Shown here: piece after piece, positions 1 to 64,000 of the stretch
Position numbering within the stretch: position 1 is the stretch's first letter
Layout of the letters: each line of letters begins with the position of its first letter
Origin: Collinsella sp.
Lineage (GTDB): Bacteria > Actinomycetota > Coriobacteriia > Coriobacteriales > Coriobacteriaceae
Reading direction: 5' to 3'
NCBI GenBank assembly: GCA_014871665.1
Contig: WGSL01000002.1
Location: 144-64,143 of the forward strand
Length of the DNA stretch: 64,000 nt
Notes under the pieces: generated by a model
Seen by the model: the letters and a program-made list of their open reading frames with translations, nothing else
What the model was told of the DNA's origin: nothing
The model's database searches: none
Made by a program: the position numbers and the translations under genes

Positions 1-328
1 TCTGCATCTTGTACTCGTGCAGCTCGTCCTCGAGCTGGCGCACGCGGGCACGGAGTTTTTCGTTCTCGCGCTCGCGCTCCTCAGCACGCTCCTTCATATC
101 GAGGATGCGCACCACGCCGGCAAGGTTGATGCCCTCGTCGGTCAGCTGGTTGATGAGCTCTAGGCGCTCGATATCGGCGCGCGAATACAGGCGCGTGTTG
201 CCGCCCGAGCGCTGGGGGTTCACCAGGCCCTTGGACTCGTAGACGCGCAGAGTCTGCGGATGCATGCCGGTCAACTCGGCCGCCACGCTGATCATGTACA
301 GCGGTTTATTCCTATTGTCCTCGGCCAT
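1..328 (-). CDS. hspR: HspR-like MerR-family heat-shock repressor (3' end cut by window edge)
   Basis: Minus-strand ORF with ATG at 326-328 (rc). It translates MAEDNRNKPLYMISVAAELTGMHPQTLRVYESKGLVNPQRSGGNTRLYS..., a MerR-type HTH. It is the last gene of a dnaK-grpE-dnaJ-hspR arrangement typical of Actinomycetota. Confidence 0.8.
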   Translation of the reverse strand, partial: MAEDNRNKPLYMISVAAELTGMHPQTLRVYESKGLVNPQRSGGNTRLYSRADIERLELINQLTDEGINLAGVVRILDMKERAEERERENEKLRARVRQLEDELHEYKMQ

Positions 329-400
329 GCTACCTGACCCCTTTCCGTCTCGTTATCGTCCATCATAAGCCCGCGGGCGCGGGCGTGCGCCACGACCGCC

Positions 401-1366
401 CTAGTACGTCGCCTTGTAACGGTTGACCTTCTCGCGATAATCGCGCGTGTCGGCCTCGCGCAGCTTGGTCATAGCATCGCGCTCGTCATCGGACAGGTTC
501 GTGGGGACCTGTACCTTGATTTCGACGAGCAGCGCGCCTGTGCGGCCACGGTGCTTAACGTCGGGCGCGCCCATCTCCTTAAAGCGGAACTTCTTGCCCG
601 TCTGGGTGCCAGCGGGCACCTTCAGACGAACCGTCGCGCCGCCGGGCGTGGGCACATCAACCGTGCAGCCAAGCGCCGCCTCGTAGACCGAGATCGGCAC
701 CTCCATGGTCACATCGGCACCCTTGCGCTTAAACAGCGGGTGCTCCTCCACATGCGTGGTCACGACCAGGTCGCCGCGCTCGCCGCCGGCAACGCCATAC
801 TCGCCGCGACGCTTGTAGCGTAGCTTGCCGCCGTCGACCGCGCCCGCGGGCACCGAGACCGTAATGGTCTGCTGCTCGCCTGTCGAGGGAATGCGATAGG
901 TGACCTTGTGCGTCACGCCGCGAAACGCGTCCTCGGCCGTCACATCGACGGTCAGCGACAGGTCGCCGCCCTTGCGAGCACGGCTGCGACCCGCGCCGGC
1001 ACCGGCAGCGCCCGCAGCCCCGGCAAAGCCCGAGCCCCAATCGCTGCCCCAGGCGCCGTTGCCGCTAAAGATGCTGTCGAAGATGTCGCCCCAGCCGCTG
1101 GCACCCGCGCCGGCACCGTAGCCGCCGCCATACGCGCCGCCCGCGCCCGGCATGCCGCCAAACATGAGCATCTGGTCGTACTCTTTGCGCTTCTTCTCGT
1201 CCGAAAGCGTCTCGTAGGCCTCGCTGATCTCCTTGAACTTGGCCTCGTCGCCGCCGGCATCGGGGTGATATTTTTGCGCGAGCTTGCGAAACGCGCTCTT
1301 GATCTCTTTGTCGGAGGCGCTCTTGGATACGCCCAGGATGTCATAGAAGGTTTTGCCTGCAGCCAT
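401..1366 (-). CDS. dnaJ: DnaJ-family co-chaperone, class II (no zinc finger)
   Basis: 321 aa with a J domain (YDILGV...KYHPDAGGD), a Gly/Phe-rich linker and C-terminal substrate-binding domains. No CxxCxGxG repeats are visible. Confidence 0.9.
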
Positions 1367-1473
1367 CGTAGCTCCTCTCCTGTTTCATCCGCCGCCCAGC
1401 GGGCGGCGGCTCATGCTTTCATATGGCACTAGGCCAGAAAGGGCCCCGGGTGTTGCCCCGGGGCCCTTCTCAA

Positions 1474-2316
1474 TTACTCCTCGGTGCTCTCGGCCGTATC
1501 GGCCGCAGCATCCTCGGGCGCCGCTTCGGGCTCCGGTGCGGGGCGTTTCTCGCCGCCGTAGGTCACCGTCACCATCGCGGAACGCAGGATGCGATCCGCC
1601 ATGCGGTAGCCCTTCTGGTACACGTCGTTGACGGTCTCATCGTACTGCGACGCGTCCTCGACGCGACCCACGGCTTGGTGCTCGAGCGGATCGAACGCCT
1701 CGCCCTTGGGGTCGATGGGCTCAACGCCCTCGTGCGCAAACACATCGAGCAGCTTGGCATGCACCGCGTCGACACCGTCGACGAACTGCTTAAAGTCGTC
1801 GGCAAGCTCCTGGCTGCGGGCATGGTCGATCGCACGCTCGATATCGTCGACCACCGGCAGCAGCGCGGTGACGAGCTTCTCGGTCGCGCGCTCGCGCTCG
1901 GCGATACGCTCATTGGCGGTGCGGCGACGGAAGTTCTCCCAGTCGGCCTGCAGACGGGCGGTGCGCTCGGTGGCGTCCTTTGCCTTGTCCTCGGCGGCCT
2001 TCTGAGCCTCTGCCGCAGCATCGAGCTCGTTGCGCACGTCGGCAAGCTCTTTCTGAGCCTGCTCGAACTTGAGCTTAAAGTCGTTGTCGGCGGCTTCCTC
2101 ACCGGCGCGGATAGCGGCTTCCACCATCTCGTCCTCGGTCATCGTCGCCTCCTTGTTGGAATCCTCTACTTGGTTCTCGGCAGCCTCGGCGGCCGGGGCC
2201 TCGTTGGCCTCGGTATCGTCAACGGCCTCTACGGGAATCTTCACGTCCTTCTCCTCAGAGTCAACGGGGGCGGCACCAACGGCGGCCGCCTCCGTGCGAG
2301 CTTTACGGGCGGACAT
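1474..2316 (-). CDS. grpE: Nucleotide exchange factor GrpE
   Basis: 280 aa with an acidic N-terminus followed by a GrpE core (DWENFRRRTANE ... VYQKGYRMADRILRSAMVTV). The ATG lies 2 nt after the dnaK stop. Confidence 0.9.
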   Translation of the reverse strand: MSARKARTEAAAVGAAPVDSEEKDVKIPVEAVDDTEANEAPAAEAAENQVEDSNKEATMTEDEMVEAAIRAGEEAADNDFKLKFEQAQKELADVRNELDAAAEAQKAAEDKAKDATERTARLQADWENFRRRTANERIAERERATEKLVTALLPVVDDIERAIDHARSQELADDFKQFVDGVDAVHAKLLDVFAHEGVEPIDPKGEAFDPLEHQAVGRVEDASQYDETVNDVYQKGYRMADRILRSAMVTVTYGGEKRPAPEPEAAPEDAAADTAESTEE

Positions 2317-2318
2317 GA

Positions 2319-4211
<1,893 letters not shown>

Positions 4212-4474
4212 TAGAAATTCCCTCTCTCTTGTGCGTTCGCGCCGACTCGGCGGTCTGCCGCGCGGCGCTTCGGCTTGTCTTTCAGGATGTAGTGTATCCC
4301 CTTATGGGCCGGAATATACAAAATCTAAGTCAATTCATATAAGATTTCTTATCTCTGAGAGTTTAGGTTCTTAAATGCGCAGGTAGATGCGCTGATTGAG
4401 TTCTCGGCAAATCTATCGAGATCTATGTAGAGATGGCTGAGGTTTGGGTCCGGGGGCGCCTGGGGCTGCCTTGT

Positions 4475-4602
4475 GGAAAGCTCGTCCCGGTTTGAGCGTG
4501 GATTCCGGGTCGCAGTTTCCGCTGGCGGACCCAACCGGAAACTGCAACCCGTTTTTCGACAAAATAATGGGATGCGGTTTCCGCAAGCACGCTCAATCGC
4601 CC
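4475..4602. repeat. D-type intergenic repeat, copy 1 (alternating-orientation GGGTCGCNNTTTCCG units)
   Basis: Units ggaaagctcgtccc / cgggtcgcagtttccg / ccggaaactgcaaccc / gggatgcggtttccg end in caagcacgctcaatcgcc. Homologous blocks occur at 19431-19608 and 22612-22712. Confidence 0.7.
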
Positions 4603-4806
4603 TATATTTCAAGTCACCTTTAGCTAACATTTACGCAGCTCAACGGCCCCACCTGCGTGTTTTTTAGTAAACCTTGGCATACTCGGCGAACGGTATGAAG
4701 ATGCCGGTCAGAGGGTATTGCAAACGGTCGCTCCCGTGGTATGTTTTTGCCCGAATCAAACCGGCGCGCATCGCCTGTAGCGTCGGTCAACAGAGAGGAA
4801 ACTACC

Positions 4807-4992
4807 ATGGCTCATCCCGTAATTGATGCCGACGAGTGCATCGCTTGTGGCGTTTGCGTCGACTCCTGCCCCGCTGGCGTTCTGGAGCTCCAGGACGTCG
4901 CTACCGTCGCTGACGAGGACTCCTGCGTCGCCTGTGGCGCTTGCCAGGACGCTTGCCCCGCTGGCGCGATCACCGAGATCGTCGAGGAGTAA
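4807..4992 (+). CDS. Small 2x[4Fe-4S] ferredoxin
   Basis: The ATG at 4807 gives 61 aa, MAHPVIDADECIACGVCVDSCPAG...CVACGACQDACPAG, with two CxxCxxCxxxCP motifs. The tracked ORF start at 4741 is probably too far upstream. Confidence 0.85.
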   Translation: MAHPVIDADECIACGVCVDSCPAGVLELQDVATVADEDSCVACGACQDACPAGAITEIVEE

Positions 4993-5033
4993 CAACTCCC
5001 CCACCTGCACACTCAAAAGTACACCGTGCACAA

Positions 5034-5071
5034 AAAAGGAGGCCTCCGCATCGCCGCGGAGGCCTCCTTTT
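5034..5071. terminator. Hairpin terminator between ferredoxin and niaR (convergent)
   Basis: aaaggaggcctccgc-atcgcc-gcggaggcctccttt forms a 15-bp perfect stem flanked by an A-run and a T-run. Confidence 0.65.
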
Positions 5072-5107
5072 GCATGTGTGGGCAGCTAATTTGGAGCGGG
5101 ACCCTTG

Positions 5108-5178
5108 GCAGTTGCGGTGGAATAGTTCCTGGCTCATTGCTTAGGTGCCGATTGTAGGAACTATTTCACCGCAACTTA
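5108..5178 (+). repeat. A-type hairpin repeat, copy 1
   Basis: Arms agttgcggtggaatagttcct (5110-5130) and aggaactatttcaccgcaact (5156-5176) pair with one G-U position. The same arms occur inverted at 26957-27023. Confidence 0.8.
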
Positions 5179-5194
5179 TAAAGACGGTGTCGGG

Positions 5195-5740
5195 CTAGGA
5201 CAAATCATCCTCGTAGGGCATTAAATCGGCAAGGTAGCCCTTCTCCTTGAGCATGGCCTCGATCTCGTCGAGGGTTTGCTCATCCTCCGCCGCAATGCGA
5301 TGGAAGTGATAGCCGCTGGTCACCGTCAGCAGCGGGAAGCTCTTGCCGCTGGCGATGCCCTCTAGGTAGCGCTCGACATCGCGGCGGTTGCGGATGTCCA
5401 AGTCGGCCGTGATCTTACCGTACACGCGGTGATTGACGATCACGTTGAGCACGGCACCACCGGCGTCGACGATACTCGTGAGCTCATCGCCTGCCTGCTC
5501 CACGCCGTGGCGAACCTTGACCAAGCGCGTGGGCACAGCGGGGCTGCTGGGGGCTTCCTGCAGCACGTAGCCGCGGTTGGTCGCCACGATATCGTGCCCA
5601 TCGGCGCGCAGCAGGGCGATGTCCTGCACCACGACCTGGCGGCTCACACCCACCTCGCGGGCAAGCGCGCTGCCCGATACGGGCCCCTTGGCTCCCTCGA
5701 GCACGGCCATGATGGCACGGCGACGCTCGCGGGCGTTCAT
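5195..5740 (-). CDS. niaR: NiaR (YrxA-type) niacin-responsive repressor of NAD biosynthesis
   Basis: 181 aa with an N-terminal HTH (GPVSGSALAREVGVSRQVVVQDIALLR) and a C-terminal 3H-like domain. It overlaps the nadC stop by 1 nt and sits at the end of the nadABC operon. Confidence 0.8.
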   Translation of the reverse strand: MNARERRRAIMAVLEGAKGPVSGSALAREVGVSRQVVVQDIALLRADGHDIVATNRGYVLQEAPSSPAVPTRLVKVRHGVEQAGDELTSIVDAGGAVLNVIVNHRVYGKITADLDIRNRRDVERYLEGIASGKSFPLLTVTSGYHFHRIAAEDEQTLDEIEAMLKEKGYLADLMPYEDDLS

Positions 5741-6600
5741 TATTTACCGTCCAGCAGACGCAGGTGCTTAAGCGAGAGGTCGAGGATCGGCGCGGAGTGC
5801 GTCAGGGCGCCCGAGCTAATGTAGTCGACGCCCAGATCAGCCAGGGCGCGAATGTTGTCGGCGTCCACATTGCCCGAGCACTCGGTCTTGGCACGACCGG
5901 CGATAAGCTCGATGGCGGCGGCCATGTCGTCATGGGTCATGTTGTCGAACATGATAATGTCGGCACCGGCCTCCACGGCTTCGCGTACCATGTCCAGGTT
6001 CTCGCACTCAATCTCGACCGTCGTGGTAAACGACGCGTGGGCGCGCGCCATCTCGATCGCGCGCGTCACGCCACCGGCGGCATCGATGTGGTTGTCCTTG
6101 AGCATGACGGCTGTCGACAGGTTGTAGCGATGGTTGCTGCCGCCGCCGATCTCGACCGCGGCCTTCTCGAAGACGCGCATGCCCGGCGTGGTCTTGCGTG
6201 TGTCGACGAGCACGGTCTTGGTACCCTCGAGCGCCGCTGCCATTCTGTGCGTATAGGTAGCGATACCGCTCATGCGCTGCAGGTAGTTGAGCGCCACGCG
6301 CTCGCCCGAAAGCAGCACGCGCGCATCGCCGCGCACCTGGCCCACGTGGTCGCCGGCGTGTACCTCGTCACCGTCGGCAACATCAAACAGCACCGAGCTC
6401 TGCGGATCCAGCAGCTCAAAGGTGCGAGCGAACACGTCCAGACCGGCGATGATGCCATCGGCCTTGGCGATGAGCTCCACCGTGGCGGGGCGCGCCGTGG
6501 AACACACACTCGCCGTGCTCACATCCTCAAACGTGATGTCCTCGCGTAGAGCCTGCAGAATCAGATCATCGACGACGAGCTTCATGGTAATGGGATTCAT
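5740..6600 (-). CDS. nadC: Nicotinate-nucleotide pyrophosphorylase (quinolinate phosphoribosyltransferase)
   Basis: 286 aa, typical NadC (LLSGERVALNYLQRMSGIAT ... DTRKTTPGMR ... MLKDNHI). Confidence 0.92.
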   Translation of the reverse strand: MNPITMKLVVDDLILQALREDITFEDVSTASVCSTARPATVELIAKADGIIAGLDVFARTFELLDPQSSVLFDVADGDEVHAGDHVGQVRGDARVLLSGERVALNYLQRMSGIATYTHRMAAALEGTKTVLVDTRKTTPGMRVFEKAAVEIGGGSNHRYNLSTAVMLKDNHIDAAGGVTRAIEMARAHASFTTTVEIECENLDMVREAVEAGADIIMFDNMTHDDMAAAIELIAGRAKTECSGNVDADNIRALADLGVDYISSGALTHSAPILDLSLKHLRLLDGK

Positions 6601-6603
6601 GGT

Positions 6604-8007
6604 CTACTCCTCCACGGCCTGCGTGCCAGCGGCACGGGCCAAATCATCGATTGCCAGGGAGTCGGCGCTCAGGGCGCGATGACGCCCGTCGAGCGCGGGC
6701 TCGCCCGCCTGCTCCACGGCGAGCGACTCGCCGGTGCGCATGCACCAGGCGGCACGGCGGCCCCAAACCAGGGACTCGAGCAGGCTGTTGGAAGCCAGGC
6801 GATTCTTGCCGTGCACGCCGTTGCAGGCCGTCTCACCGGCTGCGTAGAGCTCGGGCATCGAGGTGCGGCCGTCCTTGTCGACCCACACGCCGCCCATAAA
6901 GTAGTGCTGCGTAGGCGTAACGGGGATGGGCTCGTCCAAGATGTCGCGGCCGTCCTCCAAGCAGCGTGCGCGAATGTTGGCAAAGTGCCCGGTCACTACA
7001 TCGCGCTCAACGGGGGCAAAGCTCAGCCACTCGTGCTCGGTACCGTCCTGCTTCATCTGCTCGCGAATAGCGGCAGCGACCACATCGCGCGGCTGAAGCT
7101 CGTCGGTAAAGCGCTCACCGGCGGCATTGAGCAGAATCGCGCCCTCGCCGCGGCAGCTCTCGCTGATCAGGAACGTGCGGCCTGGCTGCGGCGAGAACAG
7201 ACCCGTGGGGTGAATCTGCACGTAGTCCAGGTGCTCCATCTTAATGCCATGCTCCTGAGCGATGTAGCAGGCATCGCCCGTGAGCTGCGGATAGTTGGTC
7301 GAGTGGTCGTATACGCCGCCGATGCCGCCCGTTGCCCACAGCGTGTGACGGGCGCGGATCTTAAACGGCTCGCCGGCATGCGCGCCCTCGGCGGCATTTA
7401 CCAGCTCGTCGGCGGGACGAACCGAGTTGTCCTCGTCCACGGGAACGGCGACGACACCGGCACACACCGTGGCGCCGTCACGCTCGCCCGTCAGGATGTC
7501 GGTCATGGCCACGTGCTCCAAAATCTGCACGTTATCCAGTTTGCGAACGGCTTGGAGCAGCTTGGTCGTGATCTCCTTGCCCGTAATGTCGGCATGGAAG
7601 GCAATGCGGGGGCGGCTGTGCGCGCCCTCGCGGGTAAAGTCGAGGCTGCCGTCGGCCTTGCGCTCAAAGTCCACGCCCATCGCCAGCAGGTCGTTGATGA
7701 CCGAGCGGCTCGAACGGATCATGATGTCGACGCTCTCGCGGCGGTTCTCGTAGTGGCCGGCGTGCATGGTGTCCTCAAAGAAGGCATCGTAGTCCGAGCC
7801 CTCGGGCAGCACGCAAATGCCGCCCTGCGCGAGCATCGAATCGCACTCGTCGACAGCGCCCTTGGAGAGCATGATCACGCGCATGCTCGTCGGCAGGTTG
7901 AGGGCCGCGTACAGACCCGCCACGCCGCAGCCGGCAATAACGACGTCGCACTCCATATCGGGGTATTGCTTGGTTTCCACAGGAATCCTCTCCCTTGAAT
8001 GTGACAT
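6604..8007 (-). CDS. nadB: L-aspartate oxidase
   Basis: FAD motif DVVIAGCGVAGLYAAL. The start is placed at ATG 8007 (GAGGGA 9 nt upstream) because the upstream 84 codons of the tracked ORF are Arg/Ser/Pro-rich and overlap nadA. Confidence 0.88.
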   Translation of the reverse strand: MSHSRERIPVETKQYPDMECDVVIAGCGVAGLYAALNLPTSMRVIMLSKGAVDECDSMLAQGGICVLPEGSDYDAFFEDTMHAGHYENRRESVDIMIRSSRSVINDLLAMGVDFERKADGSLDFTREGAHSRPRIAFHADITGKEITTKLLQAVRKLDNVQILEHVAMTDILTGERDGATVCAGVVAVPVDEDNSVRPADELVNAAEGAHAGEPFKIRARHTLWATGGIGGVYDHSTNYPQLTGDACYIAQEHGIKMEHLDYVQIHPTGLFSPQPGRTFLISESCRGEGAILLNAAGERFTDELQPRDVVAAAIREQMKQDGTEHEWLSFAPVERDVVTGHFANIRARCLEDGRDILDEPIPVTPTQHYFMGGVWVDKDGRTSMPELYAAGETACNGVHGKNRLASNSLLESLVWGRRAAWCMRTGESLAVEQAGEPALDGRHRALSADSLAIDDLARAAGTQAVEE

Positions 8008-8035
8008 AAGGGACCGTCCCTCATGCCGCATTGTT

Positions 8036-9064
8036 CTAGCACGCTGCGTACTCGAGCATGCGGTCGAGCGTGAGCTTGGCCTGATCGGCGGCCTCGTCCG
8101 ACACGCCAATCTGCACCTCGCCCTCGCCCGTCTCCAGGCAGCGCACGAGCTTTTCGAGCGTGATGAGATCCATGTTGACGCAGGTGGGCTGCACCGCGGG
8201 GAAGTGGAACTTCTTGCCGGTGCCCTGGCAGCGGCGCTCGAGCTCGTAGAGCACGCCACGGACCGTCACGATAATGAACTCGCTCGCGTCGGACTCCTCG
8301 GCGTACTTGATGATGCCGGCGGTGGAGCCGATGTAGTCGGCCTCGGCCAAGACGTCGGCCTTGCACTCAGGATGCGCCAGCACGAGCGCGTCGGGGTGGG
8401 CCTCCGTCGCGTCGACAATCTGCTCGACGGTGATGATGTGATGGCGCGGGCAGTAGCCGTTGTTGAGAATGACGTGCTTTTGCGGCACCTGCTCGGCTAC
8501 GAAGCGGCCGAGGTTTTGGTCGGGAATGAACAGGATATGCTGCTGCGGCAGCTCGGACACGATCTTGACGGCGTTGGAGCTGGTGACGCACACGTCGCTC
8601 CAGCTCTTGATCTCGACCGTGGAGTTGACGTAGCAGACCACGGCCAGGTCGTCGCCGTACTCGGCGCGCGCCGCGTCGACCGTCTCGCGCTTGACCATAT
8701 GAGCCATGGGGCAGTCCGCGCCCGGCTCGGGCAGCAGCACGGTCTTGGTGGGGTTGAGCAGCTTGGCGCTCTCGCCCATAAACTCCACGCCGCACAGCAC
8801 GATGGTCTGCTGCGGCAGGCTCTTGGCGAGCTTAGCCAGGTAGAAGCTGTCGCCGACGTAATCGGCCACAGCCTGGACCTCGGGTGCCACGTAATAGTGT
8901 GCCAGGATCACCGCGTCGCGTTGGGTTTTAAGTTGCTGAATGGCCTCGACGAGCTCTGCGGGCACCAATGCCGCGCGCTCCGTTGCCGTCGTTGCCGATG
9001 CCAGGCCGGCCGCGATATCGCGTGCAAGCTCCGATGCATCCATGTTCGCGCTCTGTGCCATCAA
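8036..9064 (-). CDS. nadA: Quinolinate synthase
   Basis: 342 aa NadA (ILAHYYVAPEVQ ... CPMAHM ... LAHPEC). Confidence 0.93.
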   Translation of the reverse strand: MMAQSANMDASELARDIAAGLASATTATERAALVPAELVEAIQQLKTQRDAVILAHYYVAPEVQAVADYVGDSFYLAKLAKSLPQQTIVLCGVEFMGESAKLLNPTKTVLLPEPGADCPMAHMVKRETVDAARAEYGDDLAVVCYVNSTVEIKSWSDVCVTSSNAVKIVSELPQQHILFIPDQNLGRFVAEQVPQKHVILNNGYCPRHHIITVEQIVDATEAHPDALVLAHPECKADVLAEADYIGSTAGIIKYAEESDASEFIIVTVRGVLYELERRCQGTGKKFHFPAVQPTCVNMDLITLEKLVRCLETGEGEVQIGVSDEAADQAKLTLDRMLEYAAC

Positions 9065-9102
9065 GGCCCCTCTCTTTTGGCGAATCTTGGGGCTTTAGTA
9101 TG

Positions 9103-9146
9103 ACACCTAGGTTTACAGCTGACAAGACAGCTGTAAACCTAGGTGT
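9103..9146. promoter_or_regulatory. Perfect 19+19 bp palindrome upstream of nadA, candidate NiaR operator
   Basis: ACACCTAGGTTTACAGCTG-acaaga-CAGCTGTAAACCTAGGTGT lies 39 nt upstream of the nadA ATG, in the divergent region shared with the LytTR regulator. Confidence 0.55.
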
Positions 9147-9351
9147 AAAGTTGAAATAAAGATTCAATCATGCGGCAGGTCCATTTTCGAACTGGCAAGC
9201 TGAGGATAGCCGAGCTCTCGATAGCGCAGGAGGCATCTTTCGCCACCGCAATACCGCTCGGCGCGAGTTGCGCACCATGAGGCACGAACGGGCGCTCCCC
9301 CGCGAGCGGCACGCGCCCAATGTGGCAAAATCGAACTACTAAGGGGCCCGA

Positions 9352-10074
9352 ATGCTCAAGATTATTGCCTGCGACGATGACGTCGCTTTTCTAGATAGAC
9401 TGCACCGGATGATCGACCGTTGGTCGACCGAGACGGGCACGGCGGTCGATGTTGCACTCGTCACGCGCGGCGAGGATCTGCTGGCACGCCATGCCGCATC
9501 GCGCGCCGACATTATCATGCTCGACATGATCATGCCGCTCGTCAACGGCATGGACACCGCCCGCGAGCTGCGCCAATCCGATACCGCCGTGCGCTTGGTA
9601 TTTCTGACCTCATCGCCCGAGTTCGCGCTTGAGTCCTACGAGGTCCGCGCCTTCGACTACCTGCTCAAACCCGTGACCTACGAGCGCGTGGCGCAACTGC
9701 TCGACGAGCTGTCGAGCCTGCGTCCGGCAACGATCGACGAACTCGTCATCAAGACGTCCTTTGGCTACCATGCCCTGCGCCTATCCGATATCGAATATGC
9801 CGAGGCTCGCAACAAGCACGTGGTCTTCCACCTGCGCGATGGCCGCGATATCGAGGCGCTCGAGCCGTTCCGCAGCATCGAGGACCGGCTGGCCCAAAAC
9901 GCGACCTTCTTTAAGTGCCACCGCAGCTACCAGGTCAATCTGCGCAACATCGACCACTTTAACCGCACGGAAATCGTCATGCGCTCGGGCGTGTGCATAC
10001 CGCTCGCGCGCAGCTGCAAGCAGGGATTCCAAGACGCCTACTTTGCGGTGCGGTTCGAGGGCGGGAGACGCTGA
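9352..10074 (+). CDS. LytTR-family response regulator
   Basis: 240 aa with a receiver domain (IIACDDD ... IIMLDMIMP) and a LytTR DNA-binding domain (FFKCHRSYQVNLRNI). Confidence 0.9.
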   Translation: MLKIIACDDDVAFLDRLHRMIDRWSTETGTAVDVALVTRGEDLLARHAASRADIIMLDMIMPLVNGMDTARELRQSDTAVRLVFLTSSPEFALESYEVRAFDYLLKPVTYERVAQLLDELSSLRPATIDELVIKTSFGYHALRLSDIEYAEARNKHVVFHLRDGRDIEALEPFRSIEDRLAQNATFFKCHRSYQVNLRNIDHFNRTEIVMRSGVCIPLARSCKQGFQDAYFAVRFEGGRR

Positions 10075-11351
10075 TGCTTTCCTCGGCAGAACTGGTACTT
10101 TGGGCAATCCACCATGCGACGACGTTGCTCTTTGGCGTCTTTGCCTCGGCGGCGCTGTGCGGTGTCGAGATCAACGGCCGCCATTCGCTCGAGCTGGTGG
10201 GGGTCGGCGCCGTAACCGGATGTGCATTCGGCCTCGCCAATGCCGTCGGCGGCGAGCTTTTCGCCCGACAGGTCTATCCGCTCGTCGTGCATCTGCCGCT
10301 TGTCGTCTACCTGTGCGTACGCTATCGCCTGAGTCCGCTGCTCGCCATCCTGGGCGTTACCAGTGCCTACCTGAGCTGCCAGTTCAGCAATTGGATGGGC
10401 ATCGCCGCATTTGCCGCAACCGATTCTCAGATCGCGTACTATCTGGCGCGCATCGCGACCACACTCGCCGTCTTTGCCGTCCTGTTGCATTGGGCCGGCG
10501 ACATCGGTCCACGCTTGGCGATTAAAAGCACCACCGAGCTGGGCATCCTTTTAATCCTGCCGCTCGTCTATTACGTCTTTGACTATGCCACCAACGTCTA
10601 CACCACGCTGTTCCACTCGGGCTCGGTGGTAACGGTTGAGTTTTTGGCATTTGCGCTCTGTGCCTTCTATCTTATGTTTCTTGCCGTTTACCTGCGCGAA
10701 TACGAAGAAAAGGAAACCGCCGAGCGAGAGCGCTGGATGCTCGAAACCCGCGACAGCGCCGCCATCAAAGAGCTCGAGGCTTGGCGTCAATCTGGGCGCG
10801 AGCTGTCGATTCTTCGCCACGATATGCGCCACTTCCTACGCGGCCTGGCCGCTTTAATTGAGGAGGGCCACACCGACGAGGCGCTCAAACGCATCGATGA
10901 ACTCTGCGAAGCCGGCGATCGCACCGCCGTACGCCGCTTCTGCGCCAACGAGACCGTAAACATCGCGCTTTCGTCATTTAACTCGGATATCAATAGAAAC
11001 GGCATTACCGCCAACCTGCGCGCCGCCGTACCCGAAACCATCCACGTAGGTGACGCCGACCTGTTTAGCGTGCTCTCAAATGCCTTGGAAAACGCTATCA
11101 CCGCTGCAAGCGCCGCACCCCAAGGAAAGCGATTCGTCGACTTTGACCTGCGATTAGAGGACGGCCAGCTGCTGCTGTTAGTTTCCAACACGTTTGACCG
11201 CGCGCCGCGCATGGTCGACGGCATGCCCGTAGCCGGGCACACCGGACACGGCTTTGGAACCAAGAGCATTAAGCTTGCCGTCGAACGCATGAATGGTAAC
11301 TGCCAGTTCCGCATTAACGGCGATCGGTTTGAGCTGCGCGCTGTGATGTAG
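10074..11351 (+). CDS. AgrC/HPK10-like membrane sensor histidine kinase
   Basis: The ATG overlaps the regulator stop (ATGA). The protein has a multi-TM N-terminus, an H-box region SILRHDMRHFLRG and a GHKL ATPase (NALENAI ... GHGFGTKSI). Confidence 0.8.
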   Translation: MLSSAELVLWAIHHATTLLFGVFASAALCGVEINGRHSLELVGVGAVTGCAFGLANAVGGELFARQVYPLVVHLPLVVYLCVRYRLSPLLAILGVTSAYLSCQFSNWMGIAAFAATDSQIAYYLARIATTLAVFAVLLHWAGDIGPRLAIKSTTELGILLILPLVYYVFDYATNVYTTLFHSGSVVTVEFLAFALCAFYLMFLAVYLREYEEKETAERERWMLETRDSAAIKELEAWRQSGRELSILRHDMRHFLRGLAALIEEGHTDEALKRIDELCEAGDRTAVRRFCANETVNIALSSFNSDINRNGITANLRAAVPETIHVGDADLFSVLSNALENAITAASAAPQGKRFVDFDLRLEDGQLLLLVSNTFDRAPRMVDGMPVAGHTGHGFGTKSIKLAVERMNGNCQFRINGDRFELRAVM

Positions 11352-11415
11352 AAGTGCGGCGCCGATCTCGAGGCGTGCCTTGCCCGCCAGGCAATCGCTC
11401 GCCGGCGCCAATCCG

Positions 11416-11991
11416 CTACAGCGGAGCGGTCGCCGGAGTCAGCTGCTTGATATAGGCCCACATGCGCTGCTTAGCGGCCTTGTCGGTGAGTGCCGCCTCA
11501 AAGCCGTCGAGCGCGAGCACGCGGCGGCCCTGCACATGGGCGACCAGGCCGGGCTTGAGCATGGCGGTGTCGAAGTCATCGATCGCCACGAGCATATCGG
11601 CGTAGGTCTCGCGCATGGCATCGGCCGCGTTGTTGTCGAGCAGTAGCACCGCCTCGGGGTCCAAGGCCTCGAGCGCCTCGCGGAACAGCTCGCACGGCAG
11701 AGTCTCGCCCACCGCGACCGCTCCGTCACCCACGCCGGCGACGCTTGCCAGCACGCAAAAATCCTCGGGCGCGTAGCCGATGGCCCCAAGCGCCTTGCGC
11801 AACGCCGCGCCATCCGGGCCGGCGGCAAGCTCGCCACCCGAACGCTCGGCCTCGTCCAAATCGCCTTTGACCAGCACGATCGGCGAGCACGCGTTGCCCG
11901 CGATACGCACGCCACGGACCGCAAGCGATGTGAGCTCCTGCTCGGCCGCCTGGGCGATGGCTTCTTTTTTCTGGCTTTGTGACGTGGACAT
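11416..11991 (-). CDS. Hypothetical protein, degenerate uracil-DNA-glycosylase-like layout
   Basis: The ATG at 11991 begins MSTSQSQKK. The layout IVLVKGDLDEAE...GPDGAALRKALGAIGYAPEDFCVL resembles family-4 UDG (GExPG...G..L.k.L.aiG) but lacks the catalytic motif. Confidence 0.4.
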   Translation of the reverse strand: MSTSQSQKKEAIAQAAEQELTSLAVRGVRIAGNACSPIVLVKGDLDEAERSGGELAAGPDGAALRKALGAIGYAPEDFCVLASVAGVGDGAVAVGETLPCELFREALEALDPEAVLLLDNNAADAMRETYADMLVAIDDFDTAMLKPGLVAHVQGRRVLALDGFEAALTDKAAKQRMWAYIKQLTPATAPL

Positions 11992-12127
11992 GCGCTCTCC
12001 AATCGTTTGCGTGCCCACCATTATATAAAAGAGCTGCCCGCGAGTGGTTGCTTTGCGGGCGGCTGGGTATAAGCACGGTCGTACTGAGTTTTACGCGGCT
12101 GAGCCGCGTCACATTATGGAGGTCACC

Positions 12128-12448
12128 ATGGCTGACATTAAGCAGATTACCCCCGAGAACTTCGATTCCGTCGTTAACGACAGCCTGCCCGTGCTGGTCG
12201 ATTTTTGGGCACCGTGGTGCGGTCCCTGCCGCTCCCTCTCGCCCATCGTTGACGAGGTTGCCGATGAGCTGGCGGGCAAGCTTGCCGTTGCCAAATGCAA
12301 CGTCGACGACAACCAGGACCTGGCCATGAAGTATGGCGTCATGAGCATCCCCACGCTGATTGTGTTTAAGAACGGCGAGGAGATTGACCGCTCGGTTGGC
12401 GCTCTGCCCAAGACGAGGCTGCAGGCGCTGCTGGAGAAGCATCTGTAA
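12128..12448 (+). CDS. trxA: Thioredoxin
   Basis: 106 aa with the WAPWCGPC active site. GGAGG precedes the ATG at 12128. Confidence 0.95.
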   Translation: MADIKQITPENFDSVVNDSLPVLVDFWAPWCGPCRSLSPIVDEVADELAGKLAVAKCNVDDNQDLAMKYGVMSIPTLIVFKNGEEIDRSVGALPKTRLQALLEKHL

Positions 12449-12669
12449 TACGCTTGTTACTTACCCGCCGTCCATGAGCGCTTTTGCACCGCTCGCCGGA
12501 CTTCTGGATGCACCGAGTGCAACCACGGATAGTATGGTAGTCACAAACAGCCCCCAGTGAACGGGTGCGGGTCGCACAGACTCGTACCCGTTTTCTTATG
12601 CAGCTGCGCGCAGAGCGGGCGTAGTAAAATCTGAACCACTGAACTGCCCCATACAAAAGGAGATTTTCC

Positions 12670-12918
12670 ATGCATGATGTTGGAATGAACATGAGCCAGC
12701 TTGCCATGAGCGTCAAACAGGTCAACGACACCATCGAGCTCGCTCATGAGTGGAGCCATCAGCTGCTGCATGCGACCGAGAATTTTGACATGGAGCGCAT
12801 CGGCGCCAAGCTCGAGGCCGCCATGGCCGCGCTGCACGAGGCGCATGACGCGCTCGAGGGCTACGAGGAAGCCATCGAGGCCGACCACAACTCCGTCGGC
12901 TCCGTGAAGCTGGTGTAA
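12670..12918 (+). CDS. Small His/Glu-rich helical protein, unknown function
   Basis: 82 aa with AGGAG 8 nt upstream of the ATG. Its stop lies directly before the nikR GTG (TAA 12916-12918, one base, then GTG at 12920), so the two are probably co-translated. Confidence 0.5.
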   Translation: MHDVGMNMSQLAMSVKQVNDTIELAHEWSHQLLHATENFDMERIGAKLEAAMAALHEAHDALEGYEEAIEADHNSVGSVKLV

Positions 12919-12919
12919 C

Positions 12920-13432
12920 GTGGCCGAACATGAGCACGGCTGCGGGTACGAGCACGAGCATCCGCACGGGGCGGATGGTGACGCAGGCTGCCACTGTAGT
13001 GGCTCCGGCTCCGAGCTGGTCCGCTTTTCGGTTACCGCACCGGACGACCTGCTGCGCCGTTTTGACGAACAGATCGCGCGCCGCGGCGACGTGGCCAACC
13101 GCTCCGAGGCCGTGCGCGACCTGATTCGCGCCTCGATCGCCAAGGAGCAGATGCGCACGCCCGATGAGCATGTTATCGGGTCGCTCACCATGATCTACGA
13201 CCACCATACCGGCGACCTGACGCGCCGTCTGGACGAAGTGCAGCACGACTACACCGACGAGATCGTATCGACCATGCACGTGCATCTGGATCACCACAAC
13301 TGCTTGGAGATTCTGGCGCTCAAGGGTCGCGGCGAACGTGTCTACGAGCTGGCTGACCGTCTGCTGGGCCTGCGCGGCGTTAAGCACGGCGAGCTCACGT
13401 GCGCCGCCACCAAGCAGAGCCTGGGGCTGTAG
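12920..13432 (+). CDS. nikR: Nickel-responsive regulator NikR with His/Cys-rich N-terminal extension
   Basis: GTG start. The protein has a ribbon-helix-helix (VRFSVTAPDDLLRRFDEQIARRGDVANRSEAVRDLIR) and a C-terminal metal-binding domain (HHTGDL...HVHLDHHNCLE). The N-terminus is MAEHEHGCGYEHEHPHGADGDAGCHCSG. Confidence 0.85.
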   Translation: MAEHEHGCGYEHEHPHGADGDAGCHCSGSGSELVRFSVTAPDDLLRRFDEQIARRGDVANRSEAVRDLIRASIAKEQMRTPDEHVIGSLTMIYDHHTGDLTRRLDEVQHDYTDEIVSTMHVHLDHHNCLEILALKGRGERVYELADRLLGLRGVKHGELTCAATKQSLGL

Positions 13433-13455
13433 CGGGATTTCCCGCAGCGCACCTG

Positions 13456-13525
13456 CCAAAAAGGGACAGGTTTGTTTTGGCAGGTTTAGCGTTTTACCTA
13501 CCAAAACAAACCTGTCCTTTTTTGG
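13456..13525. repeat. 29-bp inverted repeat between nikR and hypF
   Basis: ccaaaaagggacaggtttgttttggcagg (13456-13484) pairs with cctaccaaaacaaacctgtccttttttgg (13497-13525). It is near perfect and contains a GGGAC word. Confidence 0.7.
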
Positions 13526-13548
13526 TCGGTTTTGATGAGGGGTGTCGC

Positions 13549-16019
13549 ATGCGGCATGTGCATATTCATGTGACGGGCATTGTGCAGGGCGTTGGCATGC
13601 GGCCGTTTGTGTATCGCGAGGCCATTGCGTATGGCATTTGCGGATGGGTGCTCAATGCGGGCGACGGCGTGCATATCGAGGCACACGCTCCGGCCGATGC
13701 GCTCGATGCTTTTGTTGCCGCGCTTTCTGAGCATGCGCCTGCGGCAGCCCGCGTAGAGCGAGTCGATATTGCGGATTTGGAGCCTGGCGGTTGGAGCACT
13801 GCCGATGAGCAGGGCTTTCACATTGTGGCGTCGCAGGACCAGACCGCGCACACCACACTTGTCTCGCCCGATATCGCCACCTGCAACGATTGCTTGCGCG
13901 AATTGTTCGATCCCGCCGACCGACGCTATCACTACCCCTTTATCAACTGCACTAACTGCGGGCCACGCTTTACCATCATCCGATCGTTGCCTTATGACCG
14001 AGCGGCCACGTCGATGGATTGTTTTCCCATGTGTCCCAAGTGCGCTGCGGAGTATGTCGACCCACTCGACCGGCGTTTTCACGCGCAGCCCGATGCCTGC
14101 TTTGATTGCGGGCCGCATATTACGTGGCGCGAGGCTGTAAACGGCATGCGTGCGGGAATTCGTCCGCGACACCGGCCGTCGGCACCACACGCGAGGCCAG
14201 CGACGCTATCATCGAGCGCTGCGTCGAGCTGCTGGCAGGCGGCGGCATCGTCGCCATCAAGGGTCTGGGCGGATTCCACCTTGCCTGCGATGCCAGCAAC
14301 AAACAAGCAGTGCGCGAGTTGCGTCGTCGCAAGCGTCGCAGCAACAAGCCGCTTGCCGTTATGGTGCGCGACCTTGCCGACGCCGAGCGCCTGTGTCATA
14401 TCGATGGCGTTGAGCGCGAGCTTCTCGCCGGCAGCATCCGCCCCATCGTGCTGCTGCGCCGGCGCACTGTTGGCGAGGGCAACGGCGATTCTCCCGACGC
14501 CCTCGTACTCGCGCCGTCCGTCGCGCACAACCTGCCCGAGCTCGGCGTTATGCTCCCCTACACCCCGCTTCAGCATCTGTTGCTTGCCGCGGCAGAAGCC
14601 CGCGATATGCACGCGCTCGTCATGACCAGCGGCAACCTGAGCGAAGAGCCCATCGAGACCGATGACGATCTTGCCCGGGAACACCTCGTTGCCGCCGGCA
14701 TCGCCGACGCGTTGCTCGGTAACGACCGCGCAATCCTCTCGCGCTACGACGACTCTGTAGTGCGCGTGGTCGACGGCGCCGTTATGCCCGTGCGCCGCGC
14801 TCGCGGATATGCACCTCAGCCGCTGCCGTTGCCGGCGCTCGACGGCGCTCCGTCCTGCGTGCTCGCCTGCGGGCCACAACAAAAGGCCACGATTGCGCTC
14901 ACGCGTGAAGGGACGAACGGCGAGGCAACCTGTTTTGTGTCGCAGCATATCGGCGATGTTGAAAACGGCGGGACCTTCGATGCCTGGAACGCTGCGCGCA
15001 CGCGCTTGGAAGATCTCTTTGACTTGGCGCCCACTGCCCTAGCCTGCGACTTGCATTCGAGTTATCTTTCGAGCCAATGGGCCCGCGAACAGGCACGGGA
15101 GTACAACCTGCCGCTTATCGAAGTTCAGCACCATCATGCACATATCGCGAGCGTGATAGCCGAAATCATCGCCGCGGGCCGGCTTACAACCGACGCGCGT
15201 GTCCTTGGCATCGCCTTTGACGGCACCGGCGCCGGCACCGATGGGACCATTTGGGGCGGCGAGCTTCTTGTTGCCAGCCTTGGCGGCTTTGAGCGCGTCG
15301 CGCATTTGCGCACCTGGGCGCTCCCCGGTGGGGCGGCCTCCGTGCGCGACGCCCGCCGCAACGCCTTTGCCCTGCTCAGTGAGCTCGGCCTGCTCGAGCA
15401 CCCAGGTACCGCTCGGCTTTTGGACAGCCTCGGCGAGCAAACGCGCAGCGTGACAGCCACCATGATCGAGCGCGGCATCAACAGCCCGCGTACCAGCAGC
15501 ATGGGGCGTCTCTTTGATGCCGCGGCAGCAATTCTGGGCATCTGCGACAAGGCAACCTACGAGGGCGAACCCGCCATCGAGCTTGAGGCTGCCGCCTGGC
15601 GCGCGCTCAGCAGTGAAAGCGCCTGCCCCACCGGAAATATAGCGGGCTTTTCCGTAACCGAATCATCCCGTCCGGACGCCTGCCATGTTCTAAACTCCAG
15701 ATCGCTTATTGAGGCGCTTTTGGAGGGAATCAGGGCCGGCGTACCCGCCGGCAGGCTCGCGCTCGACTTCCATATCGCCATCGCGCGCTCTTCGGCACGA
15801 ATCGCACGCGAAATCTGTGCGCGCGAAGGCATCGATACCGTCGCGCTCTCGGGTGGCGTGTTCATGAACCGACTTTTGCTCCAGCTCCTCACCCGCGAGC
15901 TCAAAAGCATGGGTCTCACTGTCTTGGTTCCTCACTCCGTACCCGTCAACGACGGCTGCATCGCCTACGGTCAGGCGGCAGTCGCAAGCGCTCGTCTTGC
16001 GCAGATTGCATCACAGTAG
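13549..16019 (+). pseudogene. hypF: [NiFe]-hydrogenase maturation carbamoyltransferase HypF, interrupted by one frameshift near 14106-14180
   Basis: The first frame (from ATG 13549) carries the acylphosphatase domain and two zinc-finger pairs (CNDC..CTNCGPR, CPKC..CFDCGP), then turns into Arg/Pro/Ser-rich nonsense. The second frame, open from 14106, continues with the YrdC-like domain (IVAIKGLGGFHLACDA) and the Kae1-like domain to 16019. Confidence 0.85.
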
Positions 16020-16153
16020 CTCGCCCTCGCACGCCGCCGCGCCCAGCCGTCTCACAGGCGTAACGCGTTTGCCCGCGAACCCCGCGAGCGCTACCATCAA
16101 CTGATGGATTATTGAGCGCCCGTCCAGCGCAAAGCGTATAAAAGGGGAACAAT

Positions 16154-16414
16154 ATGTGCCTTGCCGTTCCCGGTAAAGTAGTCAAACGCGACGACGACCT
16201 CAAGGCCACCGTCGACATGATGGGCATCGAGCGCCCCGTGTCGCTGCGACTCGTGCCGACGGCGCAGGTTGGCGACTATATTCTCGTACACGCCGGCTTT
16301 GGCATCCAGATTGTCGACGAGCAGGAAGCACAGGAAACGCTCGAGCTTGTTAATGCCATGTCCGAGCTGGTCGAAGAAGACCAGCTGACCACCAACCCGG
16401 CGGAGGCTTACTAG
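16154..16414 (+). CDS. hypC: Hydrogenase maturation chaperone HypC
   Basis: 86 aa beginning MCLAVPGKV, the diagnostic N-terminal Cys2 motif. Confidence 0.9.
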   Translation: MCLAVPGKVVKRDDDLKATVDMMGIERPVSLRLVPTAQVGDYILVHAGFGIQIVDEQEAQETLELVNAMSELVEEDQLTTNPAEAY

Positions 16415-17526
16415 TGGCGCCCGAGCAGCCGGCGCGCTCCGGTATCGATTTCTCGGCATTCCGCGATTCCAAGCTGGCTCGCGAGCTCATCGAGCGCATT
16501 CATGAGCTTGTCGGCGACCGCACCATCAACCTTATGGAAGTCTGCGGCACGCATACCGTGAGCATCGGGCGCTATGGCTTTCGCTCCATTATGCCGGCCG
16601 GGCTCAAGCTGCTGAGCGGCCCGGGCTGCCCCGTCTGCGTCACCGCCAACCGCGACATCGACCACGCAATCGCGCTCGCCAACATAGACGGCGCCATCAT
16701 CACCACCTTTGGCGACATGATGCGCGTGCCCGGATCATCCACCTCGCTCGCTGCGCAAAAGGCGGCGGGGCGCGATATCCGTATCGTCTATTCCCCGCTC
16801 GACGCGCTCGACATTGCCGAGCAAAACCCTGATCGCCCGGTCATTTTTATGGGCGTGGGCTTTGAGACTACGACGCCCACCATCGCCGCCGCCATCTTGG
16901 AGGCCGAGGCGCTCGGGCTTTTGAACTTCTCGGTCTATTGCGCCCACAAGGCCACGCCGCCGGCGTTGCGCGCCATCGCCAACGACCCCGAGACCACCAT
17001 CGACGGCTTTATCCTGCCGGGCCACGTCGCCACCATCACGGGCTTGGCGCCCTTTAGCTTTTTGGTCGACGAATTCAATACCCCGGGCGTGGTCACGGGA
17101 TTTGAACCGGTCGATATCCTGCAGGGCATCTGCATGCTGGTCCAGATGGTTGTCGAGGACAGGCCGGTGATTGACAACGCCTACCGCCGTGGCGTCAACG
17201 CAGACGGCAATCCCGTGGCGCGCCAGCTGGTCGAGCAGGTGTTTGAGCCGTGCGATACCACATGGCGCGGGCTGGGGCTGATTGCCAACTCGGGCCTTTC
17301 CATCCGCCCCGAGTTCTCGCGCTTTGATGCCCGCGCTCGCTTTGACGTGCCCGTTGAGGCGACGGTCGAGCCGCGCGGGTGCCGCTGCGGCGACGTGCTG
17401 CGCGGGGCCATTGCGCCGAGCAGCTGCCCGCTCTTTGGCCGCACCTGCACGCCCGAGCACCCCGTCGGCCCGTGCATGGTGAGCTCCGAGGGCAGCTGCG
17501 CGGCGTACTACCGCTACCGCGACTAG
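16414..17526 (+). CDS. hypD: Hydrogenase maturation protein HypD
   Basis: 370 aa with a GTG overlapping the hypC stop. Motifs present are CGTHT, GPGCPVCV and GFETT. Confidence 0.93.
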   Translation: MAPEQPARSGIDFSAFRDSKLARELIERIHELVGDRTINLMEVCGTHTVSIGRYGFRSIMPAGLKLLSGPGCPVCVTANRDIDHAIALANIDGAIITTFGDMMRVPGSSTSLAAQKAAGRDIRIVYSPLDALDIAEQNPDRPVIFMGVGFETTTPTIAAAILEAEALGLLNFSVYCAHKATPPALRAIANDPETTIDGFILPGHVATITGLAPFSFLVDEFNTPGVVTGFEPVDILQGICMLVQMVVEDRPVIDNAYRRGVNADGNPVARQLVEQVFEPCDTTWRGLGLIANSGLSIRPEFSRFDARARFDVPVEATVEPRGCRCGDVLRGAIAPSSCPLFGRTCTPEHPVGPCMVSSEGSCAAYYRYRD

Positions 17527-17574
17527 CCCGGGCACACCCGCACACCGGCACCACCCACGATTGGAGTTTTCGAT

Positions 17575-18609
17575 ATGTCCCATAGCGTTACCGATAGCAC
17601 CGTCCTGCTGGGCCACGGCTCCGGCGGCCAGATGATGAAACGCATCATCGATGAGGTCTTTTTGGATGCCTTTGGGTCGCCCGAGCTGCTCGAAGGCAAC
17701 GATGCCGGCGTCGCCGCGCTGCCCGCGAGCGGGCGCATCGCCATGTCGACCGACAGCTTTGTAGTCTCGCCGCAGTTCTTCCCCGGTGGCAACATCGGCC
17801 GCCTCGCCGTGTGCGGAACCGTCAACGACGTCGCGACCTCGGGCGCCAACGTGCGCTACCTGTCGTGCGGCTTCATCCTCGAAGAGGGCTATCCCATGGA
17901 CAAGCTGCGTCAGATCGTGCAGACCATGGCCGAGACGGCGCGCGAGGCGGGCGTGTCCATAATCACCGGCGACACCAAGGTGGTCGAGCGTGGCGGTGCC
18001 GACGGCGTCTACATCAATACCGCCGGCGTGGGCGAGGTACCCGCGGGCGTGGCGCTCAGTGGCGCAAACTGCCGCCCCGGCGACGTCATTCTGGTGTCGG
18101 GCACACTGGGCGACCACGGTATCGCCATCATGAGCCAACGCGAGGGCCTGGCGTTTTCGAGCACGATCGAAAGCGACGCCGCGCCGCTCAACCACCTGAT
18201 TGCCGATGTGCTTGCCGCAGCACCCGACACGCGCTGCTTTCGCGACCCCACGCGCGGTGGCTTGGCGTCCACACTCAACGAGTTTGCCCAGGCCAGCGTC
18301 ATTGCCATGGAGATCGACGAGAATGCTGTGCCCGTGCGTCCCGATGTGCAGGCGGCTTGCGAGATGCTCGGCTATGACGTGCTGCAGGTGGCAAATGAGG
18401 GCAAGATGGTTGCCGTCGTGCCGGCCGAGCAAGCCGATGCCGCGCTGAGCGCCATGCGCGCCGCCCGCTACGGCGAGAATGCCGCCATCATCGGTCGCGT
18501 GCTGCCACTTGCCGAGGGCGCCCATCCCGCCGTGCGCGTGCGCACCGGCTGGGGCTCGACCCGCATCCTCGACATGCTCGTGGGAGAACAGCTGCCGAGG
18601 ATTTGCTAA
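17575..18609 (+). CDS. hypE: Hydrogenase maturation protein HypE
   Basis: 344 aa, AIR-synthase-like, with the C-terminal PRIC motif. Confidence 0.93.
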   Translation: MSHSVTDSTVLLGHGSGGQMMKRIIDEVFLDAFGSPELLEGNDAGVAALPASGRIAMSTDSFVVSPQFFPGGNIGRLAVCGTVNDVATSGANVRYLSCGFILEEGYPMDKLRQIVQTMAETAREAGVSIITGDTKVVERGGADGVYINTAGVGEVPAGVALSGANCRPGDVILVSGTLGDHGIAIMSQREGLAFSSTIESDAAPLNHLIADVLAAAPDTRCFRDPTRGGLASTLNEFAQASVIAMEIDENAVPVRPDVQAACEMLGYDVLQVANEGKMVAVVPAEQADAALSAMRAARYGENAAIIGRVLPLAEGAHPAVRVRTGWGSTRILDMLVGEQLPRIC

Positions 18610-18714
18610 CGACAAAGGCTCAGGGCTATTAAAGATATTCAGATTCCAAACATGCCCGGCACGCATGCCCAGTATCATGGGGTGCGTTTTACAACTCAAG
18701 CGGCAGGAGCACCC

Positions 18715-19383
18715 ATGGCAGCAGCTTTTTCCCATGTGATCTTTGACCTGGACGGCACCATTCTCAACACGCTCGAGGACCTGGCGGCCGCCGGCAACCA
18801 TACCTGCGAGGCGCACGGCTGGCCCACGTTTGCCGTTGACGAGTACCGCTACAAGGTGGGAAACGGCATGCTCAAGCTGGTTGAGCGCTTTATGCCCGCC
18901 GAGTACGCAGGCGACGGCCGCATGTTTGAGCAGACGCTTGCCGAGTTTAGGGCTTACTACGGCGAGCACAAGGAAGACCACACCGCTCCCTATGCCGGCA
19001 CGATCGAGATGCTCGACCGCTTGCGCGCCGCGGGCGTTCAGCTTGCCGTGCTCACTAACAAGGACCACGTCTCGGCGGCTTCGCTTATCGAAAAGTATTT
19101 TGGTTCCAAGCGCTTTGCGCTGGTGCAGGGCCGTGTCGATGCGTTTCCGCCCAAGCCCGAAGCACCCGTCACGCTGCATGTGATGGAAGAGCTAGGCGCC
19201 GACCCGGCGACCACGCTCTACGTAGGCGATTCCAATGTCGATATCCTGACCGGCCACAACGCCGGCCTTAAGAGTGCGGGCGTCAGCTGGGGTTTCCGCG
19301 GCCGCGCAGAGCTGGAAGCCGCCGGCGCCGACTACGTGGTGGACACCCAGGACGAGCTCGCAGCGCTGATCCTGGGCGAGTAA
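18715..19383 (+). CDS. HAD-superfamily phosphatase (phosphoglycolate phosphatase-like)
   Basis: The start is placed at MAAAFSHVIFDLDGTILNT (DxDGT motif). Later motifs are LTNK and GDSNVD. Confidence 0.8.
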   Translation: MAAAFSHVIFDLDGTILNTLEDLAAAGNHTCEAHGWPTFAVDEYRYKVGNGMLKLVERFMPAEYAGDGRMFEQTLAEFRAYYGEHKEDHTAPYAGTIEMLDRLRAAGVQLAVLTNKDHVSAASLIEKYFGSKRFALVQGRVDAFPPKPEAPVTLHVMEELGADPATTLYVGDSNVDILTGHNAGLKSAGVSWGFRGRAELEAAGADYVVDTQDELAALILGE

Positions 19384-19430
19384 CGAGCGACACTGCTTAA
19401 CGCAGCTGCGACAATTCTTCCGCGCAGAAA

Positions 19431-19915
19431 GCGCATCCCGTTTTGGAGCTCCGGAATGGGATGCGCTTTCCGTTTGAGGCACATCAGGGAAACCGCATCC
19501 CGTTTCAGAGCAATATTCCGGGTCGCACTTTCCGCAACCCACCCCATCCGGAAAATGCGACCCACTATTCGGCCAAAAACCGGGTCGCGGTTTCCCAAGC
19601 ACTCGATGCAACGCTGGCACAAGGAGTGTCCCCAACTGCCGGCAGAAAAGGAACGTCCCCAACTGCCGCCTTCCCAATGACTACTTCAGCGATGGCAACG
19701 TCGCAGGTAAAAGTGCTACTTTAAGCCAACCAAGGCAACGCCGATGCCTTGGCAACGACAGCGAAAGCCCGCCAGAGCGAGCAAGGTGCCTTGAAACAAG
19801 GCGGCATTGACCTTTTGGTCATGCCGCCGAAGTTGAAAGGCAGATTGCCGCTCTGGCGGGCTTGCAGCGTCGAGCAGTTACGGCGTTTGGTAAAACGCCG
19901 TAACGAACTACCGCG
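19431..19915 (+). repeat. Composite intergenic element copy 1 (D module 19431-19608, GGGGAC words 19626-19683, C module 19734-19904)
   Basis: It is homologous block by block to 22612-22972 in the same orientation and fills the convergent gap between the HAD phosphatase and the lipoprotein gene. Confidence 0.8.
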
Positions 19916-19922
19916 TAACCCT

Positions 19923-20480
19923 CTAGCTCAGCATTGCATCCATCATCTCGGAGTTGACGGAGTCGTCGGCAGACCACTCGCCATCGTCGTTGCAGGTGTA
20001 CTTGAAGATAACCGTGGTCTTCCTGGGCTCGGTGGCCTTGGTCACATCGACCATAACCTGACCGGCCATCTTGTACAGCTCGTCATCGGAAGGAACCGTG
20101 TCAAGCGCAGCAACCTTCTCCTGATACTGGGTGGAGAAGTCCTCGACGATCTTGTTCATAGATTTGCATGTAATAGAGACCTCGGCGGTCGCGACACCCT
20201 TGTCCTCGTCGACCGTCACGTCGCCGATCTTGTAGTCAAAGCCCTCAAGATAGGTCTTGGCGTACTCCTTGGGATCGATACCCAGCTGCTCGAACTCGTC
20301 GCCCGAAGCCTCCTCCAGACCAGAGAGGAAGTCGTCGCCACCGTTCTTGACCTCGTCAAACTGCGTCGTAAGATCCTCGGTGATGAGCTCCTCAACCGAA
20401 GGACCTCCACAGCCGGAAAGCACGACCACGCATGCAACCAAGACGGCCATGAGGGGCGCAAGCAGCAGCTTCTTTTTCAT
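19923..20480 (-). CDS. Lipoprotein, unknown function
   Basis: The ATG at 20480 follows GGGAGGAAC. The signal peptide and lipobox read MKKKLLLAPLMAVLVACVVVLSGC. Confidence 0.75.
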   Translation of the reverse strand: MKKKLLLAPLMAVLVACVVVLSGCGGPSVEELITEDLTTQFDEVKNGGDDFLSGLEEASGDEFEQLGIDPKEYAKTYLEGFDYKIGDVTVDEDKGVATAEVSITCKSMNKIVEDFSTQYQEKVAALDTVPSDDELYKMAGQVMVDVTKATEPRKTTVIFKYTCNDDGEWSADDSVNSEMMDAMLS

Positions 20481-20716
20481 GTTGTTCCTCCCAATGAGCG
20501 GCACCGCGCTTCCCGGACGCGGCACACGTTGTAATAAGTAAGCCCATACTATCCACTTATGAACACCCTCGGCAACGCGAAGGCGTGGTCGGTTCGTTTT
20601 AGCGTCCGAACGGTTTGCAAGCCCGCCCAACGTGCAATAAAACGCTTCCCCACGGTGCAATAAAAAAGGTGGCCGGAAAACTCGACCACCCTTGCACATC
20701 CTTTGGACGCCGCAGT

Positions 20717-21253
20717 TTACTTGCGGACGACCTTGACGATGGCGTCACCGGCGGCGACGGCGGACTCTGCCTCAACGGTGAGCTCGACATCGGCAAACTC
20801 GGCGGTGTTGGACACGGCCACGACGACGCAGTCCTTGTAACCGGCAGCGGCGATCTTGGCGCGGTCGATCTTGAGTATGGGCTGGCCAGCCTTCACGACG
20901 TCGTCAGCCTTGACGAAGCCCTCGAAGCCGTCACCGTTCATGTTGACGGTATCGACGCCAACGTGCACCAGAACCTCGATGCCGCTATCGGACTGCAGAC
21001 CCACGGCGTGACCCATGGTGACGGTCACCTTACCGTCGCAGGGAGCGTAGACCAGATCGTCCTCGGGCCACACGGCACAGCCCTTGCCCAGAACCTCGCC
21101 ACCAAAGACGGGATCGGGCACGTCGGCCATCTTGATGACCTTGCCCTTGACGGGCGAGCACAGCACGTCGGCGCCAGCAGAAGCAGAGATGGAGGCCGGA
21201 GCAGCGGCAGCCGCGGGCTCGGCCTTCTTCTTGAACATGTCAAACAGACCCAT
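20717..21253 (-). CDS. Stand-alone PTS EIIA component, glucose family
   Basis: The ATG at 21253 follows AAGAGGAGAA. The EIIA-Glc core is DPVFGGEVLGKGCAV...HAVGLQSDSGIEVLVHVGVDTV (two His). Confidence 0.88.
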   Translation of the reverse strand: MGLFDMFKKKAEPAAAAAPASISASAGADVLCSPVKGKVIKMADVPDPVFGGEVLGKGCAVWPEDDLVYAPCDGKVTVTMGHAVGLQSDSGIEVLVHVGVDTVNMNGDGFEGFVKADDVVKAGQPILKIDRAKIAAAGYKDCVVVAVSNTAEFADVELTVEAESAVAAGDAIVKVVRK

Positions 21254-21302
21254 ACGTTTTCTCCTCTTGATTAAGCGCAACGTTGTGCGCATGCCTACGG
21301 TA

Positions 21303-21331
21303 ATTATAGTGCCAAATGGTTCAAATGCTAA
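21303..21331 (-). promoter_or_regulatory. Candidate sigma70-type promoter of the EIIA gene
   Basis: On the minus strand TTAGCA-17 nt-TATAAT, about 45 nt upstream of the ATG. Confidence 0.4.
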
Positions 21332-21579
21332 GGTGGGGACTCGAATCGCGAGCCCTTCCCGGTAGTGCTCGTGGGACGAGCACCTCCTTTGCATCGCGGG
21401 TCGATAAGCCGAGTATCGTCTGCGCACGGGACGGGCAGAAGCGGGCGTACCAAACCCGATACTTCTTTTCGCTCTCGAGTCCTGCCGCCGCCCCGTCCCT
21501 GACACTTCCTGATACCGACCGAAACGTGCCAGAATAAGCCTGTCCCCTTTTAGCCGGTTTAGCGAATGCGGGAGTTCGC

Positions 21580-22434
21580 ATGGATATCAAACGCAAGATT
21601 ACCGAGGCGCGGGGCCTCACCCCCACCGAGCAACAACTCGGCATTGCAGCCCTTGCCATCGGCGAGGACATCCGCGGGCTTTCTATTAAGGAATTTGCCG
21701 CGCGCACCAACGTTTCTGTTGCGAGCGTGCACCGTTTTTGCAAAAAGCTCGGCCTCGAGGGATTCAAAGATCTCAAGGTCGAGCTCATCCGCCTGGCGAC
21801 CGAGGCAGGAAACCGCCGCGACGTGGACATCAACTTTCCCTTCGACGCTACGTCCACCCCTGCGCAGGTCATGGAGCGCATGGAGGGGCTCTACCAGACC
21901 ACGCTGGCCGAAACGCAGGAGCTGCTCGACCCCACGCAACTTGACCATGCCGCCAAGCTCATCGCGAACGCCCGACAGGTCGACATCTACACGGGCTCGC
22001 ACAACCTCTATCCAGCGGGAATGTTCCGCGACCGCCTGCTCTCGGCCGGCAAGAGCGCCACATGCTACGGCAACATCGAGGCACAGGTGCGCACGGCGCT
22101 TACCTCGGATTCAGACCGCGCGGCGATCGTTATCTCCTACAGCGGCCTTGCGCCCAACCTCAAGGAAATCTTGCCGATCCTCAGCAGCCGGAACGTCCCA
22201 GTCATCGTCATCGGCACGCCCTACTGCGCGCGCATTCACCCCGGCTTTGCCGCCTACCTTACGGTGAGCGATCACGAGAGCATGACGCATCGTATCACGC
22301 AGTTCGCAAGCCACATCGCCGTGCAATACGTACTCGATTCGCTCTACAGCAGCTACTTCGCCAAAGACTACGCCCACTGCTCCGAATTCCTGGAGCGCTC
22401 GTTCCCCCACACCCGCCTCCCGGGACTCAAGTAG
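21580..22434 (+). CDS. RpiR-family transcriptional regulator (HTH_6 + SIS)
   Basis: 284 aa, divergent from the EIIA gene. The stop codon TAG is the first 3 nt of repeat unit B1. Confidence 0.88.
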   Translation: MDIKRKITEARGLTPTEQQLGIAALAIGEDIRGLSIKEFAARTNVSVASVHRFCKKLGLEGFKDLKVELIRLATEAGNRRDVDINFPFDATSTPAQVMERMEGLYQTTLAETQELLDPTQLDHAAKLIANARQVDIYTGSHNLYPAGMFRDRLLSAGKSATCYGNIEAQVRTALTSDSDRAAIVISYSGLAPNLKEILPILSSRNVPVIVIGTPYCARIHPGFAAYLTVSDHESMTHRITQFASHIAVQYVLDSLYSSYFAKDYAHCSEFLERSFPHTRLPGLK

Positions 22435-22460
22435 TCATTTAAGAACATCCCCAATGACTA
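22432..22460 (+). repeat. B-type 29-nt palindromic unit, copy B1
   Basis: TAGTCATTTAAGAACATCCCCAATGACTA is followed by a 14-bp hairpin acggccgacctaat...attaggtcggccgt (22461-22502) and TTT. Confidence 0.85.
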
Positions 22461-22611
22461 ACGGCCGACCTAATAACAACTTCTCGTCATTAGGTCGGCC
22501 GTTTCAACTCTAATAACTATTTATTCCGGAAACTCGTTATTAGAATCTGACACAGGAGGCCAGGCTCACGTGTGGCACCATGGCGAAAAGCAGCTTGCCC
22601 CTGCGCTAACC

Positions 22612-22972
22612 GAATGAGCGTGGATTTTCGGACGTCTATCTAACGAGCGCGGATAATCTCCCACTTTGAGCCCGCACACAGGCCAAAAACGGGAGATTAT
22701 CCACGCTCATTCCTGAGTAGTCATTTATGAACGTCCCCAATGACTAGTCCGGCAACGCCGATGTTTCGGCAACGACAGCGAGCGAGCCGCATTCGGAGCA
22801 AGACGACGCCGCAGGTAGAGAACGGACAGCGAGCGGGTCGCATTTGAGACAAGGTGACGTGAAACGAAAGGGCGCTGACCTTCTGGTCGCGCCCTTGAAG
22901 TTGAACGTCAGATTGTCCAAATGCGGCCCGCACAGCGTCGACCGGTCCGCCGTTCGGCAGAACGGCGGAACC
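22612..22972 (+). repeat. Composite intergenic element copy 2 (D module 22612-22712, B2 unit 22718-22746, C module 22751-22972)
   Basis: It has the same module order and orientation as 19431-19915. The C module has an internal duplication of the GACAGCGA...AGCAAG segment, and its last hairpin abuts the pyrE stop. Confidence 0.8.
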
Positions 22973-23652
22973 TACTTGACTCCGTACTGCTCGTAGTAGG
23001 CGTCGATGGCGGTCTTGAGCTCGTCGTCGATGACAACTTTGCCGTCGATCTCGTGGTTGTAGAGGGTCTCGACGACCTCAGCCATGGAGACGATGCTCGC
23101 GACGGGGAAACCGTACTTGGCCTCGATCTCCTTCTGCGCGGTGGTCACACCGCCCTTGCCGACCTCCATGCGGTTGAGGGACACGATCAGGCCCTTGATC
23201 TCGACATCGGCAGCAGCCTTGACCTTGGGATAGGTCTCGTCGATGGACTTGCCGCTGGTGGTAACGTCCTCGACCATGACCACACGGTCGCCGTCCTTGG
23301 GCTCATAACCCAGCAGGTTGCCCTTATCGGCACCGTGGTCCTTGGCCTCCTTGCGGTCGCAGCAGTACTTGACCTCCTTGCCGTACAGCTCGTGGTAGGC
23401 AATTGCGGTCACGACGGCCAGCGGAATACCCTTGTAGGCCGGTCCAAACAGCACATCAAAGTCGTCGCCAAAGTTATCGTGGATGGCCTGGGCGTAATAC
23501 TCGCCCAGCTTCTTGAGCTGATAGCCCGTCACGTAAGCGCCGGCGTTCATAAAGAACGGGGACTGACGGCCGCTCTTGAGCGTAAAGCTGCCGAACTTAA
23601 GGACGTCGGACTCGACCATAAACTTGATGAACTCTTGCTTGTAAGCCTCCAT
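22972..23652 (-). CDS. pyrE: Orotate phosphoribosyltransferase
   Basis: 226 aa with the PRPP-binding motif VVMVEDVTTSGKS. Confidence 0.93.
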   Translation of the reverse strand: MEAYKQEFIKFMVESDVLKFGSFTLKSGRQSPFFMNAGAYVTGYQLKKLGEYYAQAIHDNFGDDFDVLFGPAYKGIPLAVVTAIAYHELYGKEVKYCCDRKEAKDHGADKGNLLGYEPKDGDRVVMVEDVTTSGKSIDETYPKVKAAADVEIKGLIVSLNRMEVGKGGVTTAQKEIEAKYGFPVASIVSMAEVVETLYNHEIDGKVVIDDELKTAIDAYYEQYGVK

Positions 23653-23966
23653 GCGGGCTCCTCTCGTAATCGCGTACGTGCCTTCCAGTTTAGCGCAGGC
23701 GAAGCGTCGATGCGGGCGCGCTTTGGGGCCACGGCATTCTGTAAAGGCTTTGTCAGGGGGAATGGTTTTCCGAACAATGGGGTTGACATGTCAAACCCCC
23801 TCATCAAGAATACGGGCGGATTAAAAAGGGGTACGAGATACCCAAAGCGCGCTGCGCTCAGCCTTTAGGAGGTGTGCCATGGAAGGCAGTCCTAGTCGAA
23901 AAACCTGCATGTCGCCCTCGGCACGCCGCGAGGACTCCGCACACGCATAAACGCCACCGGCAGATC

Positions 23967-24005
23967 GCCAAAACCACCGCAAAGGCGCGCTGCACCCTTT
24001 GTGGG
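23967..24005 (+). repeat. E-type hairpin repeat, copy 1 (in mgtA leader)
   Basis: gccaaaaccaccgcaaagg-cgcgctgcac-cctttgtggg. It is related to 37462-37508. Confidence 0.55.
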
Positions 24006-24089
24006 CTCAAGAGCTTGACGTGAGCGACATCTAGGTTTTTTGAAGCAAATACGACACGTACGCTAACTCCCCTCAACAAGGAGGACCCT

Positions 24090-26856
24090 ATGCTGATGCT
24101 CAAAACCGTCACGGTACTCGAAGCCATCTCCAAGCGCCGCCGCACGGCGCGCCCTGCCGCTCATACCGGCCTGTCCAAGAACACCATATTCGCCGCCACC
24201 CATAGTGCCGAGGACGCCCTCGTACTGCTTGACGCCACGGCAAACGGCCTCACCGTCGAGCAGGCAACTGAGCGCCTGAACGCCGTCGGCCCCAACACCA
24301 TCGAGGCAACGACCAAAACGCTCGCCCGCCGCATCGCCGACGCGTTCATCGATCCCTTCGCCGGCATCCTCGCCGCGCTCGCGCTGGTCTCGCTCTACAT
24401 CGACGTGCTCGCCGTACCCAAGCCGCAGCGCGACCCCTCCACGGTCATCGTCATCGGCATCATGCTGCTGGTATCGGGCGGCATGAAGTTTATCCAGGAA
24501 GCCCGTAGCGGCAATGCGGCAGAGGCCCTCAAGGACCTGGTCTCCAACACTTGCACCGCCCTGCGCGACGGCGAGCGCATCGAGATTCCCTTCGACGAGC
24601 TCGTCCCCGGCGATGTGATCCGCCTCTCTGCCGGCGATATGGTTCCAGCCGATGCCCGCATCATCACCGCGCGACCTGTTTGTGATCGAGTCCGCACTCA
24701 CCGGCGAGAGCGAGGCCGTCGAGAAGACCACCGCCGTCACCGTCGTCGAGGGCGCCGACGGCTCCGCACTGCCACTCTCTGCCTGCAAGAACATCGTCTT
24801 TACCGGCACCTCCGTGCAAAACGGCGCCGCCATGGCGCTTGTCGTTGCCACCGGCTCGGACACCTACCTGGGCGGCATCGCCAAGATGCTCAACGGGCGC
24901 GACGAAAAAAGCGCGTTTGACCGCGGCGTCTCGAGCGTCTCCATGCTGCTGGTACGCCTGATGCTCGTTATGGCGCCGGCCGTCTTTGCCATCAACGCCG
25001 CCACCAAGGGCAACGTCATCGACGCGCTGCTGTTCGCCACGAGCGTGGCCGTGGGCATCACGCCGCAGATGCTTCCCGTCATCGTGACCACGAGCCTGTC
25101 GCAGGGCGCCAAGGACCTCGCCCGTCGCCAGGTTATCGTCAAGGAGCTGCCGGCGATTCAAAACCTCGGAGCGATGGACGTCCTGTGCTGCGACAAGACC
25201 GGCACCCTCACCGAAGACCGCATCGTGCTCGAGCGCTACCTCAACACCGATGGCAGCGAGGACGCGCGCGTGCTGCGCCATGCGTTTTTGAACGGCTTCT
25301 TCCAGACCGGCCTCAAAAATCTTATCGACCTGGCCGTAATCGACCGTGCCGATGTGACACCCTCGACCGTCGCACCCGATTCCATGCTGGGCCAGAGCCT
25401 GCGCGACCGCTACACCAAGGTCGACGAGGTTCCCTTCGATTTCTCGCGCCGTCGCCTGAGCGTAGTTGTCGCCGACGCCCAAGGCAAAACCCAGATGGTT
25501 ACCAAGGGCGCTGCCGAGGAAATGCTCGAGATCTGCTCCTTTGTCGAGATCGATGGCATCGCTCAGCCGCTCACCGACGAGAAGCTCGCCCAGATTCGCA
25601 AGCAGATCGCCGGACTTAACGCCGAGGGCCTACGCGTAATTGCCGTGGCGCAGAAGACCAATCCGCGCTGCGTGGGCGAGTTTGGCATCGCCGACGAGTG
25701 CGACATGGTGCTGATGGGCTTTTTGGCCTTCCTCGATCCGCCCAAAGCAAGTGCCGCGGGCGCCGTCGCCACCCTCGAGGCCAAGGGCGTGGCGGTCAAG
25801 GTCCTAACCGGCGACAACGACCGCGTCGCCGCCACCGTCTGCGAGCAGATTGGTATCGATGCGAGCAACGTCTTGCTCGGCTCCGAGATCGATACGCTCG
25901 ATGACGCCGAACTTGCCGAGCGCGCCGAGAAAACCCACCTCTTCGCCAAGCTCTCGCCGCTGCAGAAGGCGCGCCTGGTACGTGTCATGCGCGAGATGCT
26001 CGACCACACCGTGGGCTTTATGGGCGACGGCATCAACGACGCCGCCGCCATGCGTGCGAGCGATTGCGGCATCTCGGTCGATTCGGCCGTCGATATTGCC
26101 AAGGAATCCGCCGATATCATCTTGCTTCAGAAGGACCTGGGCGTGCTCGAGCGCGGCATCATCGAAGGCCGCCGCACTTACGGCAACCTGCTCAAGTACC
26201 TCAAGACCACGGTGAGCTCCAACTTTGGCAACGTGCTGTCCGTGACCGTCGCGAGCCTGTTCTTGCCGTTTTTGCCCATGAGCGCCCTGCAGCTGGTACT
26301 GCTGTCGCTGGTCTACGAGATCGTGTGCATCGCACTGCCGTGGGACACCGTCGATGACGCCTGGACTGCCCGCCCGCGTGCCTGGGACGCCGCATCCATC
26401 AAGGGCTTTATGCTCGAGCTGGGCCCCGTGAGCTCGCTGTTTGACATCGTGACCTTCGCCGCGCTCTTCTTTGTCGTGTGCCCCGCCGCCGTGGACGCAA
26501 GCTGGTCCGAGCTTGCCGCCGCGGGCGACGTCGCGGGTATGGCGACCTTTGCTGCGCTCTTCCAGAGCGGCTGGTTTGTCGAGTCCATGTGGTCGCAGAC
26601 ACTCGTGGTCCACATGTTGCGCTCCCCGCATCTGCCGAGCCCGCGCGACCACGCCGCGCCCGCATTGTGCGTTCTTACCGTGCTGGGCCTGGCGCTCGTC
26701 ACCTGGCTGCCGGCAAGCCCCATCGCCGATGTGCTCGGCCTCATGCCGCTGCCCACGAGCTTTTTTGGGCTGCTCATTGGCATCGTTATCGCCTATATCG
26801 CGCTCACCCAGCTGGCAAAGTGCCGCTACATTGCCCGCCACGGCGAGCTGCTGTAG
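24090..26856 (+). pseudogene. mgtA: Mg2+-importing P-type ATPase MgtA, interrupted by a 1-nt frameshift near 24668-24672
   Basis: Frame A ends ...GDMVPADARIITAR and then turns into nonsense. Frame B continues DLFVIESALTGESEAVEK ... CCDKTGTLTEDRIVLE ... GDGINDA. Restoring one base in the gcgcg run gives the contiguous MgtA motif. Confidence 0.85.
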
Positions 26857-26954
26857 CAAGTAGACGGAAAACACCCTGCCAGCTGCCGTTGCCACTACCA
26901 CAGCTGCCAACGCCGCTGCCGCTGCCTCTGCCGCCGCCGCAGTCTATCCCCCCA

Positions 26955-27025
26955 GCAGTTGCGGTGAAATAGTTCCTGTTTAAAGCCCCGTGACTTTAAT
27001 TTAGGGACTATTCCACCGCAACTTA
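26955..27025 (-). repeat. A-type hairpin repeat, copy 2 (inverted relative to copy 1)
   Basis: Arms are at 26957-26977 and 27003-27023. The reverse complement matches the copy 1 arms, while the loop is unrelated. Confidence 0.8.
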
Positions 27026-27037
27026 TTGGGAGGTTAG

Positions 27038-28582
27038 CTAGTCCTTGGGTGTCCAGGACCAGAGGAAGTTGATAAGGGCCACACGCGAGGCGGTACCGGC
27101 CTTTTTGTTGATCGAGGAAATGTGGCGATAGAGCGTGGAGCGCGAAAGAAAGAGCGTTGTGGCGATGTCCTGAACGCTCTGGTCCGAAACGACCAAGACC
27201 TCAAGAATATCGCGCTCGCGCTCTGTAAGCCCAAAGGTGGCGACGAAGGCATCAAGGCGTTCATCGGACGTGAGCTCCGCTGCCTCCACGGGCTCGGGGT
27301 CGGAGCATGCGGGCGCAAGATCCCCACCAAGATCGTCGGTGGCAAGCGGCAGTCCGTCCCGCATCGCGGCATCATCGGCCCGTTGCCCCAACTGCCCCAG
27401 CAGCGTAATCGCAATGCCCACAAACATCACGAGCGCCGCACCGACCGCAGCCAGCACATTTTGACTCGAGATAATCGCCACTGCCGGCGCCGTCACGAAC
27501 ATCGAGCACACGTTGTTGACGACGCGACCCATGCACGGCCAAAAATATGACCAGCGCGCATAGAGCGAGACGGCGGCATATTTTGTGGTAAAGAACACCA
27601 CGAAAAAGCCCAAGCCCAGATAAAAGATGATCGTGGCAGCAAGCTCGTTGCCGCCATTGCCATCGACGATGAGCACAAAGAACGAAAGCGTGGACAGTAT
27701 GGCGGCACATGTCATGCCGATATTCATATACGAGCGGCCGTGCAGGTCAAATAGTGCGCCAGCGACCAACGAGCTCACGACAAGCAGCAGGCGCGGCCAA
27801 TCGCCCAAATCGACGGCTCCGACAGCATGCAGGGTCGTGAAGCCCGCGTTGAGAGCGGCGAATACGCTGGAAAGATACGCCGTCGCCACGGTCAGGCGAA
27901 CTACGGCGCGACGGAATGCCGCCTTTGCCTCGGGATCGTCATGCCACTTGGCGCCATATTCCAGAGCATCTACCGAAAGCCCGGCAGCACTGGGTTCAAA
28001 GTTGGGATCGGACTCGTCGCGCAGCTTGGCGCGTCGGGCACCGTGGAGCAACGCCACCTGCGCGATCGCACAGACGACCAGAACAGCCTGCTGAGGAATG
28101 CCGACAGGCACCACCATGTGGTTGAGAACCTGCACCAGAACGCCCATGGCGTAAGAAAGTGCGGCGGCGCGCGCCAAGCAGGGCGTTCGCGCAAAGCGCC
28201 TCGCAAAATTTGCATGAGCAGTCGATCCGCAGTAGCCCAGCGCGCAGCACGCCACCAAACCGCCGGTAATTACCACCTCAACCTGAACCGCCATAATCAA
28301 CAGCAGCAATGCCGCCACCAGCAAAACGCCCGTGACGTCACTCGTCGCGTCAATGGCATGGGGACGGCGATAGTACAGAATGGGACGCACAAAAAAGCCA
28401 ATCACGCTCGCGCCGATGACAAGGCTCTCATAAATAACGACCTCGTTCGGAGACACGAACTCGGCCATGCGCACATCAAAAAGATACTCGCACGCCAAAA
28501 ACGTGAAGAAGAACAGCACCAGGCATATAATCTCCCGAATGCCCCGACGCAAATATGAGGTTGTGTCTCCCATGCCCCTCAT
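27038..28582 (-). CDS. Membrane-anchored LuxR-family transcriptional regulator
   Basis: The N-terminal domain has about 10 TM helices. The C-terminal HTH is LTERERDILEVLVVSDQSVQDIATTLFLSRSTLYRHISSINKK. The start is uncertain (ATG 28582 or 28573, or TTG 28603). Confidence 0.8.
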   Translation of the reverse strand: MRGMGDTTSYLRRGIREIICLVLFFFTFLACEYLFDVRMAEFVSPNEVVIYESLVIGASVIGFFVRPILYYRRPHAIDATSDVTGVLLVAALLLLIMAVQVEVVITGGLVACCALGYCGSTAHANFARRFARTPCLARAAALSYAMGVLVQVLNHMVVPVGIPQQAVLVVCAIAQVALLHGARRAKLRDESDPNFEPSAAGLSVDALEYGAKWHDDPEAKAAFRRAVVRLTVATAYLSSVFAALNAGFTTLHAVGAVDLGDWPRLLLVVSSLVAGALFDLHGRSYMNIGMTCAAILSTLSFFVLIVDGNGGNELAATIIFYLGLGFFVVFFTTKYAAVSLYARWSYFWPCMGRVVNNVCSMFVTAPAVAIISSQNVLAAVGAALVMFVGIAITLLGQLGQRADDAAMRDGLPLATDDLGGDLAPACSDPEPVEAAELTSDERLDAFVATFGLTERERDILEVLVVSDQSVQDIATTLFLSRSTLYRHISSINKKAGTASRVALINFLWSWTPKD

Positions 28583-28744
28583 GGTTAACCCCCAGCCGCT
28601 CAATTGTCTGGAAATCTATTTTAATAAAGAACCAGTCTCAATATCGAAGCCAGGCTCGAAATGTTGCCAATTCGACCCCAGCCGTCCACATCACGCCGCG
28701 ATTTTGAGCCGCATGGACCAGAAGGGACGCGCGCGATCTCTAGC

Positions 28745-28815
28745 TCGGCCAGGAGTGTCCCCAACTACCACTCATTTAAGTACGTCCCCAATGAGTGGCC
28801 GAAGAGTGTCCCCGG
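28745..28815 (+). repeat. GGGGAC-word cluster including variant unit B3 (28769-28797)
   Basis: aggagtgtccccaactac-CACTCATTTAAGTACGTCCCCAATGAGTG-gccgaagagtgtccccgg. Confidence 0.7.
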
Positions 28816-28943
28816 CGTCCAATCAAAAAATGGGCCATGTGTCCCAGTTGTGGAGACTCGTTGAGCCGTCTGGGTATCGTGAAAGATCGCACACTCCCCC
28901 ATCATCAAAAGTGACACACGCTACCAGTTGATGGGAGGCAGCC

Positions 28944-29681
28944 ATGGGCTTCTTTGACAAGATGTTCGAGAAGAAAGAGTGCGCGATTTGCGGTACCGAG
29001 CTGGGACTTCTAGGTAAGACAAAAATCAATGAAGGCTACCTGTGCAAAGAGTGCGCCGGCAAGCTCTCCCCCTACTTTCACGGCTATCGCTCCAGCACCG
29101 CGGACGATATCCGTGAGCAACTCGCCTACCGCGAGGCCAACGCCGAGCGCCTGTCTTCGTTCAACCCCACGCGCACGCTTTCTGCCGGGCGCACCAATAT
29201 TATGCTCGATGAGGACGCGGGCCTGCTGATCATCACTTCGCAGAGCCGCTGGCGCGACGCCAATCCCGACATCATCGAGTTCTCGCAGGTACTCGGCTGC
29301 GATATGGATATCGACGAGCAGCGCACCGAGATCTATCGCGAGACCAAGGACGGCGAGCGCGAGAGCTACGACCCGCCGCGTTACGACCTGGATTACGACT
29401 TTAACCTGACCATTCACGTCAACACGCCGTACTTCACCGAGATCAACCTGCGCGTGAACGACTCCACCATCGATCAGCGCGGCTCCATCGAATATCGCGA
29501 GGCCAAGCGCCAGGCAACCGAAGTCCGCGATGCGCTGGTGCAGCTGCGCCAGGAGACGCGCGACAGCGTCGTGGCCGCCAAGGCCCCCAAGACCGCGGTG
29601 ACCTGCCCCTTCTGCGGAGCCACCACCATTCCCGATGCCAGTGGGCGCTGCGAATACTGCGGCGGCGCCATCGGCGCATAG
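28944..29681 (+). CDS. Zinc-ribbon protein (DUF4428-like N-terminus, C-terminal zinc ribbon)
   Basis: 245 aa with CAICG...CKEC near the N-terminus and CPFCG...CEYCG at the C-terminus. Confidence 0.6.
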   Translation: MGFFDKMFEKKECAICGTELGLLGKTKINEGYLCKECAGKLSPYFHGYRSSTADDIREQLAYREANAERLSSFNPTRTLSAGRTNIMLDEDAGLLIITSQSRWRDANPDIIEFSQVLGCDMDIDEQRTEIYRETKDGERESYDPPRYDLDYDFNLTIHVNTPYFTEINLRVNDSTIDQRGSIEYREAKRQATEVRDALVQLRQETRDSVVAAKAPKTAVTCPFCGATTIPDASGRCEYCGGAIGA

Positions 29682-29705
29682 CCTCCGGCAGCGAAAGGAC
29701 CGATC

Positions 29706-31028
29706 ATGGCCTTCGAGAGCGTCAACTATCAATGCCCCGCGTGCGGCGGCCCCCTTCACTTTGCCAGTGCCGAGCAAAAGCTCGTCTGCGACTACTGCGA
29801 TTCTCGTTTTGAAGTCGAAGAAGTCGAGGCCCTCTATCGCGAGCGCCAGGACAAGGCAGATGCCAAAGCCGATGCGGCAGCCGCAACGCCCAAGCCTGCT
29901 GTCGACGATGCCGTGCAGGAGCTGGCCCAAAACGCCGGCTACATCTGCTCGTCGTGCGGCGCCGAGCTCGTGTCCGACGGCACCGTCGCCGTCACCACCT
30001 GCCCGTACTGCGGCAACTCCGCCGTGGCGCCCGGTCAGCTCTCTGGCGACTTCTCGCCCGACCTGGTGATTCCGTTTAAGCTCGGGCGCGACGATGTCAC
30101 GACCGCACTCAAGGAACACTACAAGGGCAAGATCTTGCTGCCCAAGAGCTTTGTCACCGGCAACCACATCGACGAGGTCCAAGGTGTCTACGTACCGTTT
30201 TGGCTCTACGGCGCCCGCGTTGACGGCGAAGTGTACTTTGACGCGACCAACGAGACCGTGACCGAGGAATCCGACCGCACCGTCACGACCACCGACCACT
30301 ACGATGCCTATCGCAAGGGCAATATCTCGTTTAAGCGCGTGCCCGTCGACGGATCGTCCAAGATGCCCGACGGCCACATGGACGCCATCGAGCCGTTTGA
30401 CTACGACGCGCTGCGCCCGTTCTCGGTCGCATATATGCCCGGCTACATCGCCAACCGTTACGACGAGGACTGCGAGACCTGCAAGGCGCGCGCCGAGCGC
30501 CGCATGGAAGAAAGCACGATCTCGGCCCTGCGCGAGACCGTCGTCGACGAATACGACGATGCCACGGTCGAAAGCAAGCAGCTCGACTACACCTGGGAAG
30601 ACAGCGACTACGCCCTGTTCCCCGTCTGGATGCTCTCCACCTCGTGGAACGGCAAGAGCTACCTGTTTGCCATGAACGGCCAGACCGGCCGCCTGGTCGG
30701 CGAGCTCCCCTGCTCCAAGCCCAAGCTCGCCATCGCCTCGGTGCTGTTCTTCGTGATCGGATTTATCCTCTCCCAGATTCTCTTTATGGGTGAGAACGCC
30801 TTCGATCCGGATTACCTCACCTTTGATATCGAGGGCATCCTCATCAACATCATCGCGCCGCTGATCATCGTGATTATCGGAGACGTGCTACTGGTAGGCC
30901 AGCTCAAGACGGCCAACGAAGCAACCCATGCCGATGAGTATTGTGGCGAGCTCGACCTGACCGAGAAGCACGACACCTTCAGCCACACCGAGACCACCGT
31001 TGTCATGAAAGACGACAAGGACGACTAA
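29706..31028 (+). CDS. Double zinc-ribbon membrane protein (YdjG-like)
   Basis: 440 aa with CPACG...CDYC and CSSCG...CPYCG, a central soluble domain and two C-terminal TM helices. Confidence 0.6.
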   Translation: MAFESVNYQCPACGGPLHFASAEQKLVCDYCDSRFEVEEVEALYRERQDKADAKADAAAATPKPAVDDAVQELAQNAGYICSSCGAELVSDGTVAVTTCPYCGNSAVAPGQLSGDFSPDLVIPFKLGRDDVTTALKEHYKGKILLPKSFVTGNHIDEVQGVYVPFWLYGARVDGEVYFDATNETVTEESDRTVTTTDHYDAYRKGNISFKRVPVDGSSKMPDGHMDAIEPFDYDALRPFSVAYMPGYIANRYDEDCETCKARAERRMEESTISALRETVVDEYDDATVESKQLDYTWEDSDYALFPVWMLSTSWNGKSYLFAMNGQTGRLVGELPCSKPKLAIASVLFFVIGFILSQILFMGENAFDPDYLTFDIEGILINIIAPLIIVIIGDVLLVGQLKTANEATHADEYCGELDLTEKHDTFSHTETTVVMKDDKDD

Positions 31029-31076
31029 GCAATCCAACCAATACCGCCCGGCCTTTGACGAGAAAGGAAGATCACC

Positions 31077-32315
31077 ATGGGACTCTTGAAAGCTGGATTG
31101 GGAGCTGCCGGCGGCGTCATGGCCGACCAGTGGAAGGAATTTATCTACTGCGAATCGATGCCTGCTGACGTCTTGGCCTGCAAGGGCAGCAAACGCACCG
31201 GTGGCCGCAGCTCCAACACGCGCGGCGAGGACAACGTCATCTCCAACGGCTCCGTCATCGCCGTCAACGACGGCCAGGGCATGCTCGTGGTGCAAAACGG
31301 CAAGATCATCGAAGTCGCGCTGGAGCCCGGCGAGTTCGTCTTCGATACCGGCAGCGAGCCGAGCGTCTTTAGCGGCAACCTGGGCGATTCCATCAAGGAG
31401 ACCTTCGCCAATATCGGCAGCCGCTTTACCTTTGGCGGCGACGCGGGCAAGGACCAGCGTGTCTACTTCATCAACACCAAGGAGATCATCGGCAACAAGT
31501 ACGGCACCGCCTCGCCCGTGCCCTTCCGCGTGGTCGATAACAACATCGGTCTGGACGTCGACATCTCCGTGCGCTGCAACGGCGAGTATTCGTACCGCAT
31601 CACCAACCCGCTGCTGTTCTACACCAACGTATGCGGCAACGTGACCGATGGCTACACGCGCGACAAGATCGACAGCCAGCTTAAGTCCGAGCTGCTCACC
31701 GCCCTGCAGCCCGCCTTTGCCAAGATCTCGGAGATGGGCATCCGCTACAGTGCCATCCCCGGCCACACCACCGAGCTCGCCCGCGCGCTCAACGAGGTCC
31801 TCTCCGCCGACTGGCGCGACCTGCGCGGCGTCGAGATCGTGAGCTTTGGCGTCAACTCCATCGCCGCCTCGCAAGAAGACGAGCAGATGATCAAGGACCT
31901 GCAGAAAGCCGCGGTCATGCGCGATCCCACTATGGCGGCAGCCAACATTGCCAGCGCCCAGAGCGACGCAATGCGCGCGGCAGCCGCCAACCCCAACGGC
32001 GCGATGGCAGGCTTTATGGGCATGGGCATGGCAGGTGGCATGGGCGGCATGAACGCCAGCCAGCTGTTCGCCGCCGGCCAGGCACAGCAGCAGGCCGCCC
32101 CGCAGCCGGCTCCGGCACCCGCTCCCGCACCGGTTCCCGCCGCACCTGCGGCCGGCGCATGGACCTGCAGCTGCGGCGCCACCAACACCGGCAAGTTCTG
32201 CTCCGAGTGCGGCAGCCCCGCACCTGCCCCGGCGCCGGCCAAGTGGTTCTGCCCCAACTGCGGCAGCGAAAACGGCGGCAAGTTCTGCAGCAACTGCGGA
32301 ACGCCCAGGCCCTAA
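31077..32315 (+). CDS. SPFH/Band-7 family protein (YdjI / COG4260-like) with C-terminal double zinc ribbon
   Basis: 412 aa beginning MGLLKAGLGAAGGVMADQWKEFIY. It has an SPFH-like core, a Gly/Met/Ala/Pro low-complexity linker, then CSCG...CSECG and CPNCG...CSNCG. Confidence 0.7.
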   Translation: MGLLKAGLGAAGGVMADQWKEFIYCESMPADVLACKGSKRTGGRSSNTRGEDNVISNGSVIAVNDGQGMLVVQNGKIIEVALEPGEFVFDTGSEPSVFSGNLGDSIKETFANIGSRFTFGGDAGKDQRVYFINTKEIIGNKYGTASPVPFRVVDNNIGLDVDISVRCNGEYSYRITNPLLFYTNVCGNVTDGYTRDKIDSQLKSELLTALQPAFAKISEMGIRYSAIPGHTTELARALNEVLSADWRDLRGVEIVSFGVNSIAASQEDEQMIKDLQKAAVMRDPTMAAANIASAQSDAMRAAAANPNGAMAGFMGMGMAGGMGGMNASQLFAAGQAQQQAAPQPAPAPAPAPVPAAPAAGAWTCSCGATNTGKFCSECGSPAPAPAPAKWFCPNCGSENGGKFCSNCGTPRP

Positions 32316-32396
32316 CCCCTCTATCTGGTAATTGGCGGGGAGGTCCGCCACCCCCGCATTTGCTTCTATGGGTTTCGTTCGATAAAGGAGGACACC

Positions 32397-33239
32397 ATGA
32401 GGACAACGTTCAAAAAATCCGTACTCGCATTCCTGACATGCGTCCTGGCACTCGCCTTTGCCCTGACGGGCTGCAGCGGCGGCGGCAAAGACCCCAAGGC
32501 CAACTTCGTCGGCAGCTGGCAGTACTCGGGTGGAACCTTGGATGGCGAAGAGCTCACCGATGAGTACATGGATATGCTCAAGGAGTGGGGCCTCAACTGC
32601 GTCCTGATCCTCGACGAGGACGGCACAGGCGTCCTCGATATGTTCCTTGAGGTCGCCGACCTGAAATGGGAAGCCAAGGACGCCACCACCGTAACGATCA
32701 CCGCCGAAGATGAGTCGCACGACCTGAAGCTCAAGGACGACAAGCTCGTCCTCGAGGTGGAAGGCGACAAGCTTATCTTTACGAAGTCCGACAAGGATCT
32801 GTCCGGTACGGTGAAGAAGGATCGCGAGAACGCCGAGAAGGAAGAAGAGATCGATGAGGCCGTCGAAGACGAAGATGTCCAGAGCGTCGAAATCTCCCCC
32901 GCCGTCACCGTCGCCGATGACGATCTGTGCACCATCACCATCACCGAGAAGTTCAAGGACGACTGGGGCGACATCGGCTTTGTCGTCAACATCACCAACA
33001 AGAGCGACAAGGACCTGACCTTCTACGCTCCTTCCGGCAAGACCAACGTCAACGGCACCATGAAGGAACCCTGGTTCTCGGCTCACCTGATGCCCGGCAC
33101 CAACGCCACCGAGGAATTCACGTTCTCGAGCGGCGAGCTTGACAGCCTTGACGACCTCGTCAATACGACCATCGGCATCGACGCCTACCTGACCGATTCC
33201 TATGAGGACGTCGCCTCCTACACCGCGACCATCGCGTAG
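32397..33239 (+). CDS. Lipoprotein, unknown function
   Basis: The signal peptide and lipobox read LALAFALTGC. The middle region is acidic. Confidence 0.7.
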   Translation: MRTTFKKSVLAFLTCVLALAFALTGCSGGGKDPKANFVGSWQYSGGTLDGEELTDEYMDMLKEWGLNCVLILDEDGTGVLDMFLEVADLKWEAKDATTVTITAEDESHDLKLKDDKLVLEVEGDKLIFTKSDKDLSGTVKKDRENAEKEEEIDEAVEDEDVQSVEISPAVTVADDDLCTITITEKFKDDWGDIGFVVNITNKSDKDLTFYAPSGKTNVNGTMKEPWFSAHLMPGTNATEEFTFSSGELDSLDDLVNTTIGIDAYLTDSYEDVASYTATIA

Positions 33240-33289
33240 CGGCACGTAACATCAGCCGCGGATTGGCGGACACATCCGCGCACTTGCCA

Positions 33290-33324
33290 GGCGGGGCCGC
33301 AGGAGTTGATCCTGCGGCCCCGCC
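33290..33324. terminator. Bidirectional hairpin terminator
   Basis: GGCGGGGCCGCAGGA-gttg-ATCCTGCGGCCCCGCC followed by gcttta, between convergent genes. Confidence 0.6.
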
Positions 33325-33349
33325 GCTTTATGCCGATGCGTAACGAGCG

Positions 33350-33970
33350 CTAGCGCTCCATGTTGGGAACGATGCTGCCCTCCGTTACTGCGCGCACGGC
33401 CAAGCGCATGATGTTGTCGTAGCCGGTCTTATTGAGAATCTCCGAGATGCGGCGTTTGATGGTGCCCTCGCTCATAAACAGCTCGGCCGCGATCTCGCGG
33501 CGGCTTTTACCCTCGCAGGCAAGGCGCAAGATCGACAGCTCGACATCGTCGAGGGCCGCCGTGCCCGAGAAGATGCTCTCGGGCGGCTTGGGAAACGTGC
33601 AGTAACCCGCCAGCGTGGAGCGCATCACGGCGAAAAGCTCGTCGATACCGACGTTCTTGTACACAAAGCTGTCGACGCCCGCCTCGCGTGCCTGGTCCAC
33701 AAAGGTGATTTCGGGCATACCCGTCATGATAATGACGCGGCACTCGGGCAGTTGTTCTTTGATGCGCGCCGCCGCCACGATGCCGTTGGAATCGTGCTCG
33801 GTGCACACGTCCATCAGTATCATGTCCGGGCGCTCCTTAAGCACAACGTCCAAGGCATCCGAGGCGTCGGCGATCGCGGCAACAACCGTCATGTCGGGCT
33901 GGTCACCGACGGAGCGCGCGAGGCTCTCGCGCAAGATAGCCTGGTCTTCGACGATTAACACGCGAATCAT
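33350..33970 (-). CDS. NarL/FixJ-family response regulator
   Basis: 206 aa with a receiver domain (VLIVEDQ ... ILMDV) and a LuxR-type HTH (SRREIAAELFMSEGTIKRRISEILNK). Confidence 0.9.
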   Translation of the reverse strand: MIRVLIVEDQAILRESLARSVGDQPDMTVVAAIADASDALDVVLKERPDMILMDVCTEHDSNGIVAAARIKEQLPECRVIIMTGMPEITFVDQAREAGVDSFVYKNVGIDELFAVMRSTLAGYCTFPKPPESIFSGTAALDDVELSILRLACEGKSRREIAAELFMSEGTIKRRISEILNKTGYDNIMRLAVRAVTEGSIVPNMER

Positions 33971-35466
33971 GAACTACTCCTTTGGGCCGTGGCGCTGGAG
34001 GCGAGCGGGATGGACACCGTAAGCGTGAAGGGCGGGGCGGTGTGGACTTCCAGGCTGCCGCCCAGATTCTGTGCGACATGCCTCATACCTGGGATACCCG
34101 TTCCCTCGCGATACGATACGGGTGCAGGCGCGCCGTCGTTAGAAACGACCATCCGCGCGACAGCGCTGCCTTCCGACGTCTCCCGCCACAGGCGCACATG
34201 GACCCGATGGGCCTGTGCATGCTTGGTGGCATTGGTCGAGGCTTCGCGGATAATCTGCAGAAAGGCTGCGGCGACACGCGCGTCCTCAGGCAGCTCGCCC
34301 TCCACATCGATCTGCACGCTCACCAGGCCAAAGGCATGGACGATATCGCCCAGTTGCTCTGTCGGTTCGGTGTCGCCCCCACTGCGCAGATCGGCAGCGA
34401 TTGAGCGCAGCAGCGGGTCGATCTGCTCGAGTGACTCGTCATCCAGGCGCCCCTCCTCCAGATAACGATGGAGGATGGACAGGCGCTGCCCGATCACGTC
34501 GTGCACGCGAGCGCGCATACGCAGATAGGCCGCATTGTCAGCAACTTTTTTGACTTCTTCGATCTGGGCTTGGAGCTCTTGGCCCGCAAGCTCAAGCAGG
34601 TGGTTGGCTTGCGCCAGGCGATCATGAGCATGCGCATACTCTGTTACATCCAGGCCGATAATGCGCTCAAAGAGGCGGCCCGAAACCATAACGTCATCGT
34701 GCACAAACAAGCGAATCTCGGCGGGAGAAACCTCGACCACCGCCCGCGCCTCACCAAAGCGGTCCAGATTAATCCGCACACGGTTCTGGCTGCTTTCGGG
34801 CATTTGCATGCTGAGTTTGCGCAGGTCGTTCCATGTGCCGCTCATATCGCCTAGGTCGGTGGGCATATGAAGTTCCACCAGGTTTCTGCGCATGCAGCGG
34901 TTCATGAGCAGCGGACGGCCCCTCGGGTCCAGATACAGGATGCCCACGGGAATCACGTTGATGGTCTCGATCGTCGAGAACGCGGTGATATCCTCCTGGC
35001 GGTTACGGACGTCCATCAAGAGCGCCGCGATGGAACGGAACAGGAAGAACGCTCCCTCTGCGATAAGGACAACGGTCCACGCCGAGCCCATGGCAAAAAC
35101 CACCGGCGGTGTAACGGCGACAACAAGCAGCAGCTCGACCAGCATGACGGGGCGACGATAGCGCACCATAAGCACCACGCCATAGGCAAAGATTGCGGCA
35201 TTGAGCCACAGCACTCCGCCCATTGCCCTGGCGCAAACGTCAAGCGGCGCCACCAGATACGAGCCAGACGACGCGAACAGGATAAGCGCCGAAACCACCA
35301 GGTGGAGCACGAGGCTCGCCTCGTAGGCGCAAATCACCTTACGGTTATAGGACGAGCGGCGCGATGAAATGAGCGGGACGTGGATCGTCTGCAGACACGC
35401 AGCCAGGGCAAAGACAACATCGAGCGCAACGATTTGGGGAAGGATGAGCGAAATCTGCATCGTCAC
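33967..35466 (-). CDS. Membrane sensor histidine kinase (HisKA_3 type)
   Basis: 499 aa with N-terminal TM helices, the H-box RMRARVHDVIGQRLS and an HATPase (REASTNATKHA ... GTGIPGMR). It overlaps the regulator by 4 nt. Confidence 0.85.
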   Translation of the reverse strand: MTMQISLILPQIVALDVVFALAACLQTIHVPLISSRRSSYNRKVICAYEASLVLHLVVSALILFASSGSYLVAPLDVCARAMGGVLWLNAAIFAYGVVLMVRYRRPVMLVELLLVVAVTPPVVFAMGSAWTVVLIAEGAFFLFRSIAALLMDVRNRQEDITAFSTIETINVIPVGILYLDPRGRPLLMNRCMRRNLVELHMPTDLGDMSGTWNDLRKLSMQMPESSQNRVRINLDRFGEARAVVEVSPAEIRLFVHDDVMVSGRLFERIIGLDVTEYAHAHDRLAQANHLLELAGQELQAQIEEVKKVADNAAYLRMRARVHDVIGQRLSILHRYLEEGRLDDESLEQIDPLLRSIAADLRSGGDTEPTEQLGDIVHAFGLVSVQIDVEGELPEDARVAAAFLQIIREASTNATKHAQAHRVHVRLWRETSEGSAVARMVVSNDGAPAPVSYREGTGIPGMRHVAQNLGGSLEVHTAPPFTLTVSIPLASSATAQRSSS

Positions 35467-37262
35467 TCACCCGCCCTCGGCATCAACACGATCATACGCA
35501 ACTGGCCGGGTTCGCCCTCAAGGCGGTATGCCACGTTGCGCCTTTGCAGAGCGCTTTCGAGCTCTTGCGCAGCGGGCGTCTGCGAAAGATCTGCATCATC
35601 GTTGGAAAAAAGCGTGGCGCGCAGCTCGACACTGCATCGGTCATGGTCGCCCAAGTGATACATAAGCGCCGGATGGTCGGTGGTGTAGGCAAAAAACGCA
35701 AAGTCATACACGCAGTCGTACAGGGCGCTTACCGTACTGGCGTGCATCGGGCGCCGTATGGCGATAATCGAGGCGCAATCGATATCGATGGTGCGCAGGT
35801 CGCTTGCGAGCTCGTTGGCAATGAGCTGAATGCGGTCGCGATCAAAACCGCTCTCCCCGTGCTGTGCCAACGTGAGCGACCCCTTGCGCTTGCAATAGGC
35901 GACGAGCATCTTGGCGCGCTGCAGCATGCGGTAGCGCTCGTGCGAAGACGCTTCGTCGGTCAACGGCGGCAGCGAGCTCAGCAGGTCGTACATCCCTTCG
36001 AGCGCGCGGGCAAGCGCCTGGTCCACGTCTTGGACCAGCAGGGTCTCGGCCTCTTGATCTGCCAAATGCGTCTTAAGGTCGTAGTCGGCGGCGAGCAGCT
36101 CGTTTTGACGCTGCAACTCCATGCGACGATGTGCCAGTTCACGGTTAAGCTCGTTGAGCTCCGACACGTCTTGGGCAAGCAGGGCCGATCCGCCCAGCAG
36201 TGGGAAGGCACGGTACATTACATCGGGATCGGACGCCACGGCAAAGGCATGGGCGCGGCCGTGCTCCTGGACCCGCAACTCCTCGCGCACGCCCACCGGC
36301 ATTGGCTTTGACACTGGCGTGGCATAGACTTCCTGCAGGTCGCGCGTTAGAACTTTGAGGTCAAGCGGCAAGGTGTCAAAGATGCCGGCAATGTCGTGAT
36401 ATGACGGAATGACACCGCAATCGAGACAGATTTCCATCGCCACCACGCACAGAACGCAATAGACGAGCGAAAAGTTGAGCTTCCATGCCCAGGGCACGCG
36501 CAACGCATACGAGATGGCAAAGAATGCGCCACCCAGCAGTACGAGCGCCGCCGTACCCGAGAAACGCTGGATGCGAAAGGACGAGGACCGACCAACCAGG
36601 ATAAAAAAGGCCACGAAGTTAAAGGCCGTCCACACTAAGACGGCGAAATAACCCCAGCCGTACGTGTAATCGTTGCTCCAGGTGTCGCTTGTACGGTCAA
36701 AGCGGAAGACCTGCTGGTGAAAATCGTTGGTGAGCACAAATCCGATAAGCAGGATGGCCACAATCCACAGCGCAGCGCAGTAGCGGCGACCCAGGCGGTG
36801 TTGCTCCAGGCCCGCAAGGCGCAGACCACACAACTGGTAGAGCAGTGGAATGAGCGTCATGGGCACGTAGTACAGGTACCACAGCACGGTGGCATAGAAC
36901 GGCGTGAACGACTTGTACTTGAGAATGACTTCGATCATCCACAGGGCGCAGATGGTGGCGATGGCAACAAGGCGGCGGCGCAACACATAGTCCAAACAGC
37001 GCAGATAGACCGATACGCCCCAGATCGAAAATGCAATTGCGGCAACAAGCAACGGCAGAGAGCTCGAATGGACGAGCGCATCCACGACCTCTTCGGACAC
37101 CTCGCTATAGGCGGGCACGGCGTTAGAAAGTTTGAGGTCGAAGGCGAACAGCGCCGGCAAGACTGCCAAAAGCATGAGGAACAGTGCGGTGATGGCGCCG
37201 GCGATAGCGAAGACGCGGTGACGGTACGCCTGATGTGTTATGCCAACAAGGAATCGCGGCAT
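35463..37262 (-). CDS. Polytopic membrane sensor-like protein with coiled coil and degenerate kinase-like C-terminus
   Basis: It overlaps the downstream kinase by 4 nt (ATGA). It has about 7 TM helices and a coiled coil ELNELNRELAHRRMELQRQNELL, with no recognisable H, N or G boxes. The start is placed at ATG 37262 because the upstream part of the tracked ORF is Arg/Gly/Pro-rich and covers a hairpin repeat. Confidence 0.55.
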   Translation of the reverse strand: MPRFLVGITHQAYRHRVFAIAGAITALFLMLLAVLPALFAFDLKLSNAVPAYSEVSEEVVDALVHSSSLPLLVAAIAFSIWGVSVYLRCLDYVLRRRLVAIATICALWMIEVILKYKSFTPFYATVLWYLYYVPMTLIPLLYQLCGLRLAGLEQHRLGRRYCAALWIVAILLIGFVLTNDFHQQVFRFDRTSDTWSNDYTYGWGYFAVLVWTAFNFVAFFILVGRSSSFRIQRFSGTAALVLLGGAFFAISYALRVPWAWKLNFSLVYCVLCVVAMEICLDCGVIPSYHDIAGIFDTLPLDLKVLTRDLQEVYATPVSKPMPVGVREELRVQEHGRAHAFAVASDPDVMYRAFPLLGGSALLAQDVSELNELNRELAHRRMELQRQNELLAADYDLKTHLADQEAETLLVQDVDQALARALEGMYDLLSSLPPLTDEASSHERYRMLQRAKMLVAYCKRKGSLTLAQHGESGFDRDRIQLIANELASDLRTIDIDCASIIAIRRPMHASTVSALYDCVYDFAFFAYTTDHPALMYHLGDHDRCSVELRATLFSNDDADLSQTPAAQELESALQRRNVAYRLEGEPGQLRMIVLMPRAGE

Positions 37263-37461
37263 GGCGAAGAGCCTGCCGCCCCTGGGATCCGCCACGGGTG
37301 CGGATCGGGCGGCCGCGTGGCCGATATGTCGCTCGCGGGTACCCATAGTGCTTTTAGTGTACCGACAGATGGGTCGAAAAAGCGGGCCGCATGTCCCAAA
37401 ATCCGCAGACGGCAAGGCGCCCGGCAGCCTCCCCCGTCTGGCACTTCCCGATATCCGCCCG

Positions 37462-37508
37462 CCCCAAACCACCGCAAAGGGGACAGGCACCTTTGTGGTG
37501 GTTTGGGG
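37462..37508 (+). repeat. E-type hairpin repeat, copy 2
   Basis: ccccaaaccaccgcaaagg-ggacaggca-cctttgtggtggtttgggg forms a 19-bp stem with one G-U on the plus strand. It lies just downstream of the DUF4867-like gene. Confidence 0.7.
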
Positions 37509-37515
37509 CGATGTG

Positions 37516-38166
37516 CTAGTCCACGGTGATGTCGAGGTTTTTGCCGATGAGGCCTACGTAGCCGCCCTCGGCTGCCTTGGGGCTGTCAGCATGGCAGAGA
37601 ACCCACTTGTCGGCCTTCCAGTAGCAGTAGCCGTCACCGGCGGCAGGCATGTCGGCTGCAGCCTCGGGGCGCGGGCCGTTGGTGCCGGCGGGCAGCGCCA
37701 CCATCACCTGGAAGCCGCCGTCGTCGACCATGCACGGCGTGTAGTGGAGCGTGGTGTTGAAAACCTCAACAAGCGTGCCGGCCGGCACGCGGAACGCCTT
37801 GACGCACGCGGTGTCGAGCTTGCCGTCCTCGATCTCCCAACGATGCGCCACGAGCAGGATAAAGTCGCGGGCGCCCAGGTTGAATTCGCTGGCGCGGTGA
37901 TACTCCAGGCAGTTGAGCTGCGTGTTGTGGCCGTTGCACCAGCCGAGCTGGAAGGGACGGCCGCCAAACATGAGAAAGCCCAGTTTATCGGCATCTTTGA
38001 CGCCCTCGAGCTCCGGCGCGCTTGCTACGTACTTGCTGCCCTCGGGAATGGGCGTGGCTGAGAGCGCCTCGAGCACGGGCGACGTAAGCTCAGACGGAAC
38101 GTCATCCCAAACGTTGCCATAGGATTTGAACTCGGGATCGTTGACAGAGTAGATATGCATGTTCAC
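37516..38166 (-). CDS. Cupin-like protein (DUF4867-like)
   Basis: 216 aa. The family assignment is from memory of similar sequences next to sugar or luxS genes, and the function is unknown. Confidence 0.5.
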   Translation of the reverse strand: MNMHIYSVNDPEFKSYGNVWDDVPSELTSPVLEALSATPIPEGSKYVASAPELEGVKDADKLGFLMFGGRPFQLGWCNGHNTQLNCLEYHRASEFNLGARDFILLVAHRWEIEDGKLDTACVKAFRVPAGTLVEVFNTTLHYTPCMVDDGGFQVMVALPAGTNGPRPEAAADMPAAGDGYCYWKADKWVLCHADSPKAAEGGYVGLIGKNLDITVD

Positions 38167-38304
38167 TCCTGTTCGTAAATGTGACTATACGAACATTCTA
38201 GAACAAACATGAGCGATTTTGAACGCTCGTCCCGACCAATCAACAAAAAGGCGCCCCCGCATAAGCGAAGGCGCCCAATGCGCGCGTTTTGGGCGATAAA
38301 GCCC

Positions 38305-38793
38305 TTACGCCTGCTGATAGTGCAGGTGCTTCTCGTCGATATCGGCCAGGTCGCGGTCGAGGTAGCGGCGCGCAAGCCAGTTGGCCATGGGGAGGTTCTG
38401 GTCCAGGTAGTTACCGCACTCCTCGGGAGCGGCACCGGGGACATCGCCCTCAAAGCCGGCGACAAACTCGAACAGCTCACGCACGAGCGGCAGGATCTCC
38501 TCGCTCGTCACCTCGCCAAACACAACCAGGTAAAAGCCCGTGCGGCAGCCCATGGGGCCAAAGTAGACAATGCGGCCCGACCACTCGGCATTATTGCGAA
38601 GGAACGTCGCGCCCAGGTGCTCGATGGTGTGGCACTCGGCCGTGTTCATGACCGGCTCCTTGTTGGGCGTGGTCAGGCGCAGGTCAAAGGTGGTGACGGC
38701 GGCCCCGGTCGCCGGATCGCGGTCGATGCGGCTCACATACACGCCGGGCTCAAGCAACAGATGGTCAACGGAAAAGCTCGCAATGCGCTCCAT
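38305..38793 (-). CDS. luxS: S-ribosylhomocysteine lyase
   Basis: 162 aa with HTIEHL and GCRTGFY motifs. Confidence 0.93.
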   Translation of the reverse strand: MERIASFSVDHLLLEPGVYVSRIDRDPATGAAVTTFDLRLTTPNKEPVMNTAECHTIEHLGATFLRNNAEWSGRIVYFGPMGCRTGFYLVVFGEVTSEEILPLVRELFEFVAGFEGDVPGAAPEECGNYLDQNLPMANWLARRYLDRDLADIDEKHLHYQQA

Positions 38794-38895
38794 GGCAGAT
38801 CCTCTCGGTAGTCAATTTGGGACGGGCTCTTTTAGCTGGTTCGAATGGTCGCACCAATCATAACAGTCAAAAAAGCCCCGTCCCAAAAAGACAAC

Positions 38896-39870
38896 TTAGC
38901 CAAGGACACGGGCCATACGCGTCTTGAACTCGGACAGGAAGCGCAGAGCATCCACGGTCAGTGCCACAAGCGTGCTCTTGTCCGGATCGGACAGGCGGCG
39001 CTCATCGCAGATGGTGCGACCGCGGTACTCGCCCAGCAGATCAACACGCAGGTTGCAGCCGAGCGCACCTACGAGCGTGGGGTCGATCGCCACGGCAACG
39101 GCCAGCGGATCGTGCAGCGCACAACCACCCAGGTAGGGTGCGTTCATCTCGTACGAGCCAATGTAGTGCTCGACCATGCTCGCAAATGCGCAGCCCGCCA
39201 TGGTGCCCGAGCCCGTCCAGCCGGCAATGTCGCGGCGTGTGAGCACCACGCGATGCGTCACGTCCAGACCCACCATGGTGAGCTTACGGCCCGAGCGCAG
39301 CACCGCGTCGGCTGCCTCGGGGTCGCTCGCCATATTGGCCTCGGCGCCCGCGCTCACGTTGCCGGGCACGGTAAGAGCGCCGCCCATCACGACCACGCGG
39401 CCAATGGACATCATCGTCACCGCATCGCGCTCCAGGGCGAGCGCCAGGTTGGAGAGCGGGCCAGTCGCTACGTAGACCAGATCGGAACCATAGGTGCGCG
39501 CGGCATCGATCAGATAATCGACCGCAGCGTTGCCGTCGGCCGAGGTCGCCCCCACCGGCTCGTAGGGCGACGCGGGCACGCTCGCGCCGCCGATGCCGTT
39601 CTTGCCGTGAATGAGCGCGGTGGACGCCGGCGGCGTATAGGGCTCAGTCGCCTGCAGAGGACGGTCGGCGCCCAGGTACACCGGCACCTCGGGGCGACCC
39701 AGCAGATCGAGCACCGCCAGGCAGTTGTGCGCCGATTGCTCGACGCGCACGTTGCCAAAGCACGTGGTGATGCCCACGAGCTCCACCTCGGGGCTCGCGA
39801 TGGCATAGGCCAGCGCCATCGCATCGTCCACACCCATATCCAGATCAAGGATCAGCTTCTTGATTGCCAT
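38896..39870 (-). CDS. Nucleoside hydrolase (IunH/Rih family)
   Basis: 324 aa with the N-terminal LILDLDMGVDDAMAL (DxDxxxDD) motif. Confidence 0.9.
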   Translation of the reverse strand: MAIKKLILDLDMGVDDAMALAYAIASPEVELVGITTCFGNVRVEQSAHNCLAVLDLLGRPEVPVYLGADRPLQATEPYTPPASTALIHGKNGIGGASVPASPYEPVGATSADGNAAVDYLIDAARTYGSDLVYVATGPLSNLALALERDAVTMMSIGRVVVMGGALTVPGNVSAGAEANMASDPEAADAVLRSGRKLTMVGLDVTHRVVLTRRDIAGWTGSGTMAGCAFASMVEHYIGSYEMNAPYLGGCALHDPLAVAVAIDPTLVGALGCNLRVDLLGEYRGRTICDERRLSDPDKSTLVALTVDALRFLSEFKTRMARVLG

Positions 39871-39900
39871 TGTTCTACTCCGCTTCTCCGTCTTTATCGT

Positions 39901-40863
39901 TTAACTAAACCAATGTTCAACTTCGGCGCTCGTGGGAATCGATTGCTGAGCGCCCAGGCGCGACACCGTCACTGCCGAGGCGCGAGCACCCGCAGCCATG
40001 CACTCAAAGAGCGGCAAGCCCTCTAGGCGAGCCGCCGCCAACGCGCCGATAAACGTATCGCCGGCGGCCGTGGTATCGACTACCGTACTCGAAAGTGCCG
40101 GCATGCGCAGCAGCTCGCCGTCATCGCCGAGCGTAACCGACCCGGCGCCGCCCAACGTGATGACCGCAGCTCCGGCGCCCTTGTCGAGCAGCGCTTTGAG
40201 CGCGGCGATGCAACTCACATCATCCGTGGGCAGAATGCCCGTCAGAACCTGGCACTCGGTCTCGTTGGGACAGACCAGGTCGACCGCAGGCCAGGCCTCC
40301 GCAGGCAGCTCACAGGCAGGCGCTGGATTAAAGACCGTATAGAACCCCAGCTCGTGAGCGCAAACAAGCGCCTCGGCCGTCGCCGCAAGGTCACATTCGC
40401 CCTGGGCGATAAAGACGCTTCCGGCAGCCGGGGCAATCTCGCTGGCGTCACTATCGAGTTCATCGGCCACCAGACGCCTCAGCGCGCGGGCAACGTCCTC
40501 GCCCGCAAGCGCATGGTTGGCGCCCGGCGACAGCACGATGCGGTTGTCTCCCTCGCAGCGAATGATGGTCGCCGTTCCCGTCTCCACATCATCGCGATGC
40601 ACTACAAAGTCACAGTCCACGCCGGCGTCTTGGAGCCCCGCCACGAGCGACGCGCCGAACGCGTCGCGACCGACCGCGCCGATCATGTGCGTGCAAGCAC
40701 CCATACGCGCGGCAGCTACGGCCTGATTGGCGCCCTTGCCGCCGGCGTTGGTGATAAACCCGCTGCCGCCGACGGTCTCGCCCGCACGCGGTATGCGCTC
40801 GCACGCCACCGAAAGGTCCATGTTCATGCTGCCGAACACCGCAACGGTGCCGCGATCTGCCAT
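39901..40863 (-). CDS. rbsK: Ribokinase
   Basis: The ATG at 40863 follows GAGGAGG. PfkB motifs present are [13 protein letters not shown] and [13 protein letters not shown]. Confidence 0.88.
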
Positions 40864-41050
40864 GGAAACCTCCTCATCTGCGGGCCTTATGCCCACCGCC
40901 AGCCGTCGATCGTGCACTCTCGCACCCCCTATAACTTTAGTTCACTTTGATGTGGACGGGCGCTTGAGCTTGCGCCAGCAGCAAGCATTCACAGGAGCAG
41001 GCAGCTACAATGAAGGCGTGCTGATTATTCTCGTCATTGGATGATGTTTT

Positions 41051-43243
41051 ATGGAACAACTCTCGCAATCGGGCTCGCGCGGTCGACGCCGCACGGGCAA
41101 CGAGCCGGCGCCGCACGAACGCGTGAAGGGCGAACGCCGTGCCAACGAACCGCGACGCACCGTGAGCCCCCATCGTGCTTCTGCCAACAACGCGGGCCGC
41201 GCCAACACTCCCGCCGCGGAGCAGACGCCTGCTCGCCCCAAATCCCGCTACATCCCTGCCCTTGACGGCCTGCGTACGCTCGCCGTCGTCGCGGTGGTGC
41301 TCTATCACCTTAACCTCACGTGGGCGCAGGGCGGCCTGCTTGGCGTCACGATCTTCTTTGTGCTTTCGGGCTATCTGATCACGCGCTTGCTGCTCAACGA
41401 AGTCGCTAAGACCGGACGCATCGACCTTAAGAGCTTCTGGATTCGCCGCATCCGTCGCCTGGTCCCCGCCGTGGTGACCGTCGTGGTGGTAACCTGCGCG
41501 CTGTGCACTCTCTTTAACCACGTGATGCTCACCAAGATGCGCCCCGACATCCTGCCGTCGCTGCTGTTCTTCAACAACTGGTGGCAGATTGCCCAAAACG
41601 TCTCGTACTTCAATGCTCTGGGCGACCCCTCGCCACTCACGCACTTTTGGTCGCTTGCCATCGAGGAACAGTTCTACCTGATTTGGCCGCCACTGCTGTT
41701 TGCCATGGTATCCATGCATGTGAGCAAGCCCAACACGCGCCGCGTGGTTCTGGGCCTAGCTGCTGTCTCCGCCATCGCCATGATGGTGCGCTATAACCCT
41801 GCCGCCGACCCCAGCCGCGTGTACTACGGCACCGACACCCGTGTGTTCTCGCTGCTGCTGGGTGCCTGGATGGCCTTTATCCCCGATTGCGACCTGGCGC
41901 CGGTGCGTCTCGCTCGTCGTTTGGGGCTCAATCGCCTGGCTGGCGCCGCCAAGCACGGCAAGAACGCCGACGAAGCAGCCGAGACCGCCCCGGCACAGCC
42001 GAGCGCCCTCGTGCGTTTTTGGTCCTCGCCCGCATCCATCGATGTGTTGGGCGTCGTGGGTCTGGTTGGCCTTGCCGCCATGGTCGCGCTCACCAACGGC
42101 TACACCGCCTTCCAGTATCGCGGAGGCACACTGCTGTGCTCGATCCTCACGCTCATGGTCATCGCGGCCTGCGTGCAGCCCCAGGGAATGGTTGCCCGCG
42201 CGCTGTCCGCCGAGCCGCTCGTGTGGGTTGGCAAGCGCTCGTACAGCATCTACCTGTGGCACTATCCGCTGCTGTTGCTCATGAACCCGGTCGCCAACAT
42301 CAACGATACGCCGTGGTGGCAGTACATTTTGCAGGTGTTGTTGGTGGTCGCCGTGGCAGAGTGCTGCTATCGCTTTATCGAGACTCCGTTTAGGAAGGGC
42401 GCCTTTGAGCGCACCGTGTCCGAGTTCCGCGACGGCACCACCACGCCCGCTAACTGGGTACGCGCGCACGTCCCTGTCTGCGCAGCCTGCGCTGTCGTGT
42501 TGGTCGTTGCACTGGGCGGCCTGATCTTTGTGCCCGAGACGTCTGCGCTGAGCGGCGAGGGCGCCGAAGTTCTGAACAAGGAAGCCAAGAACACCGCGCC
42601 CACCGACCAGCAGGCGGCCGACGACACCGACAAGGACAACGACGGCTTCCCCGATGGCTCCTACGATCTGCTTATGATCGGCGACTCCGTGTCGCTGCGT
42701 GCCGTAGACACCTTTGACGGCGTGTTCCCGCACAGCCATATCGATGCCGAAAAGGGCCGCCAGTTTGATGCGGGGCGCGCGACATTTGAAGGCTATATCC
42801 AGCAGAACCTTGCCGGCAAGATCGTGGTCTTTGCCCTGGGCACCAACGGCTTGGTAACCGACGACCAGATCGACGCCATCATGGCCGATGCGGGAGATAA
42901 GCGTATGGTGGTGTTTGTGAACACGCGCAGCCCGCAGCCGTGGGTTGGCTCTACCAACCAGGCCATCGCCAACGCCGCTACGCGCTACAAGAACGTGCGC
43001 GTTATCGACTGGTACGGATACAGTGCCAACCGCAACGACCTGTTCGATGGCGATGGCACGCACCTATCGACCACTGGCGTGACTGAGTACCTCAACTTGA
43101 TCCACGATGCCGTCAAGAAGGACCTGCCCGTACACCCCGAGGATCACGTCAACGATCCGCAGCCGGCAGCCGTCAAGTCTGCCACCGACGCACTCGTCAA
43201 TGCGCTCGCTCTCAAGCCGCACAAGCTGGGCACCGACAAGTAA
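41051..43243 (+). CDS. Acyltransferase-3 / SGNH two-domain O-acetyltransferase (OatA-like)
   Basis: 730 aa with a basic N-terminus, an AT3 membrane domain (LDGLRTLAVVAVVLYHL ... FFVLSGYLIT) and a C-terminal SGNH domain (LLMIGDSVS). Confidence 0.85.
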   Translation: MEQLSQSGSRGRRRTGNEPAPHERVKGERRANEPRRTVSPHRASANNAGRANTPAAEQTPARPKSRYIPALDGLRTLAVVAVVLYHLNLTWAQGGLLGVTIFFVLSGYLITRLLLNEVAKTGRIDLKSFWIRRIRRLVPAVVTVVVVTCALCTLFNHVMLTKMRPDILPSLLFFNNWWQIAQNVSYFNALGDPSPLTHFWSLAIEEQFYLIWPPLLFAMVSMHVSKPNTRRVVLGLAAVSAIAMMVRYNPAADPSRVYYGTDTRVFSLLLGAWMAFIPDCDLAPVRLARRLGLNRLAGAAKHGKNADEAAETAPAQPSALVRFWSSPASIDVLGVVGLVGLAAMVALTNGYTAFQYRGGTLLCSILTLMVIAACVQPQGMVARALSAEPLVWVGKRSYSIYLWHYPLLLLMNPVANINDTPWWQYILQVLLVVAVAECCYRFIETPFRKGAFERTVSEFRDGTTTPANWVRAHVPVCAACAVVLVVALGGLIFVPETSALSGEGAEVLNKEAKNTAPTDQQAADDTDKDNDGFPDGSYDLLMIGDSVSLRAVDTFDGVFPHSHIDAEKGRQFDAGRATFEGYIQQNLAGKIVVFALGTNGLVTDDQIDAIMADAGDKRMVVFVNTRSPQPWVGSTNQAIANAATRYKNVRVIDWYGYSANRNDLFDGDGTHLSTTGVTEYLNLIHDAVKKDLPVHPEDHVNDPQPAAVKSATDALVNALALKPHKLGTDK

Positions 43244-43268
43244 CCTGCAGCGCAAACTTCCCACATCC

Positions 43269-43302
43269 GGAGGGGGTGTCTGCCACGGCAGACACCCCCT
43301 CC
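43269..43302 (+). terminator. Hairpin after the OatA-like gene
   Basis: GGAGGGGGTGTCTGCC-ac-GGCAGACACCCCCTCC forms a 16-bp stem with no T-run. It is followed by a ccggcagttagggac repeat word. Confidence 0.45.
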
Positions 43303-43450
43303 GGCAGTTAGGGACACTCCTGGCGCAGCCAATGAAGACCTCTACGGATGAATTCCAGGCCGCTCCGTCGCTCCAGACATCGTTTCCGCGCCTCGTGCCT
43401 GCCCCAAACAATCAAAACAAGCCCTTTTCGCCGCACCCTCAAAGGTCTGT

Positions 43451-43676
43451 GGGCAAAAAAGGGCAAATATGAGTACTGTTACCATTTTAGTAGCAGGCAA
43501 AACCACCCAAAATGACGTCCGAGCGACCCCTACAACCCCCTAAAGCAGCCAACCTGACTGGTTTAAGGCGTATTGGAGCCAATTTTAATGAACATACTAA
43601 AGGCTATGTTCATTATCTTTTAGGATGTAAATGCTATTCACTTAGCAACAGTACTCATATTTGGCATTTTTTGTCC
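43451..43676. mobile_element. MITE-like AT-rich element with 30-nt terminal inverted repeats
   Basis: The left end gggcaaaaaagggcaaatatgagtactgtt and the right end aacagtactcatatttggcattttttgtcc match at 27/30 as a reverse complement. The interior is markedly AT-rich with no ORF. Confidence 0.45.
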
Positions 43677-43704
43677 ATTGCTATATAACTAACACCCTAT
43701 AGCA

Positions 43705-43743
43705 GACAAAAAACAGGCCGCAGCCCATCGCTGCGGCCTGTTT
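43705..43743 (-). terminator. Rho-independent terminator of the NRMT operon
   Basis: On the minus strand AAACAGGCCGCAGC-gatgg-GCTGCGGCCTGTTT is followed by TTTTTGT. Confidence 0.75.
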
Positions 43744-43760
43744 GGAATCCAAAAGAGGCG

Positions 43761-45023
43761 CTAAGCGCTGTAACCCATCGCCCGCAGAACAAACATGACA
43801 ACCGTGAGCACCGTAATCACACCGATAGTCGCCCAAGTGAGCACATTCCACACGCGGCCGTTGCGGTTGGCACCCATGATGTGACGGTCGGCGGCGATAA
43901 CCACCTGGAACACCAGAACCACGGGCAGTAGCACGCCATTGATGACCTGCGAGGTCATCATAATCTGGAACAGATCGACGCCGGGCATAAGCACCAGCAC
44001 GGCAGAGATGCCAATGATGGCCGTAATGATGCCGCGATAGACCGGGGCCTCGTCCCAGCTGCGGTCGGCACCGCGCTCCCAGCCAAATGCCTCGCAGATA
44101 GCGCTCGACGTGACGCCCGGCAGCACGCAGGCGGCCAAGAAGCTCGCCGCGACCAGGCCCGAGGCAAACAGCACCGTGGACCACTGACCCGCAATAGGCT
44201 CCAACGCGCGGGCAGCATCGGCGGCATCGCTAATCTGAATACCCGCCGGGAACAACACCGTACCGGTCGTGATGATAATAAAGCCGGCAATGATATCGGC
44301 GGCAAGCGAGCCGCTCACAGTATCGATGCGCTGCAGCACGATATCGTCCTCGCCCGCGTTCTTATCGACCACGTTGTTCTGCGCCAAGAAAATCATCCAC
44401 GGCGCGATGGTGGTACCGATCGTTGCGACCACGAGCGACACGTAGCTGGGGTCATTTTGAATGTTAGGCACGACCAGGTCGACCGCGACCTCACCCCAGT
44501 TGGGGCCAGCCATGAACGCGGCGACAATATAGGTCACGAACACGCAGCTCACCAGCAGCAGAATCTTCTCGATGCGCTGGAAACTACCCGACATGGTAAG
44601 CATCCACACCAGCAGCGCCACCAACGGCACCGAGATGCTCGCCGGCACGCCAAAGAGGGCAAGGCCGCTGGCAATACCCGCAAACTCCGAAATGGTCACG
44701 GCTGTGTTGGCGATCAACAGCGCCGCCATAGCAAGTACACTCTTGCGCACGCCAAAGCGCTCGCGAATGAGCGATGCCAGGCCCTTGCCCGTGACGCAGC
44801 CGCAGCGTGCCGCGGTCTCCTGCGTCACGATGAGCAGCACAGTCATGACGGGAAGCATCCAGAGCATCTTGTAGCCATAGCTGGCGCCCGCGCTGGAATA
44901 CGTTGCAATGCCGCCGGCGTCATTGCCCGAAAGCGCCGCCAGCAGACCGGGACCCATAGCGCCAAAGATGGCCGCGATGGTCAACTTTTGCTTGGTGCCC
45001 GACTTTTGCTTGGTATTTTGCAC
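43761..45023 (-). CDS. NRAMP-related transporter with NRMT (Mg2+) type site signature
   Basis: It has an SLC11 fold. TM1 reads SGNDAGGIATYSSAGASYGYKMLW (DAGG in place of DPGN) and TM6 reads GTTIAPWMIFLAQ (no Met-Pro-His). The start is placed at GTG 45023, 8 nt after the upstream stop. Confidence 0.8.
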   Translation of the reverse strand: MQNTKQKSGTKQKLTIAAIFGAMGPGLLAALSGNDAGGIATYSSAGASYGYKMLWMLPVMTVLLIVTQETAARCGCVTGKGLASLIRERFGVRKSVLAMAALLIANTAVTISEFAGIASGLALFGVPASISVPLVALLVWMLTMSGSFQRIEKILLLVSCVFVTYIVAAFMAGPNWGEVAVDLVVPNIQNDPSYVSLVVATIGTTIAPWMIFLAQNNVVDKNAGEDDIVLQRIDTVSGSLAADIIAGFIIITTGTVLFPAGIQISDAADAARALEPIAGQWSTVLFASGLVAASFLAACVLPGVTSSAICEAFGWERGADRSWDEAPVYRGIITAIIGISAVLVLMPGVDLFQIMMTSQVINGVLLPVVLVFQVVIAADRHIMGANRNGRVWNVLTWATIGVITVLTVVMFVLRAMGYSA

Positions 45024-45031
45024 GCGACCAC

Positions 45032-46876
45032 CTAACCCATGACCGACATGGTGAGCAGCACCGCAGCGGCGCAGTACGCTACGCACGAGATCATGACGGC
45101 AATAACGTTCATGGCGGTGCCCGACGTGTTAAGGTCATGCTCGTCACGCCAGAACAGCACCATCAGGTAAATCACGGCGCTCATGTTGCCAACCAGGCAA
45201 ATGATGGCAGCGATATTAAAGCAGCCGGTAAAGAGCTGCTCCTCAAACATGGGCGCATCGGGGAACGCGGCGGTGCGCACCAGCTGGGCGCACAGGTAGG
45301 TCACGAGTGACAGAATCAGGCCCATGCCCGTGCTCTGGAAGAAGAACCCCAGATACGGCTTGGGCTCGTCGTCGTGACCGTCATACTCCAGGAAGTAGTT
45401 CTTGACGAACGACACCATGCGCGAGGCCGCCAGCAGCACGAGTGGCATGGCGCACATGGGGAACACCACCAGATGCGCGGAGCCGAGCGCCGTCCCCAGC
45501 ACCGTTGCCATGATGCACGAGGCAATGCCCCACACGACAACCCAGTACTGGCGATGCACAAACCAGCTGAGCACGTTCGTCGAGTCGTCCGACGCGCTAT
45601 CGCCCGAGCCGACACCGGCGATCTGCAGGTCCTCCTGATGCTCCTCGGCGATAACGTCCATGGCGTCGTCGAAGGTCACGATACCCAGGATATGACGGTT
45701 CTCGTCGCAGACAGGGATGGCAACCAGGTCGTACTTGGTCATCTCGTCCGTCACGTCTTCCTGGTCCTCGTCGGGCGACACATAGACCAGGTCGCGATAG
45801 GCCAGCTGACCCAGCGTGGCGTCGCGGTCGGCTACGATCAGCGTGCGCAGCGAAAGCACGCCGGTCAGCATGCCGCTCGGATCCTCGGTATAGACGTAGT
45901 AGACGCTCTCGAAGTCCTCGTCGAGCTCGCGAATCGCCTCAATGGCGTCACCGACCGTTGCCGTGGCGGGCAAGGAGACAAACTCTGAGGTCATGATGCG
46001 GCCGGCGGTGTTGTCCTCATACCCCAGTAGGTTACGAATCGCCTTCTCCTCCTTGACGCCCATCAGGCGCAGGAGCTTCTCGGCCTTCTCGTAATCGAGC
46101 TCGTCGATCAGGTCGGCTGCATCGTCCGGGTCCATCATGGCCAGCATTGACGATGCGTCCGTGTCGGACAGGCCCTCGAGCATCTCGGTCATAAGCTCGT
46201 CGTCATCGAACTCCGAGATGGCCTCGGCGGCCTGGGCAGTATCGAGCTGCGCAAACACCTGCGCACGTAGGCGCGGGTCGAGCTGCTCGATAATGTCGGC
46301 GATGTCGGCAGGGTGCAGCTCGCCGAGCGTCTTGTGCGACACCGAGAGTTGAATGTTCTTGGTCGAGCGGTCGAGCAGGTCCATGTAGGACCAAGCGATG
46401 ATGTCCTCACTGAGCGGCTTGCCCAGGTGCTTCATAAAGCCTTCGACGATATGCTCGAGCGCGGGGCTGATGGCGCGTAGCAGACCGCGAGCACCAACCT
46501 CGGCGCCCAGCAGGCGCAGCTGGTTTTCGCCCGACATGGAAAACTTGATGTCGTTTACGCGCACGACCTTCATGCCCTGCGTGTCGACAATCTGCTTGTT
46601 GAGCACGTCACGGGCAAGCAAGAGTTCGGTCGGCTGCAGGTACGAAAAGCGAATTTCGGTAGCCGACGTCTTAAGGTGTACGCCCGTCTCGTCGATACGG
46701 TCGACCCATTTGCGCCAGCTGATCATAAACGGCGTCTTGCCGGGTCCGCGGAACGCGAGCGACGTCACGTGCGGAAAAACTTCGCCGGTAGCAATACCAA
46801 AATCGTTGACCACGCCGAGCTTTTCGCCATCGACGTCCAAGACCGGCAATTTGAGCATCTCACTCAGATAATTCAA
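45032..46876 (-). CDS. PRC-barrel + MgtE_N + CBS-pair protein with a non-MgtE membrane domain
   Basis: 614 aa. The N-terminal PRC barrel (PVLDVDGEKLGVVNDF) is followed by an MgtE_N-like acidic helical region (LHPADIADIIEQLD...), two CBS domains and about 5 TM helices lacking the MgtE GNxGxQ / D motifs. The start is TTG 46876 (GGGGAG upstream) or ATG 46858. Confidence 0.8.
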   Translation of the reverse strand: MNYLSEMLKLPVLDVDGEKLGVVNDFGIATGEVFPHVTSLAFRGPGKTPFMISWRKWVDRIDETGVHLKTSATEIRFSYLQPTELLLARDVLNKQIVDTQGMKVVRVNDIKFSMSGENQLRLLGAEVGARGLLRAISPALEHIVEGFMKHLGKPLSEDIIAWSYMDLLDRSTKNIQLSVSHKTLGELHPADIADIIEQLDPRLRAQVFAQLDTAQAAEAISEFDDDELMTEMLEGLSDTDASSMLAMMDPDDAADLIDELDYEKAEKLLRLMGVKEEKAIRNLLGYEDNTAGRIMTSEFVSLPATATVGDAIEAIRELDEDFESVYYVYTEDPSGMLTGVLSLRTLIVADRDATLGQLAYRDLVYVSPDEDQEDVTDEMTKYDLVAIPVCDENRHILGIVTFDDAMDVIAEEHQEDLQIAGVGSGDSASDDSTNVLSWFVHRQYWVVVWGIASCIMATVLGTALGSAHLVVFPMCAMPLVLLAASRMVSFVKNYFLEYDGHDDEPKPYLGFFFQSTGMGLILSLVTYLCAQLVRTAAFPDAPMFEEQLFTGCFNIAAIICLVGNMSAVIYLMVLFWRDEHDLNTSGTAMNVIAVMISCVAYCAAAVLLTMSVMG

Positions 46877-47165
46877 TGGTGCTCCCCATCATTATTCCTC
46901 CGGACGCGGCCGCGCGTGCGGCGTCCGGGGGCTTCTGGATATGTATACGCATGCGCGGGCGGCACGCCGCTCGACGCTTACACCCCGTGCATGCGCAAAA
47001 AGCACCTGCATGGGGTCATCGACTGTATGGTCGAGGTTTGGATTTCACCTGTAACCTTTCTCTTGACCCTCATTAACCGCAGTAACTATAGCATCAGCAT
47101 CGCCCTGCGGCATCGAATTTATGCGCTGCACATTGCAGGCATACCAAACGCTGACGCATCCGTGA
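46877..47165 (-). promoter_or_regulatory. Long 5' leader with M-box-like sequence blocks (candidate Mg2+ riboswitch)
   Basis: The minus strand has UAAUGAGGGUCAAGAGAAA, ACAGGUGAAAU and CCAUACAGU in the same order as the B. subtilis M-box blocks UAAUGGGUCAACAGAAA, AAGGUGAUUU and CCAUACAGUGC. The 5' M-box blocks are poorly matched. Confidence 0.3.
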
Positions 47166-47167
47166 CA

Positions 47168-47196
47168 TAGTCATTGGGGACGTTCTTAAATGACTA
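47168..47196 (-). repeat. B-type 29-nt palindromic unit, copy B4
   Basis: The minus strand reads TAGTCATTTAAGAACGTCCCCAATGACTA, 8 nt after the stop of the NodB-like gene. Confidence 0.85.
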
Positions 47197-47204
47197 CCCA
47201 ATAA

Positions 47205-48611
47205 CTACCCTGTGGTGTCATTGTCCTCAGCAAGCTGGGGGAACACGGCGTCCTTGGGCATGGTGACCTTCGTCAGCGAGGTGAGCTTTTTGCTCAGCGA
47301 CGTGTCCGTCTTGACCAGGTCGCTGAGCGTCACGATCTTGTAGCCGTCGGCAATGAGGCCGTCGATAATCTGCGGCAGCGCCTCGAGTGTCTGCTCGGCG
47401 CATTCGTCTCTATCGGTGAGCAGCACGATATTGCCGGGCGTCACCGAATCGAGCACCGTCGAGACCTGCTCGTCGGCACCGTTGAGCAGCCAGTCGCCCG
47501 AGTCGATATTCCACGAGACCACGGCGGAGACCAGGTCCATCGCATCAATCCAGTTTTGCTCGTCAAAGGCAGCGTAGGGGGCACGCAGCAGCATCGTCTT
47601 CACGCCGGTCGCCGACTTAATCGCATCGGTGCCTTTCGTGATCTGTTCGCGTACCGCCTCACGGTCCTGATCCTTGAGCGAATCGTCGCTGTAGCTGTTG
47701 GATCCGATCTCGCACCCGGCATCGACAATCGCCTTGGCCGTGGCAGGCGAGGCTTCGGCCGCATCGCCCGAAAGGAAGAACGTCGCGGTGACGCCCTTTT
47801 CCTTGAGCACCTGCAAGATCTGCTTGGTGGCGCCGCTCGGACCCTCGTCAAACGTCAGCGCCACGTACTTTTTGTTGCCCTTGGGCGCCACGCTGGCGCA
47901 CGCAACGACGCAATCGGTGGCGGGCACAACCTCGCCGCGGTCCTGCGTCTTGCCCGACTGCTCACCAACCCACACCTCGGAGCGGCCCTGGACACCCCAC
48001 GTCTGCACATATTCGATAGCGCCCGTGCCCTCGACCTTGAGCTTGGGCTCGATAACCGTAGCCTGAACCTCGTGCTTCTCGTAGGTGTTACGGCCATCCT
48101 TGACCGTCACCTTCTCGCCACCCTCAAGTTCGCGGCTATCCCATTTGCCCTGCTTCACGCGCTTGCCGTCGACCTTCACCGACAGCTTTTCGCCCCCATG
48201 GCGCTTGAGCACGCTGTCATCGACGGCCAGCAGGTCGCCTGCGTCGTAGGTGTCAGTCAAATCCTGTTCGTCGATGAGATTCTGCAGCGTAGAGCCCACG
48301 CGCACCGCGGTCTTCTGGCCGTTGAGCTCCACGTCCACGCTGCGGTTGACGTAGCCCACGACGGCAGCGATAAACAGCACGAGCGCGCAACCCACGGCGA
48401 TGAGCGCATAGGGCAGGCGAGACGAACGACGGGGCGTGCGGCTGTTGCCGATGCGCGCGCTGCGATCGCTAAAGCCGCGGCTATGGTTGAGATACATCGC
48501 GCCGGGCTTACGGTGACGCTTGCGCTGACCGCTGGGCAGCTGCCCCAGGTCGCGGCGCGCTGTCGGATGCGCACCCGAACGCCCGTTTAAGTTGGATCCG
48601 TTTTGGCGCAT
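47205..48611 (-). CDS. Membrane-anchored NodB-homology (polysaccharide deacetylase-like) protein, probably non-catalytic
   Basis: 468 aa with an N-terminal TM helix, DUF348/G5-like repeats and a NodB domain. Motif 1 is TFDEGP, and the His-x-x-x-His position reads IGSNSYSD. Confidence 0.75.
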   Translation of the reverse strand: MRQNGSNLNGRSGAHPTARRDLGQLPSGQRKRHRKPGAMYLNHSRGFSDRSARIGNSRTPRRSSRLPYALIAVGCALVLFIAAVVGYVNRSVDVELNGQKTAVRVGSTLQNLIDEQDLTDTYDAGDLLAVDDSVLKRHGGEKLSVKVDGKRVKQGKWDSRELEGGEKVTVKDGRNTYEKHEVQATVIEPKLKVEGTGAIEYVQTWGVQGRSEVWVGEQSGKTQDRGEVVPATDCVVACASVAPKGNKKYVALTFDEGPSGATKQILQVLKEKGVTATFFLSGDAAEASPATAKAIVDAGCEIGSNSYSDDSLKDQDREAVREQITKGTDAIKSATGVKTMLLRAPYAAFDEQNWIDAMDLVSAVVSWNIDSGDWLLNGADEQVSTVLDSVTPGNIVLLTDRDECAEQTLEALPQIIDGLIADGYKIVTLSDLVKTDTSLSKKLTSLTKVTMPKDAVFPQLAEDNDTTG

Positions 48612-48683
48612 GTGCCCTCCCCCATAAACACAGCAAGCCGGAGCAACAGGTCTCCGGCTTGCCTCCCATCATTTGGTACGTCG

Positions 48684-49439
48684 CTATTTTGTAGCTTTTG
48701 ACGAGCCTCCGCTCGCCTTTTGGTATTCGTCCTTAAAGGCCTTGAACATGCCGCGCGTCTTGCCGAGCTGCTTGCCCAGTGCGCGACTGCCCTTGTCCAC
48801 GGCAACCGACCCCTTGTCGTCGAGCACCTTGGCGCCCTTTTTGACCTTGTCGCCCACCACGACGCTGGCCTCGGCGGCCTTGGCAGCCGCACCGCCCGAA
48901 TACCCGAGCGACTTGACCTCGTCCGAGACGACCATCGCGCCGTTCTCGTAGCCGCGCAGCATCGTCGGCGGCACCTGCGTGTCACCGACCAAAACACTCG
49001 AAGCAGCACCGGCGGTCACATAGAATGCCTGCACGATGCCCGAGCGTGGCTTGAACTCAACGTCCGAGCAATAGCCCACGACGTCGCCCGATTCCGTGCG
49101 CACGTCCATACCGACCCAGATGATGCAATCGTCCAGGTTGATGTCGAGGCGCTTGGCGGCGGCGGCATCGTATGTGTCCTTGACGTCATCGACCGCAATG
49201 GCGCCCTCGTAGACACCAATGGCGTCGAGCGCTACGAATCGGTCGGGGCGCTCGATCATACCCGCGATATCGGACTGGCGGACCATAAAGCCGACCACGC
49301 GCGTACCGCCCGGGGTAAAGACCGGAAAGTGAATCTTTCCGAGCTTTTTAGGGCTGCGCGGCGTGCCGTCCTTTTTGGTGCGCTTGTCCTCGGTAGGCTT
49401 GCGATAGATCTTGGCGCCGACAAAATCCCCGGCGCGCAT
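48684..49439 (-). CDS. Tandem PRC-barrel domain protein with Lys-rich tail
   Basis: 251 aa. The assignment rests on the overall PRC-barrel repeat pattern. Confidence 0.6.
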   Translation of the reverse strand: MRAGDFVGAKIYRKPTEDKRTKKDGTPRSPKKLGKIHFPVFTPGGTRVVGFMVRQSDIAGMIERPDRFVALDAIGVYEGAIAVDDVKDTYDAAAAKRLDINLDDCIIWVGMDVRTESGDVVGYCSDVEFKPRSGIVQAFYVTAGAASSVLVGDTQVPPTMLRGYENGAMVVSDEVKSLGYSGGAAAKAAEASVVVGDKVKKGAKVLDDKGSVAVDKGSRALGKQLGKTRGMFKAFKDEYQKASGGSSKATK

Positions 49440-49828
49440 TATGCCTCGGTCGAGGGCTCCGCAGCCTCGGTATCAGCCTCGACGGCGTTCTCGACCACGA
49501 CGTCGGCGGCAGGCGTCACGTTGCCGCCCGAAATGGCGTCGTTGAGCTGCTCGCGCAGCTGGTCCATGCGCTCGCGGGCCAGGTCGACCTTGGCGCGCAG
49601 GTCGTCGGTCTTGGCGTCGACCATCGGGCCAAAGTCATTCACCGCAGCACGGGCCTCCTCGGCGCTGTGCTCGTAGGTGTCGCGCATATTGTCCCAGGCG
49701 TCGTTGGCGATATCGGCAGCCATGGCGCGGGTCTCGGCGCCCGAGCGCGGGGCCAGAGCAACGCCGACAATAGCGCCGGCAGCGGCACCAAAAAGTGCGC
49801 CGGAGACAAAGCTGAAAGTCTTACCCAT
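49439..49828 (-). CDS. YtxH-like general stress protein
   Basis: The ATG at 49828 follows AGGAGAGGA. The N-terminal hydrophobic segment is FSFVSGALFGAAAGAIVGVALAPRSG, followed by a helical region. Confidence 0.7.
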   Translation of the reverse strand: MGKTFSFVSGALFGAAAGAIVGVALAPRSGAETRAMAADIANDAWDNMRDTYEHSAEEARAAVNDFGPMVDAKTDDLRAKVDLARERMDQLREQLNDAISGGNVTPAADVVVENAVEADTEAAEPSTEA

Positions 49829-49964
49829 GATCATTCCTCTCCTGCGGGCACGTCGGTGCCCACCGTTTGAATGCTGTCCATTATACCCGCAGCGCATCAC
49901 TTGCCGCTCCGCTCATCTGTGTACGGCAAAGGCGCAGGTACGTGATGGTGATAAACGCGTAGGC

Positions 49965-50798
49965 CTACTCCTGGGGCATAGCCGGCATGGCCACCGTGGC
50001 ACCCGGGTCCTCGCCGGCGCCGTCCACGAGCGGCAGGCCGCCCTCATGCGCAGGTCCTGCCGGAACCGTCGCCGCACCGCCAAAGACGGCAGCGGAGGCC
50101 TCGTGGTTCTCGGCAACCGCACCCTCGGTATCAATCGCCACCTGGGGCTCGTCGTCAAAGTTGGGGACACCCTGGGGCTCGGTGGGAACGGGCTCGGCGG
50201 TCGCATCGGCAACGGGCTCGGCGTCGACCGGCACATCGCCCTCGTCAGCGCCCTCGTCCTCGGCAGCATCTTCGCCGTTCGCAGCGGCGACGGCCTCGTG
50301 AGGATCCTTGCCCTCGGCCTCGGCGCGCATGCCCAGCACCAGGTTGCGCAGGCCCGCGACCGTGCCCTCCACGTCGGGGGCAGGCTGGTCGGCGTGCAGA
50401 TAGGCCCAGTCCATCATAAAGGTGGCCGAAGACAGCGCACCGATGGCCAGCGCGTCGTCGGGGCACGAAAGCTCAACCTCAAAGACGCGCTCGTCGTGCT
50501 CGCTTACGCGCGTGCGGCCGCACGAGATGCTACCGGCAAGACCGGTCTCGTTCATGAGCTCGACCGTCACATGCTCCAGCAGGTGGCAGAGCTCGGTCTG
50601 GCCCATACAGTCCTGGAACTCGCGACCCGAATCGCCCAGGCACAGATGCTTGGCAATCGCGGGCACCAGGTAGTACACGCGCGCCGTGGCCTCGATATCC
50701 TCCGAGGTCATGAGCGGCATGCCGGGGTTCACCAGCACGTGCGCGCAGATCTTGTCCTCGCTGACGGTGACCTTAAGGATGTTGAACAGGCCTGCCAT
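49965..50798 (-). CDS. Hypothetical protein, N-terminal region resembling the cyanophycin-synthetase N-domain, acidic disordered tail
   Basis: 277 aa. The pattern IAKHLCLGDSGREFQDCMGQTELCHLLEHVTVELMNETGL recalls the CphA N-domain (H.C..G..F....T.L.H..EHV..EL). This is a recollection only. Confidence 0.4.
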   Translation of the reverse strand: MAGLFNILKVTVSEDKICAHVLVNPGMPLMTSEDIEATARVYYLVPAIAKHLCLGDSGREFQDCMGQTELCHLLEHVTVELMNETGLAGSISCGRTRVSEHDERVFEVELSCPDDALAIGALSSATFMMDWAYLHADQPAPDVEGTVAGLRNLVLGMRAEAEGKDPHEAVAAANGEDAAEDEGADEGDVPVDAEPVADATAEPVPTEPQGVPNFDDEPQVAIDTEGAVAENHEASAAVFGGAATVPAGPAHEGGLPLVDGAGEDPGATVAMPAMPQE

Positions 50799-50822
50799 AA
50801 CTCTCCCCTACTCTTCCTTGTC

Positions 50823-52196
50823 CTACTCGTCGCCGTCGTGCGGATTCGCAGAGCCCGCACCCGGCGTCGTCGGCTCGTCTACCGAAGACTCGGAATCTTT
50901 CTTATCGGTTTCGGCCGGAGCAATCACGCGAATGAGCGAGATGCGCTGGCCACGCATCGACTGCACCTTGAACTTGTACCCCGCGACCTCAAACACCTCT
51001 CCGATGTCGGGCACCGAGTCACAAAGCTCCAAAATCCAGCCGGCGATGGTCTCATAATCATCGCTTTCCTCAAGCGGCCAACCAAGCTCAATCGCGTCAT
51101 CGCACGAAAAACGCCCATCAACGAGCCACTCGCGGCGCGAAAGGCGCGTGAGATACTTGTTGTCGGGGTCGAACTCGTCCTCGATCTCGCCGACGATCTC
51201 CTCGACGATGTCCTCGATGGTGATGATGCCGGCCGTGCCGCCGTACTCGTCCACGACCACCACGATCTGGTCGTGCGAGGTCTGCATCTCGGACAGCAGC
51301 GGCAGGATGTCCTTGGTGTCGGGCACAAAGGTGGCGTCGCGCAAAAAGCCGGCGATGGGCTGGTTGCCCTTGCCGTCGAGCGCGGGCTGAATCAGGTCCT
51401 TGATGTGCGCGATGCCGGCGACGTTGTCGGGATCCTCGTGATAGACGGGGATGCGGCTAAAGCCGGTCTGGCGCATGGTGGACAGCACGTCGGCGACCGT
51501 CTCGTCGTCCTCGCACATGGTGGTGTCCACGCGCGGCACCATGACCTCGCGGGCAACGGTGTCGCCCAGGTCGAAGATCTCGTGGATCATGCGCTTTTCC
51601 TCGTCGAGCAGGTCGTCCTGCTCCGAGACCATGTACTTGATCTCCTCCTCCGAGACGTTCTGGCGGTCGTCGGCGCTCTTGATGCGCAGGATGCGGGCCA
51701 GGCCATCGGAGCAAGCGCCAGTCAGCCACACAAGCGGACGGGCGATCTTTTGGAAAAATGACAACGGTCCCACGACCTGCTTGGATACGCCCTCGGCATT
51801 GGCCAGGCCGATGCGCTTGGGCACAAGCTCGCCAATCACGATGGACACGAAGGCGACCGCGACGGTGATGATGACCGGCGCCAGGCCGCGCGCGATGGCG
51901 GAGAGCGGCGCGATGCCAAAGCTCATGAGCCACGTGGCGAGCGGGTCGGACAGACTCGTCGAGGCGACGGCGGACGAGGCGAAGCCCACGAGCGTGATGG
52001 CGACCTGGATAGTGGCGAGCAGCTGGTCGGAGTCGGCAGCTAGCTTAATGGCACGCTCGGCGCGTTTGTCGCCTTCCTCGGCCTCGTGCTCCAGCACGGC
52101 GCGCTTGGCCGTGGTGAGCGCCATCTCGGACATAGAGAAGTAGCCGTTGATGAGGGTCAAAACGAGGGTGGTGATAAGGGAGATGGTTATGTCCAT
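50823..52196 (-). CDS. CNNM/CorC-type protein (DUF21 + CBS pair + CorC_HlyC)
   Basis: The start is placed at MDITISLITTLVLTLINGYFSMSEMAL. CBS domains and a C-terminal transporter-associated domain follow. Confidence 0.88.
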   Translation of the reverse strand: MDITISLITTLVLTLINGYFSMSEMALTTAKRAVLEHEAEEGDKRAERAIKLAADSDQLLATIQVAITLVGFASSAVASTSLSDPLATWLMSFGIAPLSAIARGLAPVIITVAVAFVSIVIGELVPKRIGLANAEGVSKQVVGPLSFFQKIARPLVWLTGACSDGLARILRIKSADDRQNVSEEEIKYMVSEQDDLLDEEKRMIHEIFDLGDTVAREVMVPRVDTTMCEDDETVADVLSTMRQTGFSRIPVYHEDPDNVAGIAHIKDLIQPALDGKGNQPIAGFLRDATFVPDTKDILPLLSEMQTSHDQIVVVVDEYGGTAGIITIEDIVEEIVGEIEDEFDPDNKYLTRLSRREWLVDGRFSCDDAIELGWPLEESDDYETIAGWILELCDSVPDIGEVFEVAGYKFKVQSMRGQRISLIRVIAPAETDKKDSESSVDEPTTPGAGSANPHDGDE

Positions 52197-52306
52197 CGGG
52201 AGTTTCTCGAACCTCCAAGATTCGGGACGTCGGATTAAAACGTTGACGGCGGATACGGCAATTGCACCGGCGCCCAAACAAGGACGCGGGCGCGCAGGCG
52301 TGGTCG

Positions 52307-52990
52307 CTAGATTACGAAGAGGATCACCGCCATGAACTGGAAGATGCTGCCGGCGAGTACCCACAGGTGAAACACGCTGTGCAGATAGCGCACGTTTTTG
52401 GCGATATAGAACGGCACGCCCGCGGTGTAGCACACGCCGCCGACGGCGAGCAGGGCAAGTGCCACGGGGTTGAGCAGCGCCACGAGCTCGGGCAGCTTAA
52501 AGACAACGAGCCAGCCCATCAGCAGATAGACCAGGCCGCTTACCCAATGCGGCTGGCGCTCGCGCATAAAGCACTCGAGGGCGATGCCGATAATGGCGAT
52601 GGCCCATACGGCAAAGAACAGCACAGCGCCGCCGTCGTTTGCGAGCGTGATGAGGCAAAACGGCGTATAGCTGCCCGCAATGAGCAGGTAGATGCAGCTG
52701 TGGTCGATGATGCGAAACACGCGCTTGGCGCGCGCGGGCTGAATCGCGTGGTAGAGCGTGGAGGCTAGGTATTCGAGGATAATGCTGACGCCGTAGACAA
52801 TTGCCGCGGCCATGTGGGCCGGGCCTCCGCCGCGCAGGGCGGCGAATACGATCAGGAGCACCAGGCCCGCGATACCCAGCAGGCAGCCGACACCATGGGT
52901 GACGGAGTTCATGATCTCCTCACCCACCGTGTAGTGTGGAACGGCCGCGGTCTTGGGTCGCGGCTTAGAACTGTCGCTCGAATCGGACAT
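52307..52990 (-). CDS. Hemolysin-III / PAQR family membrane protein
   Basis: The ATG at 52990 lies 10 nt after GGAGGA. The protein has 7 TM helices and the motifs SVTHGVG and HSVFH. Confidence 0.88.
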   Translation of the reverse strand: MSDSSDSSKPRPKTAAVPHYTVGEEIMNSVTHGVGCLLGIAGLVLLIVFAALRGGGPAHMAAAIVYGVSIILEYLASTLYHAIQPARAKRVFRIIDHSCIYLLIAGSYTPFCLITLANDGGAVLFFAVWAIAIIGIALECFMRERQPHWVSGLVYLLMGWLVVFKLPELVALLNPVALALLAVGGVCYTAGVPFYIAKNVRYLHSVFHLWVLAGSIFQFMAVILFVI

Positions 52991-53098
52991 GCCGGTTACA
53001 TCCTCCAACGTAAAGAGTTCTCAACACTATATCAAAGCGTCTGGGTACGTGCGAAATTTGCACTATACGTGACCCTTTGTTTACCCATTCTTTGCCTG

Positions 53099-53127
53099 TT
53101 GACGCATCAACGGCGAACGTCCATAAT
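53099..53127 (+). promoter_or_regulatory. Candidate sigma70-type promoter of the hydrolase gene
   Basis: TTGACG-17 nt-CATAAT, about 50 nt upstream of ATG 53177. Confidence 0.45.
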
Positions 53128-53176
53128 GCGCTTGCATTAAATGTTGATGTATTAACATCTTATAGGAGAATACCGC

Positions 53177-54142
53177 ATGGCTCAAAACGCACGTTCCCAT
53201 CGAAAGCTCAAGATAGCCGGCATCGTTGCACTGGTGGTTGTCGTTGCGCTGCTCGGATTTGCCGGCAACTTTCTGTTTGACTTCGCGCTGAATCCCCGCG
53301 CGCCATACACCATGAAGATGATGCAGGATGGCAAAGACGACAAAAAAGGTGAGCAGCCGGATGCCGAGGAAACCGAGGCGCGGGCGTGGTTTAAAGAGAA
53401 TCGCGAGAGCAGCAACCTCACCGCGGACGACGGGACCGAGCTTGCCGCCTGGTATTTTGCTGCATCGGAGAGCACGCACGACTACGCCGTCTGCCTGCAT
53501 GGATATACCAACGAGCCCATCGGTATGGCCCGATACGTCAAGCGATTCCACGACCGCGGCATGAACGTACTCGCACCCGCCGCCCGCGCCCACGAGCGCT
53601 CCGGCGGCGACTATATCGGCATGGGCTGGCCCGAGCGCCTCGACATCGTCGCATGGATCGAGCAAATCGTTCAGGCCGACCCCGAGGCGCGCATCCTGGT
53701 CTTTGGCGAGTCGATGGGTGCGGCAACCGCCATGAACGTCGCGGGGGAGTCTCTGCCCGCAAACGTGAAATGCATTATCGAGGACTGCGGTTATACGAGT
53801 GTTTGGGACGAGTTTTCTCTGCAGCTCAAGGACGTGTTCGGCCTGCCCAGCTTTCCCTTGCTCGATGTAGCAAACTTGGTGTGCAACGTGCGCGCGGGCT
53901 ACGACTTTCATAAGGCGAGCAGTGTGGAGCAACTCAAACACGCGACAGTTCCCATGCTGTTTATCCACGGCGACCAGGACACCTTTGTACCGTACAGTAT
54001 GCTCGACCAAAACTACGACGCGTGCGCCAGCAAGGTCAAGCAAAAGCTCACCATCCATGGCGCCGCCCACGCCAAGAGTGCGCAAGTTGACCCCGAGCTC
54101 TACTGGAACACGGTCGGCAACTTCCTCGACAAGAATTTTTAG
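53177..54142 (+). CDS. Membrane-anchored alpha/beta hydrolase
   Basis: 321 aa with an N-terminal TM helix, the nucleophile elbow GESMG, and later Asp and His residues. Confidence 0.8.
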   Translation: MAQNARSHRKLKIAGIVALVVVVALLGFAGNFLFDFALNPRAPYTMKMMQDGKDDKKGEQPDAEETEARAWFKENRESSNLTADDGTELAAWYFAASESTHDYAVCLHGYTNEPIGMARYVKRFHDRGMNVLAPAARAHERSGGDYIGMGWPERLDIVAWIEQIVQADPEARILVFGESMGAATAMNVAGESLPANVKCIIEDCGYTSVWDEFSLQLKDVFGLPSFPLLDVANLVCNVRAGYDFHKASSVEQLKHATVPMLFIHGDQDTFVPYSMLDQNYDACASKVKQKLTIHGAAHAKSAQVDPELYWNTVGNFLDKNF

Positions 54143-54219
54143 GCAAAAAGCAACGTCTGGGGTTTTGTTGCCAAAAATCGGTTTGTGGTCGGCGCTATTC
54201 GATTTTCCTCGCACTTCCA

Positions 54220-54258
54220 AAAAGCCGCCCGTGGGCGCTGTGCTCACGGGCGGCTTTT
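54220..54258. terminator. Bidirectional terminator
   Basis: AAAAGCCGCCCGTG-ggcgctgtgct-CACGGGCGGCTTTT between convergent genes. Confidence 0.7.
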
Positions 54259-54305
54259 GCTCAACTTACGCTACAAAGGCGCTTATTTTGTCCAATAGCT
54301 AGGCG

Positions 54306-55511
54306 CTACTTGACCTCGATAAGCTCGTACTTGCTCGTGCCCAGGCCAATCTTCTCGGCGTGCGCGATGCACACGCGCCAGTCGGTGTCGGGATGCGTGA
54401 TGCAGAAGGGATCCTTGGCCTGCTCGCCCTCCAGATGCTCGTGATTGTGCTCCATCTTGGCCGCGCTATCGGTGAGCTCGGTGTTGGGCAGTGGCTCGGA
54501 CGCCATGACGGCATCGGCGCAGGCCTGGTCGATGGCGACCGGGTCGAAGCTCGCGAACATGCCGATATCGTTGACGATAGGTGTGTCGTTTTCGGGATGG
54601 CAGTCGCAGTTGGGACTGATGTCCATGGCAAGCGAGATGTGGAAGCTCGGGCGGCCGTCGACAACGGCCTTTGTATACTCGGCGATCTTGCAGTTGAGCA
54701 CGTCGGCCGCGGCGTCATAGCCGGGCTTGATGCAGTCCTGGTTGCATGCCGCAATGCAGCGTCCGCAGCCCACGCAGCGATCGTGGTCGATGGTGGCCAC
54801 GTGCACCGTGCGGGTGTTGCCGTTGGCAAGCTCGCGCTCGCGGGTGCCGTCGAACGAGACAGCGTTGTGCGCGCAAATCTTTTCGCAGGCACGGCAGCCA
54901 ACGCAGTGCTCGGTCGAGACGTTCGGCTTGCCGGCGGCATGCTGCTCCATCTTGCCGGCACGGCTGCCGCCTCCCATACCCAGGTTCTTCATGGCGCCGC
55001 CAAAGCCGGCCTGCTCATGGCCCTTAAAGTGGGTGAGGCTGATCACGATATCGGCGTCCATGAGAGCCTGACCGATCTTGGCCTCGCGCACGTACTCGCC
55101 GCCCTCGACCGGGACGAGCGCCTCGTCGGTGCCCTTGAGGCCGTCGGCGATGATGATCTGGCAGCCCGTGGCATACGGGGTAAAACCGTTCTGGTAGGCG
55201 GTATCGATGTGCTCGAGCGCGTTTTTGCGGCTACCCACATAGAGCGTATTGCAGTCGGTGAGGAAGGGCTTGCCGCCCAGCTCCTTCACGACATCCGCGA
55301 CGGCGCGGGCGTAGTTGGGGCGCAAAAAGCTCAGGTTGCCCAGCTCGCCAAAGTGAATCTTGATGGCGACGAACTTGTTCTCAAAGTCGATCTGCTCGAT
55401 ACCGGCGTGACGGATGAGGCGCTTGAGCTTGTCGAGCTGGCTCTCGCGAGCATGCGTGCGCAGGTTAGTGAAGTACACCTTAGCGGGTGCGGCGGGTGCG
55501 GCTGCGGTCAT
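54306..55511 (-). CDS. DUF362 domain protein with 2x[4Fe-4S] ferredoxin insert
   Basis: 401 aa containing CVGCRACEKIC and CVGCGRCIAAC clusters. Confidence 0.8.
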   Translation of the reverse strand: MTAAAPAAPAKVYFTNLRTHARESQLDKLKRLIRHAGIEQIDFENKFVAIKIHFGELGNLSFLRPNYARAVADVVKELGGKPFLTDCNTLYVGSRKNALEHIDTAYQNGFTPYATGCQIIIADGLKGTDEALVPVEGGEYVREAKIGQALMDADIVISLTHFKGHEQAGFGGAMKNLGMGGGSRAGKMEQHAAGKPNVSTEHCVGCRACEKICAHNAVSFDGTRERELANGNTRTVHVATIDHDRCVGCGRCIAACNQDCIKPGYDAAADVLNCKIAEYTKAVVDGRPSFHISLAMDISPNCDCHPENDTPIVNDIGMFASFDPVAIDQACADAVMASEPLPNTELTDSAAKMEHNHEHLEGEQAKDPFCITHPDTDWRVCIAHAEKIGLGTSKYELIEVK

Positions 55512-55594
55512 AGATATATCCCCTCGGTCTATATGGCGTTACAGACATAGAGGATGGTACCAGTTAAAGCAGAGTTAAAGTCAAGTACGGCACC

Positions 55595-55623
55595 TAGTCA
55601 TTGGGAACGTTCTTAAATGACTA
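55595..55623 (-). repeat. B-type 29-nt palindromic unit, copy B5
   Basis: The minus strand reads TAGTCATTTAAGAACGTTCCCAATGACTA. Its first TAG is the stop codon of the FtsX-type permease. Confidence 0.85.
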
Positions 55624-58287
55624 CTCTTGGACTTTGAGGGCTTCGGCCAGACTGACGCGCTTGATGGAGCGCGCGTGCAGCAGCGCCACGACCAGGTAGG
55701 TCACAAAGCCAATGCCGACGCATGCAGCCATAGACCAAGCGGGCACGTAGATCTCGATATTGCCGTTGTAGGCGAGTAGCATCGAGCGGAAGATGGCTGT
55801 TAGCGAGCCGATGATCACGGGCAGGCTCAGCACGAGCGACACCGCCACGCACAGTGTGATCGAGCGGATGTACAGCTGCGAGATCTCGCCATCGCGGTAG
55901 CCAAAGACCTTCATGTAGCTGATCGAACGGGCGCTGTGGTCGATCACCGCCTTGGTCAGCAGGTACATAAACAGCAGGAAGATAAACACCGCGAGCCCGA
56001 TCATCATTCCGATCATTTTGCTCATCATGCCGATGAACTGGTCGCCCACGGCCCGCATGTCGTCGGGCGTGGTGTCGCCGGCAAAGTAGCGAGCATCGAG
56101 GTCGAGCTTCTCGTCGCTCACATAGCCGTTAAAGTAGGCGGCGTCGTTGCCGAACAGCTCGTTAAAGTCGTCGATACTCATATAGATATTCATGTCCGAC
56201 TTGGAGCCCCAGGCACAGTCCTTGCCCGCGTACTCAAGGGAATAATTCTTGCCCTCGTACTTGTCGCGAAGCTTAACCTTCTGCCCCTCGTTCCAGCCAA
56301 ACTTGTCGAGTAGGCCGCCGCCAAAGACGACACGGCCGTCGCCGACGTTGAGGTCTTTCCAATAGCGCGAATCGGGCGAGATGCCGTAGACAGAAATCGT
56401 CTCCTCGCCATTACCATCGCCGCGGTCGTATTGCAGCTGGTAAACGGCATATTTCTCGGTCTGCGCAATCTTGTCTGCACCGTTATCGGTCGTGTTAACC
56501 GGGTGAATGTCGTCGTTGTCGGTGTCGATCTTAGAGGCCTTGTCGATCAGGTCGATAGCCTCGTCGCGGTCACAGCCGAGGGCATCGGCAAGGTCATCGA
56601 GGCGCGCGTAGAGCGCACCCTTCTTGTCCTGGACCTTGGCAAGCGCATCCTGCGCTGCGGTCAGGCTCTCGGCAGACGGAGATGCGGTCGCGGCATCGGC
56701 TGCCGCCTGCGCAGCATCGGCCGCGTCGTCAAGCTCGTCATCGGCATCCTGAGCGGCGGAAAGCAGCGCGCCGTCAACCGACTGCAAGCGCTCGAGTGCC
56801 GACCACTGCTCGCGCTCCTCGGCAGTGCCCTCGAGCTCCAGCGGCGCCTTGAGCGTGTACTGGTGTTCGGCGACCAGGCTTGTCTCGAGGTTGTCCGCAT
56901 AGTGCGTCATCGTGGGCAGAATCGCCAAGCCAAAGAGCAACAGCAGCGAGGCAAACGCAATGCCCACGAAGAGCGTGGCGAAGTTGCCCAGGTTGCGCAG
57001 GAAGATACGCAGGCGGAAGCGGGAAACAAAACCCATGCGCTCCGGCAGCTGCAAGCCGCGCTTGGTGCCCGATTTGCCACTCGCCTCGTGACGAAGGAAC
57101 TGCAACGGCGTCTTGCCCATCTTGCGAAGCAGGCCCACCAGCGTGATGAGGATGAGCGCGGCGGCGGGAACCACGGCGCACTTCACAAAGATCTCCCAGC
57201 TCCAGTACACCTGGAAGGGCGGCAGGCTATACGAACCGTAATAGAGGCTGCGCATGGGCTCGGTAAAGAACACAACGCCGAGCGCAGTGCCCAAAAGCGC
57301 CGCGATCACGCCCACGATGGCGGGAAGCGCAAGGTAGTGCAGCACGATCTCGCGTCGACGATAGCCGCTGGCGAGCAGCGTGCCGATGATGGCGCTCTCC
57401 TCCTCGATGGTGGCGTCGGTAAGGACCACAAAGACGAACGCCATAATCACGATGATGATGTCGAGCAGCGTCATCCACATCATGGAGTCGCCGTCCACGT
57501 CGTCGCGCGCATAACCAATGCCCTGGTTGGAATCGGCATCGATCAGATCGTCCACGCGCGCATCGGCTTCGGTCAGTGCCTCGACCATATCCTGCTCCGC
57601 ATCGGTGCGGTCCGCGGTGGAGAGATCGCGATCGGCAAAGGTGAAGGAGTAGGTGTAGGCGGGTGCGCCGCCGGCGTCCTCAAGCGCGGCAAAGCCGGCG
57701 TCGGTGACCTCGGCCACGCCATAGGTGATGGTGTTCACCGTAAAGTCCGAATTGTTGAGGAACAGCGCCTGGCTATCGGGCTGGGTCATGATGCCGCAGA
57801 TGGTGTAGGTGCGGCCCTCGAGCTCGACCTTATCGCCCACGGCGAGGTCGTTGTTGGTGGCGAAGACGCGGTCGATTGCCACCTCATCGTCCGTCTTGGG
57901 CTGCCTGCCCTCACAGTAGGACGCGATATCGACCTTGGTGCGGTGCGCATAGGTGCGCAGCGTGCGCTTGGTGCCGTCGTCGCCGGCGGTCTTTTTGATG
58001 ATGGCGTCGATGGAGAAATTCTTGTAGAGCGTGACGCCGCCGACGTCGTCGGCCGCATCCTCGGCCGCCTTGAGCTGGTCTTTGGTGGCCTCGAAGGAGG
58101 TGGTCACGCGGCCGTCCTCAATCGTGTACGCATCGCGCATGTCGTCGATAAGGCAGCCGATGGAATGCGCTGCGAGCAAAAAGCCCGAGGTGAGAGCGAT
58201 GCTTCCGCACATAAGCAAAAAGATGCCCAGGTACTTGCCGATATTGCGGCGCAGTTCGCGCGGGAGACGTTTTGCGAGAGGTGTCAT
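55621..58287 (-). CDS. FtsX/MacB-type ABC transporter permease (two FtsX modules)
   Basis: About 890 aa with large extracytoplasmic loops and repeated 4-TM FtsX modules. The start is placed at ATG 58287. Confidence 0.85.
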   Translation of the reverse strand: MTPLAKRLPRELRRNIGKYLGIFLLMCGSIALTSGFLLAAHSIGCLIDDMRDAYTIEDGRVTTSFEATKDQLKAAEDAADDVGGVTLYKNFSIDAIIKKTAGDDGTKRTLRTYAHRTKVDIASYCEGRQPKTDDEVAIDRVFATNNDLAVGDKVELEGRTYTICGIMTQPDSQALFLNNSDFTVNTITYGVAEVTDAGFAALEDAGGAPAYTYSFTFADRDLSTADRTDAEQDMVEALTEADARVDDLIDADSNQGIGYARDDVDGDSMMWMTLLDIIIVIMAFVFVVLTDATIEEESAIIGTLLASGYRRREIVLHYLALPAIVGVIAALLGTALGVVFFTEPMRSLYYGSYSLPPFQVYWSWEIFVKCAVVPAAALILITLVGLLRKMGKTPLQFLRHEASGKSGTKRGLQLPERMGFVSRFRLRIFLRNLGNFATLFVGIAFASLLLLFGLAILPTMTHYADNLETSLVAEHQYTLKAPLELEGTAEEREQWSALERLQSVDGALLSAAQDADDELDDAADAAQAAADAATASPSAESLTAAQDALAKVQDKKGALYARLDDLADALGCDRDEAIDLIDKASKIDTDNDDIHPVNTTDNGADKIAQTEKYAVYQLQYDRGDGNGEETISVYGISPDSRYWKDLNVGDGRVVFGGGLLDKFGWNEGQKVKLRDKYEGKNYSLEYAGKDCAWGSKSDMNIYMSIDDFNELFGNDAAYFNGYVSDEKLDLDARYFAGDTTPDDMRAVGDQFIGMMSKMIGMMIGLAVFIFLLFMYLLTKAVIDHSARSISYMKVFGYRDGEISQLYIRSITLCVAVSLVLSLPVIIGSLTAIFRSMLLAYNGNIEIYVPAWSMAACVGIGFVTYLVVALLHARSIKRVSLAEALKVQE

Positions 58288-58295
58288 GGCGCCGC

Positions 58296-59009
<714 letters not shown>

Positions 59010-59104
59010 GCTACCCCCCATTGTTAGCCTATTGCTACTTTTATAGGGTAATAGTAAACCCAAGTGAACTATTTTTGGGCGAGAGTGGGGGTTTGTTTCA
59101 AGAC

Positions 59105-59274
59105 TAGTCGTTGGGGACGTTCTTAAACGACTAGCTGTTGGGGGCGCTCTTTCGCCACCCGGCAGTTAGGGACGTTCCCTTTCTGCCGGCAGCTGGGGAC
59201 AGTCCTTGGCAAGCCGGCGGTTCGGCAAAGACTGTCCCCGATGACTAGTCGTTTAAGTCTGTCCCCAATGAGTA
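59105..59274. repeat. Repeat cluster: inverted B units (B6 59105-59133, B7 59246-59274) flanking GGGGAC-word hairpins
   Basis: tagtcgttggggacgttcttaaacgacta ... ccggcagttagggacgttccctttctgccggcagctggggacag (59159-59202; about 90 percent identical to the rc of 19626-19670) ... tagtcgtttaagtctgtccccaatgagta. Confidence 0.85.
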
Positions 59275-59290
59275 CCCGATGACTAGGTGG

Positions 59291-60496
59291 CTAGGCGCGG
59301 GATTTGTTGTGAGCGAGGGCTAGGCCTACGGCGGCGATGGCGGCAGCGAAGAGCACGGTGACGCCCAGGTCGCAGGCGATGTCGCCCAGCACGGTGGACG
59401 TCAGGTCCGCGGCGAGCGCCTTGCCGATCGCGTCGTTCACCCAATATGTCGGCACAAAGTGCGCCACGGTCTGCACGGCCGAACCCATGAGCGACAGCGG
59501 CATCCAGGCGCCACCCAAAAACGTCATGAGCATGCCAAGCAGGTTGCCCACACCGTTGAGCAGCTCCTCGCGCGCGCCCAGGCTCGACAGCGTAAAGCCA
59601 ACGGCCAGTGGCGTCAGCGCTAGGGCAAACGTTGCCGCCAGCGCCAGGCACACGCGGCCCACGCCGACCTCGGCAACCGCGCTGGCAAAGCCCACGACGC
59701 CCATCATGCTCGACACAAACCAGATACAGACGGTGAGCACGGCGGCGGCCGCAAACACGGCAAGCGAACGCTGGCGATCGGAGATTGGGCCGGCATCCAT
59801 GCGGCGCACGCGCTCGGGCTCGTTCATGCCCGAAAACACCAAGCCCACCGACACGATGACCGACGAGATAATCGCGTACGCGCCAAAGTTGAAGTACGAC
59901 TCGAGCGTGGCGGCAGCAGCCGAGTCGACCTTGACCCGCTCGATCTGGACCTCCGCGCGCTTTGCAGCGGCATGTTCGGCGGCCTTGGCAACGTCGCCGT
60001 TGGAGGCAGTGGGCTCAAGTGCGGCTGCAGCGCCCGCGAGCGAGATCCAGCGCGAAGCCTCGGCAGACGAAAGCGCCGCCGCCATGGTGCCGGCACCGTA
60101 GGTCACATCGAGCTTGGGCAGGGACTCCCCCGCGCGGGCAGCCGCGACCAGGTCGTCCTCGAACCCCTCCGGGATAAAGAACACGCAGTCGGCGCTGCCC
60201 TTGGCGCTGTTGCTCTTGGAGAGCGCGTCCGCAAGGTCGTACGTGTCATCGCCGACGCCCGTGACCAGGTCAAACCGCGAACCTAGGTGCTTGGTGAGCG
60301 CACGTGAAAGATCACTGCCATCGCGGTCGACCACGATCACGTTGGCGTCGTAGGGCTTGTACTCGGTGAGCTGCGACGAGTTCCAGCTCACCGATGCCGC
60401 GATGAATACGCCCATCAGCGAAATGAACACCGTGTAGATGAGCAGGTAGAACGGGTGAGCGAGCGCCATGCGAAGCGCGGTCTTAAAGGTGCTCAT
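59291..60496 (-). CDS. ABC-2 type transporter permease
   Basis: The ATG at 60496 follows GGAAGGAG. The protein has an N-terminal TM helix, a large loop and 5 C-terminal TM helices. Confidence 0.75.
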   Translation of the reverse strand: MSTFKTALRMALAHPFYLLIYTVFISLMGVFIAASVSWNSSQLTEYKPYDANVIVVDRDGSDLSRALTKHLGSRFDLVTGVGDDTYDLADALSKSNSAKGSADCVFFIPEGFEDDLVAAARAGESLPKLDVTYGAGTMAAALSSAEASRWISLAGAAAALEPTASNGDVAKAAEHAAAKRAEVQIERVKVDSAAAATLESYFNFGAYAIISSVIVSVGLVFSGMNEPERVRRMDAGPISDRQRSLAVFAAAAVLTVCIWFVSSMMGVVGFASAVAEVGVGRVCLALAATFALALTPLAVGFTLSSLGAREELLNGVGNLLGMLMTFLGGAWMPLSLMGSAVQTVAHFVPTYWVNDAIGKALAADLTSTVLGDIACDLGVTVLFAAAIAAVGLALAHNKSRA

Positions 60497-61670
60497 AGCG
60501 GCTCCTTCCAAAGATCAGCGTGGCGGCGGCAACGAACAGCAGTGCCATGAGGACCAGTGCGCCGGCGCGAACGGCAAAAGGATCCAGGTCCTCAAAGAAA
60601 TACAGGCGGTTGAACATGTCGCAGATGAGCTTGACGGGGTTGAGCCAGCACTCGGCCGGACAGGCGCGGGCGACGTCATCGGCAAGCGCCATCGCCGGTT
60701 CGCCGTAGAGCCCAGCGAACAAAGCGCACGTGGTGGCAAAGCCTGTGAGGATGCCCGACCTAGATGCCTTGCCGCCCTTAACGGGAAGCGTGCCCACAAA
60801 GAGTCCCAAGCCCGTGGCGGCAAGCGCGGAAGCGGCACCGCCCACCAGACACAGCCCCTCGCGCCCGCCAAAGTCGACGCCCACAACCAGGCGCACGTAG
60901 CCGATCGCGATCGCCATCGAGGCAAAGGAGACCAGCCACGAGCCCACAAAGATACCGGCCAGCGACGCCGTTTTGGAAAGACCGCCCGCGCAGCGGCGCG
61001 CGCCAAGGCCCGACAGATTGGGCTGCAGATCGACGACGCTCAAGGCGACAAACTCCGCAGACATCATCGCGACCAGGCCAAAGAGCGCGTAATAGTAGAT
61101 GACCGTGCCATCGGGCGTGGTGCGTGTCAGGCTTACGCGGCGGGTGCCGCCCTCGAGCGACAGGGCGCGCGCAACCGCCTCCGGGTCGGCGAGCGCCGCC
61201 GGGTTGTCCTGGGCAATCTGAGACATGAGCTCGGCATTTTGTGTATACGAGCTTGCCACCGTCTCCAGAATGCTGCGGTCGGTGAGCACCGTTGAGGCAC
61301 GCGAGCTGTCGTAGCTCGACAGCAACGTGAGCTTGGGTGCGCCCGTGTCGTCGACCGTATAGATGCCCGCGACCTCGCCGGCCTTAAGCGCACGGTTCGC
61401 ATCGGCTGCGTCGTCGCACTCGTGGATCTCGAGCAGCTGATTGTCGCTCTCCTTGGCAAGCGACGTCGCCACGTCCTTAAAGGTCGAGGCGTCCCAGGCC
61501 TCGTCCGCTATGACGGCAACCGGTACCGGGTCGACCGTGCCGTCAGAGCTCAGATTCGCAAACATAAACATGAACATCGTGGAAAGTGCGATGGGAAAGA
61601 GAGCGCCCCAGACCCACGTGCTCGGCCGGCGCAGCAGCGTCTTGACCGTAGTGATGATGGTGTTGAACAT
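60483..61670 (-). CDS. ABC-2 type transporter permease
   Basis: 395 aa, a paralogous architecture to the downstream permease. Confidence 0.75.
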   Translation of the reverse strand: MFNTIITTVKTLLRRPSTWVWGALFPIALSTMFMFMFANLSSDGTVDPVPVAVIADEAWDASTFKDVATSLAKESDNQLLEIHECDDAADANRALKAGEVAGIYTVDDTGAPKLTLLSSYDSSRASTVLTDRSILETVASSYTQNAELMSQIAQDNPAALADPEAVARALSLEGGTRRVSLTRTTPDGTVIYYYALFGLVAMMSAEFVALSVVDLQPNLSGLGARRCAGGLSKTASLAGIFVGSWLVSFASMAIAIGYVRLVVGVDFGGREGLCLVGGAASALAATGLGLFVGTLPVKGGKASRSGILTGFATTCALFAGLYGEPAMALADDVARACPAECWLNPVKLICDMFNRLYFFEDLDPFAVRAGALVLMALLFVAAATLIFGRSRYEHL

Positions 61671-61679
61671 GACTGCCCC

Positions 61680-62618
61680 CTAGTCGCGCAGCTCGCGGCC
61701 GGTGATCTCGAGGAACACGTCGTTGAGGGTCGGCGGCTCGCTCCACACGCGGCCGAGCGCCACATCGGCGGCGCGCAGCGTGTCGAGGATGTCGACCAAA
61801 TTGTGCGGGCTCGCTTCGCAGGTGCAGACGAGCTCGCCGCCGGACAGCTCAACCGAAAGCACGTGCTCGAGGGCGCGCAGCCGCTCGACCGTGGCGGTCT
61901 CGACGGCGCCGACCTCGACAGTCACGCGCTCGCCCATTTGAATCATGCGTTTGAGCTCGTCATTGGTGCCCTGCGCCAGCACACGTCCGCCGTCCATGAT
62001 CATGATGCGGCTGCAAATCTGCTCGACTTCCTCCATGTAATGGCTGGTATACACCACCGTGGCGCCCTCGTCGCGCAAGCGGCAGATGCCCTCCAGGATA
62101 GCGTTGCGACTCTGCGGGTCGACTGCCACCGTAGGCTCGTCAAAGAAGATGAGCTCGGGCTTGTGCGCAATGCCGCAGGCAATGTTGAGGCGACGCGCCA
62201 GGCCGCCCGAGAGCTTGCCGGGGCGAAACTTGGCAAAGTCGCCCAGCCCGACAAAGTCGATTGCCTCGTCCACGAGCGCGCGGCGGCGCTTGCGGTCGTT
62301 AACGTAAAGGCTGCAGAAATAGTCAATGTTCTCGCGCACCGTAAGCTCGTCGAACACCGCCACCTGCTGCGGCACCACGCCGATGCGGCGCTTGAGGTCG
62401 TAGCGGGCGGGCGTCATGGGCTCGCCGAACAGCTCGATGGTGCCCTTGTCGTAGGCGAGCAGCTGCAGGATGCAGTTGATGGACGTGGTCTTGCCCGAGC
62501 CGTTGGGGCCCAACAGGCCAAAGATCTCGCCGGGGGCGATGCTGAGGTTAAAGTGGTCGAGCGCGATAAGGTCGTCGTAGCGCTTGACGAGGTTTTCGAC
62601 GTGAACGATGTCTGTCAT
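61680..62618 (-). CDS. ABC transporter ATP-binding protein
   Basis: The start is placed at MTDIVHVENL. It has Walker A GPNGSGKTT, the signature SGGLARR and Walker B IFFDEPT. Confidence 0.92.
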   Translation of the reverse strand: MTDIVHVENLVKRYDDLIALDHFNLSIAPGEIFGLLGPNGSGKTTSINCILQLLAYDKGTIELFGEPMTPARYDLKRRIGVVPQQVAVFDELTVRENIDYFCSLYVNDRKRRRALVDEAIDFVGLGDFAKFRPGKLSGGLARRLNIACGIAHKPELIFFDEPTVAVDPQSRNAILEGICRLRDEGATVVYTSHYMEEVEQICSRIMIMDGGRVLAQGTNDELKRMIQMGERVTVEVGAVETATVERLRALEHVLSVELSGGELVCTCEASPHNLVDILDTLRAADVALGRVWSEPPTLNDVFLEITGRELRD

Positions 62619-62815
62619 GAGGCGGCCCTTCTGTTGGTCGTGGCCCGGTACGATTGCATCATCGCAGGAGCCGCCGGCGCGCACCAGTGAGCTTTGGCAC
62701 GAGTGCGAGGCTTGGCCGCGTGGCCTGCCGACGTCCCCGATTTGCCGCGTGGGAGGAATGTCACGGTTGCGCAGGCGGTCCCTCCACCACGCGCGGCTTC
62801 GCGTACAATACCCGT

Positions 62816-63961
62816 ATGAACAGGCTTTTCGACAAATCGATCGTTCTGGCGTGCTGTATTGCGGCCGCCATGGGCCTTGCTGTGGACGCTCACCTGGTCG
62901 CGGCGTTTTGCCTTGGCGTTATTGCCACCTCACTGGCCGAGGTCGCACAGGGGGAACGCACCCGGCGCGCGAGCGAGGCCGCGAGCTGCGCTTACATCAT
63001 CGCGGCAGTCGTCCTGCCGCCGTTTGTGCCGTTTGCGCCTCTCGCCCTCTATGACATCGCGCGGCGCGTGCGCCGTGAACGAATCTGGCCCGCGCTGGCG
63101 ATTGGCGCCGTGTGTGTCTGCGCGCTTGTCGCGGACCTTCGTGGCGGCGTGCTCACCACCCGAACGCTGCTGTTAACCGCCATCCTTTCGGTTGCCGCCA
63201 CGTTGCTGTCGCTGCGCACCGCGCAGCTGGAGCGCGAACAGGAACGCATGCGTCGCATCCGCGACAAGCTGCAAGAACGCGCCCTGGCACTCGAGGCACG
63301 CAACCGTGACCTCGCCGACCGCCAGGACTACGAAGTCGAACTCGCGACGCTCGCCGAACGCGCCCGCATCGCGCGCGAGATCCACGATAACGTGGGCCAC
63401 CAGCTCACGCGCGCTTCGCTTCAAACCGAAGCCCTGTGCGTGGCCCATGCCGACGAGCCCAGGGTTGCCGCCGATTTCGCCGACGTCAAACGCACGGTTG
63501 ACGAGGCGCTCCAACTCGTGCGCGCCAGCGTCCACGCGCTCAACGACAATGCCGCCGACCTTTCCGTGCAGCTCGAACGCATTGTTGAAGGCGCACGCTC
63601 GGACGGCGGCCCGCAGATTGAGCTTGAAGTTTTGGCCGAGCATGCGCCCGCAAATGTCGCCAACTGCTTTGCAGCGGTCCTGCGCGAGGCACTCTCCAAT
63701 ACCATGCGCCACGCTTGCGCCCAGACCGTCACCATACGATGCATGGAACATCCGTCGTTTTACCAGCTTGTCGTTACCGACGATGGCGCGGGCGGGGTCC
63801 AAGCAAGCGGCCGCGGCGCTGCGGAGGGCATGGGGCTCGCCTCCATGCGCGAGCGCATCGAGGCGCTTGGCGGCACCTTCACCGCCGGCCCGCGTGCCAG
63901 CGCCGGCGGCTGGCGCGTGTTTGCCACCGTTCCCAAACAGCAAGGAGATGAGGACCGATGA
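62816..63961 (+). CDS. Membrane sensor histidine kinase (HisKA_3 type)
   Basis: The start is placed at MNRLFDKSIV. It has TM helices, the H-box RIAREIHDNVGHQLT and an HATPase domain. It is divergent from the ABC-2 operon. Confidence 0.85.
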   Translation: MNRLFDKSIVLACCIAAAMGLAVDAHLVAAFCLGVIATSLAEVAQGERTRRASEAASCAYIIAAVVLPPFVPFAPLALYDIARRVRRERIWPALAIGAVCVCALVADLRGGVLTTRTLLLTAILSVAATLLSLRTAQLEREQERMRRIRDKLQERALALEARNRDLADRQDYEVELATLAERARIAREIHDNVGHQLTRASLQTEALCVAHADEPRVAADFADVKRTVDEALQLVRASVHALNDNAADLSVQLERIVEGARSDGGPQIELEVLAEHAPANVANCFAAVLREALSNTMRHACAQTVTIRCMEHPSFYQLVVTDDGAGGVQASGRGAAEGMGLASMRERIEALGGTFTAGPRASAGGWRVFATVPKQQGDEDR

Positions 63962-64000
63962 GGCTCATCGTTGTCGACGACGACCGCTTAGTGGTCGATT
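63958..64000 (+). CDS. Response regulator, N-terminal fragment (cut by window edge)
   Basis: The ATG overlaps the kinase stop (ATGA). The fragment reads MRLIVVDDDRLVVD. Confidence 0.6.
   Translation, partial: MRLIVVDDDRLVVD

Follow-up and report, generated by a model that had tools for sequence, protein, structure and literature searches.

Two modules, C1 and C2, in a 64,000-nucleotide stretch of a Collinsella sp. contig (WGSL01000002.1; hereafter the window) are members of a previously undescribed, genus-wide mosaic extragenic repeat family in Collinsella. Rather than a solitary sRNA gene present in single copy, the C family is a set of scattered repeats that recombine with one another and lie antisense at gene 3' ends. 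An earlier note had suggested that the pair represents a multi-copy structured RNA or DNA element, and this is supported by additional copies, by covariation and by the lack of an Rfam match. On the comparative evidence, we tentatively favor, at a probability of roughly 0.45, the possibility that the C element is a gene-end boundary element resembling REP, BIME and TRIT sequences and is recognized as a folded single strand by some factor.

Both modules were verified in the sequence, C1 at 19730-19904 and C2 at 22751-22972 (features are on the + strand unless noted), and all coordinates and stems originally quoted for them matched. They share a plan of a 5' hairpin, an AGCGA block, a rod of ~100 nt, a GCAGCGUCGA block and a 12-bp terminal hairpin. 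The conserved blocks lie where they were first described, with 74% column identity in a pairwise alignment of C1 and C2. The window holds no third copy: the motif GAAGTTGAANGNCAGATTG (chance expectation 0.11) and a 31-nt 5' block (chance expectation 0.00) each occur only in C1 and C2. Folding of the + strand gave -117.3 kcal/mol for C1 (z -14.0 versus shuffled sequence) and -123.2 kcal/mol for C2 (z -8.3). The 5' conserved block had been taken as single-stranded; its conservation held, but its single-strandedness did not, since part of it is a small hairpin. In C1, this hairpin is 8 bp long (CCAAGGCA-ACGCCGA-UGCCUUGG, 19730-19752, the M5a module defined by minimum free energy folding and family comparison), while in C2 and most copies pairing is limited to the inner 5 bp, GCCGA/UYGGC, of a GCCGA-UGNN-UYGGC hairpin. 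The conserved C1 flank CAACGACAGCGA follows (19753-19764; alignments A3 and A5), and the rod-adjacent AGCGA is the best-conserved flank motif of the family, retained even where subtypes have diverged (G1 and G2).

The helices reported in the earlier note were likewise borne out, but its description of a long-range stem with one hairpin was not, as the rod consists of five helical segments with conserved internal loops between them. In the C1 rod (subtype A, 19765-19863, delimited from sequence, fold, pair counts and covariance model), the long-range stem P1 (19765-19779 with 19849-19863) is followed by a bulged A (19780) and P2 (GCAA/UUGC, 19781-19784 with 19845-19848). Toward the tip come a GG/GA loop, P3 (19787-19792 with 19837-19842), a GA/GA loop, P4 (AAC/GUU, 19795-19797 with 19832-19834) and an AA/GAA loop. 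The inner hairpin (19800-19828) is then formed by P5a (19800-19807 with 19821-19828), a bulged U (T in the DNA, 19808) and P5b (GACC/GGUC, 19809-19812 with 19817-19820), closed by a UUUU loop. The C2 rod (subtype B, 22833-22931, from sequence, fold, strand energies and covariance model) has identical loops and the same bulged U in its inner hairpin (22868-22896), whereas P1 (22833-22846 with 22918-22931, including one U·G pair), P3 and P5a are swapped for compensatory sequences. A conserved M3 flank comes next, GCAGCGUCGAGCA in C1 (19864-19876; alignments A3 and A5) and ACAGCGUCGACC in C2 (22932-22943; sequence and alignment), and then the terminal hairpin. This is GUUACGGCGUUU-GGUA-AAACGCCGUAAC, a palindrome of the hpA family, in C1 (19877-19904, by folding) and the hpB variant GGUCCGCCGUUC-GGCA-GAACGGCGG-A-ACC in C2 (22944-22972, in a feature drawn to 22974; sequence and fold).

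The 5' module of C2 is also M5a, with a GCCGA-UGUU-UCGGC hairpin and the flank GGCAACGACAGCGA (22751-22781; sequence and fold). C2 is longer than C1 because alignment and family comparison place a C2-specific insert at 22782-22832, made up of an F-like half-rod (the truncated 5' half, GCGAGCCGCATTCGGAGCAAG, 22782-22802) and an additional 5' linker, of the M5b type and ending in ACAGCGA (22803-22832). The same mosaic of a half-rod plus a full rod recurs in five other stretches (L018, L023, L030, L099 and L116). A REP-like palindromic unit, AGTAGTCATTTATGAACGTCCCCAATGACTA (22716-22746), sits directly 5' of C2, and such a unit precedes the element in identical orientation at many loci. Past C1, sequence and a comparison of strains L122-L127 revealed what is left of a second terminal hairpin, GAACTACCGCGTAAC, at 19905-19919 (within 19905-19925). 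Each module faces a convergent gene on the - strand, a lipoprotein-like gene beyond C1 (19923-20483 in the ORF list, with its stop as the reverse-complement CTA at 19923-19925) and a phosphoribosyltransferase gene beyond C2 (22972-23652), whose reverse-complement stop CTA (22972-22974) overlaps the last base of the C2 hairpin.

A pattern scan combined with a covariance model uncovered ~130 further copies in ~110 Collinsella/Coriobacteriaceae genomes. The genome scan returned 120 stretches. Collinsella, Coriobacteriaceae or "uncultured bacterium" stood in the titles of 117, and a true copy was also present in a stretch titled Oscillospiraceae (L102). The last two, pattern matches in Bacillus (L038) and Aminipila (L055), as well as one in a viral contig from a separate scan (L121), failed the covariance model and were rejected. 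Each genome carries roughly 35-70 copies at conserved orthologous sites, and the unit of ~170-220 nt follows the C1/C2 plan with a variable 5' module (M5a or M5b). We distinguished at least nine rod subtypes (designated A-H, I, G1 and G2), whose stems are unrelated in sequence but which retain the purine-rich internal loops (GG/GA, GA/GA and AA/GAA), the bulged U and the flanks; the apical hairpin GACC-UUNU-GGUC is fixed across rods. The terminal hairpin was represented by 127 instances with 73 distinct sequences, including compensatory variants. The family was not recognized when first described, and we found no Rfam match at gathering thresholds or at E ≤ 10, including to the Collinsella-1 RNA (RF01700).

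The stem covariation first seen between the two copies persisted in a larger alignment. Among 31 sequences, double-sided changes occurred at 29 of the 39 pairs with 97.8% of cells paired, values reached by none of 500 shuffles, and slid controls were only 29-39% paired. Both sides had changed at 22 of 39 pairs in a smaller alignment of 15 sequences, and RNAalifold independently returned the same fold, with compensatory changes in 31 of its 41 pairs. Since compensatory changes are also common in the hairpins of REPINs, a mobile hairpin DNA (PMC3116915), covariation by itself is no proof that the element functions as RNA.

The position of the element relative to genes is narrowly defined. It is almost always antisense to the housekeeping gene that it abuts. 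The terminal hairpin is placed -1 to +7 nt from the stop codon of that gene or, for a G2-type copy (L087), from the RNase P RNA 3' end. Of 110 cases with a callable downstream gene, 103 have it in convergent orientation. Stop codons lie 55-63 nt past CAGATTG; they overlap the last hairpin base at 22 of 72 distinct junctions and are 0-7 nt away at 38 others. When 250 kb of a single C. aerofaciens record were surveyed in an unbiased census, four copies emerged, all antisense and abutting the stops of tyrS, rpoC, map and cysS. The 97 instances with gene contexts fell into ~38 contexts, so that the family occupies ~38 or more conserved contexts, including the Ile-, Val-, Lys- and Tyr-tRNA synthetases, RF1, QueA and PyrE, to which the census added Cys-tRNA synthetase as a fifth synthetase context.

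The fold is maintained by selection on the + strand of the window, which is the strand antisense to the abutted gene. The + strand fold was more stable in all 12 subtype representatives, by 2.7-17.6 kcal/mol, and these representatives contain 19 G·U pairs on the + strand versus one on the - strand. Covariance model scores for C1 and C2 were 142.6 and 135.0 bits on the + strand versus 37.6 and 31.4 bits on the - strand. The copies also evolve in concert through mutual recombination: A and B subtypes flip inside one orthologous context, subtypes differ between strains whose neighboring protein is identical, chimeric rods occur (L003 and L122), and at least 12 contigs begin or end within an element.

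If the C element marks gene boundaries, its palindromic hairpin would cap the mRNA of the abutted gene at the 3' end in whichever orientation, and the strand-specific rod would fold in a nucleic acid of + polarity. The most plausible such species would be transcripts reaching the gene 3' end from the opposite side, for which read-through from the convergent neighbor or divergent transcripts of the next promoter are candidate sources. A trans-acting factor may then recognize the conserved loops, so that these transcripts would be stopped or processed at the gene boundary. A precedent is the mycobacterial TRIT (Tuberculosis Rho-independent terminator), a conserved hairpin found in 147 copies within one genus and placed very narrowly with respect to stop codons, for which a dedicated binding factor was postulated from its sequence conservation (Gardner et al. 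2011, PMC3152330). Both families are genus-restricted, number on the order of 10^2 copies, conserve a palindromic hairpin in sequence and structure, and overlap or abut the stop codon without a classical U-tract. TRIT, however, is a single, largely bidirectional hairpin centered at about -8 within the ORF, whereas the C element adds a strand-specific looped rod of ~100 nt, two conserved flanks, a mosaic 5' module and a fixed antisense orientation; the sequences are unrelated and the hosts belong to different actinobacterial classes.

Several observations count against a boundary function. Conserved internal loops are superfluous for a simple terminator, and promoter searches and inspection found no promoter for a + strand RNA of the family. 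Nor was a partner protein identified. Canonical intrinsic terminators are likewise stable, GC-rich gene-end hairpins, but the C element greatly exceeds them in size, conserves its internal loops and, family-wide, its sequence, and lacks a U-tract on either strand after the C1 and C2 terminal hairpins. Mycobacterial RNA polymerase reportedly requires a U-tract (PMC3993855). Canonical terminators do occur in Collinsella, e.g., at 20665-20693 on the - strand. In 56 of 105 cases, the gene-sense strand carries a terminator-like hairpin-plus-U signal past the rod, compared with 22 of 105 for the element strand, so the minus-sense transcript is expected to be the abundant one; in that transcript, subtypes C, E, F and G2 have A·C mismatches.

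Non-autonomous mobile DNA of the MITE, REPIN or PATE kind is a less probable explanation, to which we would give about one chance in four. Here, a trans-encoded HUH/Y1 transposase or tyrosine recombinase would read the conserved loops and flanks on the folded + single strand and transfer or duplicate the unit to positions directly 3' of stops, with any transcriptional effect a by-product. The element is indeed multi-copy, near-identical copies lie beside unrelated genes, assemblies break within it, and nested, partial and chimeric copies are found, along with tandem duplications of the M3-hairpin (L095 and L119). Native-looking canonical terminators persist beyond the element, as if an insertion had split stop codon from terminator. 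Single-stranded DNA recombination substrates typically have extrahelical bases and fold strand-specifically, REPINs share the compensatory pattern, and IS200/IS605 tnpA genes are present in Collinsella. IS200/IS605-type transposition (IS608 biology), however, uses the strand other than the leading-strand template, and the + strand is the leading-strand template for co-directional genes such as rpoC, map and tyrS. The resident IS200-like element has ends with no relationship to those of the C element, and an IS110 beside one copy sits in the adjoining REP-like unit rather than in the element. Orthologous sites are conserved over ~110 genomes, the single near-empty site found is an inversion (L035), and locus-specific subtypes (C at larE, D at valS, E and I) resemble evolution in situ. 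Terminal inverted repeats are absent, and inspection showed no co-variation between the two sides of the CAGCG direct repeat around the rod.

Modular, MITE-like BOX, RUP, ERIC and Correia/NEMIS repeats of streptococci, enterobacteria and Neisseria are co-transcribed with their neighbors and can affect mRNA stability or processing. They share modularity, a size of ~100-200 nt and long RNA hairpins with the C element, but have terminal inverted repeats, often target-site duplications, and variable orientation with no strict stop-codon abutment. REP, BIME and REPIN sequences (Bertels and Rainey 2011, PMC3116915) resemble the C element in being dispersed extragenic hairpins at gene 3' ends or between convergent genes that are mosaic with other repeat modules, insert into or beside old copies and are inherited vertically at conserved sites; the compensatory pattern of REPINs is identical. 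REPINs, however, are symmetric inverted-REP doublets with conserved termini and RAYT gene association, whereas the C element conserves asymmetric internal loops and non-palindromic flanks, has variable stems and a fixed orientation to the gene, and showed no link to RAYT.

It is rather improbable that the C family encodes trans-acting sRNAs of ~170-200 nt, with the + strand as the transcribed RNA and the terminal hairpin as its end, whose loops or flanks (CAACGACAGCGA and GCAGCGUCGA) would act as a protein-binding sponge or pair with targets. Selection for + strand pairing, purine-rich loops and unpaired blocks conserved between subtypes would suit such a role, as would a TGn-extended -10-like motif, TGCTACTTT (19714-19722), just 5' of C1. 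Orthologous copies have TGCCACTTT or TGGCGCTTG in its place, however, and the promoter search was negative for C2 and the family. Copies vary in their mosaic 5' ends (M5a, M5b or truncated halves), a U-tract terminator is absent, rigid abutment on gene 3' ends has no rationale for a trans-acting RNA, and ~40 near-identical genes would be unprecedented.

Integron attC sites fold strand-specifically, carry extrahelical bases and an AAC/GTT triplet, and lie directly past ORF stops with the folding strand antisense. An attC-like site used by a site-specific recombinase would account for several features of the C element, including structure kept rather than sequence, a folding strand antisense to the gene, the location at ORF ends, the bulged U and A, conservation of the P4 AAC/GUU beside unpaired spacers, variable apical and basal stems, and chimeric rods as possible recombination products. 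We nevertheless regard this as very unlikely, because P4 is only 3 bp, flanked by G·A pairs and able to covary to AAU/AUU, rather than a 7-bp RYYYAAC/GTTRRRY box; units are scattered at core housekeeping genes instead of forming cassette arrays; M3 and the terminal hairpin separate the rod from the stop codon; and the annotated 250 kb contain no integrase (IntI) gene nearby.

Template switching can perfect long quasi-palindromes, and such repair could generate part of the stem covariation without RNA selection, a point that also weighs against the boundary reading. That the family is nothing but neutral palindromic junk, its complementarity kept by this repair together with gene conversion, is the least credible account even with recombination between copies evident, since template switching should erase loops and bulges that are instead invariant across subtypes with unrelated stems, G·U exceed A·C combinations 19:1 in the subtype representatives, and the elements keep a set orientation and position with respect to genes.

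Both copies of the C element, C1 (19730-19904) and C2 (22751-22972), were confirmed in the sequence, in position and in the features from which the earlier note had described a structured module present twice with its helices kept by compensatory changes. Aligned to each other, they share 74% column identity, with wholly different blocks interleaved with identical ones, and the two most distinctive conserved strings occur in the 64-kb window only in C1 and C2 (chance expectation, 0.11 and 0.00). A covariance model search with filters off found no window copy besides these two, the next best match scoring 19.7 bits. Both fold far more strongly than their dinucleotide shuffles: C1 reaches -117.3 kcal/mol on the + (window) strand (z -14.0) and -112.9 kcal/mol on the - strand (z -10.2), and C2 reaches -123.2 kcal/mol (z -8.3) and -116.1 kcal/mol (z -6.2), respectively. 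Convergent genes flank each copy: for C1 these are a HAD hydrolase gene (+), part of a hypD-hypE-HAD run, and a lipoprotein-like gene (-); for C2 they are a gene of the RpiR family (+) and one for a phosphoribosyltransferase (-). An 814-aa ORF on the - strand at 16735-19179, which has no Pfam match and overlaps the real plus-strand genes hypD (16414-17526), hypE-like (17575-18609) and HAD hydrolase (18652-19383), is a spurious high-GC antisense ORF.

Read 5' to 3' on the + strand, the unit opens with a small hairpin, M5a, whose stem has 8 bp in C1 and 5 bp in most copies. After it come the flank CAACGACAGCGA, a folded rod of ~100 nt, the flank GCAGCGUCGA (M3) and a 12-bp palindromic terminal hairpin. 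The base of the rod is P1, a stem of 14-15 bp that in subtypes C, E and F runs on into P2 for up to 20 bp; it is followed by a bulged A, P2 (GCAA/UUGC), a GG/GA loop, P3 (6 bp), a GA/GA loop, P4 (AAC/GUU), an AA/GAA loop, P5a (8 bp), a bulged U and P5b (GACC/GGUC), closed by a UUNU loop. Six discrete subtypes, A to F, can be told apart (C1 belongs to A and C2 to B); their P1, P3 and P5a are unrelated in sequence, although the loops and flanks are identical across all six. R1, a covariance model trained on 15 representatives, scored C1 at 142.6 bits and C2 at 135.0 bits, and in searches of loci from other genomes it also recovered the more diverged subtypes G1 (P4 and P5 fused), G2 (a different central domain, CGAAAGAGGAG-hairpin-CGACGARUGAG), and H and I, where P4 has covaried to AAU/AUU in place of AAC/GUU. 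Terminal hairpins form a family of their own, with 127 instances, 12-bp stems and 73 distinct hairpin sequences that include the compensatory variants GCGG/CCGC, GGCG/CGCC and GCCG/CGGC among others. We rejected on inspection a small ORF in the rod, whose subtype A and B translations are alike only at conserved nucleotides and whose residues are altered by the stem changes.

The covariation that the earlier note had seen between two copies persisted when more sequences were aligned. With 15 sequences, 99.0% of cells were paired and 22 of the 39 pairs had changed on both sides, whereas slid controls were 27-40% paired; none of 500 shuffles reached the observed value for four of five measures, and 15 of 500 did so for further pair types. 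A model-fitted alignment of 31 sequences gave 97.8% paired cells (29-39% in slid controls) and both-sided changes in 29 of 39 pairs, with 0/500 shuffles reaching the observed value in any of the five measures. The model-fitted alignment is biased towards the modelled structure; nonetheless, a MAFFT alignment and RNAalifold agree with it, and RNAalifold, run independently on the 31-sequence alignment, returned the same structure with 41 pairs, 31 of which carry compensatory changes.

Further copies, which the earlier note had suggested looking for, turned out to be widespread in Collinsella, an abundant and medically studied gut genus. Our genome scan used an exact pattern specific to the main subtypes and one genome per species, and the taxonomic range and copy numbers it yields are lower bounds; it matched at least 120 stretches. 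Among the matches listed, 117 were titled Collinsella, Coriobacteriaceae or "uncultured bacterium", and a further true copy came from a genome titled Oscillospiraceae (L102), which is probably mis-binned. Pattern matches in Bacillus (L038), Aminipila (L055) and a viral contig (L121) had no covariance model match and were discarded as chance hits; with the sole viral match failing and no blastn match in the phage collection, a phage origin was rejected as well. An annotated 250-kb stretch of the C. aerofaciens record NZ_OY725717.1 contains four copies by covariance model, each lying between co-directional genes and antisense to the gene whose stop codon it touches (tyrS, rpoC, map and cysS). 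Four copies in 250 kb and two in the 64-kb window correspond to roughly 35-70 C elements per genome. Current annotation overlooks these roughly 40 highly structured elements per Collinsella genome. At least 12 contigs start or stop inside a C element; the elements disrupt short-read assemblies and so bear on the quality of metagenome-assembled genomes.

The position of the element relative to genes is narrowly defined. Genes in the loci were called by a GC3 heuristic, with PGAP annotation for one record. Of the 110 instances, among the matches listed, whose neighbour could be called, 103 had a convergent downstream gene with its stop codon 55-63 nt past CAGATTG, a motif at the foot of the terminal hairpin. 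At the 72 distinct junctions among these matches, the stop codon shared the last hairpin base in 22 and lay 0-7 nt away in 38, an offset of -1 to +7 in 60 of the 72. C2 has a terminal hairpin of the stop-overlapping kind, and in C1 the remnant of a second hairpin occupies the gap between terminal hairpin and stop codon. A G2-type element on the opposite strand directly abuts the 3' end of an RNase P RNA (L087, 2840-3323; Rfam, 280 bits), indicating that the anchor is the gene end, RNA genes included, and not the stop codon itself. The orientation of the element tracks the adjacent gene (103/110) more closely than the local strand majority (75/104) or GC skew (68/104). We also considered a TA or stop-codon target specificity; every abutted stop is TAA or TAG, which is uninformative because these two make up 96% of the stops in Collinsella. 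TGA accounts for only 4% of stops (18 of 498 confidently called ORFs in L001-L120 and the window; TAG 56%, TAA 40%), a share that is unusual for a genome of ~60% GC, and prfB (RF2) is still annotated in NZ_OY725717.1.

Among the matches listed, 97 fully flanked instances reduce to only about 38 gene contexts, which are housekeeping genes: Ile-, Val-, Lys- and Tyr-tRNA synthetases, RF1, QueA, PyrE, ProB, HtpG, DAHP synthase, an LCP protein and several regulators. By gene list, the contexts may be enriched for translation- and tRNA-related core genes; the ~35 abutted genes include five for aminoacyl-tRNA synthetases (ileS, valS, lysS, tyrS and cysS) as well as prfA, queA, map, rpoC and rnpB. Apart from the two neighbours of C1 and C2, no window gene was found as a context in other genomes. 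Context genes carry the element wherever they were seen, with the sole exception of L035 (430-1100), where larE is inverted relative to its subtype C element; no other empty site was found in the window or the loci. Some 15 nt resembling the former larE 3' end still lie beside the terminal hairpin in L035, which places a rearrangement breakpoint at the element boundary.

The sites are conserved, and what occupies them varies. At one orthologous context the rod switches between subtypes A and B from species to species, and the hairpin variant and junction nucleotides vary too. At the C1 site, next to an identical PTS EIIA protein, different contigs carry subtype A, an A/G1 chimera, or a subtype H or G1-like rod. 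At the C2 site the element is identical in nine of ten strains with identical PyrE, though the upstream gene is either RpiR or Fic; the tenth strain carries a G1 rod and a different upstream neighbourhood. Since this single swap came with a changed neighbourhood and nine strains were unswapped, we rejected site-specific recombination as the cause of subtype exchange; ordinary homologous recombination between lineages suffices. Chimeric rods (L003, L122), half-rod-plus-full-rod arrangements (C2, L018, L023, L030, L099 and L116) and tandem duplications of M3 and hairpin (L095, L119) indicate recombination among C element copies; in C2 the extra piece, at 22782-22832, is the truncated 5' half of another rod with a second linker. 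Some subtypes are each tied to one locus, C to larE, D to valS, I to map and E to one uncharacterised gene, which suggests structure-preserving evolution in situ beside copy replacement.

Several properties distinguish the two strands. The + strand is the more stable in all 12 subtype representatives, by 2.7 to 17.6 kcal/mol, and their folds contain 19 G·U pairs on the + strand and one on the - strand; across all distinct copies among the matches listed, we counted 57 G·U-type and 25 A·C-type cells. The internal loops of the rod are purine-rich on the + strand, and the covariance model scores the reverse strand ~100 bits lower. Together these observations indicate that the strand under selection is the one antisense to the abutted gene. 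At co-directional genes such as rpoC, map and tyrS, the + strand further serves as template both for transcription and for leading-strand synthesis. Of 105 cases among the matches listed, 56 had a hairpin-plus-U terminator-like signal beyond the rod on the gene-sense strand and 22 had one on the element strand, with examples in a U7 terminator past the rpoC copy and a -27.5 kcal/mol terminator in L006. The C element apparently lies within the 3' UTR of its gene, and its abundant transcript should be minus-sense. The main puzzle is that the strand selected for folding is antisense to a highly expressed abutted gene whose expected transcript carries the other strand. A consensus scan found no intrinsic terminator at C1 or C2 on either strand, T runs being absent after both hairpins; the same scan did detect the canonical terminator at 20665-20693 (-), an 11-bp stem with a T-run 3' of the PTS EIIA gene, so the organism employs classical terminators besides C elements.

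Known RNA families did not account for the element. Rfam 15 gave no match in the whole window at gathering thresholds, and no meaningful match at E<=10 in 19400-23100, where the best overlaps of C1 were sobemo_FSE (19.3 bits, -, E 1.7) and RCNMV_TE_DR1 (14.0 bits, +, E 9.1); the Rfam comparison proposed in the earlier note therefore assigned C1 and C2 to no family at either cutoff. Twelve loci with other subtypes returned only RNase P RNA and a tRNA. Membership of any Rfam family, including Collinsella-1 (RF01700), 6S RNA, hammerhead and other ribozymes, and HEARO or omega-RNA types, was rejected at gathering thresholds. A hammerhead-like CUGAUGAG/GAAAC in subtypes D and G2 has neither the matching stem arrangement nor an Rfam match.

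The data show the C element to be a repeat specific to one genus, present in many copies that recombine, constrained in structure and anchored to the 3' ends of genes in antisense orientation. Our preferred reading, which we hold tentatively, at a probability of roughly 45%, is that it acts as a gene-end boundary element that stops or processes transcripts arriving from the opposite direction. In this it would resemble REP/BIME elements and, most of all, the TRIT motif of mycobacteria, a sequence-conserved hairpin restricted to Mycobacterium, with 147 copies at a very narrow position relative to stop codons, for which a dedicated binding factor has been postulated (PMC3152330). The C element shares the genus-specific palindromic hairpin and the narrow offset to stop codons, as a functional analogy only; a canonical intrinsic terminator, in contrast, is a GC-rich hairpin with an immediate U-tract, which the C element lacks. 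We argue that the invariant asymmetric loops point to recognition of the rod by a factor, and that selection on the + strand points to a relevant molecule of + polarity. Such a molecule would most economically arise from transcription nearing the gene end from the other side, either read-through from the convergent gene or divergent transcription from the next promoter, and the C element would halt or process it at the gene boundary.

A possible but doubtful alternative is that the element is non-autonomous mobile DNA which travels as a single strand in folded form. REPIN hairpins show the same kind of compensatory change (PMC3116915), but REPINs are built from two inverted, highly conserved REPs forming a symmetric hairpin around a variable spacer, and they accompany a cognate RAYT (Y1/HUH) gene that the repeats flank. 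The C element has no such doublet; its asymmetric loops (GG/GA, AA/GAA and the bulged U) and direct, non-palindromic flanks (AGCGA ... GCAGCGUCGA) are conserved, and its arms are the variable part. Against mobility stand the conservation of sites across genomes and the lack of defined ends and of a target-site duplication: the 5' boundary is mosaic and the junction nucleotides beside the stop codon vary, leaving no consistent termini and none of the terminal inverted repeats that in a MITE match a resident IS, and the left and right copies of a CAGCG direct repeat flanking the rod do not co-vary. The folding strand is also wrong for IS200/IS605-type mobility. The only Y1-type genes in the 250 kb of NZ_OY725717.1 are two identical IS200-like tnpA copies (L143 37700-38500 and L144 48290-49050, about 422.8 kb and 533.4 kb of the record). 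When aligned, they define a ~750-bp element encoding a 152-aa TnpA, with end hairpins GAACCACCCTTAAAAAGGGTGGTT and CCACCCGCGTAGCGGGTGG that share nothing with the C element, and a derived PATE, whose ends would be homologous to such hairpins, was rejected. One of these copies lies between a birA-like gene and rpsJ.

A little less probable still is the reading of the rods as recognition sites of a dedicated factor on the antisense strand, in one of two forms. In the first, the factor may terminate or destroy antisense and divergent transcripts exactly where some 40 core genes have their 3' boundary; prfA, rpoC, map, rnpB and no fewer than five genes for aminoacyl-tRNA synthetases belong to this set. 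In the second, the rod may be a recombination or priming site in folded single-strand DNA or cDNA, attC-like or retron-like, outside any known integron or retron context. A trans-acting sRNA family is unlikely; nothing conserved resembling a + strand promoter was found among the copies searched. We consider an attC-like recombination site very improbable: attC sites have a paired 7-bp R box (RYYYAAC/GTTRRRY), an L box with extrahelical bases, and cassette arrays next to intI, whereas the C element pairs only AAC/GUU with G·A mismatches alongside (AAU/AUU in subtypes H and I) and its copies are dispersed at core genes. Least credible of all are functionless palindromes kept by template switching, which the invariant loops and strand asymmetry contradict.

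We rate the C element among the dispersed structured extragenic repeats, from which it stands apart by full stem turnover around invariant purine-rich loops, a modular mosaic and strict antisense placement at gene ends. It pairs riboswitch-grade covariation with the behaviour of a selfish repeat, a combination rarely seen. Actinomycetota are a phylum poor in canonical terminators, and resolving the strand paradox could expose a new way of delimiting transcription units there; the answer may also explain the stop-codon-locked TRIT hairpins, or uncover a single-strand-specific mobility mechanism. We found no earlier description of the element in the literature searched. A human-microbiome structured-RNA catalogue lists Collinsella-only candidates, given without sequences in the part available to us (PMC8040213), and C element fragments could be among these unnamed candidates.

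Other repeats occur near the C elements. A second family consists of REP-like palindromic units, TAGTC(A/G)TTTAAGAACGTCCCCAATGACTA and a related GGAACGTCCCCAAGTGCC form, at 22430-22460, 22716-22746, 28767-28797 and 59244-59274 (+) and, inverted, at 47166-47196, 55592-55624 and 59102-59134; they usually lie just 5' of a C element. At the tyrS site of NZ_OY725717.1, the C element follows 75 nt after an IS110-family transposase gene, and we considered whether it might be a bridge or seek RNA of the IS110/IS1111 kind, a structured non-coding RNA encoded within the IS beside its DEDD recombinase gene. Both boundaries of the IS lie within the adjoining REP-like unit (after GAACGTCC and before CCAACGACTA), and tyrS carries the same C element without the IS in 10 other genomes (among the matches listed), so this was rejected. 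The IS110-family element (L142 22880-24290) sits inside the REP-like unit between GAACGTCC and CCAA, and its right end, GACGGTTGACAAAACTATAGGAAC, also occurs at the end of L122 and upstream in L100; by analogy with IS621, this points to an element that may target REP-like units. A third intergenic hairpin family (ATTCCGGGTCGCAGTTTCCG...) has two copies of 75% identity, at 4502-4582 and 19515-19595, and beside the latter an 88-nt perfect-looking hairpin (19436-19523) has only spurious miRNA-model matches in Rfam. Finally, a MITE-like unit at 22611-22712 is bounded by the inverted repeat GAATGAGCGTGGAT...ATCCACGCTCATTC, and the synteny break (RpiR or Fic neighbour) between PyrE-identical strains falls within it.

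Follow-up and report, generated by a model that had tools for sequence, protein, structure and literature searches.

In gut Collinsella (Coriobacteriaceae), the gene of an NRAMP-related Mg2+ transporter (NRMT) is the second member of a two-gene operon on the minus strand. The first gene encodes a 614-residue protein, here called the partner, which retains every mutationally defined Mg2+ ligand of the cytosolic part of the Mg2+ channel MgtE, and lacks the ligand of its pore. Because of this combination, the reading that fits best is one of two raised in an earlier note on the same DNA, namely that the partner is a Mg2+-sensing regulatory subunit of the NRMT. In our version the subunit is membrane-anchored and descended from MgtE. 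We consider the chances to be about even that this is so and that, jointly, the two genes represent a Mg2+-uptake operon of Collinsella.

The operon was analyzed within a window of 64,000 nucleotides, by which the whole stretch of DNA is meant. The features of the locus are collected in Table 1. As the earlier note had stated, the two reading frames follow each other closely: exactly 8 nt lie between the stop codon of the partner gene and the GTG at 45023, which is the first in-frame start after that stop. The gap is kept in 40/40 Collinsella loci. The Shine-Dalgarno sequence of the NRMT gene is embedded in the end of the partner gene and, together with the 8-nt gap, suggests that translation of the two genes is coupled. 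A longer NRMT reading frame, starting at 45086, is unlikely to be real because the alignment with the NRMT of Eggerthella lenta (EleNRMT) begins at KQKLT, immediately after the GTG. An intrinsic terminator begins 17 nt past the NRMT stop codon.

Table 1. Features of the partner-NRMT operon and its leader (positions are those of the window).
Feature	Position	Strand	Basis or remark
Possible extended -10 promoter element (TGCTATAGT)	47085..47093	-	Read from sequence; weak
Shine-Dalgarno-like AAGAGAAAGG of uORF	47055..47064	-	Purine-rich element before uORF start
Conserved uORF MKSKPRPYSR*	47016..47048	-	GTG AAA TCC AAA CCT CGA CCA TAC AGT CGA TGA
Anti-SD strand GGTGCT	47001..47006	-	Complementary to AGCACC in the ribosome-binding site of the partner gene
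Shine-Dalgarno region (GGGGAGCACC) of partner gene	46878..46887	-	Read from sequence
Partner gene, 614 aa	45032..46876	-	TTG start, TAG stop; stop codon included
Tandem PRC-barrel region, residues 2-166	46379..46873	-	Pfam PRC and AF2 model
MgtE-type cytosolic Mg2+-sensor module	45614..46318	-	Pfam and PDB MgtE matches
Five-helix membrane domain, residues 444-613	45038..45547	-	AF2 model, pLDDT 80-95
Shine-Dalgarno AGGTGG of NRMT gene	45028..45033	-	Overlaps partner stop codon; read from sequence
NRMT-type NRAMP gene, 420 aa	43761..45023	-	GTG start; stop codon included
Intrinsic terminator ending the two-gene operon	43711..43743	-	14-bp GC-rich stem, then T run

The carrier and its pairing with the partner

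The product of the NRMT gene matches the Pfam Nramp family (PF01566) with an E-value of 2.9e-88, the whole profile being covered. Its best match in the Protein Data Bank is EleNRMT (PDB 7qia), to which it is 57% identical over 407 aa (E 1e-148). The next chain, 10ky, carries no name beyond 'Divalent metal cation transporter'; it matches at 1e-29, and the MntH chains match at 1e-23 or weaker. The score of 152 bits against the NCBIfam profile of MntH is far below the cut-off of 430.

The earlier note had placed the protein in the NRMT clade on account of two substitutions, DAGG and GTTIAPW. Both are present in the translation. The DAGG of helix 1 (LSGNDAGGIATYS) is part of an NDAGG that aligns with the NDAGG of EleNRMT (Asp55, Gly58). 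The GTTIAPW of helix 6 aligns with Thr224 and Trp229, with Thr taking the place of Ala, Met lost and Trp taking the place of His. The segments TSQVING and EFAGIASG also align with EleNRMT residue for residue. The protein has equivalents of D55, G58, E133 (helix 3), T224, W229 and Q379 (helix 10), which are all of the EleNRMT binding-site residues compared; their roles are those given by Ramanadane et al. 2022 (PMC8806188). The alignment therefore supports its assignment to the NRMT clade of SLC11/NRAMP, where it is an ortholog-level relative of EleNRMT and CabNRMT, sharing DAGG, the Thr and Trp of helix 6 and the Gln of helix 10. By its close homology to EleNRMT, the structures of which are available (PDB 7QIA, 7QIC, 7QJI and 7QJJ; Ramanadane et al. 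2022, PMC8806188), the Collinsella carrier is predicted to import Mg2+ (and Mn2+) without proton coupling.

The conserved co-occurrence of the two genes, on which the earlier note had made its proposal depend, was found in all sets of loci compared. An Nramp gene is located directly downstream of 5/5 diverse partner homologs. Among 80 loci from Atopobiaceae and Collinsella in GTDB, all those with sufficient upstream DNA have the three-part partner immediately before the NRMT gene, on the same strand. In 80 metagenome loci of the EleNRMT type the partner is directly upstream in nearly all that have enough upstream DNA, locus L164 apart. There, the best partner match is about 2.5 kb away from the NRMT gene and on the other strand; a scan for the leader reading frame described below suggests that L164 may have a second, same-strand copy of the partner upstream of its NRMT. 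The E. lenta gene, too, is preceded by a PRC-MgtE_N-CBS partner, at a distance of 4 nt. The pairing thus spans three families of Coriobacteriia, and the genes that flank the pair vary from lineage to lineage.

A shared operon might reflect co-expression only. The CBS/MgtE_N sensor of the partner would then signal Mg2+ or adenine-nucleotide status to a different target, and the partner would not be physically connected with the NRMT. Many proteins have CBS pairs that bind adenine nucleotides, and MgtE is among them (PDB 5x9h and 5x9g are titled ATP complexes). Furthermore, the one co-expression test was negative: when the MgtE-like gene of A. capsulatum and its NrmT were co-expressed in B. subtilis, the Mg2+ rescue was not improved (Shin et al., PMC4072509). 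This explanation is nevertheless unlikely. The two genes have remained adjacent in three families with differing flanking genes, separated by 4-8 nt in Collinsella and E. lenta, and the partner and the NRMT are similarly conserved. Moreover, the partners have two unrelated membrane anchors, of either five helices or one, and this points to a target that resides in the membrane.

The putative sensor and the membrane domain of the partner

The partner consists of tandem PRC barrels, an MgtE_N domain, a CBS pair, an acidic plug helix and five TM helices, in this order. The earlier note had described nearly the same architecture, but with a single PRC barrel, and in this respect it has to be amended as there are probably two. 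Pfam locates PRC at residues 2-61 (E 1e-7), and residues from about 86 to 166, which give a sub-threshold PRC match (E 0.038), are modeled by AF2 as a beta domain. The E. lenta homolog also has two PRC stretches.

The sensor module is composed of the N domain (Pfam MgtE_N, residues 187-289), the CBS pair (two Pfam CBS domains, residues 295-410) and the plug helix EEHQEDLQIAG (residues 411-421). Cytosolic domains of MgtE in the Protein Data Bank match the partner with E-values of 3e-39 to 1e-26. Of the mutationally defined cytosolic Mg2+ ligands of Thermus thermophilus MgtE, which constitute sites Mg2-Mg7 (listed in PMC5882242), 8/8 are identical in the partner: E59, D91, D95, D226, D247, D250, E258 and D259 of MgtE correspond to E218, D251, D255, D383, D404, D407, E415 and D416, respectively. 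The plug-helix motif EEHxEDL is invariant in 35 members of the partner family. The plug-helix ligands E255, E258 and D259 are poorly conserved in the Eggerthellaceae partners, which may mean that lineages do not all sense Mg2+ by the same mechanism.

No part of the partner is as well conserved as the PRC region, which is 62-70% identical to that of the Atopobiaceae and Eggerthellaceae homologs. Across the compared loci the identity is 49-64% for the MgtE_N-CBS part and 61-68% for the NRMT (57% to EleNRMT). The TM part evolves fastest, with 25-33% identity between families. We know of no role of PRC barrels in Mg2+ sensing, and a simple MgtE-like gating model leaves their strong conservation unexplained.

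Elsewhere, PRC barrels are protein-protein interaction modules, for example in RimM and in the H subunit of the reaction center. Such modules, the best conserved in the partner, would suit a chaperone of Mg2+ (or Mn2+) that accepts the ion where it leaves the NRMT on the cytoplasmic side and delivers it to a client, or an assembly or localization factor that tethers the carrier to another machine via its PRC barrels, in either case without gating. A chaperone was named as an alternative by Shin et al. (PMC4072509). The many acidic Mg2+ sites kept in the partner agree with this role, as does the finding that CabNRMT and EleNRMT transport in vitro without the partner, which is therefore not required for activity. 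However, the retained residues are the ones responsible for the closing movement of MgtE, and no client is suggested by the gene neighborhood, in which the lineages have only the pair itself in common. A Mg2+ chaperone is also hard to justify because Mg2+ is present in the cell at millimolar concentration, and is mostly free or nucleotide-bound. Thus a role in chaperoning or assembly appears quite unlikely.

The helices of the membrane domain span residues 444-464, 467-497, 508-537, 544-579 and 586-613 in the AF2 model. The earlier note had called this domain novel, a description that an alignment with MgtE in a profile search would have contradicted; at the level of sequence there is no such alignment. 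The TM family of MgtE, PF01769, has no match in the partner, even at E<=10 with the TM part alone, and in the precomputed annotation it occurs in 0/120 partner homologs. The TIGR00400 (mgtE) score of the partner, 219.4 bits, is below the cut-off of 232.75. An HMM of the domain found no MgtE in the Protein Data Bank up to E=10, and hhalign gave a probability of 0.2% for its alignment with MgtE. As to the fold, however, the description is not supported. With the TM-only AF2 model as the query, the top seven Foldseek matches in the Protein Data Bank were all MgtE with a probability of 1.00, whereas the next match had a probability of 0.10. The MgtE matches are marginal, with TM-scores of 0.50-0.59, an rmsd of about 6 Å and E-values of 3e-3 to 5e-2, for a query that is itself a predicted model. 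The place of the domain in the architecture, the number of its helices and their topology are those of the TM domain of MgtE. From the model, it is best interpreted as a degenerate MgtE TM domain devoid of the pore Asp and of GGNxGNQ, and not as a new fold.

The absence of the MgtE pore motifs, also claimed earlier, was borne out. There is no acidic residue in TM5, where Asp432 of MgtE contributes to site Mg1, in 34/35 members of the partner family, and the one remaining member has its acidic residue at the last TM5 position. The GGNxGNQ motif of TM2 is missing from the partner, which has AASRMVSF where MgtE has GGNTGNQS. Within the TM region, conservation is 0.66 and 0.56 in the cytoplasmic loops, 0.39-0.48 in the helices and 0.19-0.26 in the outer loops, and the helices possess almost no conserved polar positions. 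An acidic pair, ADD, is found at the cytoplasmic end of TM2 in many family members; Collinsella has ASR. In the Eggerthellaceae, a single tail-anchor helix replaces the five helices, while the rest of the partner and its linkage to the NRMT are kept. The cytosolic part is therefore the functional core.

These properties bear on the second possibility raised in the earlier note, that of an additional transport domain. The partner would then itself be a transporter or channel, in which the five helices form a second pathway for Mg2+ or another ion with its own MgtE-type gate, and would be merely co-expressed with the NRMT. It is annotated publicly as 'magnesium transporter', and has the full domain order of MgtE as well as a predicted MgtE-like TM fold. 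Conservation extends to the plug helix and to those cytoplasmic loops by which MgtE couples its sensor to its pore, and many family members have the ADD pair. Transport by the partner is very unlikely, however, given that Asp432 and GGNxGNQ are lost, that the helices are its least conserved part, that Collinsella itself does not have the ADD pair, and that the Eggerthellaceae dispense with the entire domain.

The leader of the operon

A conserved mini-gene upstream of the partner seems to control the operon. A homologous uORF of 8-11 codons with the core [KR]-P-[HY]-S precedes the partner gene in 132/138 loci from three families, compared to 55/3000 control segments. The core is located near the stop codon, and one Pro alone is invariant. 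Changes in the uORF are mostly synonymous, the conservation being that of the peptide, and the starts ATG, GTG and TTG, like the stops TGA, TAG and TAA, interchange between loci. GAAAGG or GAAGGG is found 6-9 nt before the start in 29/29 distinct uORF variants.

In the minimum free energy folds of nearly all leaders, the stretch that follows the uORF stop codon pairs with the Shine-Dalgarno sequence of the partner gene. The two strands co-vary between lineages (GTGCTCC/GGAGCAC, GCGCTCC/GGAGCGC, UCCCUUACG/CGUAAGGGA and GAUCUCCUU/AAGGAGAUC), and AAGGAGCAC is conserved in the Shine-Dalgarno region in an alignment of 27 leaders. The mean z of the duplex is -1.77 relative to shuffled sequences, the signal in the window itself being weak (z about -0.7 to -1.3). 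Covariation for a hairpin around the uORF is weak. Atopobiaceae leaders have GTGTACAAT at a distance upstream comparable to that of the possible -10 element of Collinsella. The assignment of this element is weak because a consensus scan gave no full sigma-70 site.

Clostridial NRMT genes are controlled by an M-box riboswitch. In contrast, the M-box (RF00380) has no Rfam match at E<=1 between 40 and 52 kb of the window, or at E<=10 when the leader alone is searched, and none was found at the Rfam gathering threshold in 10 related loci.

Relation to known systems and proposed regulation

The earlier note was not aware of any characterization of such a partner. This view needs correction. In 2014, Shin et al. 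(PLoS Genet, PMC4072509) described a gene for an MgtE cytoplasmic domain adjacent to most NrmT genes, carried out the co-expression test mentioned above, which had no effect, and proposed feedback regulation or chaperoning for the MgtE-like fragment. The regulatory idea is therefore not new, and the feedback hypothesis is the same as that considered here. The fragments are described there as small, co-transcribed with NrmT and often under an M-box, and as homologous to the MgtE cytoplasmic domain only. The Collinsella partner, with its 614 aa, two PRC barrels and five-helix MgtE-like membrane domain, is different, and so is the E. lenta partner, which has 450 aa, PRC barrels and one TM helix as a tail anchor. 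Neither PRC nor membrane segments are mentioned in the text of Shin et al. 2014 (PMC4072509), where 'PRC' occurs 0 times. The PRC and membrane-anchor architecture of the partner is new compared to that study.

The partner resembles T. thermophilus MgtE (PDB 2YVX, 2ZY9, 4U9L and 5X9H) in having an N domain, CBS pair, plug helix and five TM helices in the same order and identical Mg2-Mg7 ligands. Furthermore, MgtE structures are the only structural neighbors, albeit marginal ones, of its TM model. The partner differs from MgtE in the two extra N-terminal PRC barrels, in its constant pairing with an NRMT, in a score below the TIGR00400 cut-off, and in a TM sequence for which neither the HMM nor the profile-profile test shows a relationship, which falls outside PF01769 and has neither Asp432 (Mg1) nor GGNxGNQ.

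In the proposed mechanism, the partner would be a descendant of MgtE that has kept the cytosolic Mg2+ apparatus, lost the ion pore and gained two N-terminal PRC barrels, and would act as a membrane-anchored, probably dimeric regulatory subunit. At high cytosolic Mg2+ the N/CBS/plug module would be locked in a compact state, as in MgtE. We infer that the partner touches the NRMT and acts on it in the inhibitory direction: the compact state would be relayed to the carrier by the PRC barrels, by the conserved loops on the cytoplasmic side of the TM domain or by both, and import would be shut. The block would be released when Mg2+ falls. The negative co-expression test and the transport by CabNRMT and EleNRMT without a partner weigh against such a mechanism. 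The five-helix domain would mainly hold the sensor at the membrane beside the carrier. Expression would probably be set by the translated leader ORF, translation of which would expose the sequestered ribosome-binding site of the partner gene. The leader ORF would thus replace the M-box riboswitch of the clostridial NrmT genes.

In Salmonella, mgtA and mgtB are preceded by the leader ORFs mgtL and mgtQ, respectively (Choi et al. 2021, PMC8092293). Like these, the Collinsella uORF is a very short reading frame in the putative leader of a Mg2+ transporter operon, beside RNA with the capacity to mask the ribosome-binding site that follows. Unlike them, it belongs to a Gram-positive, actinobacterial host, and it has no sequence relationship to either.

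A more far-reaching proposal, which we regard as speculative and rather doubtful, is that the NRMTs of Coriobacteriia are complexed in vivo with an obligate MgtE paralog, dead as a channel, that gates them by cytosolic Mg2+, in an operon switched on by an undescribed leader peptide ([KR]-P-[HY]-S) that unmasks the ribosome-binding site of the partner. If this were true, the sensor of a channel would have been recruited to regulate, as a subunit, a carrier of the unrelated LeuT fold, and the published properties of isolated EleNRMT would be those of an incomplete machine. The leader peptide would be a Gram-positive counterpart of the mgtL/mgtQ systems of Salmonella.

The carrier and its operon

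Four classes of bacterial Mg2+ importers are known, of which the NRMTs are the fourth. Their structural model is EleNRMT, the Eggerthella lenta relative with a solved structure (PDB 7qia). The 420-aa carrier encoded in the window matches Pfam Nramp over the full model and is 57% identical to EleNRMT over 407 residues (E 1e-148). The next PDB chain, 10ky ('Divalent metal cation transporter'), follows at E 1e-29, and the Mn2+ transporters (MntH) at E 1e-23 or weaker. The key residues of EleNRMT are Asp55, Gly58 (replacing Asn), Glu133, Thr224 (replacing Ala), Trp (replacing His) and Gln379 (Ramanadane et al., PMC8806188). All of them are kept in register in the Collinsella carrier. The motif observation in the earlier note and its assignment of the protein to the NRMT clade are correct.

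The carrier gene and the gene of the 614-aa partner protein constitute a compact operon of two minus-strand ORFs. Their order and the short gap between them, as first described, were confirmed (see table). A longer NRAMP ORF, which starts at GTG 45086 and overlaps the partner gene, was discarded in favor of the start at 45023. The upstream neighbor is a polysaccharide deacetylase-like gene on the same strand as the operon and the downstream neighbor is a convergent acyltransferase gene, both named from Pfam labels via the syntenic locus L001. Two genes upstream of the operon, a 251-aa ORF (48684..49439, minus strand) gives a weak, sub-threshold PRC-barrel match (E 0.0097); Pfam finds nothing in its syntenic counterpart in L001.

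The G+C content is about 61% across the window, and the closest relatives of both the partner and the NRMT are Collinsella proteins. A cluster of 20,892 sequences matches the partner with 98% identity. The partner segments are 96-100% identical in 40 loci of the genome scan, which are mostly labeled Collinsella or C. aerofaciens, with a few carrying another genus label or none.

Features of the partner-NRMT operon and of an E. lenta-type relative
Feature	Position	Strand	Remarks
Leader of partner gene	about 46877..47078	-	
Putative upstream ORF (uORF)	47048..47016	-	GTG AAA TCC AAA CCT CGA CCA TAC AGT CGA TGA = MKSKPRPYSR
Partner ORF, 614 aa	46876..45032	-	stop is TAG
AGGTGG Shine-Dalgarno (SD) of NRMT	overlaps partner stop	-	
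NRMT ORF, 420 aa	45023 (start GTG)..43761	-	GTG 8 nt past partner TAG
Hairpin	3' of NRAMP stop	-	14-bp GC-rich stem and T run
E. lenta-type partner, 450 aa	L087:2554-3906		metagenome contig; stop 3906, NRMT ATG 3911 (4 nt)

Domain structure of the partner

Pfam recognizes a PRC domain (residues 2-61), MgtE_N (187-289) and two CBS domains in the partner. The N terminus is most likely a tandem PRC barrel, because residues 86-166 form a second β domain in the AF2 model and give a sub-threshold PRC match, and the E. lenta ortholog has two PRC stretches. The N-CBS part aligns with the solved MgtE cytosolic domains at E values of 3e-39 to 1e-26. Mutagenesis of Thermus thermophilus MgtE assigned the Mg2+ ligands E258 (Mg2), D259 (Mg3), D91/D247 (Mg4), D226/D250 (Mg5), D95 (Mg6) and E59 (Mg7) (Maruyama et al. 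2018, PMC5882242). All eight are identical in the partner, being E415, D416, D251/D404, D383/D407, D255 and E218 in the same site order. In 33 aligned five-helix members, the positions of D91, D247, E258 and D259 are invariant and that of D250 is always acidic. The other three are less constant: the D95 position is Glu in 24 members and Ala in 3, the D226 position is Asn in 26, and the E59 position has Gly or Leu in 11. Within the C-terminal half of the partner, conservation peaks in the plug helix, EEHxEDLxIAG.

The membrane domain had been called novel, and profile searches gave no alignment of it to MgtE. PF01769, the MgtE transmembrane (TM) family, has no match in the partner even at E<=10, and the TIGR00400 score is under the cut-off. 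A phmmer search of the 190-aa TM domain against 1.84 billion representatives returned 53 clusters only, with no bona fide MgtE among them. An HMM of ten diverse TM-domain members, run against the PDB, gave no MgtE at E values up to 10, and hhalign of a 35-sequence TM profile with a 19-sequence MgtE TM profile gave a probability of 0.2%. Diverse sequences were chosen with the help of a homolog search that used the TM alignment and, owing to its word index, yielded only 21 proteins. A phmmer alignment of the partner with 2yvx seems to reach into TM1-TM3, but this extension is non-significant when taken alone, because phmmer, HMM, Pfam and hhalign show no MgtE link for the TM domain.

The predicted structures, however, suggest a resemblance to MgtE. 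The best PDB matches of the full-length model are full-length MgtE structures, with about 440 aligned columns. The TM-only model (pLDDT 84, pTM 0.77) finds MgtE in all of its top seven matches, among them 4U9L and 4U9N, which are crystal structures of the TM domain alone (probability 1.00, TM-scores 0.50-0.59; eighth match 0.10). Furthermore, the partner and MgtE have in common a TM domain that follows the plug helix, five helices and an implied N-in/C-out topology. The simplest reading, and the most likely one, is that the membrane part is an MgtE TM domain that has strongly degenerated.

The TM domain of the partner is without the MgtE pore, as the lack of pore motifs in the earlier note had indicated. 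The position of the MgtE GGNTGNQS motif is occupied by AASRMVSF. Acidic residues are missing from TM5 in 34 of the 35 members, the one exception having such a residue at the last TM5 position, and therefore the equivalent of Asp432 is absent. The conserved positions of the TM region sit in two cytoplasmic loops, LEYDxxDDE after TM2 and RxRDE..TSG before TM5. The mean top-residue frequency is 0.66 and 0.56 in these loops, whereas the helices reach 0.39-0.48 and the outer loops 0.19-0.26.

In public databases the partner is entered as 'magnesium transporter' or 'Mg2+ transporter MgtE'. The protein has no MgtE pore domain signature and scores under the TIGR00400 cut-off, and the label is probably a wrong, systematic misannotation. 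In three metagenome gene calls, P0013 (967 aa), P0025 (993 aa) and P0029 (785 aa), the partner is fused to Nramp, MMPL or MatE domains. The partner portion of these is 98-99% identical to the window protein, and the fusions are most likely artifacts of frameshifts or of chimeric assembly.

Conservation and proposed role of the partner-NRMT pair

In five out of five partner homologs from a diverse set (28-49% TM identity), an Nramp gene lies directly downstream, although the flanking genes differ. When one genome per GTDB species was scanned with an NRMT alignment, the result was 80 loci from Collinsella and the Atopobiaceae (Olsenella, Atopobium, Lancefieldella and Parafannyhessea). The PRC, N-CBS and TM segments are directly upstream and on the same strand wherever the upstream DNA suffices. 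Identity to the window protein is 64-70% in the PRC region, 57-64% in N-CBS and 61-68% in the NRMT, but only 25-33% in the TM domain.

Metagenomes scanned with EleNRMT gave 80 Eggerthellaceae-type loci, in which the partner is again directly upstream of the NRMT. The pairing of the two genes is thus kept across three Coriobacteriia families where the upstream sequence can be judged. A possible exception is L164, where the best partner match is on the opposite strand and only the scan for the leader ORF described below hints at a copy on the same strand. This contig (1..9113) apparently has two divergently oriented partner genes, one adjoining a 71%-identical NRMT, which suggests that partner-NRMT operons are duplicated in some genomes. 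Several Eggerthellaceae loci (L087:2215-2288, L108 and L165, in the last on the opposite strand) and one Lancefieldella locus (L038) have a tRNA gene that precedes the operon by a few hundred bases.

The Eggerthellaceae partner has about 450 residues and consists of tandem PRC, N and CBS domains and, at the C terminus, one hydrophobic helix that carries a conserved LYTLVLLQ motif. The family thus retains a membrane anchor in two forms, five helices or one, while the cytosolic part and the linkage to the NRMT are constant, which argues for a TM domain that serves as an anchor or contact surface and not as a pore. The earlier alternative, that the partner contains a second transport domain, is unlikely given the absent pore residues and the two different anchors.

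The best explanation for the partner is that it is a regulatory subunit of the NRMT, although this hypothesis had already been published. Most NrmT genes adjoin a gene homologous to the MgtE cytoplasmic domain, for which feedback regulation or a chaperone role was proposed (Shin et al. 2014, PMC4072509). In the same study, co-expression of the MgtE-like gene with the Acidobacterium capsulatum carrier did not improve rescue, and clostridial carriers functioned without such a gene. The text of the EleNRMT structural paper mentions no partner and refers to 'MgtE' solely as another transporter (PMC8806188); a literature search for later papers on the partner found none. New relative to the searchable literature are the PRC barrels and membrane anchors, the degenerate MgtE TM domain, and the finding that the E. 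lenta locus also has the partner.

The operon leader and Mg2+ homeostasis

Neither an M-box nor any other Rfam family was found in the leader of the window, even at the laxest filters, or in 10 related loci at the gathering threshold. The leader alignment contains a conserved block, which from its sequence is best explained as a translated ORF, the uORF. It has 8-11 codons, a [KR]-P-[HY]-S core and its own SD, and no Rfam match. The Atopobiaceae version is ATG AAA CCT CGA CCT CAC AGT CGA TGA (MKPRPHSR), and that of the Eggerthellaceae is TTG AAG GTT CGA AAA (C/T)CG AAA CCT CAC AGT xxx TAG (MKVRK[PS]KPHSx). Over 29 distinct nucleotide versions, frame and length are kept and the ORF begins behind a GAAAGG-type SD; start codons alternate between ATG, GTG and TTG, and stops between TGA, TAG and TAA, and many of the differences are synonymous. 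The uORF is present in 132 of the 138 loci of the three families, compared to 1.8% of control segments; besides the window, it was noted upstream of the partner gene in L001, L007-L046 and L087-L166.

A riboswitch-like hairpin was considered for the same block. The only pairings that survive in RNAalifold are GGUC/GACC and CGAC/GUCG, the latter invariant; two pairs show one compensatory event each, and the hairpin enclosing the uORF is weakly supported. The coding reading fits the pattern of conservation better. A second, 10-codon ORF (ATGATGGGGAGC...TGA; ATGATGGGGAGCACCATTGAATTATCTGAGTGA) at about 46859..46891 on the minus strand has a GGAGGA SD and overlaps the TTG start of the partner. Its deletion in the related, 82-86%-identical locus L001 marks it as probably fortuitous.

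The strand right after the uORF stop is complementary to the partner SD, and the SD and anti-SD co-vary between lineages (mean duplex z-score -1.77), although the signal is weak in the window itself. By analogy with mgtQ/mgtB (Choi et al. 2021, PMC8092293) and mgtL/mgtA in Salmonella, ribosome occupancy of the uORF could make the ribosome-binding site of the partner accessible. The analogy to mgtL is loose. The mgtL-like 'several proline codons' do not apply to the uORF, which has a single invariant Pro because the first Pro is Ser, His or Gln in many Eggerthellaceae. As a lead of its own, the leader ORF may be new.

The E. lenta gene and every judgeable relative in three Coriobacteriia families are preceded by a conserved, MgtE-derived putative sensor protein. 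If this sensor gates the carrier, the pair would clearly exemplify the transfer of a regulatory module from a channel to an unrelated carrier, and would explain how an uncoupled Mg2+ carrier avoids overloading the cell. It would also be a directly testable system in E. lenta, because proteins, assays and structures from this organism already exist. Partner types that range from five helices through one helix to a soluble fragment are a natural experiment on the role of the membrane part, and the conserved ORF in the leader is a candidate for a new cis-regulatory element in the Mg2+ homeostasis of abundant human gut bacteria.
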